Assembly: GCF_056746865.1 (NCBI RefSeq)
Contig: NZ_CM163382.1
Direction: 5' to 3' (one strand)
DNA length: 64,000 nucleotides
In this document: one piece after another, positions 1 to 64,000 of the stretch
Position numbering within the stretch: position 1 is the stretch's first letter
How the letters are laid out: every line of letters starts with the position of its first letter
The notes under the pieces: generated by a model
Databases searched by the model: none
What the model was told of the DNA's origin: nothing
Seen by the model: only the letters and a program-made list of their open reading frames with translations
Position numbers and translations under genes: made by a program

Positions 1-33
1 GCTCCACGCGGCAAAGGCGAGTAACGGTATCAT
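1..33 (-). CDS. mobB: mobB, molybdopterin-guanine dinucleotide biosynthesis adapter protein (5' end only, partial at window edge)
   Basis: Minus-strand ATG at 31-33 gives [11 protein letters not shown]..., matching the MobB N-terminus; overlaps the mobA stop (ATGA overlap). Confidence 0.6.
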
Positions 34-614
34 CGTTTTTCCTGCCATCGGGCAAGCTCCTCTGGCGTATTCACGTTAATAAATGCATCTTTATTATCGC
101 TGAAATCAACCGCATGACCGCCAGCCAGACGCATAAATGCCATTACCCGGCGTTCTCCTGCTTGCAGATATTCCAGTAATAAAGGCTCAATTGCGCGGTT
201 TACCAGAGCAATAGTCGGGTGATCGCGTTCACCGTCGTGGACCCACACGACAGGTGCCTCTTTGCGCTGATGATTAAGCCGGGCTGCTAAATCAGGGGGA
301 ATGTAAGGCGTATCGCACGGACAAAACAAAAACCACTCCCCCGTTTCCTGCTGCATTACTGAAAGCATTCCTGCCAGAGGGCCTGGGTAATCCGCAAGTG
401 AATCTTCAATCACTTTCAGACCGCTTGCCTGATAGATTTCCTGATGACGATTGGCATTAACCACGACGTGCGAGAGCTGCGTCATAAGCGCGTCAGCGAC
501 ATGTTGCCACAGCGGTTTGCCGTTTAATTCAAGCAATCCTTTATCTACGCCGCCCATTCGTCTGGCTTTACCGCCCGCCAGCACAACGCCTGTTATCGTC
601 GTCATCAGATTCAC
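30..614 (-). CDS. mobA: Molybdenum cofactor guanylyltransferase MobA
   Basis: 194 aa ORF, N-terminal [14 protein letters not shown] nucleotidyltransferase motif; recognised as MobA. Confidence 0.9.
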
Positions 615-683
615 CGATATCGCCTCTTTTATTGTGGGATTGACCCTGCTAACGTGTCTGTCTCAAGAGTAAGGAGCATTACT

Positions 684-953
684 ATGAAATGTAAACGTCT
701 GAATGAAGTTATTGAACTCCTCCAGCCAGCCTGGCAAAAAGAGCCAGACCTTAACCTGCTGCAATTTTTGCAGAAACTGGCGAAAGAGTCAGGTTTTGAC
801 GGCGAACTGGCGGATTTGACGGATGACATTCTGATCTATCATCTGAAAATGCGTGATTCCGCGAAAGATGCGGTGATCCCGGGTTTGCAGAAAGATTATG
901 AAGAAGATTTCAAAACGGCGCTGTTACGCGCTCGCGGCGTAATTAAAGAGTAA
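684..953 (+). CDS. yihD: DUF1040 protein YihD
   Basis: 89 aa from ATG at 684 preceded by AAGGAG RBS; track ORF starts 30 nt upstream. Confidence 0.85.
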
Positions 954-1029
954 AAGCTTGTAAGCGGCGCCACCAAAATCATCGTGAAATGATATCCTTC
1001 ATCATTCGTAATGTTTTCCGGATGATGGG

Positions 1030-2016
1030 ATGAACAACAGCGCTTTTACTTTCCAGACACTACACCCGGATACCATCATGGATGCTCTATTTGAGCAAGG
1101 GATCCGGGTGGATTCCGGTCTTACCCCGCTTAACAGCTATGAAAACCGTGTCTATCAATTTCAGGACGAAGATCGTCGACGTTTTGTCGTCAAATTTTAT
1201 CGCCCTGAACGTTGGACAGCCGATCAAATCCTCGAAGAACATCAATTTGCGTTGCAGCTGGTTAACGATGAAGTTCCGGTCGCAGCGCCTGTGGCCTTTA
1301 ACGGTCAGACTTTATTGAATCATCAGGGATTTTATTTCGCTGTTTTTCCAAGCGTCGGTGGTCGCCAGTTCGAAGCTGATAATATCGATCAGATGGAAGC
1401 GGTTGGGCGTTATTTAGGGCGTATGCATCAGACGGGGCGCAAACAGCTTTTTATCCATCGCCCGACCATCGGTCTGAATGAATATCTCATTGAGCCTCGC
1501 AAGCTGTTTGAGGACGCTACACTGATACCTTCCGGGTTGAAAGCGGCATTCCTGAAAGCGACAGATGAGCTGATCGCCGCCGTTACAGCACACTGGCGGG
1601 AAGATTTCACCGTTCTGCGGCTACATGGAGACTGCCACGCCGGTAATATCCTCTGGCGCGATGGTCCAATGTTTGTTGATCTGGATGATGCACGTAATGG
1701 TCCAGCCGTTCAGGATTTGTGGATGTTGCTCAATGGCGATAAAGCCGAGCAGCGGATGCAACTGGAAACTATTATTGAAGCTTATGAAGAATTTAGCGAG
1801 TTCGACACCGCTGAAATCGGACTGATTGAACCTTTACGCGCCATGCGTTTGGTTTATTATCTTGCCTGGCTGATGCGGCGTTGGGCTGATCCCGCGTTCC
1901 CGAAAAATTTCCCGTGGTTAACCGGGGAAGATTACTGGCTGCGACAGACGGCGACTTTTATAGAACAGGCAAAAGTTCTACAAGAACCCCCTTTGCAATT
2001 AACACCTATGTATTAA
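1030..2016 (+). CDS. srkA: Stress response Ser/Thr kinase SrkA (RdoA/YihE)
   Basis: 328 aa ORF, kinase-like fold residues (HGDCHAGN, DLDD); conserved position upstream of dsbA. Confidence 0.9.
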   Translation: MNNSAFTFQTLHPDTIMDALFEQGIRVDSGLTPLNSYENRVYQFQDEDRRRFVVKFYRPERWTADQILEEHQFALQLVNDEVPVAAPVAFNGQTLLNHQGFYFAVFPSVGGRQFEADNIDQMEAVGRYLGRMHQTGRKQLFIHRPTIGLNEYLIEPRKLFEDATLIPSGLKAAFLKATDELIAAVTAHWREDFTVLRLHGDCHAGNILWRDGPMFVDLDDARNGPAVQDLWMLLNGDKAEQRMQLETIIEAYEEFSEFDTAEIGLIEPLRAMRLVYYLAWLMRRWADPAFPKNFPWLTGEDYWLRQTATFIEQAKVLQEPPLQLTPMY

Positions 2017-2032
2017 TCGGAGAGAGTAGATC

Positions 2033-2659
2033 ATGAAAAAGATTTGGCTGGCGCTGGCTGGTTTAGTTTTAGCGTTTAGCGCATCGGCGGCGCAGTATGA
2101 AGATGGTAAACAGTACACTACCCTGGAAAAACCAGTTGCTGGCGCGCCGCAAGTGCTGGAGTTTTTCTCTTTCTTCTGCCCGCACTGCTATCAGTTTGAA
2201 GAAGTTCTGCATATTTCTGATAACGTGAAGAAAAAACTGCCGGAAGGCGTGAAGATGACTAAATACCACGTCAACTTCATGGGTGGTGACCTGGGCAAAG
2301 ATCTGACTCAGGCATGGGCAGTGGCGATGGCACTGGGCGTGGAAGACAAAGTCACTGTTCCGCTGTTTGAAGGCGTACAGAAAACCCAGACCATTCGTTC
2401 AGCATCTGATATCCGCGATGTATTTATCAACGCAGGTATTAAAGGTGAAGAGTACGACGCGGCGTGGAACAGCTTCGTGGTGAAATCCCTGGTCGCTCAG
2501 CAGGAAAAAGCTGCAGCTGACGTGCAATTGCGTGGCGTTCCGGCGATGTTTGTTAACGGTAAATATCAGCTGAATCCGCAGGGTATGGATACCAGCAATA
2601 TGGATGTTTTTGTTCAGCAGTATGCTGATACGGTGAAATATCTGTCCGAGAAAAAATAA
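2033..2659 (+). CDS. dsbA: Periplasmic thiol:disulfide interchange protein DsbA
   Basis: 208 aa, signal peptide, CPHC active-site motif. Confidence 0.95.
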
Positions 2660-2678
2660 TTCAATGTAAATTACATAA

Positions 2679-2707
2679 AGCCCGTGAATATTCACGGGCT
2701 TTTTTTA
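2679..2707 (+). terminator. Rho-independent terminator after dsbA
   Basis: Hairpin AGCCCGTGAATATTCACGGGCT followed by T-run. Confidence 0.6.
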
Positions 2708-2813
2708 TTATTTAATAAATATAAATACATTCTGATAATGCATCCTGCCGCTGGACATTATTTCAGCATAAGTGGATATTCAAAGTTTTGCTGTTTTATC
2801 AGGGAATATTTAT

Positions 2814-4244
2814 ATGATACGTAAGTCAGCTACAGGTGTTATTGTTGCGTTAGCCGTAATCTGGGGTGGTGGCACATGGTACACAGGTACGCAAATTCAG
2901 CCTGGTGTCGAAAAGTTTATTAAAGATTTTAACGATGCTAAAAAGAAAGGTGAACATGCCTGCGATATGACGTTAAGTTATAAAAACTTTGACAAAGGCT
3001 TTTTTAATTCTCATTTTCAAATGCAAATAACATTTGATAACGGTGCACCCGATCTCAATATCAAGCCAGGCCAGAAAGTTGCATTTGATGTGGATGTTGA
3101 GCACGGTCCGTTGCCCATCACAATGTTAATGCGTGGTAATGTCATCCCCGCACTGGCAGCGGCAAAAGTGAACTTAGTGAATAATGAACTGACACAACCG
3201 CTATTTATCGCCGCGAAAAATAAATCGCCCGTGGAAGCGACATTGCGATTCGCGTTTGGTGGCTCATTCTCTACGACATTAGATGTTGCCCCTGCAGAGT
3301 ATGGAAAGTTTTCTTTTGGTGAGGGCCAGTTTACTTTTAATGGTGATGGTAGTTCATTGTCTAACCTGGATATTGAAGGCAAAGTCGAAGATATTGTTCT
3401 GCAATTATCACCAATGAACAAAGTAACGGCAAAAAGTTTTACCATTGATTCTCTGGCGCGATTAGAAGAAAAGAAATTTCCGGTTGGTGAAAGCGAGTCG
3501 AAATTTAATCAGATTAACATTATCAATCACGGGGAAGACGTTGCCCAAATCGATGCTTTCGTTGCAAAAACCAGGCTGGATCGCGTTAAAGACAAAGATT
3601 ATATCAATGTCAATCTGACCTACGAACTTGATAAGTTAACAAAAGGGAATCAGCAACTCGGTAGTGGTGAGTGGTCATTGATTGCTGAATCTATTGATCC
3701 CTCAGCAGTGCGCCAATTTATCATCCAGTATAACATTGCGATGCAGAAGCAGCTTGCTGCACACCCTGAGTTAGCAAACGATGAAGTTGCTCTGCAAGAA
3801 GTGAATGCTGCATTGTTCAAAGAGTATTTACCGTTATTACAAAAAAGTGAGCCGACCATTAAACAACCGGTAAGATGGAAGAATGCACTCGGCGAACTAA
3901 ATGCCAATCTGGATATCAGTATTGCCGACCCAGCCAAATCCTCATCATCCACAAACAAAGATATTAAATCGCTCAATTTTGATGTGAAGTTACCGCTTAA
4001 TGTCGTCACAGAAACCGCAAAACAGCTTAATTTATCTGAAGGAATGGATGCTGAAAAAGCGCAAAAGCGGGCTGATAAACAAATCAGCGGGATGATGACA
4101 TTAGGTCAGATGTTTCAGTTAATCACGATTGACAACAATACCGCCTCGCTGCAACTGCGTTATACACCGGGTAAAGTTGTTTTTAACGGACAGGAAATGA
4201 GCGAAGAAGAATTTATGTCTCGTGCCGGACGTTTTGTTCATTAA
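2814..4244 (+). CDS. yihF: DUF945 family protein YihF
   Basis: 476 aa from ATG at 2814 (MIRKSATGV...); track ORF begins at an upstream GTG. Confidence 0.85.
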   Translation: MIRKSATGVIVALAVIWGGGTWYTGTQIQPGVEKFIKDFNDAKKKGEHACDMTLSYKNFDKGFFNSHFQMQITFDNGAPDLNIKPGQKVAFDVDVEHGPLPITMLMRGNVIPALAAAKVNLVNNELTQPLFIAAKNKSPVEATLRFAFGGSFSTTLDVAPAEYGKFSFGEGQFTFNGDGSSLSNLDIEGKVEDIVLQLSPMNKVTAKSFTIDSLARLEEKKFPVGESESKFNQINIINHGEDVAQIDAFVAKTRLDRVKDKDYINVNLTYELDKLTKGNQQLGSGEWSLIAESIDPSAVRQFIIQYNIAMQKQLAAHPELANDEVALQEVNAALFKEYLPLLQKSEPTIKQPVRWKNALGELNANLDISIADPAKSSSSTNKDIKSLNFDVKLPLNVVTETAKQLNLSEGMDAEKAQKRADKQISGMMTLGQMFQLITIDNNTASLQLRYTPGKVVFNGQEMSEEEFMSRAGRFVH

Positions 4245-4248
4245 AATA

Positions 4249-4282
4249 CTCACTCGCCTCTGCTCATTCAGAGGCGAGTAAA
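4249..4282. terminator. Bidirectional hairpin terminator between convergent yihF and yihG
   Basis: Inverted repeat TACTCACTCGCCTCTG / CAGAGGCGAGTA between the two stop codons. Confidence 0.5.
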
Positions 4283-4284
4283 AC

Positions 4285-5217
4285 TTACTTATTCTGACGC
4301 TGTGATGACATCAACGACGTCAGAAGTCGGTCTTTTTCCTGCCACAGTGAGTTCAGCCATTGCTGAAAATGGCGCTTAAAGCTTTTGTCATTGATGTAGT
4401 CGCCATGTAACTCATCGGCAATAGGCTGTAAATCCACATGTACGACAATTCGCGTCAGTTTACCGCTTAACATATCGAAGAACGGCTGACGGTTATTGTC
4501 CGGATAACATAGCGTAACATTAAGCAGTTTATCGAATTGTTTACCCAGTACATTTAGCGCCATCGCAATGCCTGCCGCCTTTGGTGGCAACAAGTTTTGA
4601 AAAGTGGAGTGCGTTTGCTGATGTTTTTCTTGCGTGAAACGGGAGCCTTCAACGAAATTAACAATGGTGGTGGGATGCAGGCGAAACTTTTCACAAGAAC
4701 GCCGAGTAGTTTCAACATCTTTACCACGTCTCTCCGGATGACGTAATAAATAAGCGCGGGAATAACGCTTCATAAACGGCATATCCAGCGCCCAGCATGC
4801 CAGGCCAAGAAAAGGCACCCAGGCCAGCTGCTGCTTGAGGAAATATTTATTCATCGGAATGTGCTTACGAAACAGCACGCACAGTACGACAATATCTGCC
4901 CAACTACGGTGGTTACAAATAAGCAGATACCAGTTTTTCTTACTTAACCCTTCCAGCCCGTGAACTTCCCATTGCAGGTGTGGGTTCAAATGCAGTAATA
5001 CCGCCAGACCTTCACACCAGCAATACATCATAAAATCACAAAAACGCGAAACCTTTCGCCAAATGACTGGCACAGGAAGCAATAGTTTTACAATCCCGGC
5101 AATGATGATCGGGACGGAGCAAAAAATAGTGACCAAAATGGTCAATACGATACTCAGCAAAAGGGTTATCGCAGCGAGTATTCTCGTCATAATGAATTTA
5201 TTCAAAAAGTTAGCCAT
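4285..5217 (-). CDS. yihG: PlsC-family acyltransferase YihG
   Basis: 310 aa from the internal Met (MANFLNKF...), HRSWADI acyltransferase motif. Confidence 0.85.
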
Positions 5218-5448
5218 AGACAGTGCGCTAAAGAAGCGCAAGGCGCAGATTTTAGCAGAAAACGACCCAAATAACGGATGATCCTTAAGGAGAAAAATAA
5301 TTCATATCTATCCACATTAGAAAAAATCCCATCATCTCAATTATTAGGGATGGTCTTATTTTTAACTTCATGAAAAACAAAGACAAACATCATGCTGTAA
5401 AAAGCATGATAATAAATTAAAAGCGATGTAAATAATTTATGCACAAAG

Positions 5449-5457
5449 TTATCCACA
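5449..5457 (+). promoter_or_regulatory. DnaA box (TTATCCACA) in the polA promoter region; a second 8/9 match lies at 5308-5316
   Basis: Exact consensus nonamer upstream of polA. Confidence 0.45.
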
Positions 5458-5580
5458 TGACGATTTGCGAGCGATCCAGAAGATCTACAAAAGATTTTCA
5501 CGAAAAGCGGTGAAAAACTCATGTTTTCATCCTGTCTGTGGCATCCTTTACCCATAATCTGATAAACAGGCACGGACATT

Positions 5581-8367
5581 ATGGTTCAGATCCCCCAAAA
5601 TCCACTTATCCTTGTAGATGGTTCATCTTATCTTTATCGCGCATATCACGCGTTTCCCCCGCTGACTAACAGCGCAGGCGAGCCGACCGGTGCGATGTAT
5701 GGTGTCCTCAACATGCTGCGCAGTCTGATCATGCAATATAAACCGACGCATGCAGCGGTGGTCTTTGACGCCAAGGGAAAAACCTTTCGTGATGAACTGT
5801 TTGAACATTACAAATCACATCGCCCGCCAATGCCGGACGATCTGCGTGCACAAATCGAACCCTTGCACGCGATGGTTAAAGCGATGGGACTGCCGCTGCT
5901 GGCGGTTTCTGGCGTAGAAGCGGACGACGTTATCGGTACTCTGGCGCGGGAAGCCGAAAAAGCCGGGCGTCCGGTGCTGATCAGCACTGGCGATAAAGAT
6001 ATGGCGCAGCTGGTGACGCCAAATATTACGCTTATCAATACCATGACGAATACCATCCTCGGCCCGGAAGAGGTGGTGAATAAGTACGGCGTGCCGCCAG
6101 AACTGATCATCGACTTCCTGGCGCTGATGGGTGACTCCTCTGATAACATCCCTGGCGTACCGGGCGTCGGTGAAAAAACCGCGCAGGCATTGCTGCAAGG
6201 TCTTGGCGGACTGGATACGCTGTATGCCGAGCCAGAAAAAATTGCTGGGTTGAGCTTCCGTGGCGCGAAAACAATGGCAGCGAAGCTCGAGCAAAACAAA
6301 GAAGTTGCTTATCTCTCATACCAGCTGGCGACGATTAAAACCGACGTTGAACTGGAGCTGACCTGTGAACAACTGGAAGTGCAGCAACCGGCGGCGGAAG
6401 AGTTGTTGGGGCTGTTCAAAAAGTATGAGTTCAAACGCTGGACTGCTGATGTCGAAGCGGGCAAATGGTTACAGGCTAAAGGGGCGAAACCCGCAGCCAG
6501 GCCGCAGGAAACCAGTGTTGCAGACGAAGCGCCAGAAGTGACGGCAACGGTGATTTCTTATGACAACTACGTCACCATCCTTGATGAAGAAACACTGAAA
6601 GCGTGGATTGCGAAGCTGGAAAAAGCGCCAGTATTTGCATTTGATACCGAAACCGACAGCCTCGATAACATCTCTGCCAACCTGGTCGGGCTTTCTTTTG
6701 CTATCGAGCCAGGCGTAGCGGCATATATTCCGGTTGCTCATGATTATCTTGATGCGCCCGATCAAATCTCTCGCGAGCGTGCACTCGAGTTGCTAAAACC
6801 GTTGCTGGAAAATGAAAAGGCGCTGAAGGTCGGGCAAAACCTGAAATACGACCGCGGTATTCTGGCGAATTACGGAATTGAGCTGCGTGGGATTGCGTTT
6901 GATACCATGCTGGAGTCCTACATTCTCAATAGCGTTGCCGGGCGTCACGATATGGACAGCCTCGCGGAACGTTGGTTGAAGCACAAAACCATCACTTTTG
7001 AAGAGATTGCGGGTAAAGGCAAAAATCAACTGACCTTTAACCAGATTGCCCTCGAAGAGGCCGGACGTTACGCCGCCGAAGATGCGGATGTCACCTTGCA
7101 GTTGCATCTGAAAATGTGGCCGGATCTGCAAAAACACAAAGGGCCGTTGAACGTCTTCGAGAATATCGAAATGCCGCTGGTGCCGGTGCTTTCACGCATT
7201 GAACGTAACGGTGTGAAGATCGATCCGAAAGTGCTGCACAATCATTCTGAAGAGCTCACTCTTCGTCTGGCTGAGCTGGAAAAGAAAGCGCATGAAATTG
7301 CAGGTGAGGAGTTTAACCTTTCCTCCACCAAGCAGTTGCAAACCATTCTGTTTGAAAAACAGGGAATTAAACCGCTGAAGAAAACGCCGGGTGGCGCGCC
7401 GTCAACGTCGGAAGAGGTACTGGAAGAACTGGCGCTGGACTATCCGTTGCCAAAAGTGATTCTGGAGTATCGTGGTCTGGCGAAGCTGAAATCGACCTAC
7501 ACCGACAAGCTGCCGCTGATGATCAACCCGAAAACCGGGCGTGTACATACCTCTTATCACCAGGCAGTAACTGCAACGGGACGTTTATCGTCAACCGATC
7601 CTAACCTGCAAAACATTCCGGTGCGTAACGAAGAAGGTCGTCGTATCCGCCAGGCGTTTATTGGGCCAGAGGATTATGTGATTGTCTCGGCGGACTACTC
7701 GCAGATTGAACTGCGCATTATGGCGCATCTCTCGCGTGACAAAGGCTTGCTGACCGCATTCGCGGAAGGAAAAGATATCCACCGGGCTACGGCGGCAGAA
7801 GTGTTTGGTTTGCCACTGGAAACCGTCACCAGCGAGCAACGCCGTAGCGCGAAAGCGATCAACTTTGGTCTGATTTATGGCATGAGTGCTTTCGGTCTGG
7901 CGCGGCAATTGAACATTCCACGTAAAGAAGCGCAGAAGTACATGGACCTTTACTTCGAACGCTACCCTGGCGTGCTGGAGTATATGGAACGCACCCGTGC
8001 TCAGGCGAAAGAGCAGGGCTACGTTGAAACACTGGACGGACGCCGTCTGTATCTGCCGGATATCAAATCCAGCAATGGTGCTCGTCGTGCAGCGGCTGAA
8101 CGTGCAGCCATTAACGCGCCAATGCAGGGAACCGCCGCCGACATTATCAAACGGGCGATGATTGCCGTTGATGCGTGGCTACAGGCTGAGCAACCGCGTG
8201 TGCGTATGATCATGCAGGTACACGATGAACTGGTATTTGAAGTTCATAAAGATGATGTCGATGCCGTCGCGAAGCAGATTCATCAACTGATGGAAAACTG
8301 TACCCGTCTGGATGTGCCGTTGCTGGTGGAAGTGGGGAGTGGCGAAAACTGGGATCAGGCGCACTAA
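5581..8367 (+). CDS. polA: DNA polymerase I
   Basis: 928 aa ORF; 5'-3' exonuclease, 3'-5' exonuclease and polymerase domains recognisable. Confidence 0.97.
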
Positions 8368-8514
8368 GATTCGCCTGAACATGCCCTTTTTTCGTAAGTA
8401 AGCAACATAAGCTGTCACGTTTTGTGATGGCTATTAGAAATTCCTATGCAACAACTGAAAAAAAATTACAAAAAGTGCTTTCTGAACTGAACAAAAAAGA
8501 GTAAAGTTAGTCGC

Positions 8515-8623
8515 GTAGGGTACAGAGGTAAGATGTTCTATCTTTCAGACCTTTTACTTCACGTAATCGGATTTGGCTGAATATTTTAGCCGCCCCAGTC
8601 AGTAATGACTGGGGCGTTTTTTA
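8515..8623 (+). ncRNA. spf: Spot 42 small RNA
   Basis: Sequence GTAGGGTACAGAGGTAAGATGTTCTATC...GCCGCCCCAGTCAGTAATGACTGGGGCGTTTTTTA matches Spot 42, ends in an intrinsic terminator; immediately downstream of polA. Confidence 0.85.
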
Positions 8624-8648
8624 TTGGGCGAAAGAAAAGCTCTGTAAT

Positions 8649-8729
8649 GCCTGATGCGCCCTGTTTATCAGGCCAACGGTAGAAGTGTAATCTATTGAAT
8701 TTACGGGCCGGATACGCCACATCCGGCAC
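8649..8729. repeat. REP/BIME-type palindromic elements
   Basis: GCCTGATGCG...ATCAGGCC and GCCGGATACGCCACATCCGGC palindromic units. Confidence 0.6.
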
Positions 8730-8748
8730 AAGCATTAAGGCAAGAAAA

Positions 8749-9381
8749 TTATTCGCCGTCCTGCGTTTCTTCTACAGGCTGCATCTCGCTAAACCAGGTA
8801 TCCAGTTTCTGCCGCAGCTTGTCCACGCCTTGTTTCTTCAGTGAAGAGAACGTTTCAACCTGCACATCACCGTTAAACGCCAGCACCGCTTCACGCACCA
8901 TATTCAATTGCGCTTTACGTGCGCCGCTTGCCAGTTTGTCCGCTTTGGTCAGCAGCACCAGCACGGCGATATTGCTGTCTACCGCCCACTCAATCATCTG
9001 CTGATCCAAATCTTTCAGCGGATGGCGAATATCCATTAGCACCACCAGACCTTGCAGGCTCTGACGTTTTTCGAGGTATTCGCCGAGCGCGCGCTGCCAT
9101 TTGCGCTTCATCTCTTCCGGGACTTCCGCGTAGCCATAGCCGGGCAAGTCAACCAGACGCTTGCCGTCAGCCACTTCAAACAGGTTGATAAGCTGGGTGC
9201 GCCCTGGGGTTTTTGAGGTCCGCGCCAGGCTTTTCTGGTTAGTCAGCGTGTTCAGCGCGCTGGATTTACCTGCGTTGGAACGGCCTGCAAAAGCCACTTC
9301 AATTCCGGTATCGGAAGGTAAGTGGCGAATATCAGGCGCACTCATCACAAAATGCGTCTGTTGATAATTCAAATTAGTCAA
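8749..9381 (-). CDS. engB: Ribosome biogenesis GTPase EngB (YihA)
   Basis: 210 aa, G1 motif [10 protein letters not shown]3 DLPGYG. Confidence 0.9.
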
Positions 9382-9651
9382 AGCGGTCGTCTCCGTCAGT
9401 CAAAGCTTTGCGGCGATTATACCTGAACCATAATAAAAGGCGGATTTTTCGGCGTGAGCGTTGTAAGTAAAAGCCATACGCTTTGTGAGACATTGCCGAT
9501 AGTCTTTATGCGAAATAGCAGAGAAAATTCTGCGATGCATGTCAAATAAGCTATATAAATCAGTTAATTGCTTTTATATAAAACTCTGAAAATGTGCAAA
9601 TACTGATGGCGGTTGATTGTTTGTTTAAAGCAAAGGCGTAAAGTAGCACCC

Positions 9652-9897
9652 ATAGAGCGAGGACGCTAACAGGAACAATGACTCAGGATGAGGGTCAGGA
9701 GCGCCAGGAGGCGAAGACAGAGGATTGTCAGGAAGACAAACGTCCGGAGACGTAATTAAACGGAAATGGAATCAACACGGATTGTTCCGGCTAATGGAAA
9801 AACAGGGTGTGTTGGCGGCCTGCAAGGATTGTAAGACCCGTTAAGGGTTATGAGTCAGGAAAAAAGGCGACAGAGTAATCTGTCGCCTTTTTTCTTT
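9652..9897 (+). ncRNA. csrC: CsrC, CsrA-sequestering small RNA
   Basis: About 245 nt with many GGA motifs in AGGA/CAGGA contexts, ending in hairpin AAGGCGACAGAGTAATCTGTCGCCTTTTTT; between engB and yihI. Ends are approximate. Confidence 0.75.
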
Positions 9898-9962
9898 GCT
9901 TGCTTTCTGTTAGATTCCGCCGCAAATCTATACTGAATAAAACGGCTAAAAGACGAACCATT

Positions 9963-10472
9963 ATGAAACCATCATCTTCAAACTCACGCAGCAAAGGTCA
10001 TGCAAAAGCGCGTCGAAAAACACGCGAGGAGCTGGATCAGGAAGCTCGTGACCGTAAGCGTCAGAAAAAACGTCGTGGTCATGCGCCGGGCAGCCGCGCA
10101 GCGGGCGGTAACACCACGTCAGGCAGCAAAGGCCAGAACGCACCGAAAGATCCACGTATTGGCAGTAAAACCCCTATTCCATTGGGCGTGACTGAAAAAG
10201 TCACCAAACAGCACAAACCGAAGAGTGAGAAACCTATGCTTTCACCGCAGGCGGAGTTGGAATTACTGGAAACGGATGAGCGTCTGGATGCGCTGCTGGA
10301 ACGTCTGGAAGCAGGCGAAACCCTGAGTGCCGAAGAGCAATCCTGGGTGGATGCCAAACTGGATCGTATTGATGAGTTGATGCAGAAACTCGGCCTCTCT
10401 TATGACGATGACGAAGAAGAGGAAGAAGACGAGAAGCAAGAAGACATGATGCGTCTGCTGCGGGGCAACTAA
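9963..10472 (+). CDS. yihI: Der GTPase-activating protein YihI
   Basis: 169 aa from ATG at 9963 ([12 protein letters not shown]...), basic N-terminus and acidic C-terminus; the track ORF start at 9900 would overlap the csrC terminator. Confidence 0.85.
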
Positions 10473-10660
10473 CGGATTGCCGCCGTGGGCCTTCCCGTTC
10501 TGCTGATAACCCTTCCGGTTATATGTTATCTGGTGTGGTTATTCGTTAAACTACAGCGGTTGTCGCGGCGACAAAAGTGGCTGCGCAACCGGCTGATGAC
10601 CCGAAACGGGCATCCGCCGGTACGCCGTAGCCGCCAGAGACGCCATCGGAAGGAGTGAGC

Positions 10661-12034
10661 ATGTCTGTACAGCAAATCGACTGGGATCTGGCCCTGATCC
10701 AGAAATATAACTATTCCGGGCCACGATACACCTCGTACCCGACCGCGCTGGAGTTTTCAGAAGACTTCGGCGAACAGGCGTTTTTACAAGCCGTGGCGCG
10801 CTATCCTGAGCGTCCATTATCTCTCTACGTACATATTCCGTTCTGCCATAAGCTTTGTTACTTCTGCGGTTGCAATAAGATTGTTACTCGCCAGCAGCAC
10901 AAGGCCGATCAGTATCTGGACGCGCTGGAGCAAGAAATCGTCCATCGTGCACCGCTGTTCGCCGGGCGTCACGTCAGCCAATTGCACTGGGGCGGTGGTA
11001 CGCCGACGTATCTGAACAAAGCGCAAATCAGCCGTCTGATGAAGCTGCTGCGCGAAAACTTCCAGTTCAATGCCGATGCGGAGATTTCGATCGAAGTCGA
11101 TCCGCGTGAAATCGAACTGGATGTACTCGATCATTTACGCGCCGAGGGCTTTAATCGCCTGAGCATGGGCGTGCAGGACTTCAACAAAGAAGTGCAACGT
11201 CTGGTTAACCGCGAGCAGGATGAAGAGTTCATCTTTGCACTGCTTAACCATGCGCGTGAGATTGGTTTTACCTCCACCAACATCGACCTGATTTACGGCC
11301 TGCCGAAACAGACGCCGGAGAGTTTCGCCTTTACCCTGAAACGCGTGGCGGAGCTGAACCCCGATCGTCTGAGTGTCTTCAACTACGCGCATCTGCCGAC
11401 CATTTTTGCTGCTCAGCGCAAAATCAAAGATGCTGACTTGCCGAGTCCGCAGCAAAAACTCGATATCCTGCAGGAAACCATCGCCTTCCTGACGCAATCG
11501 GGCTATCAGTTTATCGGTATGGATCACTTTGCTCGCCCGGATGACGAGCTGGCGGTGGCCCAGCGTGAAGGCGTGCTGCATCGTAACTTCCAGGGCTACA
11601 CCACTCAGGGCGATACCGATCTGCTGGGGATGGGCGTTTCCGCCATCAGCATGATTGGCGACTGCTACGCGCAGAACCAGAAAGAGTTGAAGCAGTACTA
11701 TCAGCAAGTGGATGAACAAGGCAATGCGCTGTGGCGTGGTATTGCGCTAACGCGTGATGACTGTATTCGCCGCGATGTGATTAAGTCGCTCATCTGCAAC
11801 TTCCGTCTGGATTTCGCCCCCATTGAGCAACAGTGGGATTTGCACTTCCCTGATTACTTTGCCGAAGATCTCAAGCTGCTCGCCCCGTTAGCAAAAGATG
11901 GGCTGGTGGATGTGGATGAGAAGGGGATTCAGGTGACGGCGAAAGGTCGCCTGCTTATCCGCAACATTTGCATGTGCTTTGATACCTATCTGCGCCAGAA
12001 AGCGCGGATGCAGCAGTTCTCTCGGGTGATTTAA
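10661..12034 (+). CDS. hemN: Oxygen-independent coproporphyrinogen III oxidase (radical SAM)
   Basis: 457 aa from ATG at 10661 with GGAG RBS; CHKLCYFCGC radical-SAM cysteine motif. Confidence 0.92.
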   Translation: MSVQQIDWDLALIQKYNYSGPRYTSYPTALEFSEDFGEQAFLQAVARYPERPLSLYVHIPFCHKLCYFCGCNKIVTRQQHKADQYLDALEQEIVHRAPLFAGRHVSQLHWGGGTPTYLNKAQISRLMKLLRENFQFNADAEISIEVDPREIELDVLDHLRAEGFNRLSMGVQDFNKEVQRLVNREQDEEFIFALLNHAREIGFTSTNIDLIYGLPKQTPESFAFTLKRVAELNPDRLSVFNYAHLPTIFAAQRKIKDADLPSPQQKLDILQETIAFLTQSGYQFIGMDHFARPDDELAVAQREGVLHRNFQGYTTQGDTDLLGMGVSAISMIGDCYAQNQKELKQYYQQVDEQGNALWRGIALTRDDCIRRDVIKSLICNFRLDFAPIEQQWDLHFPDYFAEDLKLLAPLAKDGLVDVDEKGIQVTAKGRLLIRNICMCFDTYLRQKARMQQFSRVI

Positions 12035-12100
12035 ATAGTGAATGGCGCTTCGTTTACAAAGTAGAAAACGAAAGCGCCATCAATGTGCTGAGAACAAGAT

Positions 12101-12192
12101 TGCCTGATGCGCTACGCTTATCAGGCCTACAAAACCTGTTGAAAATATTGCTTTTGTAGGCCGGATAAGGCGTTCACGCCGCATCCGGCATG
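12101..12192. repeat. REP/BIME palindromic elements
   Basis: TGCCTGATGCGCTACGCTTATCAGGCC and GTAGGCCGGATAAGGCGTTCACGCCGCATCCGGCA units. Confidence 0.6.
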
Positions 12193-12223
12193 AACAAAGA
12201 GCACTTCATCAGCAATCTGAAAC

Positions 12224-12334
12224 TCAACTAAACAGCCCAATCATTGCGGCACACAGCACGGCAGCAACGGCAGTTTGCGGTGTGTGGCTGTCAACTGCGC
12301 CACTCGATACCAGATTAATTATTGATTCCAGCAT
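12224..12334 (-). CDS. yshB: Small hydrophobic protein (36 aa), YshB-like
   Basis: Hand-translated minus-strand ORF MLESIINLVSSGAVDSHTPQTAVAAVLCAAMIGLFS, below the track length cutoff; gene name from memory of the K-12 hemN-glnG interval. Confidence 0.5.
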   Translation of the reverse strand: MLESIINLVSSGAVDSHTPQTAVAAVLCAAMIGLFS

Positions 12335-12445
12335 AACGACTCTCCCCGTTTTCCGGGCAAGATCATACTGAACTTATCGGAACAGTAAAGCGCAAAATAC
12401 CAGCAATTTGCGCTCAATAATCAATCTTTACACACAAGCCGTGAA

Positions 12446-13855
12446 TCACTCCATCCCCAGCTCTTTTAACTTACGCGTCAGAGTGTTGCGGCCCCAGCCG
12501 AGTAGCCGCGCCGCTTCCTGTTTATGCCCCTGCGTATGTCGCAATGCGGTTGTCAGTAAAGTCCGCTCCAGCTCAGGCTGCGCTTCGGAAAGCAGATTTT
12601 GATGACCGGAACGCAGCGCCCTGTCTGCCCACTGCGCTAACAGCGTCGCCCAACTGTCCGGTTGCATATGCGAAGTACTCTCCGCAACCGTTGACTCAAA
12701 CAGTTCGCTGGGCAAATCCTGAATCAACACTTCCTGTCCGGCAGCCATCACCGTTAGCCAGCGACAGGTGTTTTCCAGCTGGCGTACGTTACCCGGCCAT
12801 GCCAGACGCGTCAGCGCGGCTTCGGTTTCCGGATGCAGCAACTTCGCTTCTACGCCCAGCTCGCGCGCGGCAACCTGTAAAAAATGACGTGCCAGACGGG
12901 GAATATCTTCCCGACGCTCACGCAGTGGCGGCAGATGAACGCGGATGACGTTCAGGCGGTGGAACAGATCCTCACGGAACTTACCTTCCTGCACCCGCTG
13001 TTCAAGATTCTGGTGAGTGGCAGCGATAATCCGCACATCCACTTTCACCGGCGCATAGCCGCCAACGCGATAAAACTGACCGTCTGCCAGCACGCGCAGC
13101 AAACGCGTCTGCACATCCAGCGGCATATCACCAATTTCGTCGAGAAATAACGTGCCGCCATCGGCCTGTTCAAAACGCCCCTGACGAATGGTGTTCGCGC
13201 CAGTAAACGCGCCTTTCTCGTGACCAAACAGTTCTGATTCGATCAAATCCTTCGGGATAGCCGCCATATTCAGCGCGATAAATGGCGCTTTGGCTCGCGG
13301 ACTGTGGCGATGCAGGGCATGAGCGACCAGTTCTTTACCGGTGCCGGATTCGCCGTTAATCAGCACGCTAATAGAAGAACGCGAAAGCCGACCGATAATA
13401 CGGAACACGTCCTGCATGGCTGGCGCTTCGCCGATGATATCGGTCGTTGGGCCGTTAAGCTGAACATTACGCGGCTGCTGCTGTTCCTGGTAATGACTGA
13501 TGGCGCGCTCAACCAGCGCGACGGCTTCGTCGATATCAAACGGTTTGGGCAGATAATCAAACGCCCCTTGTTGATAGGCGCTGACGGCAGCATCCAGATC
13601 GGAATGTGCGGTCATAATGATGACCGGAAGCATCGGATGGCGCTGTTTAATCTGCTTGAGCAGCGCCAGCCCGTCCATTCCCGGCATACGGATATCTGAA
13701 AGCAGCACATCCGGCGTTTTGCTCGCCAGCGCCTCCAGTACCTCCGCGCCGTTCTCAAATGTCGTACAGGTTAAACCCGCTCCAGCGAGCGCACGTTCAA
13801 GCACCCAACGGATGGAACTATCGTCATCGACTACCCAGACTATCCCTCGTTGCAT
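12446..13855 (-). CDS. glnG: Nitrogen regulation protein NR(I), sigma54-dependent response regulator NtrC
   Basis: 469 aa from [12 protein letters not shown]; receiver domain, AAA+ sigma54 activator domain (GESGTGKE), HTH. Confidence 0.92.
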
Positions 13856-13866
13856 AAACGTCACCT

Positions 13867-14916
13867 TTATTTCCTGATAGGCAGGTAAACCGAGAACTCG
13901 GTATGACCTGGCCAACTGGTAAATTCAATTTTGCCTGAATGCTGATCAATCAAATTACGGGCGATGGATAAGCCAAGCCCGGTGCCACCTTCGCGGCCGC
14001 TGACCATCGGGTAAAACAGCGTATCCTGCAAATGAGGCGGAATACCTGGCCCGTTATCTTCCACATCAATTCGCGCCGCCAGCCGATAACGCTCGCCGTG
14101 TAAGGTCAGTTGGAAAGCTGTGCGGGTACGCAGAATGATTTCACCACCCTCTGGCCCCAGCGCCTGTAGCGCATTGCGCACAATATTCAGGAGCACTTGC
14201 TCAATTTGATCCGGGTCGTGCGCCAGTTCCGGCAGGCTGGGGTCGTAATCACGAATCAACCGCACGTTGTCCGGCAGTTCCATCGACACCAGCGTCACCA
14301 CGCGTTCAGCCACTTTATGAATACTTTCGGTAACGCGCGTACCGGGCAGTTGCGGTCCCAACAGACGGTCGACCAGATTTCGCAGCCGGTCCGCCTGTTC
14401 GATAATAACTTTGGTATATTCGAGTAGTGACGGGTCAGGTAATGCTTTGCTGAGCAGCTGCGCCGCGCCACGTAAACCGCCAAGCGGATTTTTAATCTCA
14501 TGTGCCAGGCCGCGCACTAAATCACGGGCAGCAACCTGCTGGGCGTGCTGTAGCTGTTCCTGACTTAAGCGGCGCTGGTTATCCATCGGTGCCATCTCCA
14601 GCAGGATCATGCCGTCCGGCATACGCTGGGCCGTCACAGAAAGGATATGCGAGCGCCCGTCGATGACCAGCGTCACTTCGTTATCGGTAAAACCTTGCCC
14701 CGCCTCCAGACTTTCTTGCATCAGCTCGATATTTAATGAGAAGTAGCTCAACAGTTCCGGTAACGGTGTACCAAACAATTTGCGGGAGCTTTGGGCGAGC
14801 AGTTGTTGCGCGGCGGGGTTGGCGTAATGGATCGCCAGGTTGTCATCGATTAACAAAATACTGTTAATCAGCGAGTTGAGGATCTGCCCAGCATCGGGCT
14901 GCGTGCCTGTTGCCAT
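13867..14916 (-). CDS. glnL: Nitrogen sensor histidine kinase NR(II), NtrB
   Basis: 349 aa, H-box HEIKNPL, ATPase domain. Confidence 0.92.
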
Positions 14917-15002
14917 AAAGCAGTCTCCTGAACAGGTTGCACCATTTTAGTGCATTATAGCTTTTTACGGATAAAAAGCGCGAAGCATCAGAGAATTGAC
15001 GG

Positions 15003-15030
15003 AGAAAAAAGCCCATGCAGAGATGGGCTG
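15003..15030 (-). terminator. Rho-independent terminator in the glnA 3' region
   Basis: Minus-strand hairpin GCCCATCTCTGCATGGGC followed by TTTTTT. Confidence 0.55.
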
Positions 15031-15089
15031 AAAGTTTCCACGGCAACTAAATCCCGGCGTTGTTGCGCCGGGTAGTACAACTTCAACTA

Positions 15090-16499
15090 TTAGACGCTGT
15101 AGTACAGCTCAAACTCTACCGGATGCGGAGTCATACGCACGCGGTCATCTTCTTCGCGACGCAGAGCGATGTACGCATCGATCGCTTCATCAGTGAACAC
15201 GCCACCGGCTTTCAGGAACTCGCGGTCCAGATCCAGTTCGTTCAGTGCTTCTTCCAGAGAGCCTGCAACTTGTGGGATCTCTTTCGCTTCTTCTGGCGGC
15301 AGGTCATACAGGTTTTTGTCCATGGCTTCGCCCGGATGGATCTTGTTCTTGATACCATCAAGACCGGCCATCAGCAGGGCAGCAAAGCACAGGTACGGGT
15401 TAGCCGCCGGATCCGGGAAACGTACTTCGATACGACGTGCTTTCGGAGAAGAAACCACCGGAATACGGATAGACGCAGAACGGTTGCGTGCAGAGTAAGC
15501 CAGCATTACCGGTGCTTCGTAGCCCGGGACCAGACGCTTATAAGAGTTGGTGGTCGGGTTTGCCAGGGCGTTAATCGCTTTAGCGTGTTTGATTACGCCG
15601 CCAATGTAGTACAGCGCCTGCTCAGACAGACCTGCGTATTTGTCGCCTGCGAACAGGTTAACGCCGTTTTTAGACAGAGACATGTGGCAGTGCATACCGG
15701 AGCCGTTATCACCGAACATCGGTTTTGGCATAAAGGTCGCGGTTTTACCGAAGCGGTGCGCTACGTTGTGCACAACATATTTGTAGATCTGAATTTCGTC
15801 AGCTTTTTTGGTCATGGTATTGAAGCGGGTAGCCACTTCGTTCTGACCAGCAGTCGCTACTTCGTGGTGATGGGCTTCAACCACCAGACCCATCTGTTCC
15901 ATCACCAGACACATTTCAGAACGAATATCCTGAGCAGAGTCTACCGGCGGAACCGGGAAGTAACCGCCTTTCACTGCCGGACGGTGACCTTTGTTACCAC
16001 CTTCGTATTGGGTGGAGGAGTTCCATGCGCCTTCGATATCGTCGATAGCAACGTGGGAACCGGAGATAGAAGATCCGAAACGGATGTCATCGAACAGGAA
16101 GAATTCAGGTTCTGGCCCGAACAGTACGGTGTCGGCAATGCCAGTGGAACGCAGGTAATCTTCGGCGCGCTTCGCAATAGAGCGCGGGTCACGGTCATAG
16201 CCTTGCAGGGTGCCAGGTTCAAGGATGTCGCAACGGATAATCAGGGTAGAATCGGCGAAGAACGGGTCAATCACTGCGGTGGACGCGTCTGGCATCAGCA
16301 CCATGTCGGATTCGTTAATGCCTTTCCAGCCGCCAATCGAGGAGCCGTCAAACATTTTGCCTTCTTCGAAGAATTCAGCATTCACCTGATGAGCAGGGAT
16401 AGTGACGTGCTGTTCTTTACCTTTGGTATCGGTGAAGCGCAAATCAACAAACTTCACTTCGTGCTCGTTCAGCATCGTCAGTACGTGTTCAGCGGACAT
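15090..16499 (-). CDS. glnA: Glutamine synthetase
   Basis: 469 aa, canonical GS sequence including the adenylylation-site region. Confidence 0.97.
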
Positions 16500-16580
16500 A
16501 CTTTAACTCTCCTGGATTGGTCATGGTCGTCGTGGTAACGAAATCTGCAATTATTTTGGCCGTGTCGCCGTAAAAAAGAT

Positions 16581-16599
16581 AAAGCGAAATCTGTGCCAA
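16581..16599 (-). promoter_or_regulatory. sigma54 promoter glnAp2 (-24 TGGCAC / -12 TCGCT)
   Basis: Minus-strand TTGGCACAGATTTCGCTTT upstream of glnA. Confidence 0.7.
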
Positions 16600-16639
16600 C
16601 TTTTAAATTGCCCCTAAAAGGCGTTATCATGCTTAACAT

Positions 16640-16720
16640 CGTGCAAAAGGGCTGCACCATGATATGAATGTTGCACCAATATAGTGCTTCAATGGAAACA
16701 TTAAGCACCATATTGGTGCA
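16640..16720. promoter_or_regulatory. NtrC binding sites upstream of glnA
   Basis: Palindrome GCACCATATTGGTGC at 16705-16719 plus additional TGCACCA half-site repeats. Confidence 0.6.
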
Positions 16721-16871
16721 ATGACCTTTGGATAACCCTTTTTATGCTCCGTGAAAGCGATCACAAAGGGACTCTGCAATACTTGTTTGCGGAGGATGTT
16801 TGTGATCCTGTTTTGTAGTGCGATTAATCCGTGTACAATAACGCGCTATTTCTAATGCCTGAGGCAAAGTT

Positions 16872-18695
16872 GTGATCGAAAAATTGCGTAATATCGCCAT
16901 CATCGCGCACGTAGACCATGGTAAAACCACCCTGGTAGACAAGCTGCTCCAACAATCCGGTACGTTCGACTCTCGTGCCGAAACCCAAGAGCGCGTGATG
17001 GACTCCAACGATTTGGAGAAAGAGCGTGGGATTACCATCCTCGCGAAAAACACCGCTATCAAATGGAATGATTACCGTATCAACATCGTTGATACCCCGG
17101 GGCACGCCGACTTCGGTGGTGAAGTTGAACGTGTAATGTCCATGGTAGACTCAGTGCTGCTGGTGGTTGACGCATTTGACGGCCCGATGCCGCAAACGCG
17201 CTTCGTAACCAAAAAAGCGTTTGCTTACGGCCTGAAGCCGATTGTTGTTATCAACAAAGTTGACCGCCCTGGCGCGCGTCCTGATTGGGTTGTGGATCAG
17301 GTATTCGATCTGTTCGTTAACCTCGACGCGACCGACGAGCAGCTGGACTTCCCGATCGTTTACGCTTCTGCGCTGAACGGTATCGCGGGTCTGGACCACG
17401 AAGATATGGCGGAAGACATGACCCCGCTGTATCAGGCGATTGTTGACCACGTTCCTGCGCCGGACGTTGACCTTGACGGTCCGTTCCAGATGCAGATTTC
17501 TCAGCTCGATTACAACAGCTATGTTGGCGTTATCGGCATTGGCCGCATCAAGCGCGGTAAAGTGAAGCCGAACCAGCAGGTCACTATCATCGATAGCGAA
17601 GGCAAAACCCGTAACGCGAAAGTCGGTAAAGTGCTGGGCCACCTCGGTCTGGAACGTATTGAAACCGATCTGGCGGAAGCTGGCGATATCGTGGCGATCA
17701 CGGGCCTGGGCGAACTGAACATTTCTGACACCGTTTGCGACACGCAAAACGTTGAAGCGCTGCCGGCACTCTCCGTTGATGAGCCGACCGTTTCTATGTT
17801 CTTCTGCGTTAACACCTCGCCGTTCTGCGGTAAAGAAGGTAAGTTCGTAACGTCTCGTCAGATCCTGGATCGTCTGAACAAAGAACTGGTACACAACGTT
17901 GCGCTGCGCGTAGAAGAAACCGAAGACGCCGATGCGTTCCGCGTTTCTGGTCGTGGCGAACTGCACCTGTCTGTTCTTATCGAAAACATGCGTCGTGAAG
18001 GTTTCGAACTGGCGGTATCCCGTCCGAAAGTAATCTTCCGTGAAATCGACGGTCGTAAACAAGAGCCGTATGAAAACGTGACGCTGGACGTTGAAGAACA
18101 GCATCAGGGTTCTGTGATGCAGGCGCTGGGCGAACGTAAAGGCGACCTGAAAAACATGAATCCAGACGGTAAAGGCCGCGTACGTCTCGACTACGTGATC
18201 CCAAGCCGTGGTCTGATTGGCTTCCGTTCTGAGTTCATGACCATGACTTCCGGTACTGGTCTGCTGTACTCCACCTTCAGCCACTACGACGACGTACGTC
18301 CGGGTGAAGTGGGTCAGCGTCAGAACGGCGTACTGATCTCTAACGGTCAGGGTAAAGCGGTAGCGTTCGCGCTGTTCGGTCTGCAGGATCGCGGTAAGCT
18401 GTTCCTCGGTCACGGTGCAGAAGTTTACGAAGGTCAGATTATCGGTATTCACAGCCGCTCTAACGACCTGACTGTAAACTGCCTGACCGGTAAGAAACTG
18501 ACCAACATGCGTGCTTCCGGTACTGACGAAGCCGTTGTTCTGGTTCCGCCTATCCGCATGACTCTGGAACAAGCTCTGGAGTTCATCGATGATGACGAAC
18601 TGGTAGAAGTGACTCCAACCTCTATCCGTATTCGTAAACGTCACCTGACGGAAAACGATCGTCGCCGTGCCAACCGCGCACCGAAAGACGATTAA
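16872..18695 (+). CDS. typA: Ribosome-associated translational GTPase BipA/TypA
   Basis: 607 aa, GTG start, [10 protein letters not shown]1 motif, EF-G-like domains. Confidence 0.95.
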
Positions 18696-18716
18696 TTTCG
18701 TTTTTCAGTCATAAAA

Positions 18717-18745
18717 AACCTGCCATTGCTGGCAGGTTTTTTTTT
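18717..18745 (+). terminator. Rho-independent terminator after typA
   Basis: ACCTGCCATTGCTGGCAGGT hairpin followed by T9. Confidence 0.65.
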
Positions 18746-18911
18746 ACCTGTCGTGAGCGCACACCAATGCGAGTATCTCCCTTATAAGTCTGTGATTACG
18801 TCAATAGAGAGCTTTGTCACAATTATCTGCAAAGTCATACACCGTTAATTGCTTTCTTTTTTGGCGTAAGCGTAAGATGCTTCATCTGGTTTAAACCAAA
18901 AGGATTAAACA

Positions 18912-19622
18912 ATGGCGGAGAATCAATCCACCGTAGAAAATGCAAAAGAGAAACTGGATCGGTGGTTGAAAGATGGCATCACCACGCCGGGTGGAAAACT
19001 CCCTTCAGAAAGAGAGCTGGGAGAACTGCTGGGCATTAAACGTATGACGCTGCGCCAGGCGTTGTTGAACCTCGAGGCAGAATCCAAAATCTTCCGTAAG
19101 GATCGTAAGGGGTGGTTCGTGACCCAGCCGCGATTTAATTACAGTCCGGAGCTGTCAGCGAGCTTTCAGCGGGCCGCAATTGAGCAAGGACGAGAGCCTT
19201 CCTGGGGGTTTACCGAGAAAAACCGTACCAGCGATATTCCCGAGACGCTCGCGCCACTGATTGCAGTGACACCATCAACTGAACTCTATCGCATCACCGG
19301 CTGGGGGGCGCTGGAAGGACATAAAGTTTTCTATCACGAAACATATATTAATCCTGAAGTTGCTCCGGGTTTTATTGAACAACTTGAAAACCACTCATTT
19401 TCTGCAGTCTGGGAAAAGTGCTACCAAAAAGAGACGGTAGTAAAAAAATTGATTTTCAAACCCGTCAGAATGCCGGGCGATATCAGCAAGTATCTTGGCG
19501 GTTCTGTGGGTATGCCAGCGATCTTAATTGAAAAGCATCGCGCCGACCAGCAAGGCAATATTGTCCAGATAGATATTGAATATTGGCGATTTGAGGCCGT
19601 AGACCTCATCATTAATCTGTAG
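18912..19622 (+). CDS. yihL: GntR-family transcriptional regulator YihL
   Basis: 236 aa, N-terminal winged HTH, UTRA-like C-terminal domain. Confidence 0.85.
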   Translation: MAENQSTVENAKEKLDRWLKDGITTPGGKLPSERELGELLGIKRMTLRQALLNLEAESKIFRKDRKGWFVTQPRFNYSPELSASFQRAAIEQGREPSWGFTEKNRTSDIPETLAPLIAVTPSTELYRITGWGALEGHKVFYHETYINPEVAPGFIEQLENHSFSAVWEKCYQKETVVKKLIFKPVRMPGDISKYLGGSVGMPAILIEKHRADQQGNIVQIDIEYWRFEAVDLIINL

Positions 19623-19629
19623 GTGTTTT

Positions 19630-21871
<2,242 letters not shown>

Positions 21872-21972
21872 TAAGTTTTAACTCATACGCAGTTAATAAA
21901 ACCATTCGATATGAATGGTCGGTATCTTATTGCCTTTAAAACAGTGATTTTAAAAATCGCTTAGGGGATGTT

Positions 21973-23238
21973 ATGCTCACGAAAAAGAAATGGGCGTTAT
22001 TTAGTCTATTAACATTGTGTGGCGGTACAATTTATAAATTACCGTCGCTGAAAGATGCGTTTTATATCCCGATGCAGGAATATTTCCATTTGACCAATGG
22101 TCAAATTGGTAATGCTATGTCGGTAAACTCATTTGTCACGACAGTGGGCTTTTTTCTGTCTATTTATTTTGCCGATAAACTACCGCGCAGATACACCATG
22201 TCATTCTCACTCATTGCGACAGGATTACTGGGTGTTTATTTGACGACAATGCCGGGATATTGGGGCATCCTCTTTGTCTGGGCGCTATTTGGCGTTACTT
22301 GCGACATGATGAACTGGCCGGTCTTGCTCAAGTCGGTAAGTCGATTGGGCAATAGCGAACAACAAGGTCGGTTGTTTGGCTTCTTCGAAACAGGGCGTGG
22401 CATTGTCGATACCGTGGTGGCATTTTCTGCGTTGGCAGTATTTACCTGGTTTGGCAGTGGCTTATTGGGTTTTAAAGCAGGCATCTGGTTCTATTCCCTT
22501 ATTGTGATTGCCGTAGGCATTATCATTTTCTTTGTTCTGAATGACAAAGAAGAGGCACCGTCCGTTGAGGTGAAAAAAGAAGACGGAGCATCGAAAAACA
22601 CCAGTATGACCTCGGTGCTGAAAGACAAAACTATCTGGCTTATCGCTTTCAACGTCTTCTTCGTTTACGCGGTTTACTGTGGCCTGACATTCTTCATTCC
22701 ATTCCTGAAAAACATCTATCTATTGCCCGTTGCGCTGGTGGGGGCTTACGGCATCATTAACCAATACTGTCTGAAAATGATTGGTGGACCGATTGGTGGC
22801 ATGATTTCAGATAAGATCCTGAAATCGCCGAGTAAATATCTATGCTACACCTTTATCATCAGTACCGCTGCGCTCGTACTGTTGATTATGCTGCCGCACG
22901 AAAGTATGCCGGTATATTTAGGGATGGCATGTACGCTGGGCTTTGGCGCGATAGTCTTTACACAGCGAGCCGTATTTTTTGCACCTATCGGCGAAGCAAA
23001 AATTGCTGAAAATAAAACAGGCGCGGCGATGGCGTTGGGTAGCTTTATTGGTTACGCCCCGGCGATGTTCTGCTTCAGTCTGTATGGCTACATTCTGGAT
23101 TTAAATCCGGGGATTATTGGCTACAAAATTGTGTTTGGCATTATGGCCTGCTTCGCATTCTGTGGTGCGGTGGTTTCCGTAATGCTGGTTAAGCGTATTA
23201 GCCAACGTAAGAAAGAGATGCTGGCGGCTGAAGCTTGA
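21973..23238 (+). CDS. yihN: MFS transporter YihN
   Basis: 421 aa, 12-TM hydrophobic profile. Confidence 0.88.
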   Translation: MLTKKKWALFSLLTLCGGTIYKLPSLKDAFYIPMQEYFHLTNGQIGNAMSVNSFVTTVGFFLSIYFADKLPRRYTMSFSLIATGLLGVYLTTMPGYWGILFVWALFGVTCDMMNWPVLLKSVSRLGNSEQQGRLFGFFETGRGIVDTVVAFSALAVFTWFGSGLLGFKAGIWFYSLIVIAVGIIIFFVLNDKEEAPSVEVKKEDGASKNTSMTSVLKDKTIWLIAFNVFFVYAVYCGLTFFIPFLKNIYLLPVALVGAYGIINQYCLKMIGGPIGGMISDKILKSPSKYLCYTFIISTAALVLLIMLPHESMPVYLGMACTLGFGAIVFTQRAVFFAPIGEAKIAENKTGAAMALGSFIGYAPAMFCFSLYGYILDLNPGIIGYKIVFGIMACFAFCGAVVSVMLVKRISQRKKEMLAAEA

Positions 23239-23242
23239 TTAA

Positions 23243-23325
23243 TGGCCGGATGTGGCTTAATCCGGCCAACGGAAACCGTATCAACCGTAGGCCGGATAAG
23301 GCGTTTTCGCCGCATCCGGCAGTTT
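23243..23325. repeat. REP/BIME palindromic elements
   Basis: GGCCGGATGTGGC...GCCGGATAAGGCGTTTTCGCCGCATCCGGCAG units. Confidence 0.6.
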
Positions 23326-23329
23326 TACA

Positions 23330-24022
23330 TCAGAAGAAATACTTCGTCCCGATACGAATCTGGTTTTGCTCGCGGTGGTACGGTTCGACATTACGATCTA
23401 ACCAGCGTAATTCGAAATAAGGGAGCCAGTGTTCATTAATGCGATAACGGAAGGTGTTAGTGATTTCCCAGTGATGATCTTTTCCATTGCTGCTATTAAA
23501 GTCATTTACTCGCATGAAGTAATGTGGTTCAAATGTATAGGAGAATTTCTCGGTGATTTTAAAATTCCAGTAGGTGCCAACTTCATAGGTGTCGTTATTA
23601 TCCAATTCGCCGTTCAAATCTGTAGAGCTGTAATTATTATGGTTATAGCGATTACGCACCGTCAGGTTAAACCACGGAGTAAATTTGTAGTTAACATCCA
23701 GATAAACGGCACCACCCGAACCGATACTCTTGTCATTAATTAAGCCACCGGGCTGGATGGTTAATTTATCGGTTGGTTTAAATAAAGGATACCAACCTTC
23801 AATTTCATTATAGCCATGTTTGAGTTCATCTTCTCGCTGAAAGGTGTAGGTATTGGTTAACATAATACCCGCGCCCATATCGAAGTTATAACCCACGCGT
23901 AGCATAACTTCGCCCTGATCGGAGGCGAGATTATATGCCTCCCTGTTTTCGACGTATGCGCCAGCAAATACCGAGGCAGAGGTCAGAGAGGATAATAGAA
24001 TTATTGCATTAATCTTTTTCAT
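23330..24022 (-). CDS. ompL: Outer membrane porin L
   Basis: 230 aa from MKKINAIILL signal peptide, C-terminal GTKYFF beta-barrel signature. Confidence 0.85.
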   Translation of the reverse strand: MKKINAIILLSSLTSASVFAGAYVENREAYNLASDQGEVMLRVGYNFDMGAGIMLTNTYTFQREDELKHGYNEIEGWYPLFKPTDKLTIQPGGLINDKSIGSGGAVYLDVNYKFTPWFNLTVRNRYNHNNYSSTDLNGELDNNDTYEVGTYWNFKITEKFSYTFEPHYFMRVNDFNSSNGKDHHWEITNTFRYRINEHWLPYFELRWLDRNVEPYHREQNQIRIGTKYFF

Positions 24023-24088
24023 AATAAGTCCATTTTTAAACGTAGGGAGGCCGCCACCCACCAGGATGGAAATAGCGGCTATTGACAT

Positions 24089-25492
24089 TTATAACGTTAC
24101 GGAAGCCGTTTTTTCTTCTGTCGCCATCTCTTTATTTTTGCGTTGGTTGATTTCCTCAATAATCAATGCAAACCGTTTTTCATTGAGTGTGTAAAAGAAT
24201 CCCATCGTTAATGCAGCAATAATTGCCAGCGCACAAGGCCAGATAAAAATGAGCTGACGCAAACCCTGTAATGTCGCATCACTTTGCGCGATGTTGGGAA
24301 CATAACCGATTTGCGTCAGCATAATGCCTGGCAAGAAGCCAGCAAGTGCGGCAGAAATTTTACGAAAGAAGGTATAACCGGTATAAACAGAACCTTCGGC
24401 ACGAATACCGGTTTTCCATTCACCGTAATCTACGGTATCTGGTACCAGCGCCCAGTTCAGGCTGTTCACAAAGGCCGTGCCAAAAAAGGCGACACAAGAG
24501 AACATGACAAAAGTGAAAGAGTTACTTCCCCAGAAATAATTCAGGATATCACCAACCGCCCATAGCACCATGCCAGCTAAATAAACCTGTTTTTTACCAA
24601 AACATTTTACAGTTAATGGCACCAGTAATACGCCGACGAGGATACATCCCATACTGAAAAATCCCATCCACGACAATAAATTAATATCATTCAGCACATA
24701 TTGGGTGTAATAGACCTGAATCGCCAGTTTGATATTAAATGCCGCCAGGGTACACAGGTTAGCAATGCACAAAACCAGCAATGGCGGATTACGAAATATC
24801 GCGCAAAAAGATTTGAGAATACTGGCTTTATGTCCGGTTGGCGCTGTGTCCACATAATGCTCTTTGACGCCTCTGTAGCACAGCATCATAAAAATAAAGC
24901 CACCAATGGAGAACATCAGTGCCGCGCAGGCATAACCGACGGTGGAGTCAGAAAAAAGCGACTGCAACGGAATAAACGCCACGGTACAAATCAATAGCCC
25001 TATGGTTGCACCACCCTGGCGGTAAGCCGCGAGCTGCGCGCGCTCATTCGGGTTTTTGGTAATGGCCGGGATCATCGCGCCATACGAGCAGTTCATCAGA
25101 CTGTATGAAAGCCCAAACATCATAAACAGTGCTGTGGCAATCGTCGTTTTAACCGGCAAACTAAAAGTGGTGGCGATAAACTGGAGCGTTGCAATTAACG
25201 CCGCCGGAACCGCTGCGTATAAAATAAACGGCCTGAACTTTCCTTTAGGCCCAATATTTTTCCGCGAATCGAGTAAAAATCCGGTGAGCATATCGGTAAA
25301 CGCGGTAAAAAACTTCGCCACCAGAAAGATAATCCCGCCATAGTAAGCAGGCATCCCTAATTCATCGGTATAAAATTTGAGGAGATACAGAGTGCCGATG
25401 CTAAGCATTAAATTCGAACCGACGTCGCCCATGCCATAGGCGATTTTTTCCCGCAGATTCAGTTTTAATGTCAGTGGATTATGGTCAGACAT
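24089..25492 (-). CDS. yihO: GPH-family sugar:cation symporter YihO (sulfoquinovose importer)
   Basis: ~467 aa, glycoside-pentoside-hexuronide transporter family; paralogous to adjacent yihP. Confidence 0.88.
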   Translation of the reverse strand: MSDHNPLTLKLNLREKIAYGMGDVGSNLMLSIGTLYLLKFYTDELGMPAYYGGIIFLVAKFFTAFTDMLTGFLLDSRKNIGPKGKFRPFILYAAVPAALIATLQFIATTFSLPVKTTIATALFMMFGLSYSLMNCSYGAMIPAITKNPNERAQLAAYRQGGATIGLLICTVAFIPLQSLFSDSTVGYACAALMFSIGGFIFMMLCYRGVKEHYVDTAPTGHKASILKSFCAIFRNPPLLVLCIANLCTLAAFNIKLAIQVYYTQYVLNDINLLSWMGFFSMGCILVGVLLVPLTVKCFGKKQVYLAGMVLWAVGDILNYFWGSNSFTFVMFSCVAFFGTAFVNSLNWALVPDTVDYGEWKTGIRAEGSVYTGYTFFRKISAALAGFLPGIMLTQIGYVPNIAQSDATLQGLRQLIFIWPCALAIIAALTMGFFYTLNEKRFALIIEEINQRKNKEMATEEKTASVTL

Positions 25493-25532
25493 AATCACTC
25501 CTTATAACGCCCCGCAGGGCGTTGTTTATTAT

Positions 25533-26918
25533 TTATTCCGTGCGTTTACGGGCTTCTATTTCTTCAACAATGCGGACGTACATTTTCTCGTTCAGACTGT
25601 AGAAACAACCCATCGCAACAATGGTGACTACCGCCAGTGCGCTTGGGTAGATGAAGATCAGCTGGCGTAAACCTTCGATGGTATGGTCAGCCTGGGCGAC
25701 GTTTGGCACATAGCCGATTTGCGTCAGCATCCAGCCTGGGAAGAAACCAGCCAGCGCCTGAGAAACTTTGCGAAAGAAGGTGAAACCGGTGTAGACCGTC
25801 CCTTCCGAACGCACGCCGGTGCGCCATTCGCCATATTCCACGGTGTCGGAAATCAGCGCCCAGTTCAGGCTGTTAACAAACGCTGAGCCGAAGAATGCCA
25901 GGCAGGAGAACGTCACGAAGCTGACCGAACCGCCGCCAAAGAAATAGTTGAGCAGATCGCCAAGCACCCAAATCAGCAGGCCGCCGATATAGACCTTCTT
26001 CTTACCAAAACGTCTGACTGCGCCAGGCATCAGGAACACGCCGATGAAAATACAGCCCATGCTGAAAAATCCCATATATGACAACAGGATGGGATCGTTA
26101 AGCACGTACTGGGTGTAATAAACCTGAATGGCGAGCTTGACGTTAAACGCCCCTAAGGTGCAGAGGTTAGCAATACACAGAATGAACAGCGGGCGGTTAC
26201 CGGCAATTGCGCGGAAAGATTGCAACAGGCCAGGCTTTTGCGCCGGATTGGTAGGTTGGGTTTCGACATAACGCTCTTTCACGCCCGAGTAGCAGATCCA
26301 CATAAACAGCAGGCCGAACAGTGAAAACAGCGTGGCAGCGAAGATATAGCCAATTTGCTGATTACCTTCGATAAGATTCATAACCGGCACGAATCCCACC
26401 GTACACAGCAGCAGGCCCAGCGTAGCGCCGCCCTGACGCCATGCCGCCAGTGAGGCGCGCTCGTTGGGATTTTTGGTGATGGCAGGCACCATTGCGCCGT
26501 AGGAACAGTTCATCATGCTGAAAAACAGTCCATAAAGCATAAACAGGATAGTGGCCATCACCGTTTTACCGGTGACATCGAACGGCGTACCGATAAAGTT
26601 GGCGATCGCCAGTAAGGTAACCGGGAATGACGCATACAGAATAAAAGGACGGAACTTACCTTTTGGACCGATCTTGCGTCGGGAATCCAACATGATGCCG
26701 GTTCCCATATCGGTAAAGGCGGTAAAGAATTTCGAGATCAAAAAGATAATGCCGCCATAGGTACCAGGTAGCCCCAGAACGTCGGTATAAAACTTCAAAA
26801 GATAAAGCGTACCAATATCCAGCAGGATGTTAGAGGCCAGGTCGCCAATACCGTAAGAGAGTTTCTCTTTAAAGGGCAGGCGTAAAGTTGCTGGATCTTC
26901 CGTTGTGATGTGACTCAT
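25533..26918 (-). CDS. yihP: GPH-family symporter YihP
   Basis: 461 aa from MSHITTEDP with GGGAG RBS; paralogue of yihO. Confidence 0.88.
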   Translation of the reverse strand: MSHITTEDPATLRLPFKEKLSYGIGDLASNILLDIGTLYLLKFYTDVLGLPGTYGGIIFLISKFFTAFTDMGTGIMLDSRRKIGPKGKFRPFILYASFPVTLLAIANFIGTPFDVTGKTVMATILFMLYGLFFSMMNCSYGAMVPAITKNPNERASLAAWRQGGATLGLLLCTVGFVPVMNLIEGNQQIGYIFAATLFSLFGLLFMWICYSGVKERYVETQPTNPAQKPGLLQSFRAIAGNRPLFILCIANLCTLGAFNVKLAIQVYYTQYVLNDPILLSYMGFFSMGCIFIGVFLMPGAVRRFGKKKVYIGGLLIWVLGDLLNYFFGGGSVSFVTFSCLAFFGSAFVNSLNWALISDTVEYGEWRTGVRSEGTVYTGFTFFRKVSQALAGFFPGWMLTQIGYVPNVAQADHTIEGLRQLIFIYPSALAVVTIVAMGCFYSLNEKMYVRIVEEIEARKRTE

Positions 26919-26963
26919 CGATGTTCTCCCTTTGCCCATGAGTTTCCCCACGGGCGAATGTGA

Positions 26964-29000
26964 TTAGATGCTTTTTAACGACGCGAACAGTGCCGCCCAT
27001 TCGCTATCGGCGCGATAAAAGACCGGCGGCTTGCCGATGGGCGCATTAACGGTCACTTCCCCGCCCCGGAACGCTTCACCCGTCCAGGCGTGCACCCAGT
27101 TATCCTCCGGCAGATAGAGCGTCCAGTCGCTACGGCCTTCTTCATGCACCGGAGCGACCAGAATGTCGCGACCTAACAGGTACTGATATTTCAGGGTGTA
27201 AGTGTGCGCATCGTCTTCGTAATGCAGGAACAGCGGGCGCATGACCGGCAGACCGGACTTCGCATTCAGCGCGACGGCCTCTTTCAGGTAAGGTTTCAGG
27301 GTGGTGAAGACGGTGGTCATACGGGCAAAATGGGCGATAGTTTCCGCGTCGCCGTCAAACTGCCAGTTGTCGCCCGGACGGTTGCCTTCGTGGGTGCGCA
27401 TCATCGGCGTGAAGGCGCTGAAATCACACCAGCGCAGTAGCAGCTCTTTGCTGCGCTTCATCTCAAACAGGGTGGTGTAACCGCCAATGTCGCTGTGATG
27501 CAGGCCATGTCCGGTCATTGCCAGCGACAGCGCCGCCGGGACAACCGACGCCAGGCCATCGTCCAGACTCCAGTCGACGTTCTGGTCACCCGCCCACATC
27601 ATGGTGGAGTATTTCTGGCTACCGGTAGAACCGGCGCGCATAAAGAAAAGGATCTCGCCGAGCTTGCCCGTTTCTTCAAGGGCTTCGTAGTTACATTTCG
27701 CCCACAGCGCTGGCCAGGCGTTATGCATAATCTCCGCGCTGACGCCGTTATGCAGGTACGTGTCGGTGGGCAGATACTCGCCGAAGTCAGCCATCCAGCC
27801 GCCGCAGCCAAGTTCAATCATGTTCTTTTTGATCACTTCCTTGAACCAGGCGTAGGCTTCTGGATTGGTGAGGTCGACAACGCCGCCATAGAACTCGCCA
27901 AACTCCACCAGATAGTCGCCGCCAGAGGCATCTTTTGCCAGATAACCGCGCTTTGCCGCCTCTTCGCAGAGATCTTTATCGCTGGCGACATACGGGTTGA
28001 TATAGGCCAGGAACTGCACGCCCTCTTTGTTCCACTGCTTAATACGTGAGTCCAGTTGCGGATAGTTTTCGCTGTTCCACTTCCAGTTCCACATTACGCG
28101 TTTGCCAAAAGAGGTCATACGGATCCCGGACCAGTCCTGCGCCCAGATGCCGTTAACCTTCACACCCGCGTTACGCATGGTGTCCAGTTTCTTCTGACAC
28201 ACTTCCGTCCCGCCCTGAATGCCGAGCGTTACCCCGTCATAAATCCAGTCGGGCAGTTCTGGCTGGCGTCCCAGCAGGGCAGTTAATTTTTCCAGCAGGG
28301 AGATGTATGTATCAGCACATTCAAAACGCAGCGTTGCTTTGTCTTCCCACAGCGCCAGTTCATGGTATTCCGGGGCGCTAAAGTCGAAGTTCATGTAGCA
28401 ACTGTTATCAACATGGCAGTAATACTTCTGCGTGCTGACAAACGTAGGCTGTGGGAAGAAAGTCCAGTAATAGTCGCCGCCCGCGTTCTCTTTGCAGTCG
28501 GCCTGCCAGGTGACATAGGTTTGCTTGTTGCGACCAACGCCTTGTTCACTGGTCCATAGCGGGAACGGTTTGCCGCGCAGATCGAAGTAGGAAAACTGTT
28601 CGCCGCAGCCGTAGATATGGTCCTCTGGTTGAGCGGCAAGGCGCAGCCAGATGCGGTTGTGGTTAAGGTTGTCGTTTTGTAGTTCCAGCAATAAACGGCC
28701 CTGATCGTCGGCAGAGATATTCAGCGTGGCGCTAATGTCAGAACCACGGCTGAAATGGATTAACCAACCATCCGGTGACTGGCTGACGGTAGCGTCGGTG
28801 AGCGCAATCTTCTCCTGCAATTTATCTTTAATGCTGAAATTACCGCGGAACATATCGATATCCGCTATACCTGAGCCAATCCATAAACAAGGATTATCTT
28901 TACTATGGGTTAAAATAAGACGGCCCTGAAAACGTAGGGTAAGACTGTCGTTATTCTGATGAAATTGAAAATCTAATAACTGTGGGCGTGGCGTATCCAT
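26964..29000 (-). CDS. yihQ: Sulfoquinovosidase (GH31 family)
   Basis: 678 aa, GH31 alpha-glucosidase-like catalytic region (WAQDWSG..., GDQNVDWS). Confidence 0.92.
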   Translation of the reverse strand: MDTPRPQLLDFQFHQNNDSLTLRFQGRLILTHSKDNPCLWIGSGIADIDMFRGNFSIKDKLQEKIALTDATVSQSPDGWLIHFSRGSDISATLNISADDQGRLLLELQNDNLNHNRIWLRLAAQPEDHIYGCGEQFSYFDLRGKPFPLWTSEQGVGRNKQTYVTWQADCKENAGGDYYWTFFPQPTFVSTQKYYCHVDNSCYMNFDFSAPEYHELALWEDKATLRFECADTYISLLEKLTALLGRQPELPDWIYDGVTLGIQGGTEVCQKKLDTMRNAGVKVNGIWAQDWSGIRMTSFGKRVMWNWKWNSENYPQLDSRIKQWNKEGVQFLAYINPYVASDKDLCEEAAKRGYLAKDASGGDYLVEFGEFYGGVVDLTNPEAYAWFKEVIKKNMIELGCGGWMADFGEYLPTDTYLHNGVSAEIMHNAWPALWAKCNYEALEETGKLGEILFFMRAGSTGSQKYSTMMWAGDQNVDWSLDDGLASVVPAALSLAMTGHGLHHSDIGGYTTLFEMKRSKELLLRWCDFSAFTPMMRTHEGNRPGDNWQFDGDAETIAHFARMTTVFTTLKPYLKEAVALNAKSGLPVMRPLFLHYEDDAHTYTLKYQYLLGRDILVAPVHEEGRSDWTLYLPEDNWVHAWTGEAFRGGEVTVNAPIGKPPVFYRADSEWAALFASLKSI

Positions 29001-29204
29001 AAATAATCTCCATAGAGTTGAGAACGAGGTTGTTTCCTTCCTGTTATTGTTATTACAGGCTTATGTAAAATGATTCTCATAAAACTGATATATATAAACT
29101 TTAAAGAAGCTGAGCTGTTTTTAACTTAATAAATTGATGATACATAACGTTGCCTTTAGCGAGTGAAATGTTCTTCAATGATTTTGACTGCTAATCAATA
29201 CAAG

Positions 29205-30116
29205 TTATTTTCTCTGTCCGTAAATATTAAAAAACAGGCGGTGTGTTTTTCCGGGTTGCAGTAATATTAAATCGGTGCCGGAATTAAACGCATCAGGCGG
29301 GCAACTCATAGGTTCAACTGCCAGTCCCTGACGCTGTAATTTTTCACCGCTATAAACCTGCACCCAGGGTTGATCGCAACAGAGGCTCACCGAAAGCAAA
29401 TGCTGTGGATGGGTAATGGTCATTTCCCACAGGTCATTAGCGGTTTTAAAGGTATGGTCTATTTTTGTCGCGGCTATTTTTGTCGCCCGCGTGAAATTTA
29501 AATTCAGCTCATCAACGTGGTGAAGCGTTGTCGGATTTGCGTGCTCATCGACGGCATAAACCTGTTCTGCCGGAAGCTGGAAAAGATAGTCATCAACAGA
29601 TGTTAAGTTGCAGGTTAAATAAGGATGAATACCCACACCATAAGGTGCGGTCACAGTACCAATATTCTGGCTTGCGATCTCAACGGAAAGGCCCGTGCGA
29701 GCGTTGAGCGAATAAACAACCTGCGAAGCCAGCATAAACGGATAGCCGTAACTGGGCGGCAGAAAAGCTGTCAGGGTAACGCTGGTGGCGGTTAATTCGC
29801 TAATTTGCCAGTCACGCCAGGCAAGCAGCCCGTGAATAGCGGCTTTTGAACTATGTTCATTAATGGGTAACTGATAGTCCTGCCCCTGATAGCGGTAACA
29901 GCCGTTGGCGATCCGGTTCGGCCACGGAATAAGCACTTTACCCAGATGCGCCAGCGGCATCTCTTCGGGTTTGTGCGGGATGACTAAATGACAACCCTGA
30001 AAGGTTAATTCAGCCAGACCAGCACCAACCGTCACGATAGTCGCGTGATAATCCCCCGCGGCAAGTGAAACGGTTTGTCCACTGCAATGCATGTTGGTGA
30101 TTTGCATACGAGGCAC
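29205..30116 (-). CDS. yihR: Aldose 1-epimerase family protein YihR (sulfoquinovose mutarotase)
   Basis: 303 aa ORF, mutarotase-like; start codon uncertain. Confidence 0.85.
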   Translation of the reverse strand: MPRMQITNMHCSGQTVSLAAGDYHATIVTVGAGLAELTFQGCHLVIPHKPEEMPLAHLGKVLIPWPNRIANGCYRYQGQDYQLPINEHSSKAAIHGLLAWRDWQISELTATSVTLTAFLPPSYGYPFMLASQVVYSLNARTGLSVEIASQNIGTVTAPYGVGIHPYLTCNLTSVDDYLFQLPAEQVYAVDEHANPTTLHHVDELNLNFTRATKIAATKIDHTFKTANDLWEMTITHPQHLLSVSLCCDQPWVQVYSGEKLQRQGLAVEPMSCPPDAFNSGTDLILLQPGKTHRLFFNIYGQRK

Positions 30117-30174
30117 CTTTATTGAATAACGACATACCCGGCATGTAGCCTGATATGCCGTTATTTCAGCTCAG

Positions 30175-31416
30175 TTATTTCGCGTTAATGTCCAGCAGGC
30201 CTGCGGCAACAGCCGGTGCCAGACCAGGGGCTAACGGGATACGCGGGATCACCAGGCAATGCAGCAGGTGATAAATATCCTGTTTGCCGTCCCAGACTTT
30301 CGTGGTGACTTTATTGTCCGCATCCAGCTCCTGCCACCAGGAACCATTTTCATAGTCCATCAGGTACTTAATGCAGTAGTCCCACCATGTCTGATACCAG
30401 GTTTCATACTGGCGATCGCCGGTGACGGTGTAGAGCGCGTAAGCCGTACCCATCGCTTCGACGATAGGCCAACGCACACGTTCGCGAACCACCGGTTTGC
30501 CTTCCCAGTCAACGGTATAAACAATCCCGTCCGCGCCATCGGGTGCCCAGGCATCGCGCACGGTGGCGTTAAATAGACCTTTGGCATCTTCTAGCAGCCA
30601 GGCAGGCGGCTGTTCACAACGGGCTTCCAGGGCCGCGTGGATGTGCAGCATTAAACGGCCCCATTCGATCCAGTGGCCCGGCGTGCCACCGAATGCGCGG
30701 AAGCGGTGCGCCGGGTTATCTTTGTTGTAATCCGGCAGCGGATTCCACTGGGTATCGAAGTGCTCGTTAACGCGATAATGATTATTTCTGGCGACGTCGT
30801 GGATAATCACGGAAGCCACGCGAATCGCGCGATCCAGCCATTTTTTGTCGTGCGTTACGTCATAAACAATCAGGAAGGCTTCCACCGCGTGCATGTTGGC
30901 ATTGCCGCCGCGGTACTCTTCGGTTTTGCTGAAGGCTTCGTCCCACGACTCCAGGCACATCTGCTCTTCTTCACTCCAGAAATATTTTTCAATAATTTCA
31001 ATGGTGTAATCGAGCAGCTTGCGTGCTTCCGGGTGACCGGTAGTGACGGCACTGGCGGCACCCAGCAGAGCAAAGAAGTGTTGATAGCCTTGTTTGGAGG
31101 CATCCACCACGCCCTCGTCATTCACGCAGGCATACCAGCCGCCATATTTTTTATCGCGCAGTGCGCCATTCATGGCTTTGATACCGTGATCAACCAACGA
31201 GTAAGCGCCAGGGCGGCCCATCGCCGCAGCAACGGAATAAACGTGCAGCATACGGGCGGTGATCCACAGATGCGTGCCCATCTCTTCTTTGATTTGCCCT
31301 TTATTGCCCAGCCAGCCAAAGCCAGTCGGCACTACGGCATTCTTACCAAAATCAAAGATGCGATCGGTTTCCTGTTCCAGCCAGCGGTTGTGACTTAAGG
31401 TGTTAAACCATTTCAT
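30175..31416 (-). CDS. yihS: Sulfoquinovose isomerase
   Basis: 413 aa, N-acyl-glucosamine 2-epimerase-like fold. Confidence 0.92.
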
Positions 31417-31431
31417 TTTTGTATCCCCATC

Positions 31432-32310
31432 TTAACGGCGTTTAGCCATCATTTCGTCGACGATATCGCCAAGTTGTTGTAATTTCGGTGCGCAAACGTC
31501 ACGCAGCATCAGCTCGTTGTCTGGTAAACCGACAACCGATGCCCAGACGGCACGACCAGCCAGGAAGCCCGATGCACCCGCTGTCATTGCCACGCGTACG
31601 GCACGCGGGAACAGTTTTTCGTCGACACCGGAAGAAAGTATCACCCACGGCATATTGATATGGTCATTCAGACGTTGTGAAGCACTGAGAAGCTCTTGTT
31701 GCGGACCTTTACCGTAAAGCGGCATTTCAACTTTGTAGAGGTCAGCGCCACTGTCGCCCAGCTCTTTGGCAGCATCGATGATCGCTTGTTCGCGATCGAA
31801 TTTATCGCCACGACGTGGTGGGCGGACGACTGGCTCAATAATGCTTACCAGGCCGTGTGAGTGGCACAGTTCGTTAAACTCTTTCACCATATCCAGACGT
31901 TGCTGCGCATCTTCATCACTACGCCACAGCACCAGCAGTTTTAAGGCTTTGCCACCGTCTTGTTTGATTTGTAGCGGATTGATTTTGCGGTCAATGACCA
32001 CGCTATCTACCGGAATACCGTTGCCAGGAATGAACTCATCGGCGGCGACAATCATGGCGCAACTTTTGGCAATCGCGTTTTGCTCAACCACCTGGCGGTA
32101 ACAGAATTGTTGATCTACCAGAATCGCCGAGGCATAAGGCGAGAGGGTCTTCGCCGCGTTAACTTTGAAATCAGTTAAAACGCTATCGGCTACCGGAGCG
32201 GGTGCGCCAGCCGCAGCAAACATCATGCGCATGGCTTCGCGCTGATCGACCGCCAGCATGGCAAAACCGCCCGATGCGCGCGTAATGTCGTTGATGGTGT
32301 ACTTATTCAT
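31432..32310 (-). CDS. yihT: 6-deoxy-6-sulfofructose-1-phosphate aldolase
   Basis: 292 aa, class I aldolase (DeoC/LacD-like). Confidence 0.92.
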
Positions 32311-32333
32311 TCATTTATTCCTTTATCCAGTCG

Positions 32334-33230
32334 TTACATTTTTACTTTGGCAGTCATCCCGGCACTGACACGGACCTGTTCCAGAATGGCGGACCAGTCC
32401 TGGCGACCGCGACCCGCTGCGCGCGCCTGGCTATAAACCTCCCGTGAGGCGGCCCCCAGCGGCATTGGCACATGCAGCTGGTTGGCGACATCAAGGGCGA
32501 TACCAAGATCCTTATGGGCAAGATCGATCATGAAGGCGGGAGAAAGATCCCCGCTGAGGACTTTGTTTGGCCAGGAAGTGGTGAAGTGGCCTTTACCGGC
32601 GGCGGTGCCGCTCATCACCTTGACGGCAACATCGAAGGGAAGATTCAGGGCTTCGCACAAAACAGCGGCTTCTGCCGAAAGCGCATTGAGCGCGATGCTC
32701 ATGTAGTTGTTGATGAGCTTAACGCGGATCCCCATGCCCGGACCGCCCGCGTTGATCAACTCACTGCCCATCGCCATCAGGATCGGTGTGGCGCGTTCAA
32801 CTTGTTCAGCGGTGCCGCCAGCCAGCAGTAACAGAGTACCGGTAATGGCATTTGCAGAAGTACGGCCTACCGGAACATCCATCATGCTGAAGCCTTTGGC
32901 TTGCATATCGGCAATCAATTTATCGGTTTGCAGCGGGTGGATGGTCGACATATCGATGACCAGCGCATCGGTAGATAAGCTTTCGCAAACGCCGTTTTCA
33001 CCGAACAACACGCTGCGCACCAGATCGCCATTCGGCAACATGGTAATGATAAATTCGGCATCTTTAGCGGCCTGCGCCGGGTTGGCGGCGGGAGTCGCAC
33101 CTTTGTCTACCAGATGCCGCACAGCTTCGGCGTTCACATCAAAGACGCGAAGTTGATGCCCTTGCTGCAATAAATTGCTCGCCATTGGCGAACCCATTTG
33201 TCCTAAACCGATAAACGCGATTGCTGCCAT
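32334..33230 (-). CDS. yihU: 3-sulfolactaldehyde reductase
   Basis: 298 aa, N-terminal Rossmann GLGQMG, 3-hydroxyisobutyrate dehydrogenase-like. Confidence 0.92.
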
Positions 33231-33397
33231 AACCCTCTCCTGAATACAGTGATGTCACTTTTTGTCATTTATGACATGCTTTGCTTGTCTGTTTTTGATC
33301 GTATTTGTAATTTATCGTCAAAAAATTGACAGCCGTCACTTTTTAAACAATTGGTGAAATTAAAATGAACGCATCCCAAAATGCTTAAGGAATGACC

Positions 33398-34294
33398 ATG
33401 ATTCGTGTTGCTTGTGTAGGTATTACCGTGATGGATCGTATTTATTACGTGGAAGGATTACCGACGGAGAGCGGTAAATACGTGGCGAGAAATTATACGG
33501 AAGTTGGTGGCGGGCCAGCGGCGACGGCAGCGGTTGCGGCGGCAAGGCTGGGGGCGCAGGTTGATTTTATTGGTCGCGTAGGTGATGACGACACGGGCAA
33601 CAGCCTGCTGGCAGAGCTGGAATCCTGGGGCGTTAACACCCGTTACACCAAACGGTATAACCAGGCGAAATCTTCGCAATCCGCCATCATGGTGGATGCC
33701 AAAGGCGAGCGGATAATCATTAACTACCCCAGCCCGGATCTGCTGCCTGACGCAGAGTGGTTGGAGGAAATTGATTTCTCTCAGTGGGATGTTGTGCTGG
33801 CAGATGTACGCTGGCACGACGGTGCTAAAAAAGCCTTCACTCTGGCCCGGCAGGCGGGCGTGATGACTGTTCTGGACGGGGACATTACGCCGCAGGATAT
33901 CAGCGAGCTGGTGGCATTAAGCGATCACGCGGCCTTTTCAGAACCGGGTCTGGCGCGCTTAACGGGCGTGAAAGAGATGGCCAGTGCGCTAAAACAGGCA
34001 CAAACGCTCACAAATGGTCATGTCTATGTGACCCAGGGGAGTGCCGGCTGTGACTGGCTGGAAAATGGCGGACGTCAACATCAACCGGCCTTCAAAGTTG
34101 ATGTGGTAGATACCACCGGTGCGGGTGATGTTTTTCACGGCGCATTGGCGGTGGCGCTGGCAACAGATGGGGATTTAGCGGAGTCAGTCCGCTTCGCCAG
34201 CGGTGTAGCGGCGTTGAAATGCACGCGTCCCGGTGGACGAGCCGGGATCCCTGACTGTGATCAAACCCGATCTTTTTTGTCACTTTTTGTATAA
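33398..34294 (+). CDS. yihV: 6-deoxy-6-sulfofructose kinase (PfkB family)
   Basis: 298 aa from MIRVACVG, ribokinase-like, GAGD motif. Confidence 0.9.
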   Translation: MIRVACVGITVMDRIYYVEGLPTESGKYVARNYTEVGGGPAATAAVAAARLGAQVDFIGRVGDDDTGNSLLAELESWGVNTRYTKRYNQAKSSQSAIMVDAKGERIIINYPSPDLLPDAEWLEEIDFSQWDVVLADVRWHDGAKKAFTLARQAGVMTVLDGDITPQDISELVALSDHAAFSEPGLARLTGVKEMASALKQAQTLTNGHVYVTQGSAGCDWLENGGRQHQPAFKVDVVDTTGAGDVFHGALAVALATDGDLAESVRFASGVAALKCTRPGGRAGIPDCDQTRSFLSLFV

Positions 34295-34327
34295 AATGCC
34301 AGGGTGATGGTTTTTCGAGGAATTTTC

Positions 34328-35113
34328 ATGAGCCTTACCGAACTAACCGGTAACCCGCGGCACGACCAACTCCTCATGCTGATCGCCGAGCGTGGGTATA
34401 TGAATATTGATGAGCTGGCAAATCTGCTGGATGTCTCCACGCAGACGGTCCGCCGGGATATTCGTAAATTAAGCGAGCAAGGGCTGATCACGCGCCATCA
34501 CGGTGGCGCGGGTCGGGCCTCCAGCGTCGTTAATACGGCGTTTGAGCAGCGTGAGGTTTCGCAAACTGAAGAGAAAAAAGCGATTGCCGAAGCGGTGGCA
34601 GACTATATTCCTGATGGTTCAACAATATTTATCACCATTGGTACGACCGTTGAACATGTCGCCCGGGCGTTACTTAACCACAATCATTTGCGGATAATCA
34701 CCAACAGCCTGCGTGTGGCGCATATTCTTTACCACAACCCGCGCTTTGAAGTGATGGTGCCCGGCGGTACGTTGCGCTCTCATAATAGCGGGATCATTGG
34801 CCCTTCAGCGGCGTCCTTTGTGGCTGATTTTCGTGCTGATTATCTGGTAACAAGCGTTGGGGCGATTGAGAGCGATGGCGCGTTGATGGAGTTTGATGTA
34901 AACGAAGCTAACGTGGTGAAAACGATGATGGCGCACGCGAGAAATATTCTGCTGGTCGCCGATCACACTAAGTATCATGCTTCGGCGGCGGTTGAAATTG
35001 GTAACGTGGCACAGGTCACTGCGCTCTTTACCGACGAGCTGCCGCCCGCTGCGCTAAAATCACGCTTACAAGACAGCCAAATTGAAATCATCCTTCCCCA
35101 GGAAGACGCGTAG
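34328..35113 (+). CDS. csqR: DeoR-family repressor of the sulfoquinovose cluster (CsqR/YihW)
   Basis: 261 aa from MSLTELTGNPRHD, DeoR HTH plus sugar-binding domain. Confidence 0.88.
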   Translation: MSLTELTGNPRHDQLLMLIAERGYMNIDELANLLDVSTQTVRRDIRKLSEQGLITRHHGGAGRASSVVNTAFEQREVSQTEEKKAIAEAVADYIPDGSTIFITIGTTVEHVARALLNHNHLRIITNSLRVAHILYHNPRFEVMVPGGTLRSHNSGIIGPSAASFVADFRADYLVTSVGAIESDGALMEFDVNEANVVKTMMAHARNILLVADHTKYHASAAVEIGNVAQVTALFTDELPPAALKSRLQDSQIEIILPQEDA

Positions 35114-35211
35114 AATTTTGTGACCGTTGACCTTGCTTCATACCTGACCACATAGCCAAACCTATCCTTTCCCGCTACAGTTAATTTCTTGTGGCGCGAA
35201 AGGAGGCAAAA

Positions 35212-35811
35212 ATGCTCTATATCTTTGATTTAGGTAATGTGATTGTCGATATCGACTTTAACCGTGTGCTGGGTGCCTGGAGCGATTTAACGCGTGTTCC
35301 ACTGGCTACGCTTAAGAAGAGTTTCCACATGGGCGAGGCGTTTCATCAGCATGAGCGTGGGGAAATTAGCGACGAAGCGTTCGCAGAGGCGCTGTGTCAT
35401 GAGATGGCTCTACCGCTAAGCTATGAGCAGTTCTCTCACGGCTGGCAGGCGGTGTTTGTTGCGCTGCGCCCGGAAGTGATCGCCATCATGCATAAACTGC
35501 GTGAGCAGGGGCATCGCGTGGTGGTGCTTTCCAATACCAACCGCCTGCATACCACCTTCTGGCCGGAAGAATACCCGGAAATTCGTGATGCTGCTGACCA
35601 TATCTATCTGTCGCAAGATCTGGGGATGCGCAAACCTGAAGCACGAATTTACCAGCATGTTTTGCAGGCGGAAGGTTTTTCACCCAGCGATACGGTCTTT
35701 TTCGACGATAACGCCGATAATATAGAAGGAGCTAATCAGCTAGGCATTACCAGCATTCTGGTGAAAGATAAAACCACCATCCCGGGCTATTTCGCGAAGG
35801 TGTTATGCTAA
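35212..35811 (+). CDS. yihX: HAD-family alpha-D-glucose-1-phosphate phosphatase YihX
   Basis: 199 aa from [13 protein letters not shown] (HAD motif I DxG). Confidence 0.88.

Positions 35812-64000: not shown

Follow-up and report, generated by a model that had tools for sequence, protein, structure and literature searches.

DnaA boxes upstream of polA in Escherichia coli: a known DnaA site within a conserved promoter layout

Introduction

Is polA, the gene for DNA polymerase I, controlled by DnaA through boxes in the AT-rich DNA upstream of it, and if so, from which boxes and in what relation to the polA promoter? The question was raised by an initial annotation of a 64,000-nucleotide stretch of DNA (hereafter the window), which was made from the sequence alone and had pointed to two DnaA boxes, one perfect and one with a single mismatch, as a possible basis for DnaA-dependent modulation of polA expression. 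Here, we relate these boxes to the mapped polA promoter, to published DnaA binding data and to the corresponding region in other bacteria. The boxes very probably belong to the known high-affinity DnaA site of the polA promoter region, where DnaA bound to a double box stimulates polA.

Results and discussion

The yihG–polA intergenic region and its DnaA boxes

The 501 bases around the boxes are 100% identical to many E. coli genomes, in which they are annotated as the yihG–polA intergenic region. Window coordinates equal MG1655 coordinates minus 4041385; the ATG of polA, at 4046966 in MG1655, is therefore found at 5581, and the coding sequence of this gene, which is the one under control, extends from 5581 to 8367 on the plus strand. 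Its upstream neighbour, the acyltransferase gene yihG, is divergent (4285–5217, minus strand, according to the annotation) and lies outside the element. Over positions 5260–5500, the GC content is 0.26–0.32 compared to about 0.5 in the flanking genes, in line with the AT-richness initially claimed for this DNA.

Three DnaA boxes were found in this region, all on the plus strand and thus in the orientation of polA. The perfect nonamer TTATCCACA (5449–5457) matches the consensus at all nine positions, and its centre lies at about -101 from the transcription start site (TSS). The 8/9 match CTATCCACA (5308–5316), which carries a C at position 1, is centred at about -242. Both are located and matched exactly as annotated before; however, a third box, TTATGCACA (5437–5445; centre at about -113), had been overlooked. 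It matches the consensus at 8/9 positions, fits TTWTNCACA and lies 3 bp upstream of the perfect box on the same strand, so that the two make up a double DnaA box, of which TTATGCACA is the upstream and TTATCCACA the downstream half. The view of the individual boxes as sites consequently needs to be corrected: the high-affinity unit is the pair 5437–5445 and 5449–5457 rather than the perfect box by itself, and it is conservation that backs the distal box. The latter has no partner box 2–3 bp upstream, and its variant with C at position 1 also occurs inside a DARS2 double box.

Counted within the window, one perfect box compares to 0.40 expected, and at least one was present in 32 of 100 shuffled sequences, which is not significant. 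The significance of the perfect box must therefore be sought in evidence from outside the window.

Nonamers with up to one mismatch to TTATCCACA were counted separately. The 64 kb contain 29 of these compared to 13.3 ± 3.7 expected, a number that was not reached in any of 100 shuffles. This roughly twofold excess of near-boxes fits the published enrichment of DnaA boxes close to the origin (PMC12371093); oriC is about 115 kb away from where the window begins. Near-boxes form close pairs at 34674/34689, 11911/11955 and 17248/17291.

DnaA binding at the double box

A DnaA ChIP-seq study from 2024 (Stringer, Fitzgerald & Wade; PMC11317965) identified 16 DnaA-bound regions in E. coli, among them polA, with a 123-fold peak at MG1655 position 4046831. 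This corresponds to window position 5446, between the two adjacent boxes, and the double DnaA box tTTATGCACAaagTTATCCACAt listed for polA in Table 1 of that study (PMC11317965) corresponds to 5436–5458. The table coordinates fit NC_000913.3, since the polA peak lands on the double box in this version; the footnote of the study states.2. The oriC and dnaA entries of the table likewise agree with what we take to be their positions in NC_000913.3. In a comparison with the polA DnaA site described for E. coli K-12 (Quinones 1997; PMC11317965), locus and sequence are identical, and the double box shows no difference. The double box is thus the already known DnaA site of E. coli polA, and the initial finding as it was put adds nothing new to it. 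Binding in vivo, together with the conservation described below, rules out a chance origin of the double box.

The arrangement of the two boxes is shared with other DnaA sites. In the double boxes of purH, nrdA, mioC and DARS2, same-orientation nonamers are spaced by 2–3 bp with the consensus box downstream, as at polA, and the purH site TTACGCACAgagTTATCCACA has nearly the same form and strength (124-fold; PMC11317965). At purH, both halves and the 2–3 bp spacing were required for DnaA binding, and only 13 of the 32 perfect single boxes of the genome were bound (PMC11317965). Enrichment values at other sites were 14 for nrdA, 25 for mioC, 5 for dnaA and 4 for rpoH, while datA, DARS2 and oriC ranged from 78 to 218 (PMC11317965). 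The signal at polA thus far exceeds those of the other regulated promoters and comes closer to the range of datA, DARS2 and oriC, a hint that the site may do more than control transcription. The peak is centred on the double box without a shift toward the distal box and thus does not indicate strong distal occupancy in E. coli, at a resolution of ChIP-seq that is too low to separate the distal box, 141 bp away, as a site of its own.

Regarding expression, polA is listed as activated by DnaA in stationary phase in three publications (PMC11317965, PMC8203912, PMC12371093), which cite Quinones et al. 1997 (Mol Microbiol 23:1193). To this extent, the proposed DnaA-dependent modulation of polA coincides with the published view, as does the ChIP peak on the double box, and DnaA-dependent polA expression is suggested by one 1997 study by way of the papers that cite it. 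In a 2025 proteome study of a datA, DARS1, DARS2 deletion, the DnaA regulon was largely unchanged, and the regulatory effect of DnaA may accordingly be small or saturated. In the literature on the site that we examined, there is no mention of a distal box or a central IHF-like motif, of a spacing of about 142 bp, of phasing to the -10 element or of conservation across three orders. The conserved distal box, the IHF-like site, their fixed spacing and the phasing may therefore be new detail.

The polA promoter

According to Table S1 of Mendoza-Vargas et al. 2009 (PMC2760140), the polA TSS lies 27 nt before the start codon, with ctgtGGCATCCTttac as the -10 box. The polA 5′ end is flagged there with "-10 ext (TG) = yes" and lies 1 nt from the known polAp start (PMC2760140); the TSS evidence considered here consists of one 454 read and the agreement with the database promoter. 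In the window, this promoter corresponds to the extended -10 element TGgCATCCT (5539–5547, plus strand), with the TG at 5539–5540, the hexamer CATCCT at 5542–5547 and the TSS at about 5554. With GGCATCCT as its extended -10 sequence and a TSS about 7 nt downstream, polAp qualifies as an extended -10 promoter of the sigma-70 type. Its -35 region (around 5519–5524, TCATGT) is unlike TTGACA. A generic sigma-70 promoter scan of positions 5100–5700 did not call any promoter; a -35 element is missing, and the -10 element with TG is non-consensus. We conclude that polAp is a weak sigma-70 promoter without a recognizable -35 element. The combination of an extended -10 element with no -35 element makes it plausible that polAp depends on an activator.

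Relative to the mapped TSS, the three boxes are centred at -101, -113 and -242 upstream of polAp. The concern that they might lie far from any promoter is removed by this promoter, which is located downstream of them and starts transcription 27 nt before the ATG. We also considered TGGCAT as the -24 element of a sigma-54 promoter (TGGCAC-N5-TTGC), with DnaA in the role of an enhancer-binding protein. This was rejected, as no conserved -12 GC is present 10 bp downstream in any lineage; the scoring as a sigma-70 -10 element and the TSS 7 nt after the element also speak against a sigma-54 promoter.

Conservation of boxes, spacing and -10 element

In order to compare the region between species, 80 gammaproteobacterial polA loci were retrieved with the PolA N-terminus. 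A perfect TTATCCACA in polA orientation was present within 300 bp upstream of polA in 36 of the 80 loci. It was found 92–185 bp before the polA ATG at every locus of the Enterobacterales, Vibrionales and Alteromonadales type and was absent upstream of polA in the Pasteurellales, Pseudomonas, Halomonas and Cellvibrionales of this set. The 300-bp upstream regions (23.8 kb) contain 39 perfect boxes, whereas the rest of the same loci (334.6 kb) contains three, which corresponds to an enrichment of about 180-fold. All lineages keep an ACA that ends 3 bp before the perfect box.

The distal box is conserved as well. Enterics carry ATATCCACA or CTATCCACA at this site, other lineages TTTTCCACA, TTGTCCACA or a perfect box. 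The distance from the distal xTxTCCACA box to the proximal box is 141–143 bp in Enterobacterales and Vibrionales, 143–148 bp in Alteromonadales and 129–134 bp in Pseudoalteromonas, and in 34 species, the two boxes are consistently about 142 bp apart. Additional loci were obtained by scanning metagenomes with the pattern TTATCCACA-N36-66-TGGCATSCT. This matched 120 loci, of which 18 were identified as polA by tblastn; the remaining 102 non-polA matches (89 distinct) served as negative controls. The distal TCCACA core was located 133–146 bp upstream in 14 of the 18 metagenomic polA loci and in none of the 89 distinct non-polA matches to the same pattern.

The boxes are accompanied by a particular promoter element. 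Every lineage with the box has TGGCAT[CG]CT, and none of the 44 loci that lack the box does, showing that this promoter type and the DnaA module go together. When E. coli strains, a divergent Escherichia, E. albertii and two Citrobacter were aligned, the inter-box spacer proved to be saturated with substitutions but did not contain a single indel. Four islands were invariant: besides the core promoter (-61 to +27), these were the two box sites, distal and double, and TAAnnnnnTGAAA, which is the sole invariant island inside the inter-box spacer in Escherichia and Citrobacter. An information-content profile of 16 Enterobacterales and Vibrionales revealed the same four footprints. Upstream gene content varies: yihG neighbours polA in just 7 of the 80 loci, and the box layout is kept beside other upstream genes, such as a gene of about 208 aa in the direction of polA or a divergent one of about 217 aa. 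In several genera, the co-directional upstream gene ends about 380 bp before polA, while the upstream gene is divergent from polA in E. coli and in Alteromonadales. Judged from the aligned sequences, the distal box, the IHF-consensus motif, the double box and the -10 element form one layout across three orders, whatever the upstream gene. The possibility that the boxes might not be conserved is therefore refuted by a conservation that reaches deep across Enterobacterales, Vibrionales and Alteromonadales.

Two further observations concern the spacer and the distribution of the module. The spacer (5317–5436) is very divergent among close relatives (L002, L003, L004, L087), although their core promoter, 100 bp away, is identical. 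In one of these, labelled E. coli Z1323HEC0067 (L087), a match covers just the downstream 48% of the 363-bp intergenic query with 85.6% identity, yet the spacer is free of indels in all of them. Such divergence could reflect relaxed constraint on sequence with strict constraint on length, or a replacement by recombination. Moreover, the Pasteurellales loci (L015–L018) have neither DnaA boxes nor the TGGCATSCT -10 element upstream of polA. If this order is, as we take it, close to Enterobacterales and Vibrionales, the whole module was lost or replaced in it.

Helical phasing between the box and the -10 element

Depending on the lineage, the proximal box is located 47–52, 58–61, 69–72, 82–83, 88–92 or 137 bp from TGGCAT. 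For 22 genus-level groups, this phasing is reflected by a Rayleigh R of 0.58–0.62 at a period of 10.5–11 bp (p of about 3e-4 to 6e-4), with clusters that are 3–5 bp wide. The 18 metagenomic polA loci show distances of 48–50, 56–61 and 67–73 bp, with none at 51–55 or 62–66 bp. After deduplication to 14 metagenomic polA lineages, R was 0.49–0.58 with a simulated p of 0.01–0.03, compared to 0.05–0.13 in the non-polA metagenome controls. Combining both sets (n = 32) resulted in an R of 0.55 and a p of about 6e-5, whereby the lineages are treated as independent though they are not fully so.

With the TSS placed 15 bp after the T of TGGCAT, the centre of the perfect box falls near -60, -70, -81, -93 and -101. 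Class I activators such as CRP are positioned at -61.5, -71.5, -82.5 and -92.5. As far as these sequence distances can tell, the box stands in a fixed stereochemical relation to the mapped promoter. The shift of the polA box across lineages resembles class I promoters of CRP, at which the activator site also shifts in whole helical turns. The two cases differ in that the activator is DnaA instead of CRP, that the E. coli site at -101/-113 is further out than the classical examples, and that a contact with the alpha CTD is hypothetical. The mechanism of transcription activation by DnaA has been called poorly understood (PMC11317965), and polA provides a natural experiment on it: the same double box is found at five or more whole-turn distances from the same unusual -10 element across genera, always together with a distal box and, at a constant spacing, an IHF-type motif. 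Both face-of-helix activation and DnaA looping aided by IHF thereby become directly testable. The value of the comparative result as such is modest.

An IHF-like motif and GATC sites accompany the boxes

The IHF-like motif TAACTTCATGAAA (5363–5375, minus strand; centre at about -185), which has two mismatches to YAANNNNTTGATW, occupies roughly the middle of the inter-box spacer. At the same position, the IHF consensus WATCAANNNNTTR is found with zero or one mismatch in Enterobacter, Photorhabdus, Providencia, Acerihabitans, Aliivibrio and Enterovibrio; in Alteromonadales, the motif is located about 10 bp away in the opposite orientation. Matches with up to one mismatch accumulate at -90 to -71 relative to the proximal box, with 26 matches compared to 1–3 per 10-bp bin elsewhere; 25 of 48 loci have a match that starts at -92 to -68. 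A separate second peak of IHF matches turned out to be an artefact of the DnaA box. PMC8407004, which we searched for IHF ChIP evidence, mentions neither polA nor yihG. IHF binding at the spacer motif is therefore a prediction, which is uncertain for the E. coli copy with its two mismatches.

Two GATC (Dam) sites, at 5473–5476 and 5482–5485 (5473–5486 together), are located downstream of the double box, the second inside AGATCT (5481–5486). At the dnaA promoter, this hexamer has been described as a box specific for ATP-DnaA (PMC8203912), and by analogy, it might have such a role at polA. Most enterics have a pair of GATC sites, 9–13 bp apart, shortly downstream of the proximal box. In Vibrio, clusters of 3–6 GATC directly follow the distal box in the loci listed (L034, L037, L021, L049). 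The GATC sites that come with the module suggest sequestration by SeqA or a control through methylation, similar to oriC and dnaAp.

Other features of the spacer are probably incidental. Two terminator-like hairpins with T-runs (5331–5354, plus strand; 5388–5411, minus strand) and a possible ORF of 16 codons with its ATG at 5371 were noticed, and none of these is conserved in E. albertii or Citrobacter. A small or structured RNA in the spacer was discarded too, since an Rfam search at a permissive threshold returned nothing above sub-threshold noise.

How DnaA might act at polA

Taken together with the published activation, our preferred explanation is that DnaA would bind as a dimer to TTATGCACA-aag-TTATCCACA (the double box, 5437–5457; centre about 107 bp upstream of the start of polAp at about 5554) and stimulate polA transcription, as reported mainly for stationary phase. 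DnaA would work from one face of the helix at class I-like positions, and it might act either through a contact with RNA polymerase or through the shape of the upstream DNA. A bend introduced into the AT-rich spacer by IHF could allow the DnaA molecules at the distal and double boxes to meet, and this contact would stabilize the double-box complex. Such a looped and stabilized complex could explain the unusually high ChIP signal. An involvement of IHF could also tie polA activation to the growth phase. IHF is most abundant on entry to stationary phase. This peak could account for the reported stationary-phase character of the activation. What speaks against a simple activator is the position of the site, which at -101/-113 is far upstream.

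A more far-reaching reading, which we put forward tentatively and hold to be somewhat doubtful, is that the whole arrangement is an ancient three-part DnaA–IHF–DnaA module, looped in a datA-like manner and phase-locked to the extended -10 element, which would couple the supply of DNA polymerase I to the status of DnaA and IHF and might also serve as a site of DnaA titration or nucleotide switching. The module would then have originated in the common ancestor of Enterobacterales, Vibrionales and Alteromonadales, with the E. coli site 121 kb from oriC, and the status of DnaA and IHF would stand for cell cycle and growth phase. A comparison with known sites bears on this reading. Like polA, datA and DARS2 have DnaA boxes that flank an IHF site within about 150–165 bp and show a very high DnaA ChIP occupancy, with the IHF site of polA being a predicted one. 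The conserved layout may explain why the ChIP signal of polA is as strong as that of datA or DARS2. In contrast to these two, the module at polA is linked to a promoter through its helical phasing, and the order of its parts differs from that of datA: in datA, the double box is upstream of the IHF site, followed by box 3 and box 4, while a single box, the IHF-like site and the double box follow each other at polA. The upstream region of purH in MG1655 contains no IHF match with up to one mismatch, and only a 2-mismatch box about 135 bp further out. We did not find the three-part arrangement of polA at purH, datA or DARS2 of MG1655; given that it is missing at purH, the layout seems to be specific for polA.

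Alternative explanations

The same resemblance raises the question of whether the polA site is mainly a locus of DnaA management like datA or DARS2, which titrates DnaA or changes its nucleotide state and affects polA secondarily. This we consider unlikely. Its parts are indeed datA-like, with DnaA boxes on both sides of a central IHF site within about 150–165 bp (box 2, IHF site and box 3 of MG1655 datA: 4392744, 4392809 and 4392906, respectively), and the 123-fold ChIP enrichment is in the range of datA, DARS2 and oriC, above ordinary regulated promoters. A spacer that is fixed in length and free in sequence is reminiscent of the known conserved spacing of oriC; the carriers of the module are Enterobacterales, Vibrionales and Alteromonadales, and polA belongs to the origin-proximal zone of high DnaA-box density. 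However, the DnaA module always occurs together with polA and the lineage-specific -10 element and is absent wherever this element is absent, and helical phasing to the -10 element makes sense only if the module interacts with the promoter. The parts are also ordered and oriented differently from those of datA, as the polA double box is downstream of the IHF-like site and the distal site is single. In addition, no paper was found that names the polA site as a regulator of DnaA, and a strain without hda, datA, DARS1 and DARS2 has been described as stripped of all four extrinsic regulators of DnaA-ATP/ADP conversion.

Phasing also bears on an indirect mode of action, according to which DnaA, with or without IHF, counters silencing of the H-NS type or insulates polAp from upstream transcription. 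For a roadblock or a generic anti-silencer, phasing to the -10 element is not expected, and the divergent upstream genes in E. coli and Alteromonadales leave no read-through that would need to be blocked; we therefore regard indirect action as very unlikely. It would suit the GC content of 26–32% over 5260–5500, as far as anti-silencing is concerned, and the position of the boxes far upstream, from -101 to -242. Furthermore, the co-directional upstream gene of several genera makes read-through into polA possible there, and DnaA roadblocks to elongating RNA polymerase have been described (PMC11317965).

Finally, the notion that the distal 8/9 box or all boxes are products of chance in AT-rich DNA, or serve yihG, can be dismissed for all practical purposes: although a single perfect box is statistically ordinary in the window and 91 bp separate the distal box from the start codon of yihG, the roughly 180-fold enrichment upstream of polA over the 80 loci, the fixed spacing of about 142 bp, the distal core in 14 of 18 metagenomic polA loci compared to 0 of 89 chance matches and the in vivo binding in ChIP-seq argue against chance, and a function of the distal box in yihG regulation was discarded because yihG neighbours polA in only 7 of the 80 loci.

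A recurrent DnaA box at another junction

The metagenome scan also brought up a recurrent arrangement outside polA. In soil and rhizosphere contigs (L098, 9190–9265, and about 15 similar ones, including L093, L101, L110 and L118), a perfect TTATCCACA is followed 48 bp later by TGGCATGCT in GC-rich DNA. This recurrence of TTATCCACA and TGGCATGCT is located at a divergent junction between a mutY-like gene (HhH-GPD and NUDIX_4) and a gene of the DciA family (PF05258, E = 9e-13). The conserved DnaA box upstream of the helicase-loader gene dciA may represent a regulatory link.

Follow-up and report, generated by a model that had tools for sequence, protein, structure and literature searches.

CsrC has belonged to the textbook picture of Csr, a global regulatory system, since 2003. 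Both CsrC and CsrB offer multiple high-affinity CsrA sites, by which they keep CsrA away from the mRNAs that it targets. Both need BarA-UvrY for transcription, with stimulation by ppGpp/DksA; decay of either RNA requires RNase E and CsrD, with EIIA-Glc as the trigger when glucose is present, and when one of the two is lost the other becomes more abundant (PMC7652899; PMC5027483). CsrA binding and antagonism by CsrC are credited to Weilbacher et al. 2003, as cited in a review (PMC7652899), and direct repression of E. coli csrC by cAMP-CRP, in competition with UvrY, is as reported in PMC7591399. CLIP-seq of Salmonella CsrA found CsrB and CsrC to be the dominant ligands, with almost 40% of the peak reads, and the corresponding E. 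coli experiment placed a CsrA peak on CsrC (PMC5207318; PMC5694010).

The nearest relative of CsrC is CsrB of E. coli (RF00018), which falls in the same Rfam clan (CL00106), shares its architecture of GGA-bearing hairpins, and is likewise a multi-GGA CsrA sponge activated by BarA-UvrY and degraded via CsrD and RNase E. The two differ in size, CsrB being a 360-bp sRNA (PMC1488887) with 22 GGA motifs (PMC7652899) against the 246 nt and 14 GGA of the CsrC considered here; in location, the CsrB locus adjoining syd (PMC1488887, table) and the present one lying between yihA and yihI; and in upstream control, the UvrY repeat of CsrB being a near-perfect palindrome with IHF also needed, whereas csrC has no need of IHF (PMC4682653). 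Functional analogues are seen in RsmX, RsmY, and RsmZ of Pseudomonas and CsrB1-3 of Vibrio, which are also sponges for CsrA/RsmA with GGA in loops, under GacA/VarA (UvrY-type) control and with rho-independent terminators (PMC1488887). However, these have no sequence alignable with CsrC outside the GGA motifs, and belong to other Rfam families, with other loci and other upstream activator sites.

The 64,000-nt stretch of DNA that we analyzed (hereafter the window) contains at 9652-9897, on the plus strand, what is with near certainty csrC, the gene for the ~245-nt non-coding RNA CsrC of Escherichia coli. The initial annotation had read this segment as a ~245-nt non-coding, GGA-rich RNA between engB and yihI and had matched it to CsrC; both statements hold, the gene occupying 246 nt, from the +1 A through the end of the terminator U-tract, in a 581-nt intergenic gap with no conserved ORF, and the coordinates proposed for it agreeing exactly with the extent of the curated K-12 gene. 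A whole-window Rfam scan returned the CsrC model (RF00084) at 9652-9905 (+) with 277.9 bits (gathering score 61; E=1.2e-87), the covariance model being covered over its full length (model positions 1-255 of 255). The gap extends from the divergent yihA/engB (8749-9381, -; a 210-aa ORF annotated as yihA in strain 7/2 and K-12) to yihI (9963-10472, +), which codes for the Der GTPase-activating protein, in the same order as in K-12 MG1655 (NC_000913.3), where the ncRNA csrC (b4457, 246 nt, 4051036-4051281) is flanked by yihA and yihI. Alignment of the 584-nt interval from the end of yihA to the yihI ATG recovered 245 of the 246 bases of b4457, the sole mismatch being T9795, which is an A in K-12, and two further differences that are both upstream of csrC. 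The K-12 and window versions are thus the same gene, with the same ends, flanking genes, UvrY repeat, promoter region, and terminator; the RNA is already known, and the window holds an ordinary E. coli allele of it with nothing new.

This allele belongs to a nearly ubiquitous locus, found in 5425 of 5426 complete E. coli genomes and at 99% identity or more in 5359 of them. Of 40 rows sampled at even spacing from the E. coli ranking, 11 were 100% identical to the window, and those at 99.6%, one K-12 strain among them, were a single base away from it. In the 3' arm of the central stem, T9795 makes AUGGA out of the AAGGA of K-12, which leaves the GGA intact and the site in agreement with the AGGA/ARGGA motif of PMC1488887. 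We think it unlikely that this natural A/T polymorphism tunes one CsrA site. E. coli strain 7/2 is identical to the window over a 701-nt query around csrC (9400-10100). The csrC query matched 5489 places in the 5425 E. coli records, some genomes having two places and two of the places being on plasmids. A divergent version is seen in NZ_CP148581.1 (E. coli Z1322HEC0002, 1197-1450), with 13 GGA and only 87% identity to the window allele; it is approximately equidistant (87-88%) from the Escherichia, Salmonella, and Citrobacter copies, and its flanking YihA has the same protein accession as that of strain 7/2, a pattern suggestive of local recombination or of an allele of ancient origin.

Orthologues were collected from species-representative genomes by one pattern scan with GCGCCAGGAGGCGAA-N5-AGGA-N5-AGGA, which yielded 45 loci from at least 10 enterobacterial genera, including Citrobacter, Enterobacter, Salmonella, Leclercia, Lelliottia, Pseudocitrobacter, Superficieibacter, Silvania, and Huaxiibacter, along with other Escherichia species. 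The gene yihI lies downstream in 45/45 of these loci, and a divergent yihA lies upstream in all 42 with sequence reaching that far. Each copy has 13-16 GGA motifs, and 13 of the 14 GGA sites of the window are matched within ±4 alignment columns in all 46 sequences (the window and the 45 loci), three of the sites having been fixed beforehand by the search pattern. When the Rfam structure is mapped onto the 46-sequence alignment, 87% of cells pair, as against 39-48% when the partners are slid by 1-3 columns. In the MAFFT alignment, members of the Enterobacter/Leclercia clade are shifted out of register at hairpin 2 and at the central stem, which lowers the apparent pairing there to 65-66%; taken by itself, the central stem has 66-76% of its cells paired. 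Covariation support is modest since most stems are invariant and double changes occur in only four pairs.

The region had been described earlier as packed with GGA in AGGA/CAGGA contexts, and the counts bear this out: the 246 nt hold 14 GGA, viz., nine AGGA (six of them CAGGA), four A[C/U]GGA, and one CCGGA, so that 13 of the 14 fit AGGA or A[C/U]GGA. Sliding 246-nt windows over the plus strand of the 64 kb have a mean of 3.2 GGA (sd 1.84), and the maximum of 14, ~5.9 sd over the mean, is reached only in 49 overlapping windows at csrC, which therefore has the top plus-strand density. When the region is compared with its own dinucleotide-preserving shuffles, the excess is smaller (mean 8.85, sd 1.97; 53 of 5000 shuffles reach 14), because the region is already GG/GA-rich and purine-rich overall. 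The minus-strand maximum is 12 GGA in 246 nt at ~28050-28298. This segment was rejected as a second CsrA sponge: it falls inside a 678-aa ORF (26964-29000, -), and its GGA density is accordingly a matter of coding composition.

The folded state of these motifs was assessed by projecting the Rfam consensus structure onto the window sequence. By this consensus six GGAs are situated in hairpin loops (9661, 9686, 9707, 9722, 9746, and 9826), five in single-stranded linkers (9672, 9698, 9731, 9762, and 9768), and three are partly or fully paired (9779, 9796, and 9858). The loop placement anticipated for the motifs thus takes the form of a preference: 11/14 are unpaired, whereas the share among triplets overall is 34% (hypergeometric P=7e-4), and 6/14 fall in hairpin loops, where 12% of triplets overall are found (P=3e-3). 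Consistent with this, the partition function gives a mean unpaired probability of 0.61 at GGA against 0.40 overall. The RNA as a whole is markedly stable, with a minimum free energy (MFE) of -87.7 kcal/mol compared to -59.5±4.0 for shuffles (z=-6.98). Only 7/14 GGA are fully unpaired in the single-sequence MFE fold, because a long-range helix (~9657-9675 with ~9805-9825) pairs some of them; we did not adopt this helix as it is absent from the Rfam consensus and was not recovered by RNAalifold.

The individual elements, all on the plus strand, begin with hairpin 1 (9656-9667; Rfam consensus and RNAalifold), which has GGA 9661 in its loop and a closing pair that has changed in a compensatory manner, 25 sequences having G-C and 21 having A-U. 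Hairpin 2 (9679-9697; Rfam consensus and MFE) displays GGA 9686 in a CAGGAUG loop and keeps it in 45/46 orthologues. Hairpin 3 (9702-9713, GCGCCAGGAGGCGA), with GGA 9707 in the loop at an unpaired probability of 1.0, is found in the Rfam consensus, the MFE fold, and the RNAalifold prediction, and is invariant across the 46 sequences, although this segment belonged to the search pattern. It is followed by hairpin 4 (9716-9729; Rfam consensus and RNAalifold), whose loop GGA (9722) is unpaired with a probability of 0.94, and by hairpin 5 (9740-9753, ACGUCCGGAGACGU; Rfam consensus, MFE, and RNAalifold), with GGA 9746 in the loop and one pair that has changed in a compensatory manner (U-A in 26 sequences, C-G in 19). 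A long interrupted central stem (9773-9814; Rfam consensus) encompasses T9795 and the partly paired GGAs at 9779 and 9796, and shows a further compensatory change (C-G in 19, A-U in 18). Beyond it, a short hairpin (9822-9832; Rfam consensus) has GGA 9826 in an AAGGAU loop, and this GGA occupies the same columns in 46/46 sequences. RNAalifold on its own recovers hairpins 1, 3, 4, and 5, a hairpin at 9836-9848, and the terminator, so that four of the five consensus hairpins recovered by it are those with GGA in the loop. Its pairing of columns 45-50 with 266-270 was set aside as an artefact of the included flanking bases, being beyond the 3' end of the transcript.

The 3' end is formed by an intrinsic terminator (9857-9896, +; terminator scan), with an A6-GGCGACAGA / UCUGUCGCC-U6 stem and a 4-nt loop. 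The strength earlier ascribed to it is apparent in its 18 pairs, seven of them G-C, with the U6 run within the 3' arm followed by CUUU; 99% of cells pair in this element across the 46 sequences.

Upstream of the gene, the window has an exact match to the published UvrY-P-binding inverted repeat TGTGAGACATTGCCGATA (9484-9501, +; -168 to -151), an 18-nt imperfect repeat with this single exact occurrence in the window. Zere et al. identified it as the UvrY-P site of E. coli csrC, with ChIP-exo crosslinking from -223 to -143 and with DNase I footprinting that shows protection of the upstream site (PMC4682653). Of 43 orthologous upstream regions, 29 retain its TGTGAGA, at -153 to -168. The TGTAAG half-site described in the same study (PMC4682653) is present 16 bp upstream of the inverted repeat (9462-9467, +; -190) and at the matching position in most orthologues. 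A sigma-70 consensus scan of 9350-10050 found no promoter above threshold, TAAAGT scoring below it; hence, the core elements were assigned from their distance to +1 and from conservation in the 43 upstream regions. On these grounds the -10 element would be TAAAGT (9639-9644, +), which ends 7 nt before the annotated +1 and is matched in nearly all of the 43, with the distance unchanged, by GTAAAGT or by a sequence one base away from it, and the weak -35-like element would be TTGTTT (9617-9622, +), 16 nt upstream of the -10, with a cTTGT conserved in the orthologues. TTGTTT agrees with TTGACA at 3/6 positions, as expected of an activator-dependent promoter, and we accordingly predict that the csrC promoter is weak and activator-dependent.

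Kulkarni et al. 2006 (PMC1488887) set out five sequence criteria for CsrA-sequestering sRNAs, and the locus displays each of the features concerned, i.e., (i) an intergenic location, (ii) a high concentration of AGGA/ARGGA, (iii) a Rho-independent terminator, (iv) GGA motifs that are repeatedly unpaired, and (v) a conserved csrC-type UvrY/SirA upstream site. The earlier assignment of a CsrA-sponge signature to the region is thereby sustained. Because the window allele shares 245/246 bases with K-12 CsrC, we infer for it the same multivalent binding and antagonism of CsrA; its UvrY activation and its decay via CsrD and RNase E are likewise projected from publications on K-12 and Salmonella. According to the csrC literature, CsrA dimers bind GGA-containing sites, and a single CsrC would hence sequester several dimers, keeping CsrA off lower-affinity mRNAs such as glgC and pgaA and relieving the CsrA-mediated repression or activation. 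Transcription would proceed from the weak sigma-70-type promoter upon activation by phosphorylated UvrY of the BarA-UvrY system, which responds to acetate, formate, and other short-chain carboxylates, with ppGpp/DksA providing additional stimulation. The RNA would be short-lived, undergoing CsrD-dependent decay by RNase E that unphosphorylated EIIA-Glc would stimulate when glucose is present, and it would be partly redundant with the larger CsrB, the loss of either raising the other.

A reading of the locus as a CsrB-type paralogue or a generic CsrB/RsmB clan member, and not CsrC proper, could draw on the common clan (CL00106) and the GGA-hairpin architecture of the two RNAs. We consider it vanishingly improbable, given that the CsrC model is the best within the clan and is matched end to end, that 246 nt and 14 GGA compare poorly with the 360 bp (PMC1488887) and 22 GGA (PMC7652899) of CsrB, and that the yihA-yihI position is that of csrC, not a syd-adjacent one, with 245/246 identity to b4457. 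It is also very improbable that a small protein is, or formerly was, encoded here, as the RefSeq annotation would have it. PGAP places a "hypothetical protein" pseudogene on CsrC, at ~9678-9844 (+) in the window (equivalently 1779-1945 in L001 and 1220-1389 in L048, i.e., NZ_CP148581.1), with the label "frameshifted; internal stop" in every RefSeq record shown, and a 39-aa TTG ORF does exist at 9725-9844. However, the annotation itself requires frameshifts and stops, and this ORF, the only internal one of at least 30 aa in 9652-9897, does not keep its frame or ends in other genera. Over the 46 orthologues the longest internal ORF shifts in frame, start, and end, giving unrelated peptides of 18-63 aa, whereas the GGA sites and stems are retained at the RNA level; moreover, the curated K-12 record lists the ncRNA alone. 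There being no conserved frame among the 46 orthologues, we rejected the coding reading, and since the internal ORFs are not conserved across genera, the PGAP pseudogene is a systematic annotation artefact. PGAP-annotated E. coli RefSeq genomes carry this pseudogene directly on CsrC without a csrC ncRNA feature, only the curated K-12 MG1655 naming csrC; the artefact affects thousands of E. coli RefSeq records, in which the region should be labelled as the ncRNA csrC and not as a CDS.

The third alternative concerns the downstream gene, and it would have the region act chiefly in cis as a yihI leader, read-through producing a GGA-rich 5' UTR under CsrA control. It is suggested by the shared strand of csrC and yihI, by the distance of 63-70 nt from the terminator U-run to the yihI ATG in nearly all of the 45 genomes, and by the post-terminator sequence CTTTGCTTGCTTTCTG, which is highly conserved across at least 10 genera. 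Against it stand the very strong terminator, with its 18-pair stem and U-run and pairing in 99% of cells across genera, published work presenting CsrC as a discrete, short-lived sRNA (PMC7652899; PMC5027483), and a TATACT (9929-9934, +) between the csrC terminator and the yihI ATG, which is conserved in other genera and would be a plausible separate -10 element of yihI, with its promoter packed against the terminator. We therefore accord the leader reading scarcely any probability and retain csrC as a gene for a discrete sponge RNA; any read-through into yihI would add to the sponge function and not replace it. We think it unlikely, too, that the tight csrC-yihI arrangement is itself functional, with partial read-through or an overlap of terminator and promoter coupling YihI to the Csr system. 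YihI stimulates the GTPase activity of Der and has a role in assembling the 50S ribosome, and such a coupling, if true, would link its expression to Csr. The 20 nt right after the csrC terminator (CTTTGCTTGCTTTCTGYTAG) are almost invariant.

The same spacing bears on the yihI start. The longest yihI ORF begins at TTG 9900, 3 nt past the annotated 3' end of csrC (9897), and the initial annotation favored ATG 9963 in part on the argument that the 9900 start would run into the csrC terminator. The preference for 9963 is upheld, being the start annotated both in K-12 and by PGAP (a 169-aa protein). The argument itself needs a small correction: the 9900 start abuts the terminator with no overlap of the stem, and lies within the conserved U-rich tail, which is included in the Rfam match as far as 9905. 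Further, the conserved YihI N-terminus MK(P/K/S/T)... begins at the ATG equivalent to 9963 in other genera, most orthologues have an in-frame stop 9-27 nt upstream of that ATG, and a TTG at -63 is present in only 2 of the 45, viz., Escherichia whittamii and one MAG, so that the TTG extension is not conserved. If TATACT serves as the -10 element, the yihI transcription start would fall downstream of 9900. We accordingly suggest that yihI be annotated from ATG 9963 and not from the longest-ORF TTG at 9900.

Several other features were noted elsewhere in the window. Spot 42 (spf) lies at 8505-8623 (+), between polA and yihA, with 122.8 bits to its Rfam model; a small protein within it, SpfP, is now likewise included in the K-12 record. 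In the yih cluster, the gene yihM, for a sugar phosphate isomerase/epimerase, is interrupted at 19630-21871 by the IS3-family element ISEc31, which leaves two pieces (19630-20025 and 21257-21871), with the IS ORFs between them on the minus strand; a match across both yihM/ISEc31 junctions is seen in only 138 of 5426 genomes, and an Rfam "isrC" match at 21054-21176 (-) falls inside ISEc31. In strain 7/2, a gene for an IS200C transposase separates typA from yihL (6890-7348 in L049). A yihL-sized 236-aa ORF of the window starts at 18912, ~217 nt after the end of a typA-sized ORF at 18695, and the window thus appears to be without the IS200C insertion. Three additional Rfam matches all score above their gathering thresholds: the ES222 sRNA at 16683-16790 (+; 133 bits), placed upstream of and overlapping the start of a 607-aa ORF (16872-18695); naRNA4 at 61020-61097 (-; 78.6 bits); and SECIS_3 at 46767-46825 (-; 84 bits), a selenocysteine insertion element, which implies that the minus strand carries a selenoprotein gene at this place.

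Follow-up and report, generated by a model that had tools for sequence, protein, structure and literature searches.

Between hemN, whose stop codon lies at position 12034 on the plus strand, and glnG, which ends at position 12446 on the minus strand, the window (the whole stretch of 64,000 nucleotides that was analysed, from contig NZ_CM163382.1 of assembly GCF_056746865.1) contains a minus-strand open reading frame of 36 codons with an ATG start and a TAA stop. Its translation, MLESIINLVSSGAVDSHTPQTAVAAVLCAAMIGLFS, agrees with that of the first-pass annotation, in which the frame had been noticed from the letters alone and tentatively named as yshB of this locus. The frame had been left out of the accompanying ORF list because it is shorter than the typical cut-off of 60 amino acids, as had been supposed at the time. 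The features of the interval are collected in Table 1.

Table 1. Positions (window coordinates) and evidence for features in the hemN-glnG interval.
Feature	Coordinates	Strand	Evidence
yshB CDS	12224..12334	-	translation; RefSeq CDS WP_000893994.1; NF033841 match; dN/dS
Shine-Dalgarno sequence GGGGAGAG	12340..12347	-	read from the sequence; GGAG core ends 7 nt 5' of the ATG
yshB sigma-70-type promoter	12362..12389	-	consensus scan; -35 TTTACT (12389-12384), 16-nt spacer, -10 TATGAT (12367-12362)
Hairpin AGCGCAAA/TTTGCGCT after the glnG stop	12389..12414	-	inverted repeat and predicted fold; 3' arm abuts the yshB -35
Stable hairpin between convergent yshB and hemN	12042..12080	.	perfect 9-bp inverted repeat; -20.5 kcal/mol, z = -6.3
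REP/BIME pair 3' of yshB, outside the gene	12117..12189 (approx.)	.	two inverted repeats; sub-threshold match to REP-derived naRNA4

The tentative name proved to be the right one. The RefSeq/PGAP annotation has yshB, "YshB family small membrane protein" (WP_000893994.1), at identical coordinates and on the same strand, and in NZ_CP032515.1 the yshB CDS occupies locus positions 1725-1835 (minus), which correspond to 12224-12334 of the window. Against the NCBIfam equivalog model NF033841 (small_YshB), for which the curated cut-off is 34 bits, the peptide scores 72.1 bits (E = 2.4e-20; residues 1-36 against profile positions 1-40 of 40). An exact-sequence look-up returned the UniProt entry YSHB_ECOLI and the cluster name "YshB family small membrane protein". 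Identical to the peptide of the window, too, is the protein listed as YshB in PMC10470546 (Table S1). The Pfam family PF28018 (YshB) is listed for every retrieved ortholog in the precomputed annotations of the contig collection; a copy of Pfam-A that did not include PF28018 gave no match when searched with the peptide. HMM score, sequence identity, genomic position and coding constraint all place the protein in the YshB family (NF033841/PF28018). It shares its amino acid sequence, length, strand, position between glnG and hemN, and annotation with YshB of E. coli K-12 (YSHB_ECOLI), and there is no difference at the protein level. Over the 181 nt that comprise promoter and ORF, the DNA of the window matches several strains of clinical or environmental origin at 100% identity, and the laboratory strain NEBExpress_Iq at 99.4%. 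The gene, first reported by Hemm et al. 2008 as cited in PMC10470546 and PMC9731577, is thus a previously annotated and partly characterised one.

The ORF is preceded by a Shine-Dalgarno sequence, the GGG core of which is invariant in all 11 lineages aligned, and by a promoter that is the only sigma-70-type site found by consensus scan in the interval. In the same 11-lineage alignment, the elements CTTTAC and GTATnAT are invariant and at fixed spacing throughout the Enterobacteriaceae and Erwiniaceae. Possession of its own promoter by yshB has also been reported (PMC9731577). In ten of the lineages a spacer of 110-112 nt separates the yshB ATG from the glnG stop; the remaining one, Erwinia tracheiphila, has 100 nt. 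Within this spacer, the hairpin that follows the glnG stop is a candidate terminator of glnALG on the strength of its predicted fold. The terminator scan made no call at this hairpin because its loop is 10 nt long. The hairpin ends exactly at the start of the -35 hexamer, so that the possible glnALG terminator and the yshB promoter share sequence. The glnG open frame itself (12446-13915, minus strand) would specify 489 amino acids from an upstream TTG, while RefSeq gives 469 amino acids from the ATG at 13855.

On the other side of yshB, the hairpin located between the two convergent genes may constitute a 3'-end or terminator structure shared by yshB and hemN. The interval had also been described in the first-pass annotation as REP-containing, and it does hold a REP/BIME pair, which lies wholly outside the ORF and which, among the loci compared, is present in those of Escherichia only. 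Across loci, the stop codons of yshB and hemN lie between 35 and 189 nt apart; E. coli has 189 nt and E. marmotae 155 nt, as against 35-100 nt in Salmonella, Citrobacter, Leclercia, Enterobacter, Klebsiella and two of the Erwiniaceae loci. In Erwinia tracheiphila, a gene for an SBP_bac_5 solute-binding protein (locus positions ~3795-5423) is inserted between yshB and hemN. Elsewhere in the window, Rfam matches at gathering level were obtained at 8505-8623, 9652-9905, 16683-16790, 21054-21176, 46767-46825 and 61020-61097; these comprise Spot 42, CsrC, ES222, isrC, a SECIS element and naRNA4, all of them known features of this region of the E. coli chromosome.

The distribution of the gene was investigated with two nucleotide queries. 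A 461-nt query spanning the interval found matches in 5,425 of 5,426 complete E. coli genomes, the feature underneath being annotated yshB. The 181-nt query limited to promoter and ORF found one place per genome, again in 5,425 of the 5,426 and always at an identity of at least 95%, and yshB was the annotation in each of 25 rows sampled evenly along its ranking. The median number of matches per genome was 39 with the longer query and 1 with the yshB-only query, since the former includes the REP/BIME pair. At the protein level, a HMMER scan of 1.84 billion representatives yielded 15 matches at E <= 0.001, 14 of them to peptides of no more than 91 amino acids. By the names of their sources, members of the YshB family occur in Escherichia, Shigella, Salmonella, Citrobacter, Leclercia, Enterobacter, Klebsiella and the Erwiniaceae.

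At every retrieved locus, from Escherichia to the Erwiniaceae, the gene order is glnA-glnL-glnG-yshB with hemN convergent. For ten of the 11 ortholog loci, retrieval went by way of called genes, and intactness of the frame was therefore partly selected for; free of this bias are the dN/dS values and codon-position pattern given below, the E. coli census, and the locus of Citrobacter werkmanii. The last, retrieved through glnG rather than yshB, has an 86%-identical ORF directly after glnG, and is the sole Enterobacteriaceae locus among the matches listed in the glnG-seeded contig scan. Among these same matches, nothing similar lies 3' of glnG in Photorhabdus, Vibrio, Shewanella, Pseudomonas or more distant taxa. 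Genes for NtrC of the proteobacterial type were also encountered on contigs labelled as metagenome-assembled genomes of Alistipes senegalensis and of a Halobacteriales archaeon, which looks like binning contamination.

YshB of Salmonella enterica shows 92% identity to that of E. coli (33 of 36 residues; V23L, M31L and I32V), with the same synteny, promoter and Shine-Dalgarno sequence. In Erwinia tracheiphila the protein has 37 residues as the result of a one-residue insertion, and a C-terminal His replaces Ser. Three rare frameshifted variants of E. coli yshB are present in the databases, one of which fuses the first 24 residues of YshB to a 37-amino-acid ORF (12127-12240, minus strand) that runs into the REP element; these variants are probably sequencing errors or rare mutants.

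Length by itself does not distinguish yshB from its surroundings. Within 5 kb there are 77 ORFs of at least 20 amino acids, many of them of 30-40, and the length of yshB is unremarkable among these, so that the reality of the ORF rests on conservation and annotation. As a check, the first-pass annotation had proposed a comparison of synonymous with nonsynonymous change across relatives, with a frame not conserved among relatives as the outcome that would speak against a gene. The frame is kept. It is free of stops in all 11 lineages, and the variable columns of the codon alignment are distributed 24/10/32 over first, second and third codon positions. Between E. coli and Salmonella, pS is 0.63 and pN 0.04 (dN/dS 0.03), and over all E. 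coli pairs with a computable dS the dN/dS ratio lies between 0.03 and 0.25. The other frames give pN/pS ratios of 1.4-3.6, with the exception of one antisense frame at 0.34. The codons of yshB are under strong purifying selection.

These figures bear on two other explanations of the ORF. One holds that it arose by chance in non-coding DNA 3' of glnG, be it 3' UTR or REP region, and is not translated to any function; the local frequency of frames of 30-40 codons and the repetitive REP DNA that yshB adjoins are what could be expected in that case. Against it stand the three-base periodicity and low dN/dS at synonymous sites near saturation, the retention of start, stop, Shine-Dalgarno sequence and promoter as far as the Erwiniaceae, the existence of a curated equivalog HMM, the fact that the gene is single-copy with no overlap with the REPs, and the detection of native YshB by top-down mass spectrometry (PMC12529367). 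The codon-level constraint effectively refutes a chance origin, to which we assign next to no probability.

The other explanation places the true gene on the plus strand, as a 29-amino-acid ORF beginning with GTG at 12282-12371. The antisense frame is indeed stop-free over the yshB interval in seven of the 11 lineages, and it is the frame with the low pN/pS ratio; such a ratio is, however, to be expected of an antisense frame that shares its wobble positions with the sense frame, and neither annotation nor a Shine-Dalgarno sequence nor a promoter supports a gene in this orientation. Stops in the divergent orthologs, namely those of Klebsiella and of all three Erwiniaceae loci, refute it, and its likelihood is negligible. 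The low antisense ratio mirrors the codon structure of the sense strand and is not the mark of a second gene. We conclude, with a probability of roughly 0.97, that 12224-12334 is yshB, a genuine and independently transcribed gene for a small protein of 36 residues, probably of the inner membrane.

The protein has a mass of 3.6 kDa, is acidic (pI 4.35) and hydrophobic (GRAVY 1.12), and contains no lysyl or arginyl residues, in agreement with the statement in a proteomics paper that YshB lacks tryptic sites (PMC12529367). Ten residues are invariant in 16 orthologs: M1, E3, H17, P19, Q20, T21, A22, C28, A29 and F35. AlphaFold2, run on the ortholog alignment, predicted one helix at residues 2-13 and another at 17-34, interrupted at 14-16; confidence in the model is moderate (pLDDT 72.8). 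In this model the invariant motif H17-x-P19-Q20-T21-A22 leads into the C-terminal hydrophobic helix (~17-34), which carries the invariant C28-A29 and F35. The hydrophobic core spans residues 21-35 (mean KD 2.37), and the best 19-residue window reaches only 1.53. The look of a protein with a single transmembrane segment, remarked upon in the first-pass annotation, is therefore reasonable but marginal, the hydrophobic stretch being some 16-18 residues long and situated at the extreme C-terminus, and the segment being called by TOPCONS only, in a predicted N-out/C-in orientation, in a table that lists no experimental topology for YshB (PMC10470546, Table S1).

Insertion of tagged YshB into the membrane receives support from proteolysis. 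Overproduced RseP, the site-2 intramembrane protease, cleaved 12 of 37 small membrane proteins, YshB included, and YshB was one of the six class I substrates, which gave a positive result in each of four assays: with RseP from the chromosome, with RseP from a plasmid, with a 3xFLAG-tagged form, and in vitro with the purified enzyme (PMC10470546). Cleavage by RseP takes place within the membrane and so speaks for insertion of the tagged protein, all of the cleavage having been seen with N-terminally tagged constructs; YshB was also cut by proteases other than RseP (PMC10470546). The predicted N-out/C-in orientation is opposite to the type II (N-in/C-out) arrangement expected of RseP substrates, yet tagged YshB belongs to class I. 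In view of this conflict, the topology of native YshB may be dual.

Type I toxins are characterised by a cis-encoded antisense RNA, by loci that are often multi-copy or variably present, and by a basic, hydrophobic toxic peptide. YshB could be taken for a membrane-damaging peptide of this sort (compare Hok, Ldr, Ibs, TisB and ShoB), since it is small and hydrophobic with a single helix, and it falls into the same class of RseP substrates, class I, as HokB and HokE (PMC10470546). It lacks, however, the basic residues typical of these toxins and is encoded by a single-copy core gene; a strong Shine-Dalgarno sequence and a promoter of its own take the place of translational occlusion, and the protein is reported to be highly abundant in normal growth (PMC7549839). 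No conserved antisense ORF is present at yshB, Rfam searched on both strands over the ORF gave no known antitoxin RNA family, and PADLOC was without match. Toxicity set aside, the genomic and sequence hallmarks of type I toxins that were looked for (antisense RNA family, multi-copy locus, Lys and Arg residues) are not those of yshB. Its identity as such a toxin is rejected on the basis of its abundance, its single-copy core status, the lack of basic residues and that of an antisense RNA family, and we consider it extremely unlikely.

Selection might instead act on an RNA to which the peptide would be secondary, be it a small regulatory RNA or a transcript with two functions. The transcript is short, with its own promoter and stable terminal hairpins, and Bomjan 2019 reportedly found YshB in a screen of candidate small RNAs, which counts in favour of this reading. 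So does the location of the sRNA NrsZ of P. aeruginosa at the equivalent position 3' of ntrBC (PMC9731577). Selection on RNA is nevertheless difficult to reconcile with a substitution pattern of the protein type, in which third positions vary while amino acids are conserved, or with the clustering of the invariant residues as a peptide motif, and no Rfam family was found over the ORF at E-values up to 1. That an RNA is the selected product is very improbable; an additional RNA role of yshB is possible and is not needed to explain the data.

For YshB, the surveyed literature also provides an estimate of abundance, a negative detection and a phenotype. More than 11,000 copies per cell have been predicted from the ribosome profiling data of Li et al. 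2014, as cited in PMC7549839 and PMC10502375, and in one study plasmid-borne, C-terminally His-tagged YshB was not detectable (PMC7549839). The Salmonella homolog promotes intracellular replication and virulence, according to the citations in PMC10470546 and PMC9731577 of Bomjan, Zhang and Zhou 2019 (J Bacteriol 201:e00314-19); in these sources the phenotype comes from Salmonella only. No phenotype of E. coli yshB was found reported in the surveyed literature, in which the 2019 study is represented by the papers citing it.

A mechanism is suggested by likening YshB to MgrB, which acts on PhoQ, MgtS (MgtA/PitA), AcrZ (AcrB) and CydX (cytochrome bd). By this analogy YshB most likely inserts its C-terminal helix into the inner membrane and, through the invariant motif, most likely binds and modulates a larger membrane protein, while RseP and other proteases would set its level. 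Like YshB, all four are single-helix peptides of fewer than 50 amino acids that were discovered by the same comparative-genomics route, and MgrB and CydX were screened beside YshB as RseP substrates (PMC10470546). They show no sequence similarity to YshB. YshB further differs from them in lacking basic residues that would fix its orientation, and in the placement of its hydrophobic helix at the extreme C-terminus. The shortness of this helix, the predicted N-out/C-in orientation as against type II, and the derivation of the cleavage results from tagged constructs were counted against the mechanism.

The nearly constant spacer of 110-112 nt between glnG and yshB and the hairpin abutting the -35 hexamer gave rise to a more specific proposal, namely that the rigid linkage of yshB to glnALG reflects functional coupling. 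YshB, through its invariant H-x-P-Q-T-A...C-A motif, would then modulate some membrane component by which nitrogen or ammonium is handled, or the expression of yshB would be tuned by transcription reading through from glnALG. This is unlikely in our estimation. Nitrogen limitation, according to one paper, does not induce yshB (PMC9731577).

For the scanning of genomes, the present case is a positive control and not a discovery. It indicates that the reading of raw sequence can recover a genuine small-protein gene below the cut-off for ORF length, and that codon-level conservation validates such a gene fast. YshB itself is one among many abundant small membrane proteins.

Follow-up and report, generated by a model that had tools for sequence, protein, structure and literature searches.

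The glnA-glnL interval of an Escherichia coli chromosome carries a match to the O157-type allele of the small RNA GlnZ (EsrF), followed by the NtrC-controlled glnL promoter

The stretch of DNA analysed here (64,000 nt, hereafter the window) carries, immediately downstream of glnA on the minus strand, an 85-nt element (15005-15089) that is very probably (we would put it at about 0.93) the known small RNA GlnZ in its O157-type, or Class I, form, also described as EsrF; it is followed by the known glnL promoter, glnLp, with its NtrC operator, and both have already been published. The window is part of an E. coli chromosome: of 5426 complete E. coli genomes, 5425 contain a match to a 423-nt query across the interval, annotated there with glnA and glnL. 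The element adjoins glnA on the same strand with glnL and glnG downstream, an order with which the annotation of identical genomes agrees, and three genes of the open reading frame (ORF) list frame it:

12446-13915, minus strand: glnG
13867-14916, minus strand: glnL, annotated at the equivalent position in O157 and K-12
15090-16499, minus strand: glnA

The gap between glnA and glnL (14917-15089) measures 173 nt, close to the 170 nt or so of the first-pass annotation. Nucleotides of the glnA 3' untranslated region (UTR) are numbered below from the first base past the stop codon, so that UTR nucleotide n lies at window position 15090 - n.

Over the 86 nt that follow the stop codon of glnA, the window shows 100% identity with E. 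coli O157:H7 and with numerous further strains, CFT073 among them; a 223-nt region comprising the end of glnA, glnLp and the start of glnL is identical to O157:H7 strain PV15-279. The O157-type GlnZ of O157:H7 EDL933 and Sakai has no sequence difference from the window and agrees with it in position, length (85 nt), seed, terminator and 5' hairpin. Expression, dependence on Hfq and RNase E, and target repression are taken from the literature on these alleles. In EDL933, EsrF is an Hfq-dependent RNA of 85 nt by 5' and 3' RACE; its first base is the T adjoining the stop codon of glnA, and it ends at the terminator (Jia et al. 2021, PMC8092317). Nitrogen deprivation induces Class I GlnZ, which represses glnP, a compensatory glnP mutant restoring the repression, and which lowers the levels of SucA and of the aceE 5' UTR, whereas a seed mutant does not (Walling et al., bioRxiv 10.1101/2022.04.01.486790). 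The O157-type 85-nt 3' UTR is seen on northern blots with glutamine as the sole nitrogen source (Miyakoshi et al., PMC9731577). Release by RNase E is required for function, as was shown with the glnA mRNAs of K-12 and Salmonella (PMC9731577). By analogy with these identical or homologous alleles, the element in the window would have the same function. The first-pass annotation, which had proposed a GlnZ-equivalent 3'-UTR small RNA ending at the terminator, was therefore right about its identity, given that 86 of 86 nt equal the O157:H7 allele and hence the published 85-nt EsrF/GlnZ; its word 'candidate' is too weak, because expression and target regulation have been demonstrated experimentally for exactly this allele.

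Anatomy, identity to a characterised allele, conservation and target complementarity are shown directly by the present analysis. The 85 nt make up the entire glnA 3' UTR, beginning with the first base past the stop codon and finishing with the terminator's last U, and are divided as follows:

15005-15089, minus strand: GlnZ small RNA, O157-type/Class I (= EsrF), UTR nt 1-85, by identity to O157:H7
15053-15072, minus strand: 5' hairpin CCCGGCG-CAACAA-CGCCGGG, UTR nt 18-37, 7 G-C pairs, from the terminator scan and the minimum free energy (MFE) and centroid folds
15051-15055, minus strand: candidate RNase E site RN↓WUU (GG↓AUU / GA↓UUU), UTR nt 36-40, from a motif scan, at the foot of the 5' hairpin
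15035-15046, minus strand: seed 5'-UUGCCGUGGAAA-3', UTR nt 44-55, an exact match to the published conserved seed (PMC9731577)
15005-15029, minus strand: Rho-independent terminator AGCCCAU-CUCUGC-AUGGGCU with U-tract, UTR nt 61-85, from scan and fold

The predicted fold of the 86-nt RNA (-28.3 kcal/mol; z = -2.3 relative to dinucleotide shuffles) consists of these two hairpins joined by a less structured segment. The seed, situated between the 5' hairpin and the terminator and directly upstream of the latter, is predicted to be more accessible than any other internal segment (mean P(unpaired) 0.61). The terminator hairpin (15029-15010) has a 7-bp stem (AGCCCAT/ATGGGCT) and a 6-nt loop; its T-run comprises six Ts at 15010-15005, the T at 15010 belonging to the stem as well. 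The strong hairpin and U-tract had earlier been placed at 15003-15030, within 2 nt of this position. A terminator scan found three terminator-like sites in an 800-nt region, compared with 0.9 ± 0.9 in shuffled sequences, and revealed the second, G+C-only hairpin (15072-15053), which the earlier annotation lacks. This 5' hairpin is specific to the O157-type allele, although homologues occur in two other loci of the species scan described below (L085, Enterobacter sichuanensis, and L097), and its 3' arm overlaps a GGGAUUUAG motif at UTR nt 35-43. The terminator, which is identical in the K-12, O157 and O111 alleles, forms the 3' end of the small RNA and is presumably its Hfq-binding module; it also acts as a partial terminator between glnA and glnLG, and the terminator upstream of glnLp has been described as of moderate strength (PMC9731577).

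At the level of motifs, the hints of RNase E and Hfq action are RN↓WUU at nt 37/38, the U6 tail and a U/A-rich stretch before the terminator. A cut at nt 37/38 would give a species of 47-48 nt consisting of seed and terminator, analogous to the Salmonella GlnZ2 of about 50 nt; a 'processed species' has been seen for O157 GlnZ (PMC9731577). Agreement with the RNase E consensus RN↓WUU is only partial at the 5' end of the small RNA, beside the stop codon (UAA↓UAGUU). The general plan, in which RNase E releases a 3'-UTR small RNA composed of a seed and the mRNA's own terminator as Hfq module, is that of SroC (gltI), SdhX (sucD), CpxQ (cpxP) and NarS (narK), which like GlnZ act in the pathway of the parental protein; parents, seeds and targets are unrelated, and the likeness is one of mechanism only.

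Alignment to published GlnZ sequences, which had been suggested as a check, confirms the identity along the whole element for O157:H7 and extends in K-12 only to about 20 nt of seed and about 26 nt of terminator. K-12 GlnZ (ncRNA glnZ, b4836, Class III) is 194 nt long in the MG1655 RefSeq annotation, as against 85 nt in the window. It occupies the same locus and has the same seed, an identical terminator and an identical glnLp region, and its validated targets are likewise sucA, glnP and aceE; nevertheless the window aligns to K-12 at three places only, namely about 20 nt around the shared UUUAGUUGCCGUGGAAACUUU, the terminator, and the whole of the sequence beyond it. The K-12 seed is located 8 nt past the stop codon and about 145 nt before the terminator, the intervening sequence including a REP element that folds into a long stem; the CCCGGCG/CGCCGGG hairpin and the GGGAUUUAG motif are both absent, and the gap between glnA and glnL is 285 nt rather than 173 nt. 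The Salmonella enterica forms GlnZ1 and GlnZ2 (Class II, 185 nt and about 50 nt) have the seed directly upstream of the terminator, as in the window, are released in an RNase E-dependent manner and repress sucA and glnP like the O157 type; however, an extra G beside the Salmonella seed abolishes regulation of aceE and adds deoD as a target, whereas the window has U41, the aceE-competent state, the U at nt 41 being needed for aceE regulation by O157 GlnZ (Miyakoshi et al., PMC9731577).

The conservation of the element was examined by scanning one genome per species, about 100,000 species in all, for GCCGTGGAAACTTTNNGCCC (the seed, two unspecified nucleotides and GCCC), which occurs at no fewer than 120 loci. 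In 114 of the 120 matches listed, the motif lies directly 3' of the GlnA C-terminus on the same strand; two of the other listed matches are truncated by contig ends and four appear to be chance matches. It is this placement that shows the element not to be a product of chance, and it does so more strongly than the statistics of the fold or of the terminator scan. The genera listed are almost all Enterobacterales (Citrobacter, Enterobacter, Klebsiella, Kluyvera, Serratia, Yersinia, Rahnella, Erwinia, Pantoea, Edwardsiella, Plesiomonas and others). Among the matches listed, all 112 complete tails contain the hairpin, 102 with six Watson-Crick pairs and the other 10, as judged by eye, with a G-U closing pair; the 102 were also confirmed to have six or more consecutive Ts. 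Bases outside the search pattern are also shared by the matches listed: GUU or AGUU precedes GCCG in 111 of 112 loci, and most continue with CUCC. Indeed, the terminator is conserved in sequence, GCCCAUC-loop-GAUGGGC-U6-CUCC being nearly invariant in the 112 loci listed, and only one lineage among them, Plesiomonas (L011, GCCCGCC...GCGGGC), has compensatory changes in the stem. The seed is mostly 119-133 nt from the glnL ATG among the matches listed (128 nt in the window), while anything between 10 and 171 nt of unrelated sequence separates the seed from the stop codon; everything 5' of the seed-terminator-CUCC block is freely replaced by REP, ERIC-like and other insertions. A conserved block of seed and terminator is the pattern predicted for a small RNA module, and one that a bare terminator does not require.

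The principal alternative concerns the origin and action of the same RNA. The EsrF model (Jia et al. 2021) takes the 85-nt RNA for a primary transcript of a separate promoter inside the 3' end of glnA, repressed by NtrC and induced by high ammonium, which activates flhB by means of GGGAUUUAG, blocking Rho termination in the flhB leader and so promoting motility and virulence. Resistance to TEX, the lack of any change upon deletion of the glnA promoter, gel shifts with flhB RNA and motility phenotypes were offered for it (PMC8092317), and the window does contain GGGATTTAG at UTR nt 35-43; the exact 9-nt complement CTAAATCCC is found at -93 relative to the K-12 flhB start codon, within the published site at -82 to -97. 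A 9-nt match from a genome-wide target predictor is, however, expected somewhere by chance, and the duplex of the seed region with flhB is no better than those of shuffled seeds (0.25). The motif's GGG is tied up in base pairs as part of the 3' arm of the 5' hairpin, and conservation of the motif does not extend beyond the O157 type: most species have UUUUUUG there among the matches listed, and K-12 lacks the motif. Two independent laboratories found EsrF/O157 GlnZ to be induced by low rather than high nitrogen (bioRxiv 10.1101/2022.04.01.486790, PMC9731577), and a scan of 14600-15400 found no sigma-70-like promoter on either strand. We therefore think it unlikely that the EsrF model is the right account of the element, although the activity it describes may be additional and allele-specific, on top of the function of GlnZ.

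Two further readings, which we consider unlikely, go beyond what has been published for GlnZ. The near-invariance of the block and its fixed distance from glnL could mean that the terminator hairpin has a sequence-specific role besides termination and Hfq binding, as a DNA-level element of glnLp or as a protein contact; alternatively, the O157-type 5' hairpin with its GGGAUUUAG motif may add targets such as flhB that are missing from the repertoire of the K-12 allele.

That the interval acts solely in cis, as a terminator or attenuator that parts glnA from glnLG and stabilizes glnA mRNA, the 'seed' being under some other constraint and no trans-acting small RNA being made, is highly improbable. 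A classical moderate-strength terminator has been placed upstream of glnLp (Ueno-Nishio 1984, as cited in PMC9731577), and deletion of the terminator slightly lowers GlnA (PMC9731577); the role in termination is real and coexists with that of the small RNA. A cis-acting terminator does not account for a 14-nt unstructured search key immediately 5' of it, nearly all of whose listed matches are found 3' of glnA in more than 100 species in which the rest of the UTR is unrelated, nor for the compensatory mutations of seed and target that restore repression (bioRxiv 10.1101/2022.04.01.486790, PMC9731577). A small protein encoded in the gap can be dismissed: the ORF list does hold a 60-aa frame with a TTG start (14864-15046, minus strand) and a 41-aa frame with a GTG start (14950-15075, plus strand), but the supposed TTG start coincides with the first base of the seed and has no preceding Shine-Dalgarno sequence, the minus-strand frame crosses the terminator and the promoter and enters glnL out of frame, and no conserved reading frame could accommodate the indels and differences in length that separate alleles and species.

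Complementarity to the targets of GlnZ was assessed with the seed only against the leaders of the K-12 target genes. The seed forms predicted duplexes with the sucA leader at -48 to -26 (-20.7 kcal/mol; fraction of shuffled seeds at least as good, 0.064), with the glnP leader at -22 to -11 (-18.4 kcal/mol; 0.084) and with the aceE leader at -105 to -90 (13 contiguous pairs, -20.8 kcal/mol; 0.018). The aceE duplex covers C-99, the position experimentally compensated in published work, and the glnP duplex, just 5' of the start codon, agrees with published work that puts the site immediately before the Shine-Dalgarno sequence. The seed-target prediction proposed in the first-pass annotation accordingly places the duplexes at or near the published sites with modest significance against shuffles, and the support for these targets comes from the coincidence with validated sites and not from the energies, which are only modestly unusual. 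Full-length RNAduplex predictions of the small RNA against the target leaders were dropped, as they gave unrealistic end-to-end duplexes, the same as for shuffled sequences.

The regulatory sites of the glnALG operon that bear on expression of GlnZ and glnLG are the following:

14914-14916 and 14925-14929, minus strand: glnL start codon ATG and Shine-Dalgarno sequence AGGAG, from sequence and ORF list
14938-14954, minus strand: NtrC (NR-I) operator TGCACTAAAATGGTGCA, with 1 mismatch to TGCACCNNNNTGGTGCA on both strands
14954-14959, minus strand: glnLp -10 hexamer TATAAT, read from the sequence
16583-16598, minus strand: glnAp2 sigma-54 promoter TGGCACAGATTTCGCT, a pattern match in the correct place upstream of glnA
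16672-16688 and 16704-16720: two high-affinity NtrC enhancer sites upstream of glnA, with 1-2 mismatches, palindromic on both strands

The first-pass annotation had reasoned that the glnL promoter must lie in the interval between glnA and glnL, and this is where both the TATAAT (14959-14954) and the NtrC palindrome (14954-14938) are found. From its position the TATAAT probably belongs to glnLp, an established sigma-70 promoter that is repressed by NtrC (PMC9731577, PMC3870243). A good -35 hexamer for glnLp was not found, and a consensus scan reports no two-hexamer promoter, which fits a weak -35 element; the assignment of glnLp depends on the TATAAT, the NtrC palindrome and the literature together, since the sigma-70 scan by itself supports neither glnLp nor an EsrF promoter. 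The NtrC operator, which follows the palindromic pattern TGCACC-N4-TGGTGCA expected upstream of glnL, overlaps the -10 box and the start region of glnLp. With at most two mismatches on both strands, the only other NtrC sites in the window are the two glnA enhancers, whose role is documented (PMC3870243), and one at 7324-7340. At three mismatches the NtrC pattern is no commoner in the window than in shuffled sequences, NtrC and sigma-54 patterns with 2-3 mismatches show no window-wide enrichment, and the sigma-54 pattern of glnAp2 is likewise not enriched in the window when taken alone; hence only low-mismatch, correctly placed matches are meaningful. In the published layout of glnALG, NtrC activates glnAp2 and represses glnAp1 and glnLp (PMC9731577, PMC3870243). 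The corresponding sites being present here, glnAp2 would, by analogy with that layout, drive glnA and hence GlnZ under nitrogen limitation.

A count of the three allele types of GlnZ across 5426 complete E. coli genomes adds figures, in a small way, to the three-type classification already in the literature. The 86-mer of the window is matched in 3853 genomes of O157 or O111 type: 2756 match at 99% or more and are of O157 type, and about 1097 match at 95-99%, nearly all of them, in sampled rows, in two pieces over 231 nt, which is the O111 type. Another 1571 complete genomes carry the K-12-specific junction, so that the types sum to 5424, with shares of about 51% (O157 type), 20% (O111 type) and 29% (K-12 type) of the 5426. 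In an O111-type allele (L003, E. coli O152:H23, 401-631), a 145-nt insertion flanked by AGGTTCAAA direct repeats separates the 5' hairpin from the seed, and a 1-nt deletion just 3' of the core seed gives GGAAATTTC instead of GGAAACTTTC.

In the K-12 allele, GlnZ nt 4-38 align at 30 of 34 positions with the window's seed, terminator 5' arm and loop UCUCUG (L001 1929-2125, minus strand, against 15005-15052, minus strand), and the K-12 hairpin after the seed (GCCUG/CAGGC) is two compensatory pairs apart from the terminator stem (GCCCA/UGGGC). The resemblance suggests, on statistically weak grounds, that the K-12 allele may contain an old terminator copy that lacks a U-tract, followed by the REP element and a second copy of the terminator. 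A test for a tandem duplication of seed and terminator as the origin of the K-12 allele gave no significant support (p = 0.21 for the terminator part alone; no seed remnant before the K-12 terminator, p = 0.93). Elsewhere, glnA 3' UTRs of 175-217 nt occur in Citrobacter werkmanii (L008) and about 15 other loci, among them L012, L016, L037, L046, L047, L057, L070, L103, L110, L111, L113 and L122; the core of the Citrobacter sequence, GTGAATCCCCGGGAGCTTACATAAGTAAGTGACTGGGGTGAGCG, matches the ERIC/IRU repeat, and the ERIC2 primer sequence matches it exactly. Lineages thus differ in the mobile repeat that has come to occupy this UTR: REP in K-12, an ERIC-like element in these loci and a further one in the O111 type.

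Rfam 15 contains no family that reaches its gathering score in the interval, and no model that reaches threshold on E. coli GlnZ. The best sub-threshold match is RF02766 Ysr49 (Yersinia sRNA 49; 15005-15109, minus strand, 34.1 bits, E = 1.6e-4, against a gathering score of 95), with an alignment that is confident over the seed-and-terminator third only. Ysr49 spans the Yersinia glnA 3' UTR and has the seed and terminator in common with the window (GCCGuGGAAACUUUUgGCCCau...GGGCuUUUUU); the low score of the window is explained by the 5' two-thirds of the model, which are specific to Yersinia. On Yersinia loci Ysr49 is above threshold exactly over the seed motif (L086 5303-5426, L117 3863-3986), which makes it the Yersinia orthologue of GlnZ; the relation of the window to Ysr49 is one of orthology at the locus, not of membership of the Rfam model as built. 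We found no connection between Ysr49 and GlnZ within the literature searched that mentions Ysr49. Weaker matches to anti-hemB and mmgR/suhB (E = 0.059 and 6.4) were set aside as terminator-shaped chance matches. The PGAP annotation has no feature beneath the GlnZ sequence in any non-K-12 genome row examined and so, together with the absence of a model at threshold in Rfam 15, automated pipelines miss E. coli GlnZ. The identification is of practical value for annotation, and a sequence scan that picks out the element is working as it should.

Other RNAs of the window score above the Rfam gathering score:

8505-8623, plus strand: Spot 42
9652-9905, plus strand: CsrC
21054-21176, minus strand: isrC-like Hfq-binding RNA
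46767-46825, minus strand: SECIS_3 selenocysteine insertion element
61020-61097, minus strand: naRNA4, REP-derived

An Rfam match to the ES222 small RNA (133 bits, gathering score 62) at 16683-16790 on the plus strand, between glnA and typA and opposite in strand to glnA, overlaps the two NtrC enhancer sites (16672-16720). No tRNA genes were found in the 64,000-nt window.

Under nitrogen limitation, phosphorylated NtrC would activate the sigma-54 promoter glnAp2, and most transcription of glnA would stop at the intrinsic terminator (15005-15029), whereupon RNase E would free the glnA 3' UTR as a stable, Hfq-dependent small RNA. Its seed would pair with the 5' leaders of sucA (the E1 component of 2-oxoglutarate dehydrogenase), glnP (the glutamine ABC transporter) and aceE and repress them, so that 2-oxoglutarate could be channelled to the synthesis of glutamate and glutamine while the same mRNA makes glutamine synthetase. 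Basal, autorepressed expression of glnLG would come from glnLp, a weak promoter, and to this expression read-through of the terminator may add under nitrogen limitation. Since all of this was published in 2021-2022 for exactly the identical allele, the present analysis adds no new biology to it; what the element means for E. coli is that GlnZ couples nitrogen and carbon metabolism, the mRNA of glutamine synthetase yielding a small RNA that lowers 2-oxoglutarate dehydrogenase and the import of glutamine.

Follow-up and report, generated by a model that had tools for sequence, protein, structure and literature searches.

The stretch of DNA analysed here (the window, 64,000 nucleotides of contig NZ_CM163382.1 from assembly GCF_056746865.1) carries at 23330-35113 the 'long form' of the Escherichia coli yih or sulfo-EMP cassette, namely ompL-yihOPQRSTU and the divergent yihV-csqR (Table 1). 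These limits are exact: the stop codon of ompL, a minus-strand gene, has its last base at 23330, and csqR (also called yihW) ends at 35113. By megablast, all 11,784 bp are 100% identical to many E. coli chromosomes annotated ompL-yihOPQRSTUV-csqR. An earlier note on this DNA had read the region as a sulfoquinovose (SQ) cluster, and the megablast annotations, the NCBIfam and Pfam assignments and the sulfonate-pocket residues all agree with that reading. The same note had described the adjoining yihM as disrupted by an insertion sequence; the gene is indeed split by the IS3-family element ISEc31, at window positions 19630-21871. The cluster is an already known, ordinary E. coli system. SQ is a plant sulfo-sugar, among the most abundant organosulfur compounds of the biosphere, and the cluster encodes the textbook pathway that lets gut Enterobacteria use it as food and hand 2,3-dihydroxypropane-1-sulfonate (DHPS) on to bacteria that produce sulfite and H2S. 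With the cluster present in about 74% of complete E. coli genomes, one more intact copy adds nothing new; the only scientific question remaining is the transport step and, within it, the cargo of the second transporter.

Table 1. Genes and intergenic regions of the sulfo-EMP cassette, in window coordinates
Feature	Position	Strand	Product or description
ompL	23330-24022	-	KdgM-family outer-membrane porin, 230 aa, signal-like N-terminus
yihO	24089-25492	-	GPH-family MFS transporter, 467 aa
yihP	25533-26918	-	GPH-family MFS transporter, 461 aa; yihO paralogue
yihQ	26964-29000	-	GH31 sulfoquinovosidase, 678 aa
yihR-yihQ spacer	29001-29204	.	204 bp, AT-rich
yihR	29205-30107	-	Aldose-1-epimerase (sulfoquinovose mutarotase), 300 aa
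yihS	30175-31416	-	Sulfoquinovose-sulfofructose isomerase, 413 aa
yihT	31432-32310	-	Class I sulfofructose-1-phosphate aldolase, 292 aa
yihU	32334-33230	-	NADH-dependent sulfolactaldehyde reductase, 298 aa
yihU/yihV divergent control region	33231-33397	.	167 bp
yihV	33398-34294	+	PfkB-family sulfofructose kinase, 298 aa
csqR (yihW)	34328-35113	+	DeoR-family repressor, 261 aa

The reference for comparison is the yih cassette of K-12 MG1655 (b3875-b3884), prototype of the sulfo-EMP pathway (Denger et al. 2014). Judged against an identical database record, the K-12 annotation and the list of open reading frames, the window matches it in all ten genes, in their order and orientation, and in the chromosomal site between yihN and yihX. 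Internal stops are absent from all ten, and global alignments to the K-12 proteins run full length, with identities ranging from 94 to 100% (OmpL 225/230, YihO 463/467, YihP 453/461, YihQ 671/678, YihR 282/300 over the part shared by both, YihS 410/413, YihT 290/292, YihU 296/298, YihV 296/298 and CsqR 261/261). That the genes are present and uninterrupted had been claimed earlier, with a frameshift or premature stop named as the finding that would refute it; none was found in any gene relative to K-12, and the ten clean translations, aligned end to end, dispose of a disrupted cluster. Nine of the ten genes equal their K-12 counterparts in length. The exception, YihR, has 300 residues here against 308 in K-12, the eight-residue difference arising because the annotated K-12 start sits in a spacer segment that is absent from the present strain. 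A truncated YihR was considered and rejected, since the indel lies in the spacer upstream of a conserved Met and the protein matches positions 1-300 of the 300-position profile NF011719 (609 bits). With 18 substitutions, yihR is also the cluster gene most divergent from K-12. Further differences are a ~66 bp repeat-like insert that K-12 has in the yihS-yihR spacer and the present strain lacks, a 6-bp indel upstream of yihQ, two bases in the otherwise identical yihU/yihV control region, and yihM, which is intact in K-12.

Curated family cutoffs are passed by OmpL, by YihQ, YihR and YihU and, for the GPH family, twice, while Pfam domains fit the other genes. OmpL scores 473 bits with the porin OmpL model NF007434 (cutoff 288) and has a full-length KdgM domain (PF06178, 302 bits). 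YihQ scores 1243 bits with NF007746, contains the GH31 Pfam domains and, because it has no signal peptide, is assigned to the cytoplasm. It keeps R301, W304, D405, D472 and Y508, of which D405 and D472 are reported to be the nucleophile and acid/base residues (Speciale et al. 2016). YihS matches GlcNAc_2-epim (PF07221) and keeps R55, Q362 and Q379; YihT matches DeoC (PF01791) and keeps K193, S226, S227, R253 and A26; YihU scores 603 bits with the sulfolactaldehyde 3-reductase model NF012005 (cutoff 348) and keeps R123, N174 and S178; YihV matches PfkB and keeps the triad K27-N109-R138 together with D244. CsqR combines an N-terminal HTH_DeoR domain (PF08220) with a C-terminal DeoRC sensor domain (PF00455). 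Thus, every published catalytic or sulfonate-pocket residue that was checked is kept at its expected position, the residue lists being those of PMC8006165 except for D405 and D472 of YihQ. Gene identity, intactness, residues and duplication age are results of the present analysis, whereas enzyme activities and regulation are taken from the literature.

In the pathway as a whole, SQ and its glycosides would cross the outer membrane, presumably via the KdgM-type porin OmpL, and would be carried into the cytoplasm by a GPH-family permease that is probably proton-coupled. In the cytoplasm the glycosides are hydrolysed by YihQ, and YihR is responsible for interconversion of the anomers. YihS then converts SQ to sulfofructose, which is phosphorylated by YihV and cleaved by YihT into DHAP and sulfolactaldehyde, and YihU reduces the latter to DHPS, which is excreted. 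The divergent yihU and yihV promoters are kept repressed by CsqR until SQ or sulforhamnose releases it. For K-12, growth on SQ, stoichiometric DHPS excretion and SQ-induced transcription are reported (PMC6278857, PMC12608037).

In K-12, CsqR is reported to bind the yihU/yihV spacer (PMC12608037). Here the regulator is identical to that of K-12, and blocks of its near-identical target region, including repeated TGTCA/TGACA/GTCAC motifs, are conserved in Salmonella and Budvicia. Met25 of CsqR, a reported alternative start that gives two forms of the protein (PMC10991401), is kept. The yihR-yihQ spacer is the widest same-strand gap of the cluster and, apart from the 6-bp indel, near-identical to K-12; it is a possible candidate for an internal promoter region. 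A consensus scan of the cluster gave 12 promoter-like sites against 14.3 expected, which is not above background, and an uninformative 19 terminator-like sites against 14.3. An Rfam scan of positions 19000-36000 gave no match inside the cluster, its sole match being isrC, within the insertion element in yihM.

The K-12-type cassette corresponds to the 'long form' of Kaznadzey et al. 2025 (PMC12608037), where a 'short form' is also described for E. coli Nissle 1917 and many B2/pathogenic strains. The short form occupies the same yihN-yihX slot, in inverted orientation, and is not present in the window. YihT, YihU, YihV and CsqR have homologues there in which no sulfonate-pocket residue is lost, these four genes showing 67-72% protein identity and ~67% DNA identity to those of the window. 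The short form lacks ompL, yihO, yihP, yihQ and yihS and encodes instead a distant epimerase, a Zn-dependent alcohol dehydrogenase and two MFS transporters of the Sugar_tr type. In the hybrid sulfo-EMP1/2 clusters of Yersinia and Serratia (PMC12890257), csqR, yihV, yihU, yihQ, yihP, yihO and ompL follow the order of the window. In these hybrids the isomerase, aldolase and epimerase are all non-orthologous, being a Fucose_iso_C-like protein, a class II (SqiA-type) enzyme (F_bP_aldolase, PF01116) and a longer epimerase, respectively, whereas the window has class I YihT and YihS, the sulfo-EMP1 set.

YihO and YihP are both full-length members of the GPH family, with 529 and 535 bits, respectively, for TIGR00792 (cutoff 231; positions 1-437 of a 437-position profile) and 266 and 263 bits for PF13347. 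Their pairwise identity, a check that the earlier note had proposed, is 65% at the amino acid level (81% positives over 458 aa), as befits clear, moderately divergent paralogues. The genes are 66% identical in nucleotides and only 42% identical at third codon positions, which is near saturation, and identical residues are encoded by the same codon in only 47% of cases. In ten Enterobacterales loci, the two proteins form separate clades (95/100 bootstraps), both of which are common to Escherichia, Salmonella, Enterobacter, Cronobacter, Budvicia, Rahnella, Pantoea, Yersinia and Serratia, with conserved gene order. Therefore, the duplication is older than the split of these families, in line with the first description of the pair as ancient rather than an artefact of assembly. 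Adjacency and a shared family are the sole arguments for a recent duplication or an assembly artefact, and such an origin has practically no chance of being correct: a nucleotide identity of only 66% is not that of an assembly duplicate, codon use and the two clades likewise refute it, and complete E. coli genomes with this pair number in the thousands, eight other genera having it as well.

Substrate recognition was approached through Salmonella MelB, the Na+/melibiose symporter and GPH/MFS_2 prototype (PDB 4M64 and 7L17), with which YihO and YihP have fold and family in common (phmmer E 1e-40 over 430 residues); a structure search with the two proteins matched MelB entries only and found no structure of YihO or YihP. 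The MelB sites were taken from PMC8329300 and mapped at ~27% identity, two independent alignments being concordant at every site. The comparison of substrate-binding residues, also suggested earlier, revealed that 22 of the 26 equivalents of MelB sugar- and cation-site positions are identical in the YihO and YihP clades. In both proteins (MelB numbering), D19 and D124 are replaced by Asn, V376 becomes Arg beside the conserved K377, and Lys18, Arg149, Trp128 and Trp342 give way to Ser, Gln, Gly and Asn; in the cation site, Thr, Thr, Asp and Ser stand for Asp55, Asn58, Asp59 and Thr121. At the equivalents of D19, D124, Lys18, Arg149 and Trp128 and in the cation site, all 20 YihO and YihP sequences agree. 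What is kept from MelB comprises the equivalents of Asp59 and Lys377, Gly117, Thr373 and several loop motifs. Neither protein qualifies as a MelB galactoside/Na+ symporter, since their scores with the MelB equivalog NF007749, 220 and 214 bits, fall short of its cutoff (456) and the sugar- and Na+-site residues differ as listed. The loss or replacement of MelB's sugar and Na+ residues points to a different, anionic substrate for both permeases, probably coupled to H+ rather than Na+ as far as sequence can tell. The main difference between the two pockets is Tyr in YihO (Y130 and Y373) versus Phe in YihP (F133 and F379) at the positions of MelB 120 and 372. It can also be observed that YihP retains the full symporter-type coupling residues (D59 and K377 equivalents) and an importer-like pocket, which equally fits a second importer.

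Taken as a whole, the locus is very probably best explained as an intact E. coli sulfo-EMP cassette with YihO as importer and YihP, most likely, as DHPS exporter. YihO would most likely import both SQ and its glycosides. The literature likewise opposes import by YihO to export of DHPS by YihP (PMC6278857, PMC8006165, PMC12890257), an assignment of YihP made by elimination and worded as 'most likely' in PMC6278857. That paper, citing Denger 2014, gives no growth on SQ for the yihO deletion, and therefore YihP is no substitute as SQ importer. Since DHPS corresponds chemically to the sulfonate-bearing C4-C6 part of SQ, importer and exporter could share a near-identical, sulfonate-adapted pocket. 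In a hand-picked sample of 11 loci, YihO is found in 11/11 clusters and the only loci without YihP are two from Klebsiella, where a TauE/SafE permease (PF01925, 118 bits) stands in its place; in other sulfoglycolysis clusters, permeases of the TauE type have been proposed to export organosulfonates (bioRxiv 10.1101/2021.11.24.469816). The earlier note had asked whether the two transporters have distinct substrates, SQ versus its glycosides. Distinct roles remain the favoured answer, but the comparative evidence leans to import by YihO versus DHPS export by YihP.

A division of labour between two importers, one for free SQ and the other for glycosides (sulfoquinovosyl glycerol or lyso-sulfolipid) with DHPS leaving otherwise, is the stronger of two competing accounts of YihP, although we consider it unlikely. 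Both proteins are full GPH symporters above cutoff with the coupling Asp and Lys kept, the small Tyr/Phe swaps could tune accommodation of the aglycone, glycosides must be imported because YihQ is cytoplasmic (PMC8006165), and export by YihP is worded in PMC6278857 as 'most likely'. However, Klebsiella quasipneumoniae L008 has an intact cytoplasmic yihQ and a YihO-type permease without YihP, so that glycosides in this strain must be taken up by YihO unaided and a dedicated YihP importer is unneeded; moreover, YihP is lost only where a putative sulfonate exporter takes its place, and the E. coli cluster encodes no alternative DHPS exporter. That YihP backs up YihO as a redundant or decaying copy, with no role of its own, is far less probable still. 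It could draw on the 22 of 26 shared pocket positions and on PMC6278857, where SQ-growth defects are given for deletions of yihO, yihS, yihV, yihT and yihU and none for yihP. Yet, according to the same paper, deletion of yihO alone abolishes growth on SQ; yihP is intact here and SQ-induced in K-12 (PMC12608037); both genes have been kept from a time before the Enterobacterales families separated; and in six genera (Salmonella, Enterobacter, Budvicia, Rahnella, Cronobacter and Pantoea) YihP is 86-91% identical to its E. coli counterpart, versus 72-79% for YihO. The residue comparison and the pattern of YihP and TauE narrow the transport question to a few knockout and uptake experiments.

Returning to import and export, we tentatively propose, with somewhat less than even confidence, that YihO and YihP are an ancient, functionally split pair in which one sulfonate-recognising pocket serves opposite directions. 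The pocket would be formed by Asn/Asn in place of the two Asp of MelB and by the Arg gained next to the conserved Lys; YihO would take up SQ and its glycosides and YihP would expel DHPS, the change from Tyr to Phe (Y130/Y373 to F133/F379) dropping hydrogen bonds that hold the other half of the sugar. If true, this would provide a residue-level account of how a symporter scaffold was turned into a product exporter. In some lineages, Klebsiella among them, export would have been taken over by TauE, a permease unrelated to YihP. TauE is not a strict replacement of YihP, since the Cronobacter and Pantoea loci carry TauE alongside both YihP and YihO.

Across its whole length of 11,784 bases, the segment at window 23330-35113 is 100% identical to complete E. 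coli chromosomes, and K-12 MG1655 carries the same ten genes in unchanged order, flanked by yihN and yihX. Each gene was translated and then globally aligned to its K-12 counterpart (see the table). None of the ten contains an internal stop codon and nine have the same length as in K-12, in keeping with the description of a complete, uninterrupted cluster in the earlier note; the frameshifts and premature stops that it named as contrary evidence were looked for in the ten genes and none was found. The locus is almost certainly the prototype sulfo-EMP cluster, reportedly that of Denger and colleagues in 2014, in its 'long form'. To the extent that sequence can tell, it fits the E. coli long-form cassette in every testable feature. 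The 'long form' naming is that of Kaznadzey et al. 2025 (PMC12608037), and since the window has this form, 'complete' is apt. The locus is already known and holds nothing new: many deposited genomes contain an identical copy, and the K-12 cluster, characterised by experiment, is nearly the same.

Features of the cluster, of related loci and of neighbouring sites (L-numbers denote fetched loci)
Feature	Location	Identity to K-12	Remark
OmpL		225/230	
YihO		463/467	
YihP		453/461	
YihQ		671/678	
YihR		282/300	
YihS		410/413	
YihT		290/292	
YihU		296/298	
YihV		296/298	
CsqR (YihW)		261/261	
yihS-yihR spacer	window 30108-30174; L002 (K-12) 14403-14515		compared regions
TauE/SafE permease (PF01925) genes, Klebsiella	L008 8954-9907; L013 4841-5713		between yihQ and GPH genes
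TauE/SafE permease (PF01925) genes, Cronobacter and Pantoea	L005 7626-8537; L010 3641-4513		between yihQ and GPH genes
Replacement genes, Yersinia and Serratia fonticola	L003 2908-6310; L007 3030-6355		in place of yihT, yihS, yihR
Alternative cassette, E. coli strain E5	L009 2112-10670		NZ_CP104521
yihM fragments	window 19630-19986 and 21245-21871		disrupted gene spans 19630-21871
ISEc31	window 19995-21208		IS3 family
isrC match (Rfam)	window 21054-21176 (-)		150 bits
fabY-yiiE gap	window ~38513-40327; L001 (identical reference record) 23184-24998		truncated hypothetical pseudogene, then transposase gene, annotated in L001

Genes were named with curated NCBIfam models and their cutoffs, together with Pfam. 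Equivalog models recognised OmpL (473 bits, cutoff 288), the YihQ-type alpha-glucosidase (1243, cutoff 553), the YihR-type epimerase (609, cutoff 251) and the sulfolactaldehyde reductase YihU (603, cutoff 348), and a GPH symporter model recognised YihO and YihP (529 and 535, cutoff 231). The Pfam domains are GlcNAc_2-epim in YihS, DeoC/LacD aldolases in YihT, PfkB in YihV and HTH_DeoR with DeoRC in CsqR. The residues giving specificity for sulfonated over phosphorylated sugars have been tabulated by Sharma et al. (PMC8006165), and all of them are present: R301, W304 and Y508 of YihQ (also D405 and D472), R55, Q362 and Q379 of YihS, K193, R253, S226 and S227 of YihT, R123, N174 and S178 of YihU, and K27, N109 and R138 of YihV (also D244). 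Family models, domains and sulfonate-pocket residues agree with the assignment to sulfoglycolysis made in the earlier note. YihQ has no signal peptide and is hence cytoplasmic. The divergent yihU/yihV control region (167 bp), which CsqR is reported to bind in K-12 (PMC12608037), has two bases that differ from K-12, and some of its blocks are conserved as far as Budvicia. As in K-12, CsqR has Met25, the reported start of its shorter form (PMC10991401).

The sole length difference among the ten genes concerns YihR, with 300 residues in the window versus 308 in K-12. The K-12 yihS-yihR spacer holds an extra repeat-like segment of ~66 bp (CCCTCTCCC...GGGGCGAGGGG), absent from the window, and YihR is longer in K-12 because its annotated start codon lies inside this segment. 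The window's YihR starts at the conserved Met of MQITNMHC, and the NCBIfam equivalog aligns over positions 1-300 of 300. Within the cluster, conservation is lowest in yihR, with 94% identity to K-12 and 53-60% between genera, and the Enterobacter ludwigii and Rahnella clusters lack it.

Over 458 residues, YihO is 65% identical to YihP, with 81% positives, and their genes are 66% identical in DNA overall and only 42% at third codon positions. They are true paralogues, as the earlier note held, and an assembly duplicate is ruled out. Neighbourhoods of YihO homologues were fetched from ten other Enterobacterales, which with that of the window gave 11 hand-picked clusters. The order csqR, yihV / yihU ... 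yihQ, yihP, yihO, (ompL) recurs in Salmonella, Enterobacter ludwigii, Cronobacter, Budvicia, Rahnella, Pantoea stewartii, Yersinia and Serratia fonticola. Rooted with Salmonella MelB, a neighbour-joining tree of 20 sequences (11 YihO and nine YihP) resolves two clades, one of YihO, whose gene lies downstream in every case, and one of YihP, whose gene lies upstream in every case; both were recovered as monophyletic in 95 of 100 bootstrap replicates. Since the two clades are shared across genera, the duplication came before the separation of Enterobacteriaceae, Erwiniaceae, Yersiniaceae and Budviciaceae, and its presumed ancient origin holds. YihP is the more conserved partner (86-91% identity to E. 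coli in six genera, versus 72-79% for YihO), and E. coli YihO lies on a relatively long branch (79% to Salmonella, versus 91% for YihP).

The only solved relative of YihO and YihP, which have no solved structure themselves, is Salmonella MelB (~27% identity, E 1e-40). Its sugar- and cation-site residues, taken from Guan and Hariharan 2021 (PMC8329300), were mapped by two independent alignments that agreed at every site. This substrate-residue comparison, suggested earlier, finds 22 of the 26 positions invariant and identical in all 11 YihO and all nine YihP, and four that differ between the clades. In both clades, Asn replaces MelB Asp19 and Asp124, the acidic pair holding the galactose hydroxyls (PMC8329300), Lys18 becomes Ser, Arg149 Gln, Trp128 Gly and Trp342 Asn, and Val376 becomes Arg, adjoining the conserved Lys377. 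Such a pocket, with two negative charges lost and one positive gained, is what would be expected for an anionic sulfonate substrate. At the cation site, the equivalents of Asp59 and Lys377 are retained and those of Asp55 and Asn58 are Thr, which suggests coupling to H+ rather than Na+. Both proteins belong to the GPH family, and the sugar- and Na+-binding residues that define MelB-type Na+/galactoside symporters were looked for and are absent, which excludes the two from that type. The four differing positions are the equivalents of MelB Tyr120 (Tyr in every YihO, Phe in every YihP), Gln372 (Tyr in 10 of the 11 YihO, Phe in every YihP), Trp116 (Phe in YihO versus mostly Tyr in YihP) and Thr338 (Thr versus mostly Ser). 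Only 16 columns of the full-length proteins separate the two clades, and several of them flank the pocket helices (MelB 21, 120, 122, 362-367, 380, 386).

In the literature, YihO is the importer of sulfoquinovose (SQ), and YihP is 'most likely' an exporter of 2,3-dihydroxypropane-1-sulfonate (DHPS), a putative assignment (PMC6278857, PMC8006165 and PMC12890257 for both); a passage of PMC6278857 describes a delta-yihO mutant that does not grow on SQ. Among the eleven loci, which are hand-picked and do not form a statistical sample, YihO occurs in all and YihP is missing only from the two of Klebsiella, where a TauE/SafE-family permease (PF01925) stands between yihQ and yihO at yihP's usual place. 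TauE-type permeases are proposed organosulfonate exporters in other sulfoglycolysis clusters (bioRxiv 10.1101/2021.11.24.469816). In one Klebsiella locus (L013), yihQ has decayed and 47 aa remain of the YihP C-terminus. The other, of K. quasipneumoniae, has an intact yihQ (81% identity, 98% coverage), so with a cytoplasmic YihQ and no YihP, a YihO-type permease alone must suffice there for glycoside uptake. This argues against YihP as a dedicated glycoside importer and weighs on the reading of the earlier note, by which the two permeases import SQ and SQ glycosides, respectively, and which now appears rather unlikely. Export by YihP is, from the sequence comparison, mildly favoured, against which stand the Cronobacter and Pantoea loci, with TauE alongside both permeases, and the symporter coupling residues, all kept in YihP. 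The probability left over by these two readings falls to other or mixed roles of the pair.

Chemically, DHPS is the part of SQ comprising carbons 4-6 with the sulfonate, so a near-identical pocket in an importer and an exporter is no contradiction. With Phe (F133 and F379) where YihO has Tyr (Y130 and Y373), YihP would lack hydrogen-bond donors that the smaller product can spare. YihO and YihP may share a sulfonate pocket that serves the one in import and the other in product export, and TauE may stand in for YihP in some lineages; as a joint reading, this is put forward tentatively. If shown, it would interest specialists in sulfur cycling and transport to a moderate degree. The permease residue comparison and the pattern of YihP and TauE add modestly to what is known and make the transport question more directly testable.

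Yersinia and Serratia fonticola have csqR, yihV, yihU, yihQ, yihP, yihO and ompL in common with the window, but in place of YihT, YihS and YihR their clusters encode a class II aldolase (PF01116), a Fucose_iso_C-like isomerase of 447 aa and a longer epimerase. This hybrid sulfo-EMP1/2 arrangement is already in the literature (PMC12890257).

Within E. coli, the long cluster occurs in 4,038 of 5,426 complete genomes, with at least 80% coverage in 3,880 of these. A more sensitive second search with yihT-csqR as query added 1,327 genomes (~24% of the complete E. coli set) whose cassette is only ~67% identical in DNA and is the published 'short form', described as a truncated 'yihTUVW short form' (PMC12608037). 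The example in strain E5 occupies the yihN/yihX slot, inverted between the same flanks, and has eight genes: homologues of CsqR, YihV, YihU and YihT (67-72% protein identity), a Zn-dependent alcohol dehydrogenase, two Sugar_tr-type MFS transporters and a distant epimerase. Its sulfonate-pocket residues are all kept. The alternative gene set rules out mere truncation in this inspected example and suggests a different front end for a sulfosugar pathway, possibly via a sulfo-alditol. Separately, a second set of YihO sequences labelled E. coli in the homologue search (P0003-P0015) is only 88-89% identical to the window's YihO, and in 242 genomes the match to the whole cluster reaches only 90-95% DNA identity, which together indicates that a divergent long-cassette allele circulates within E. 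coli.

Beyond the cluster, the K-12 fabY-yiiE gap holds no annotated gene, and the window's counterpart is listed in the table. The neighbouring yihM, correctly noted earlier as IS-disrupted, is split by ISEc31; 139 of the 5,426 complete E. coli genomes have exactly this left junction, which makes it a lineage marker. The isrC sRNA match lies within this IS.
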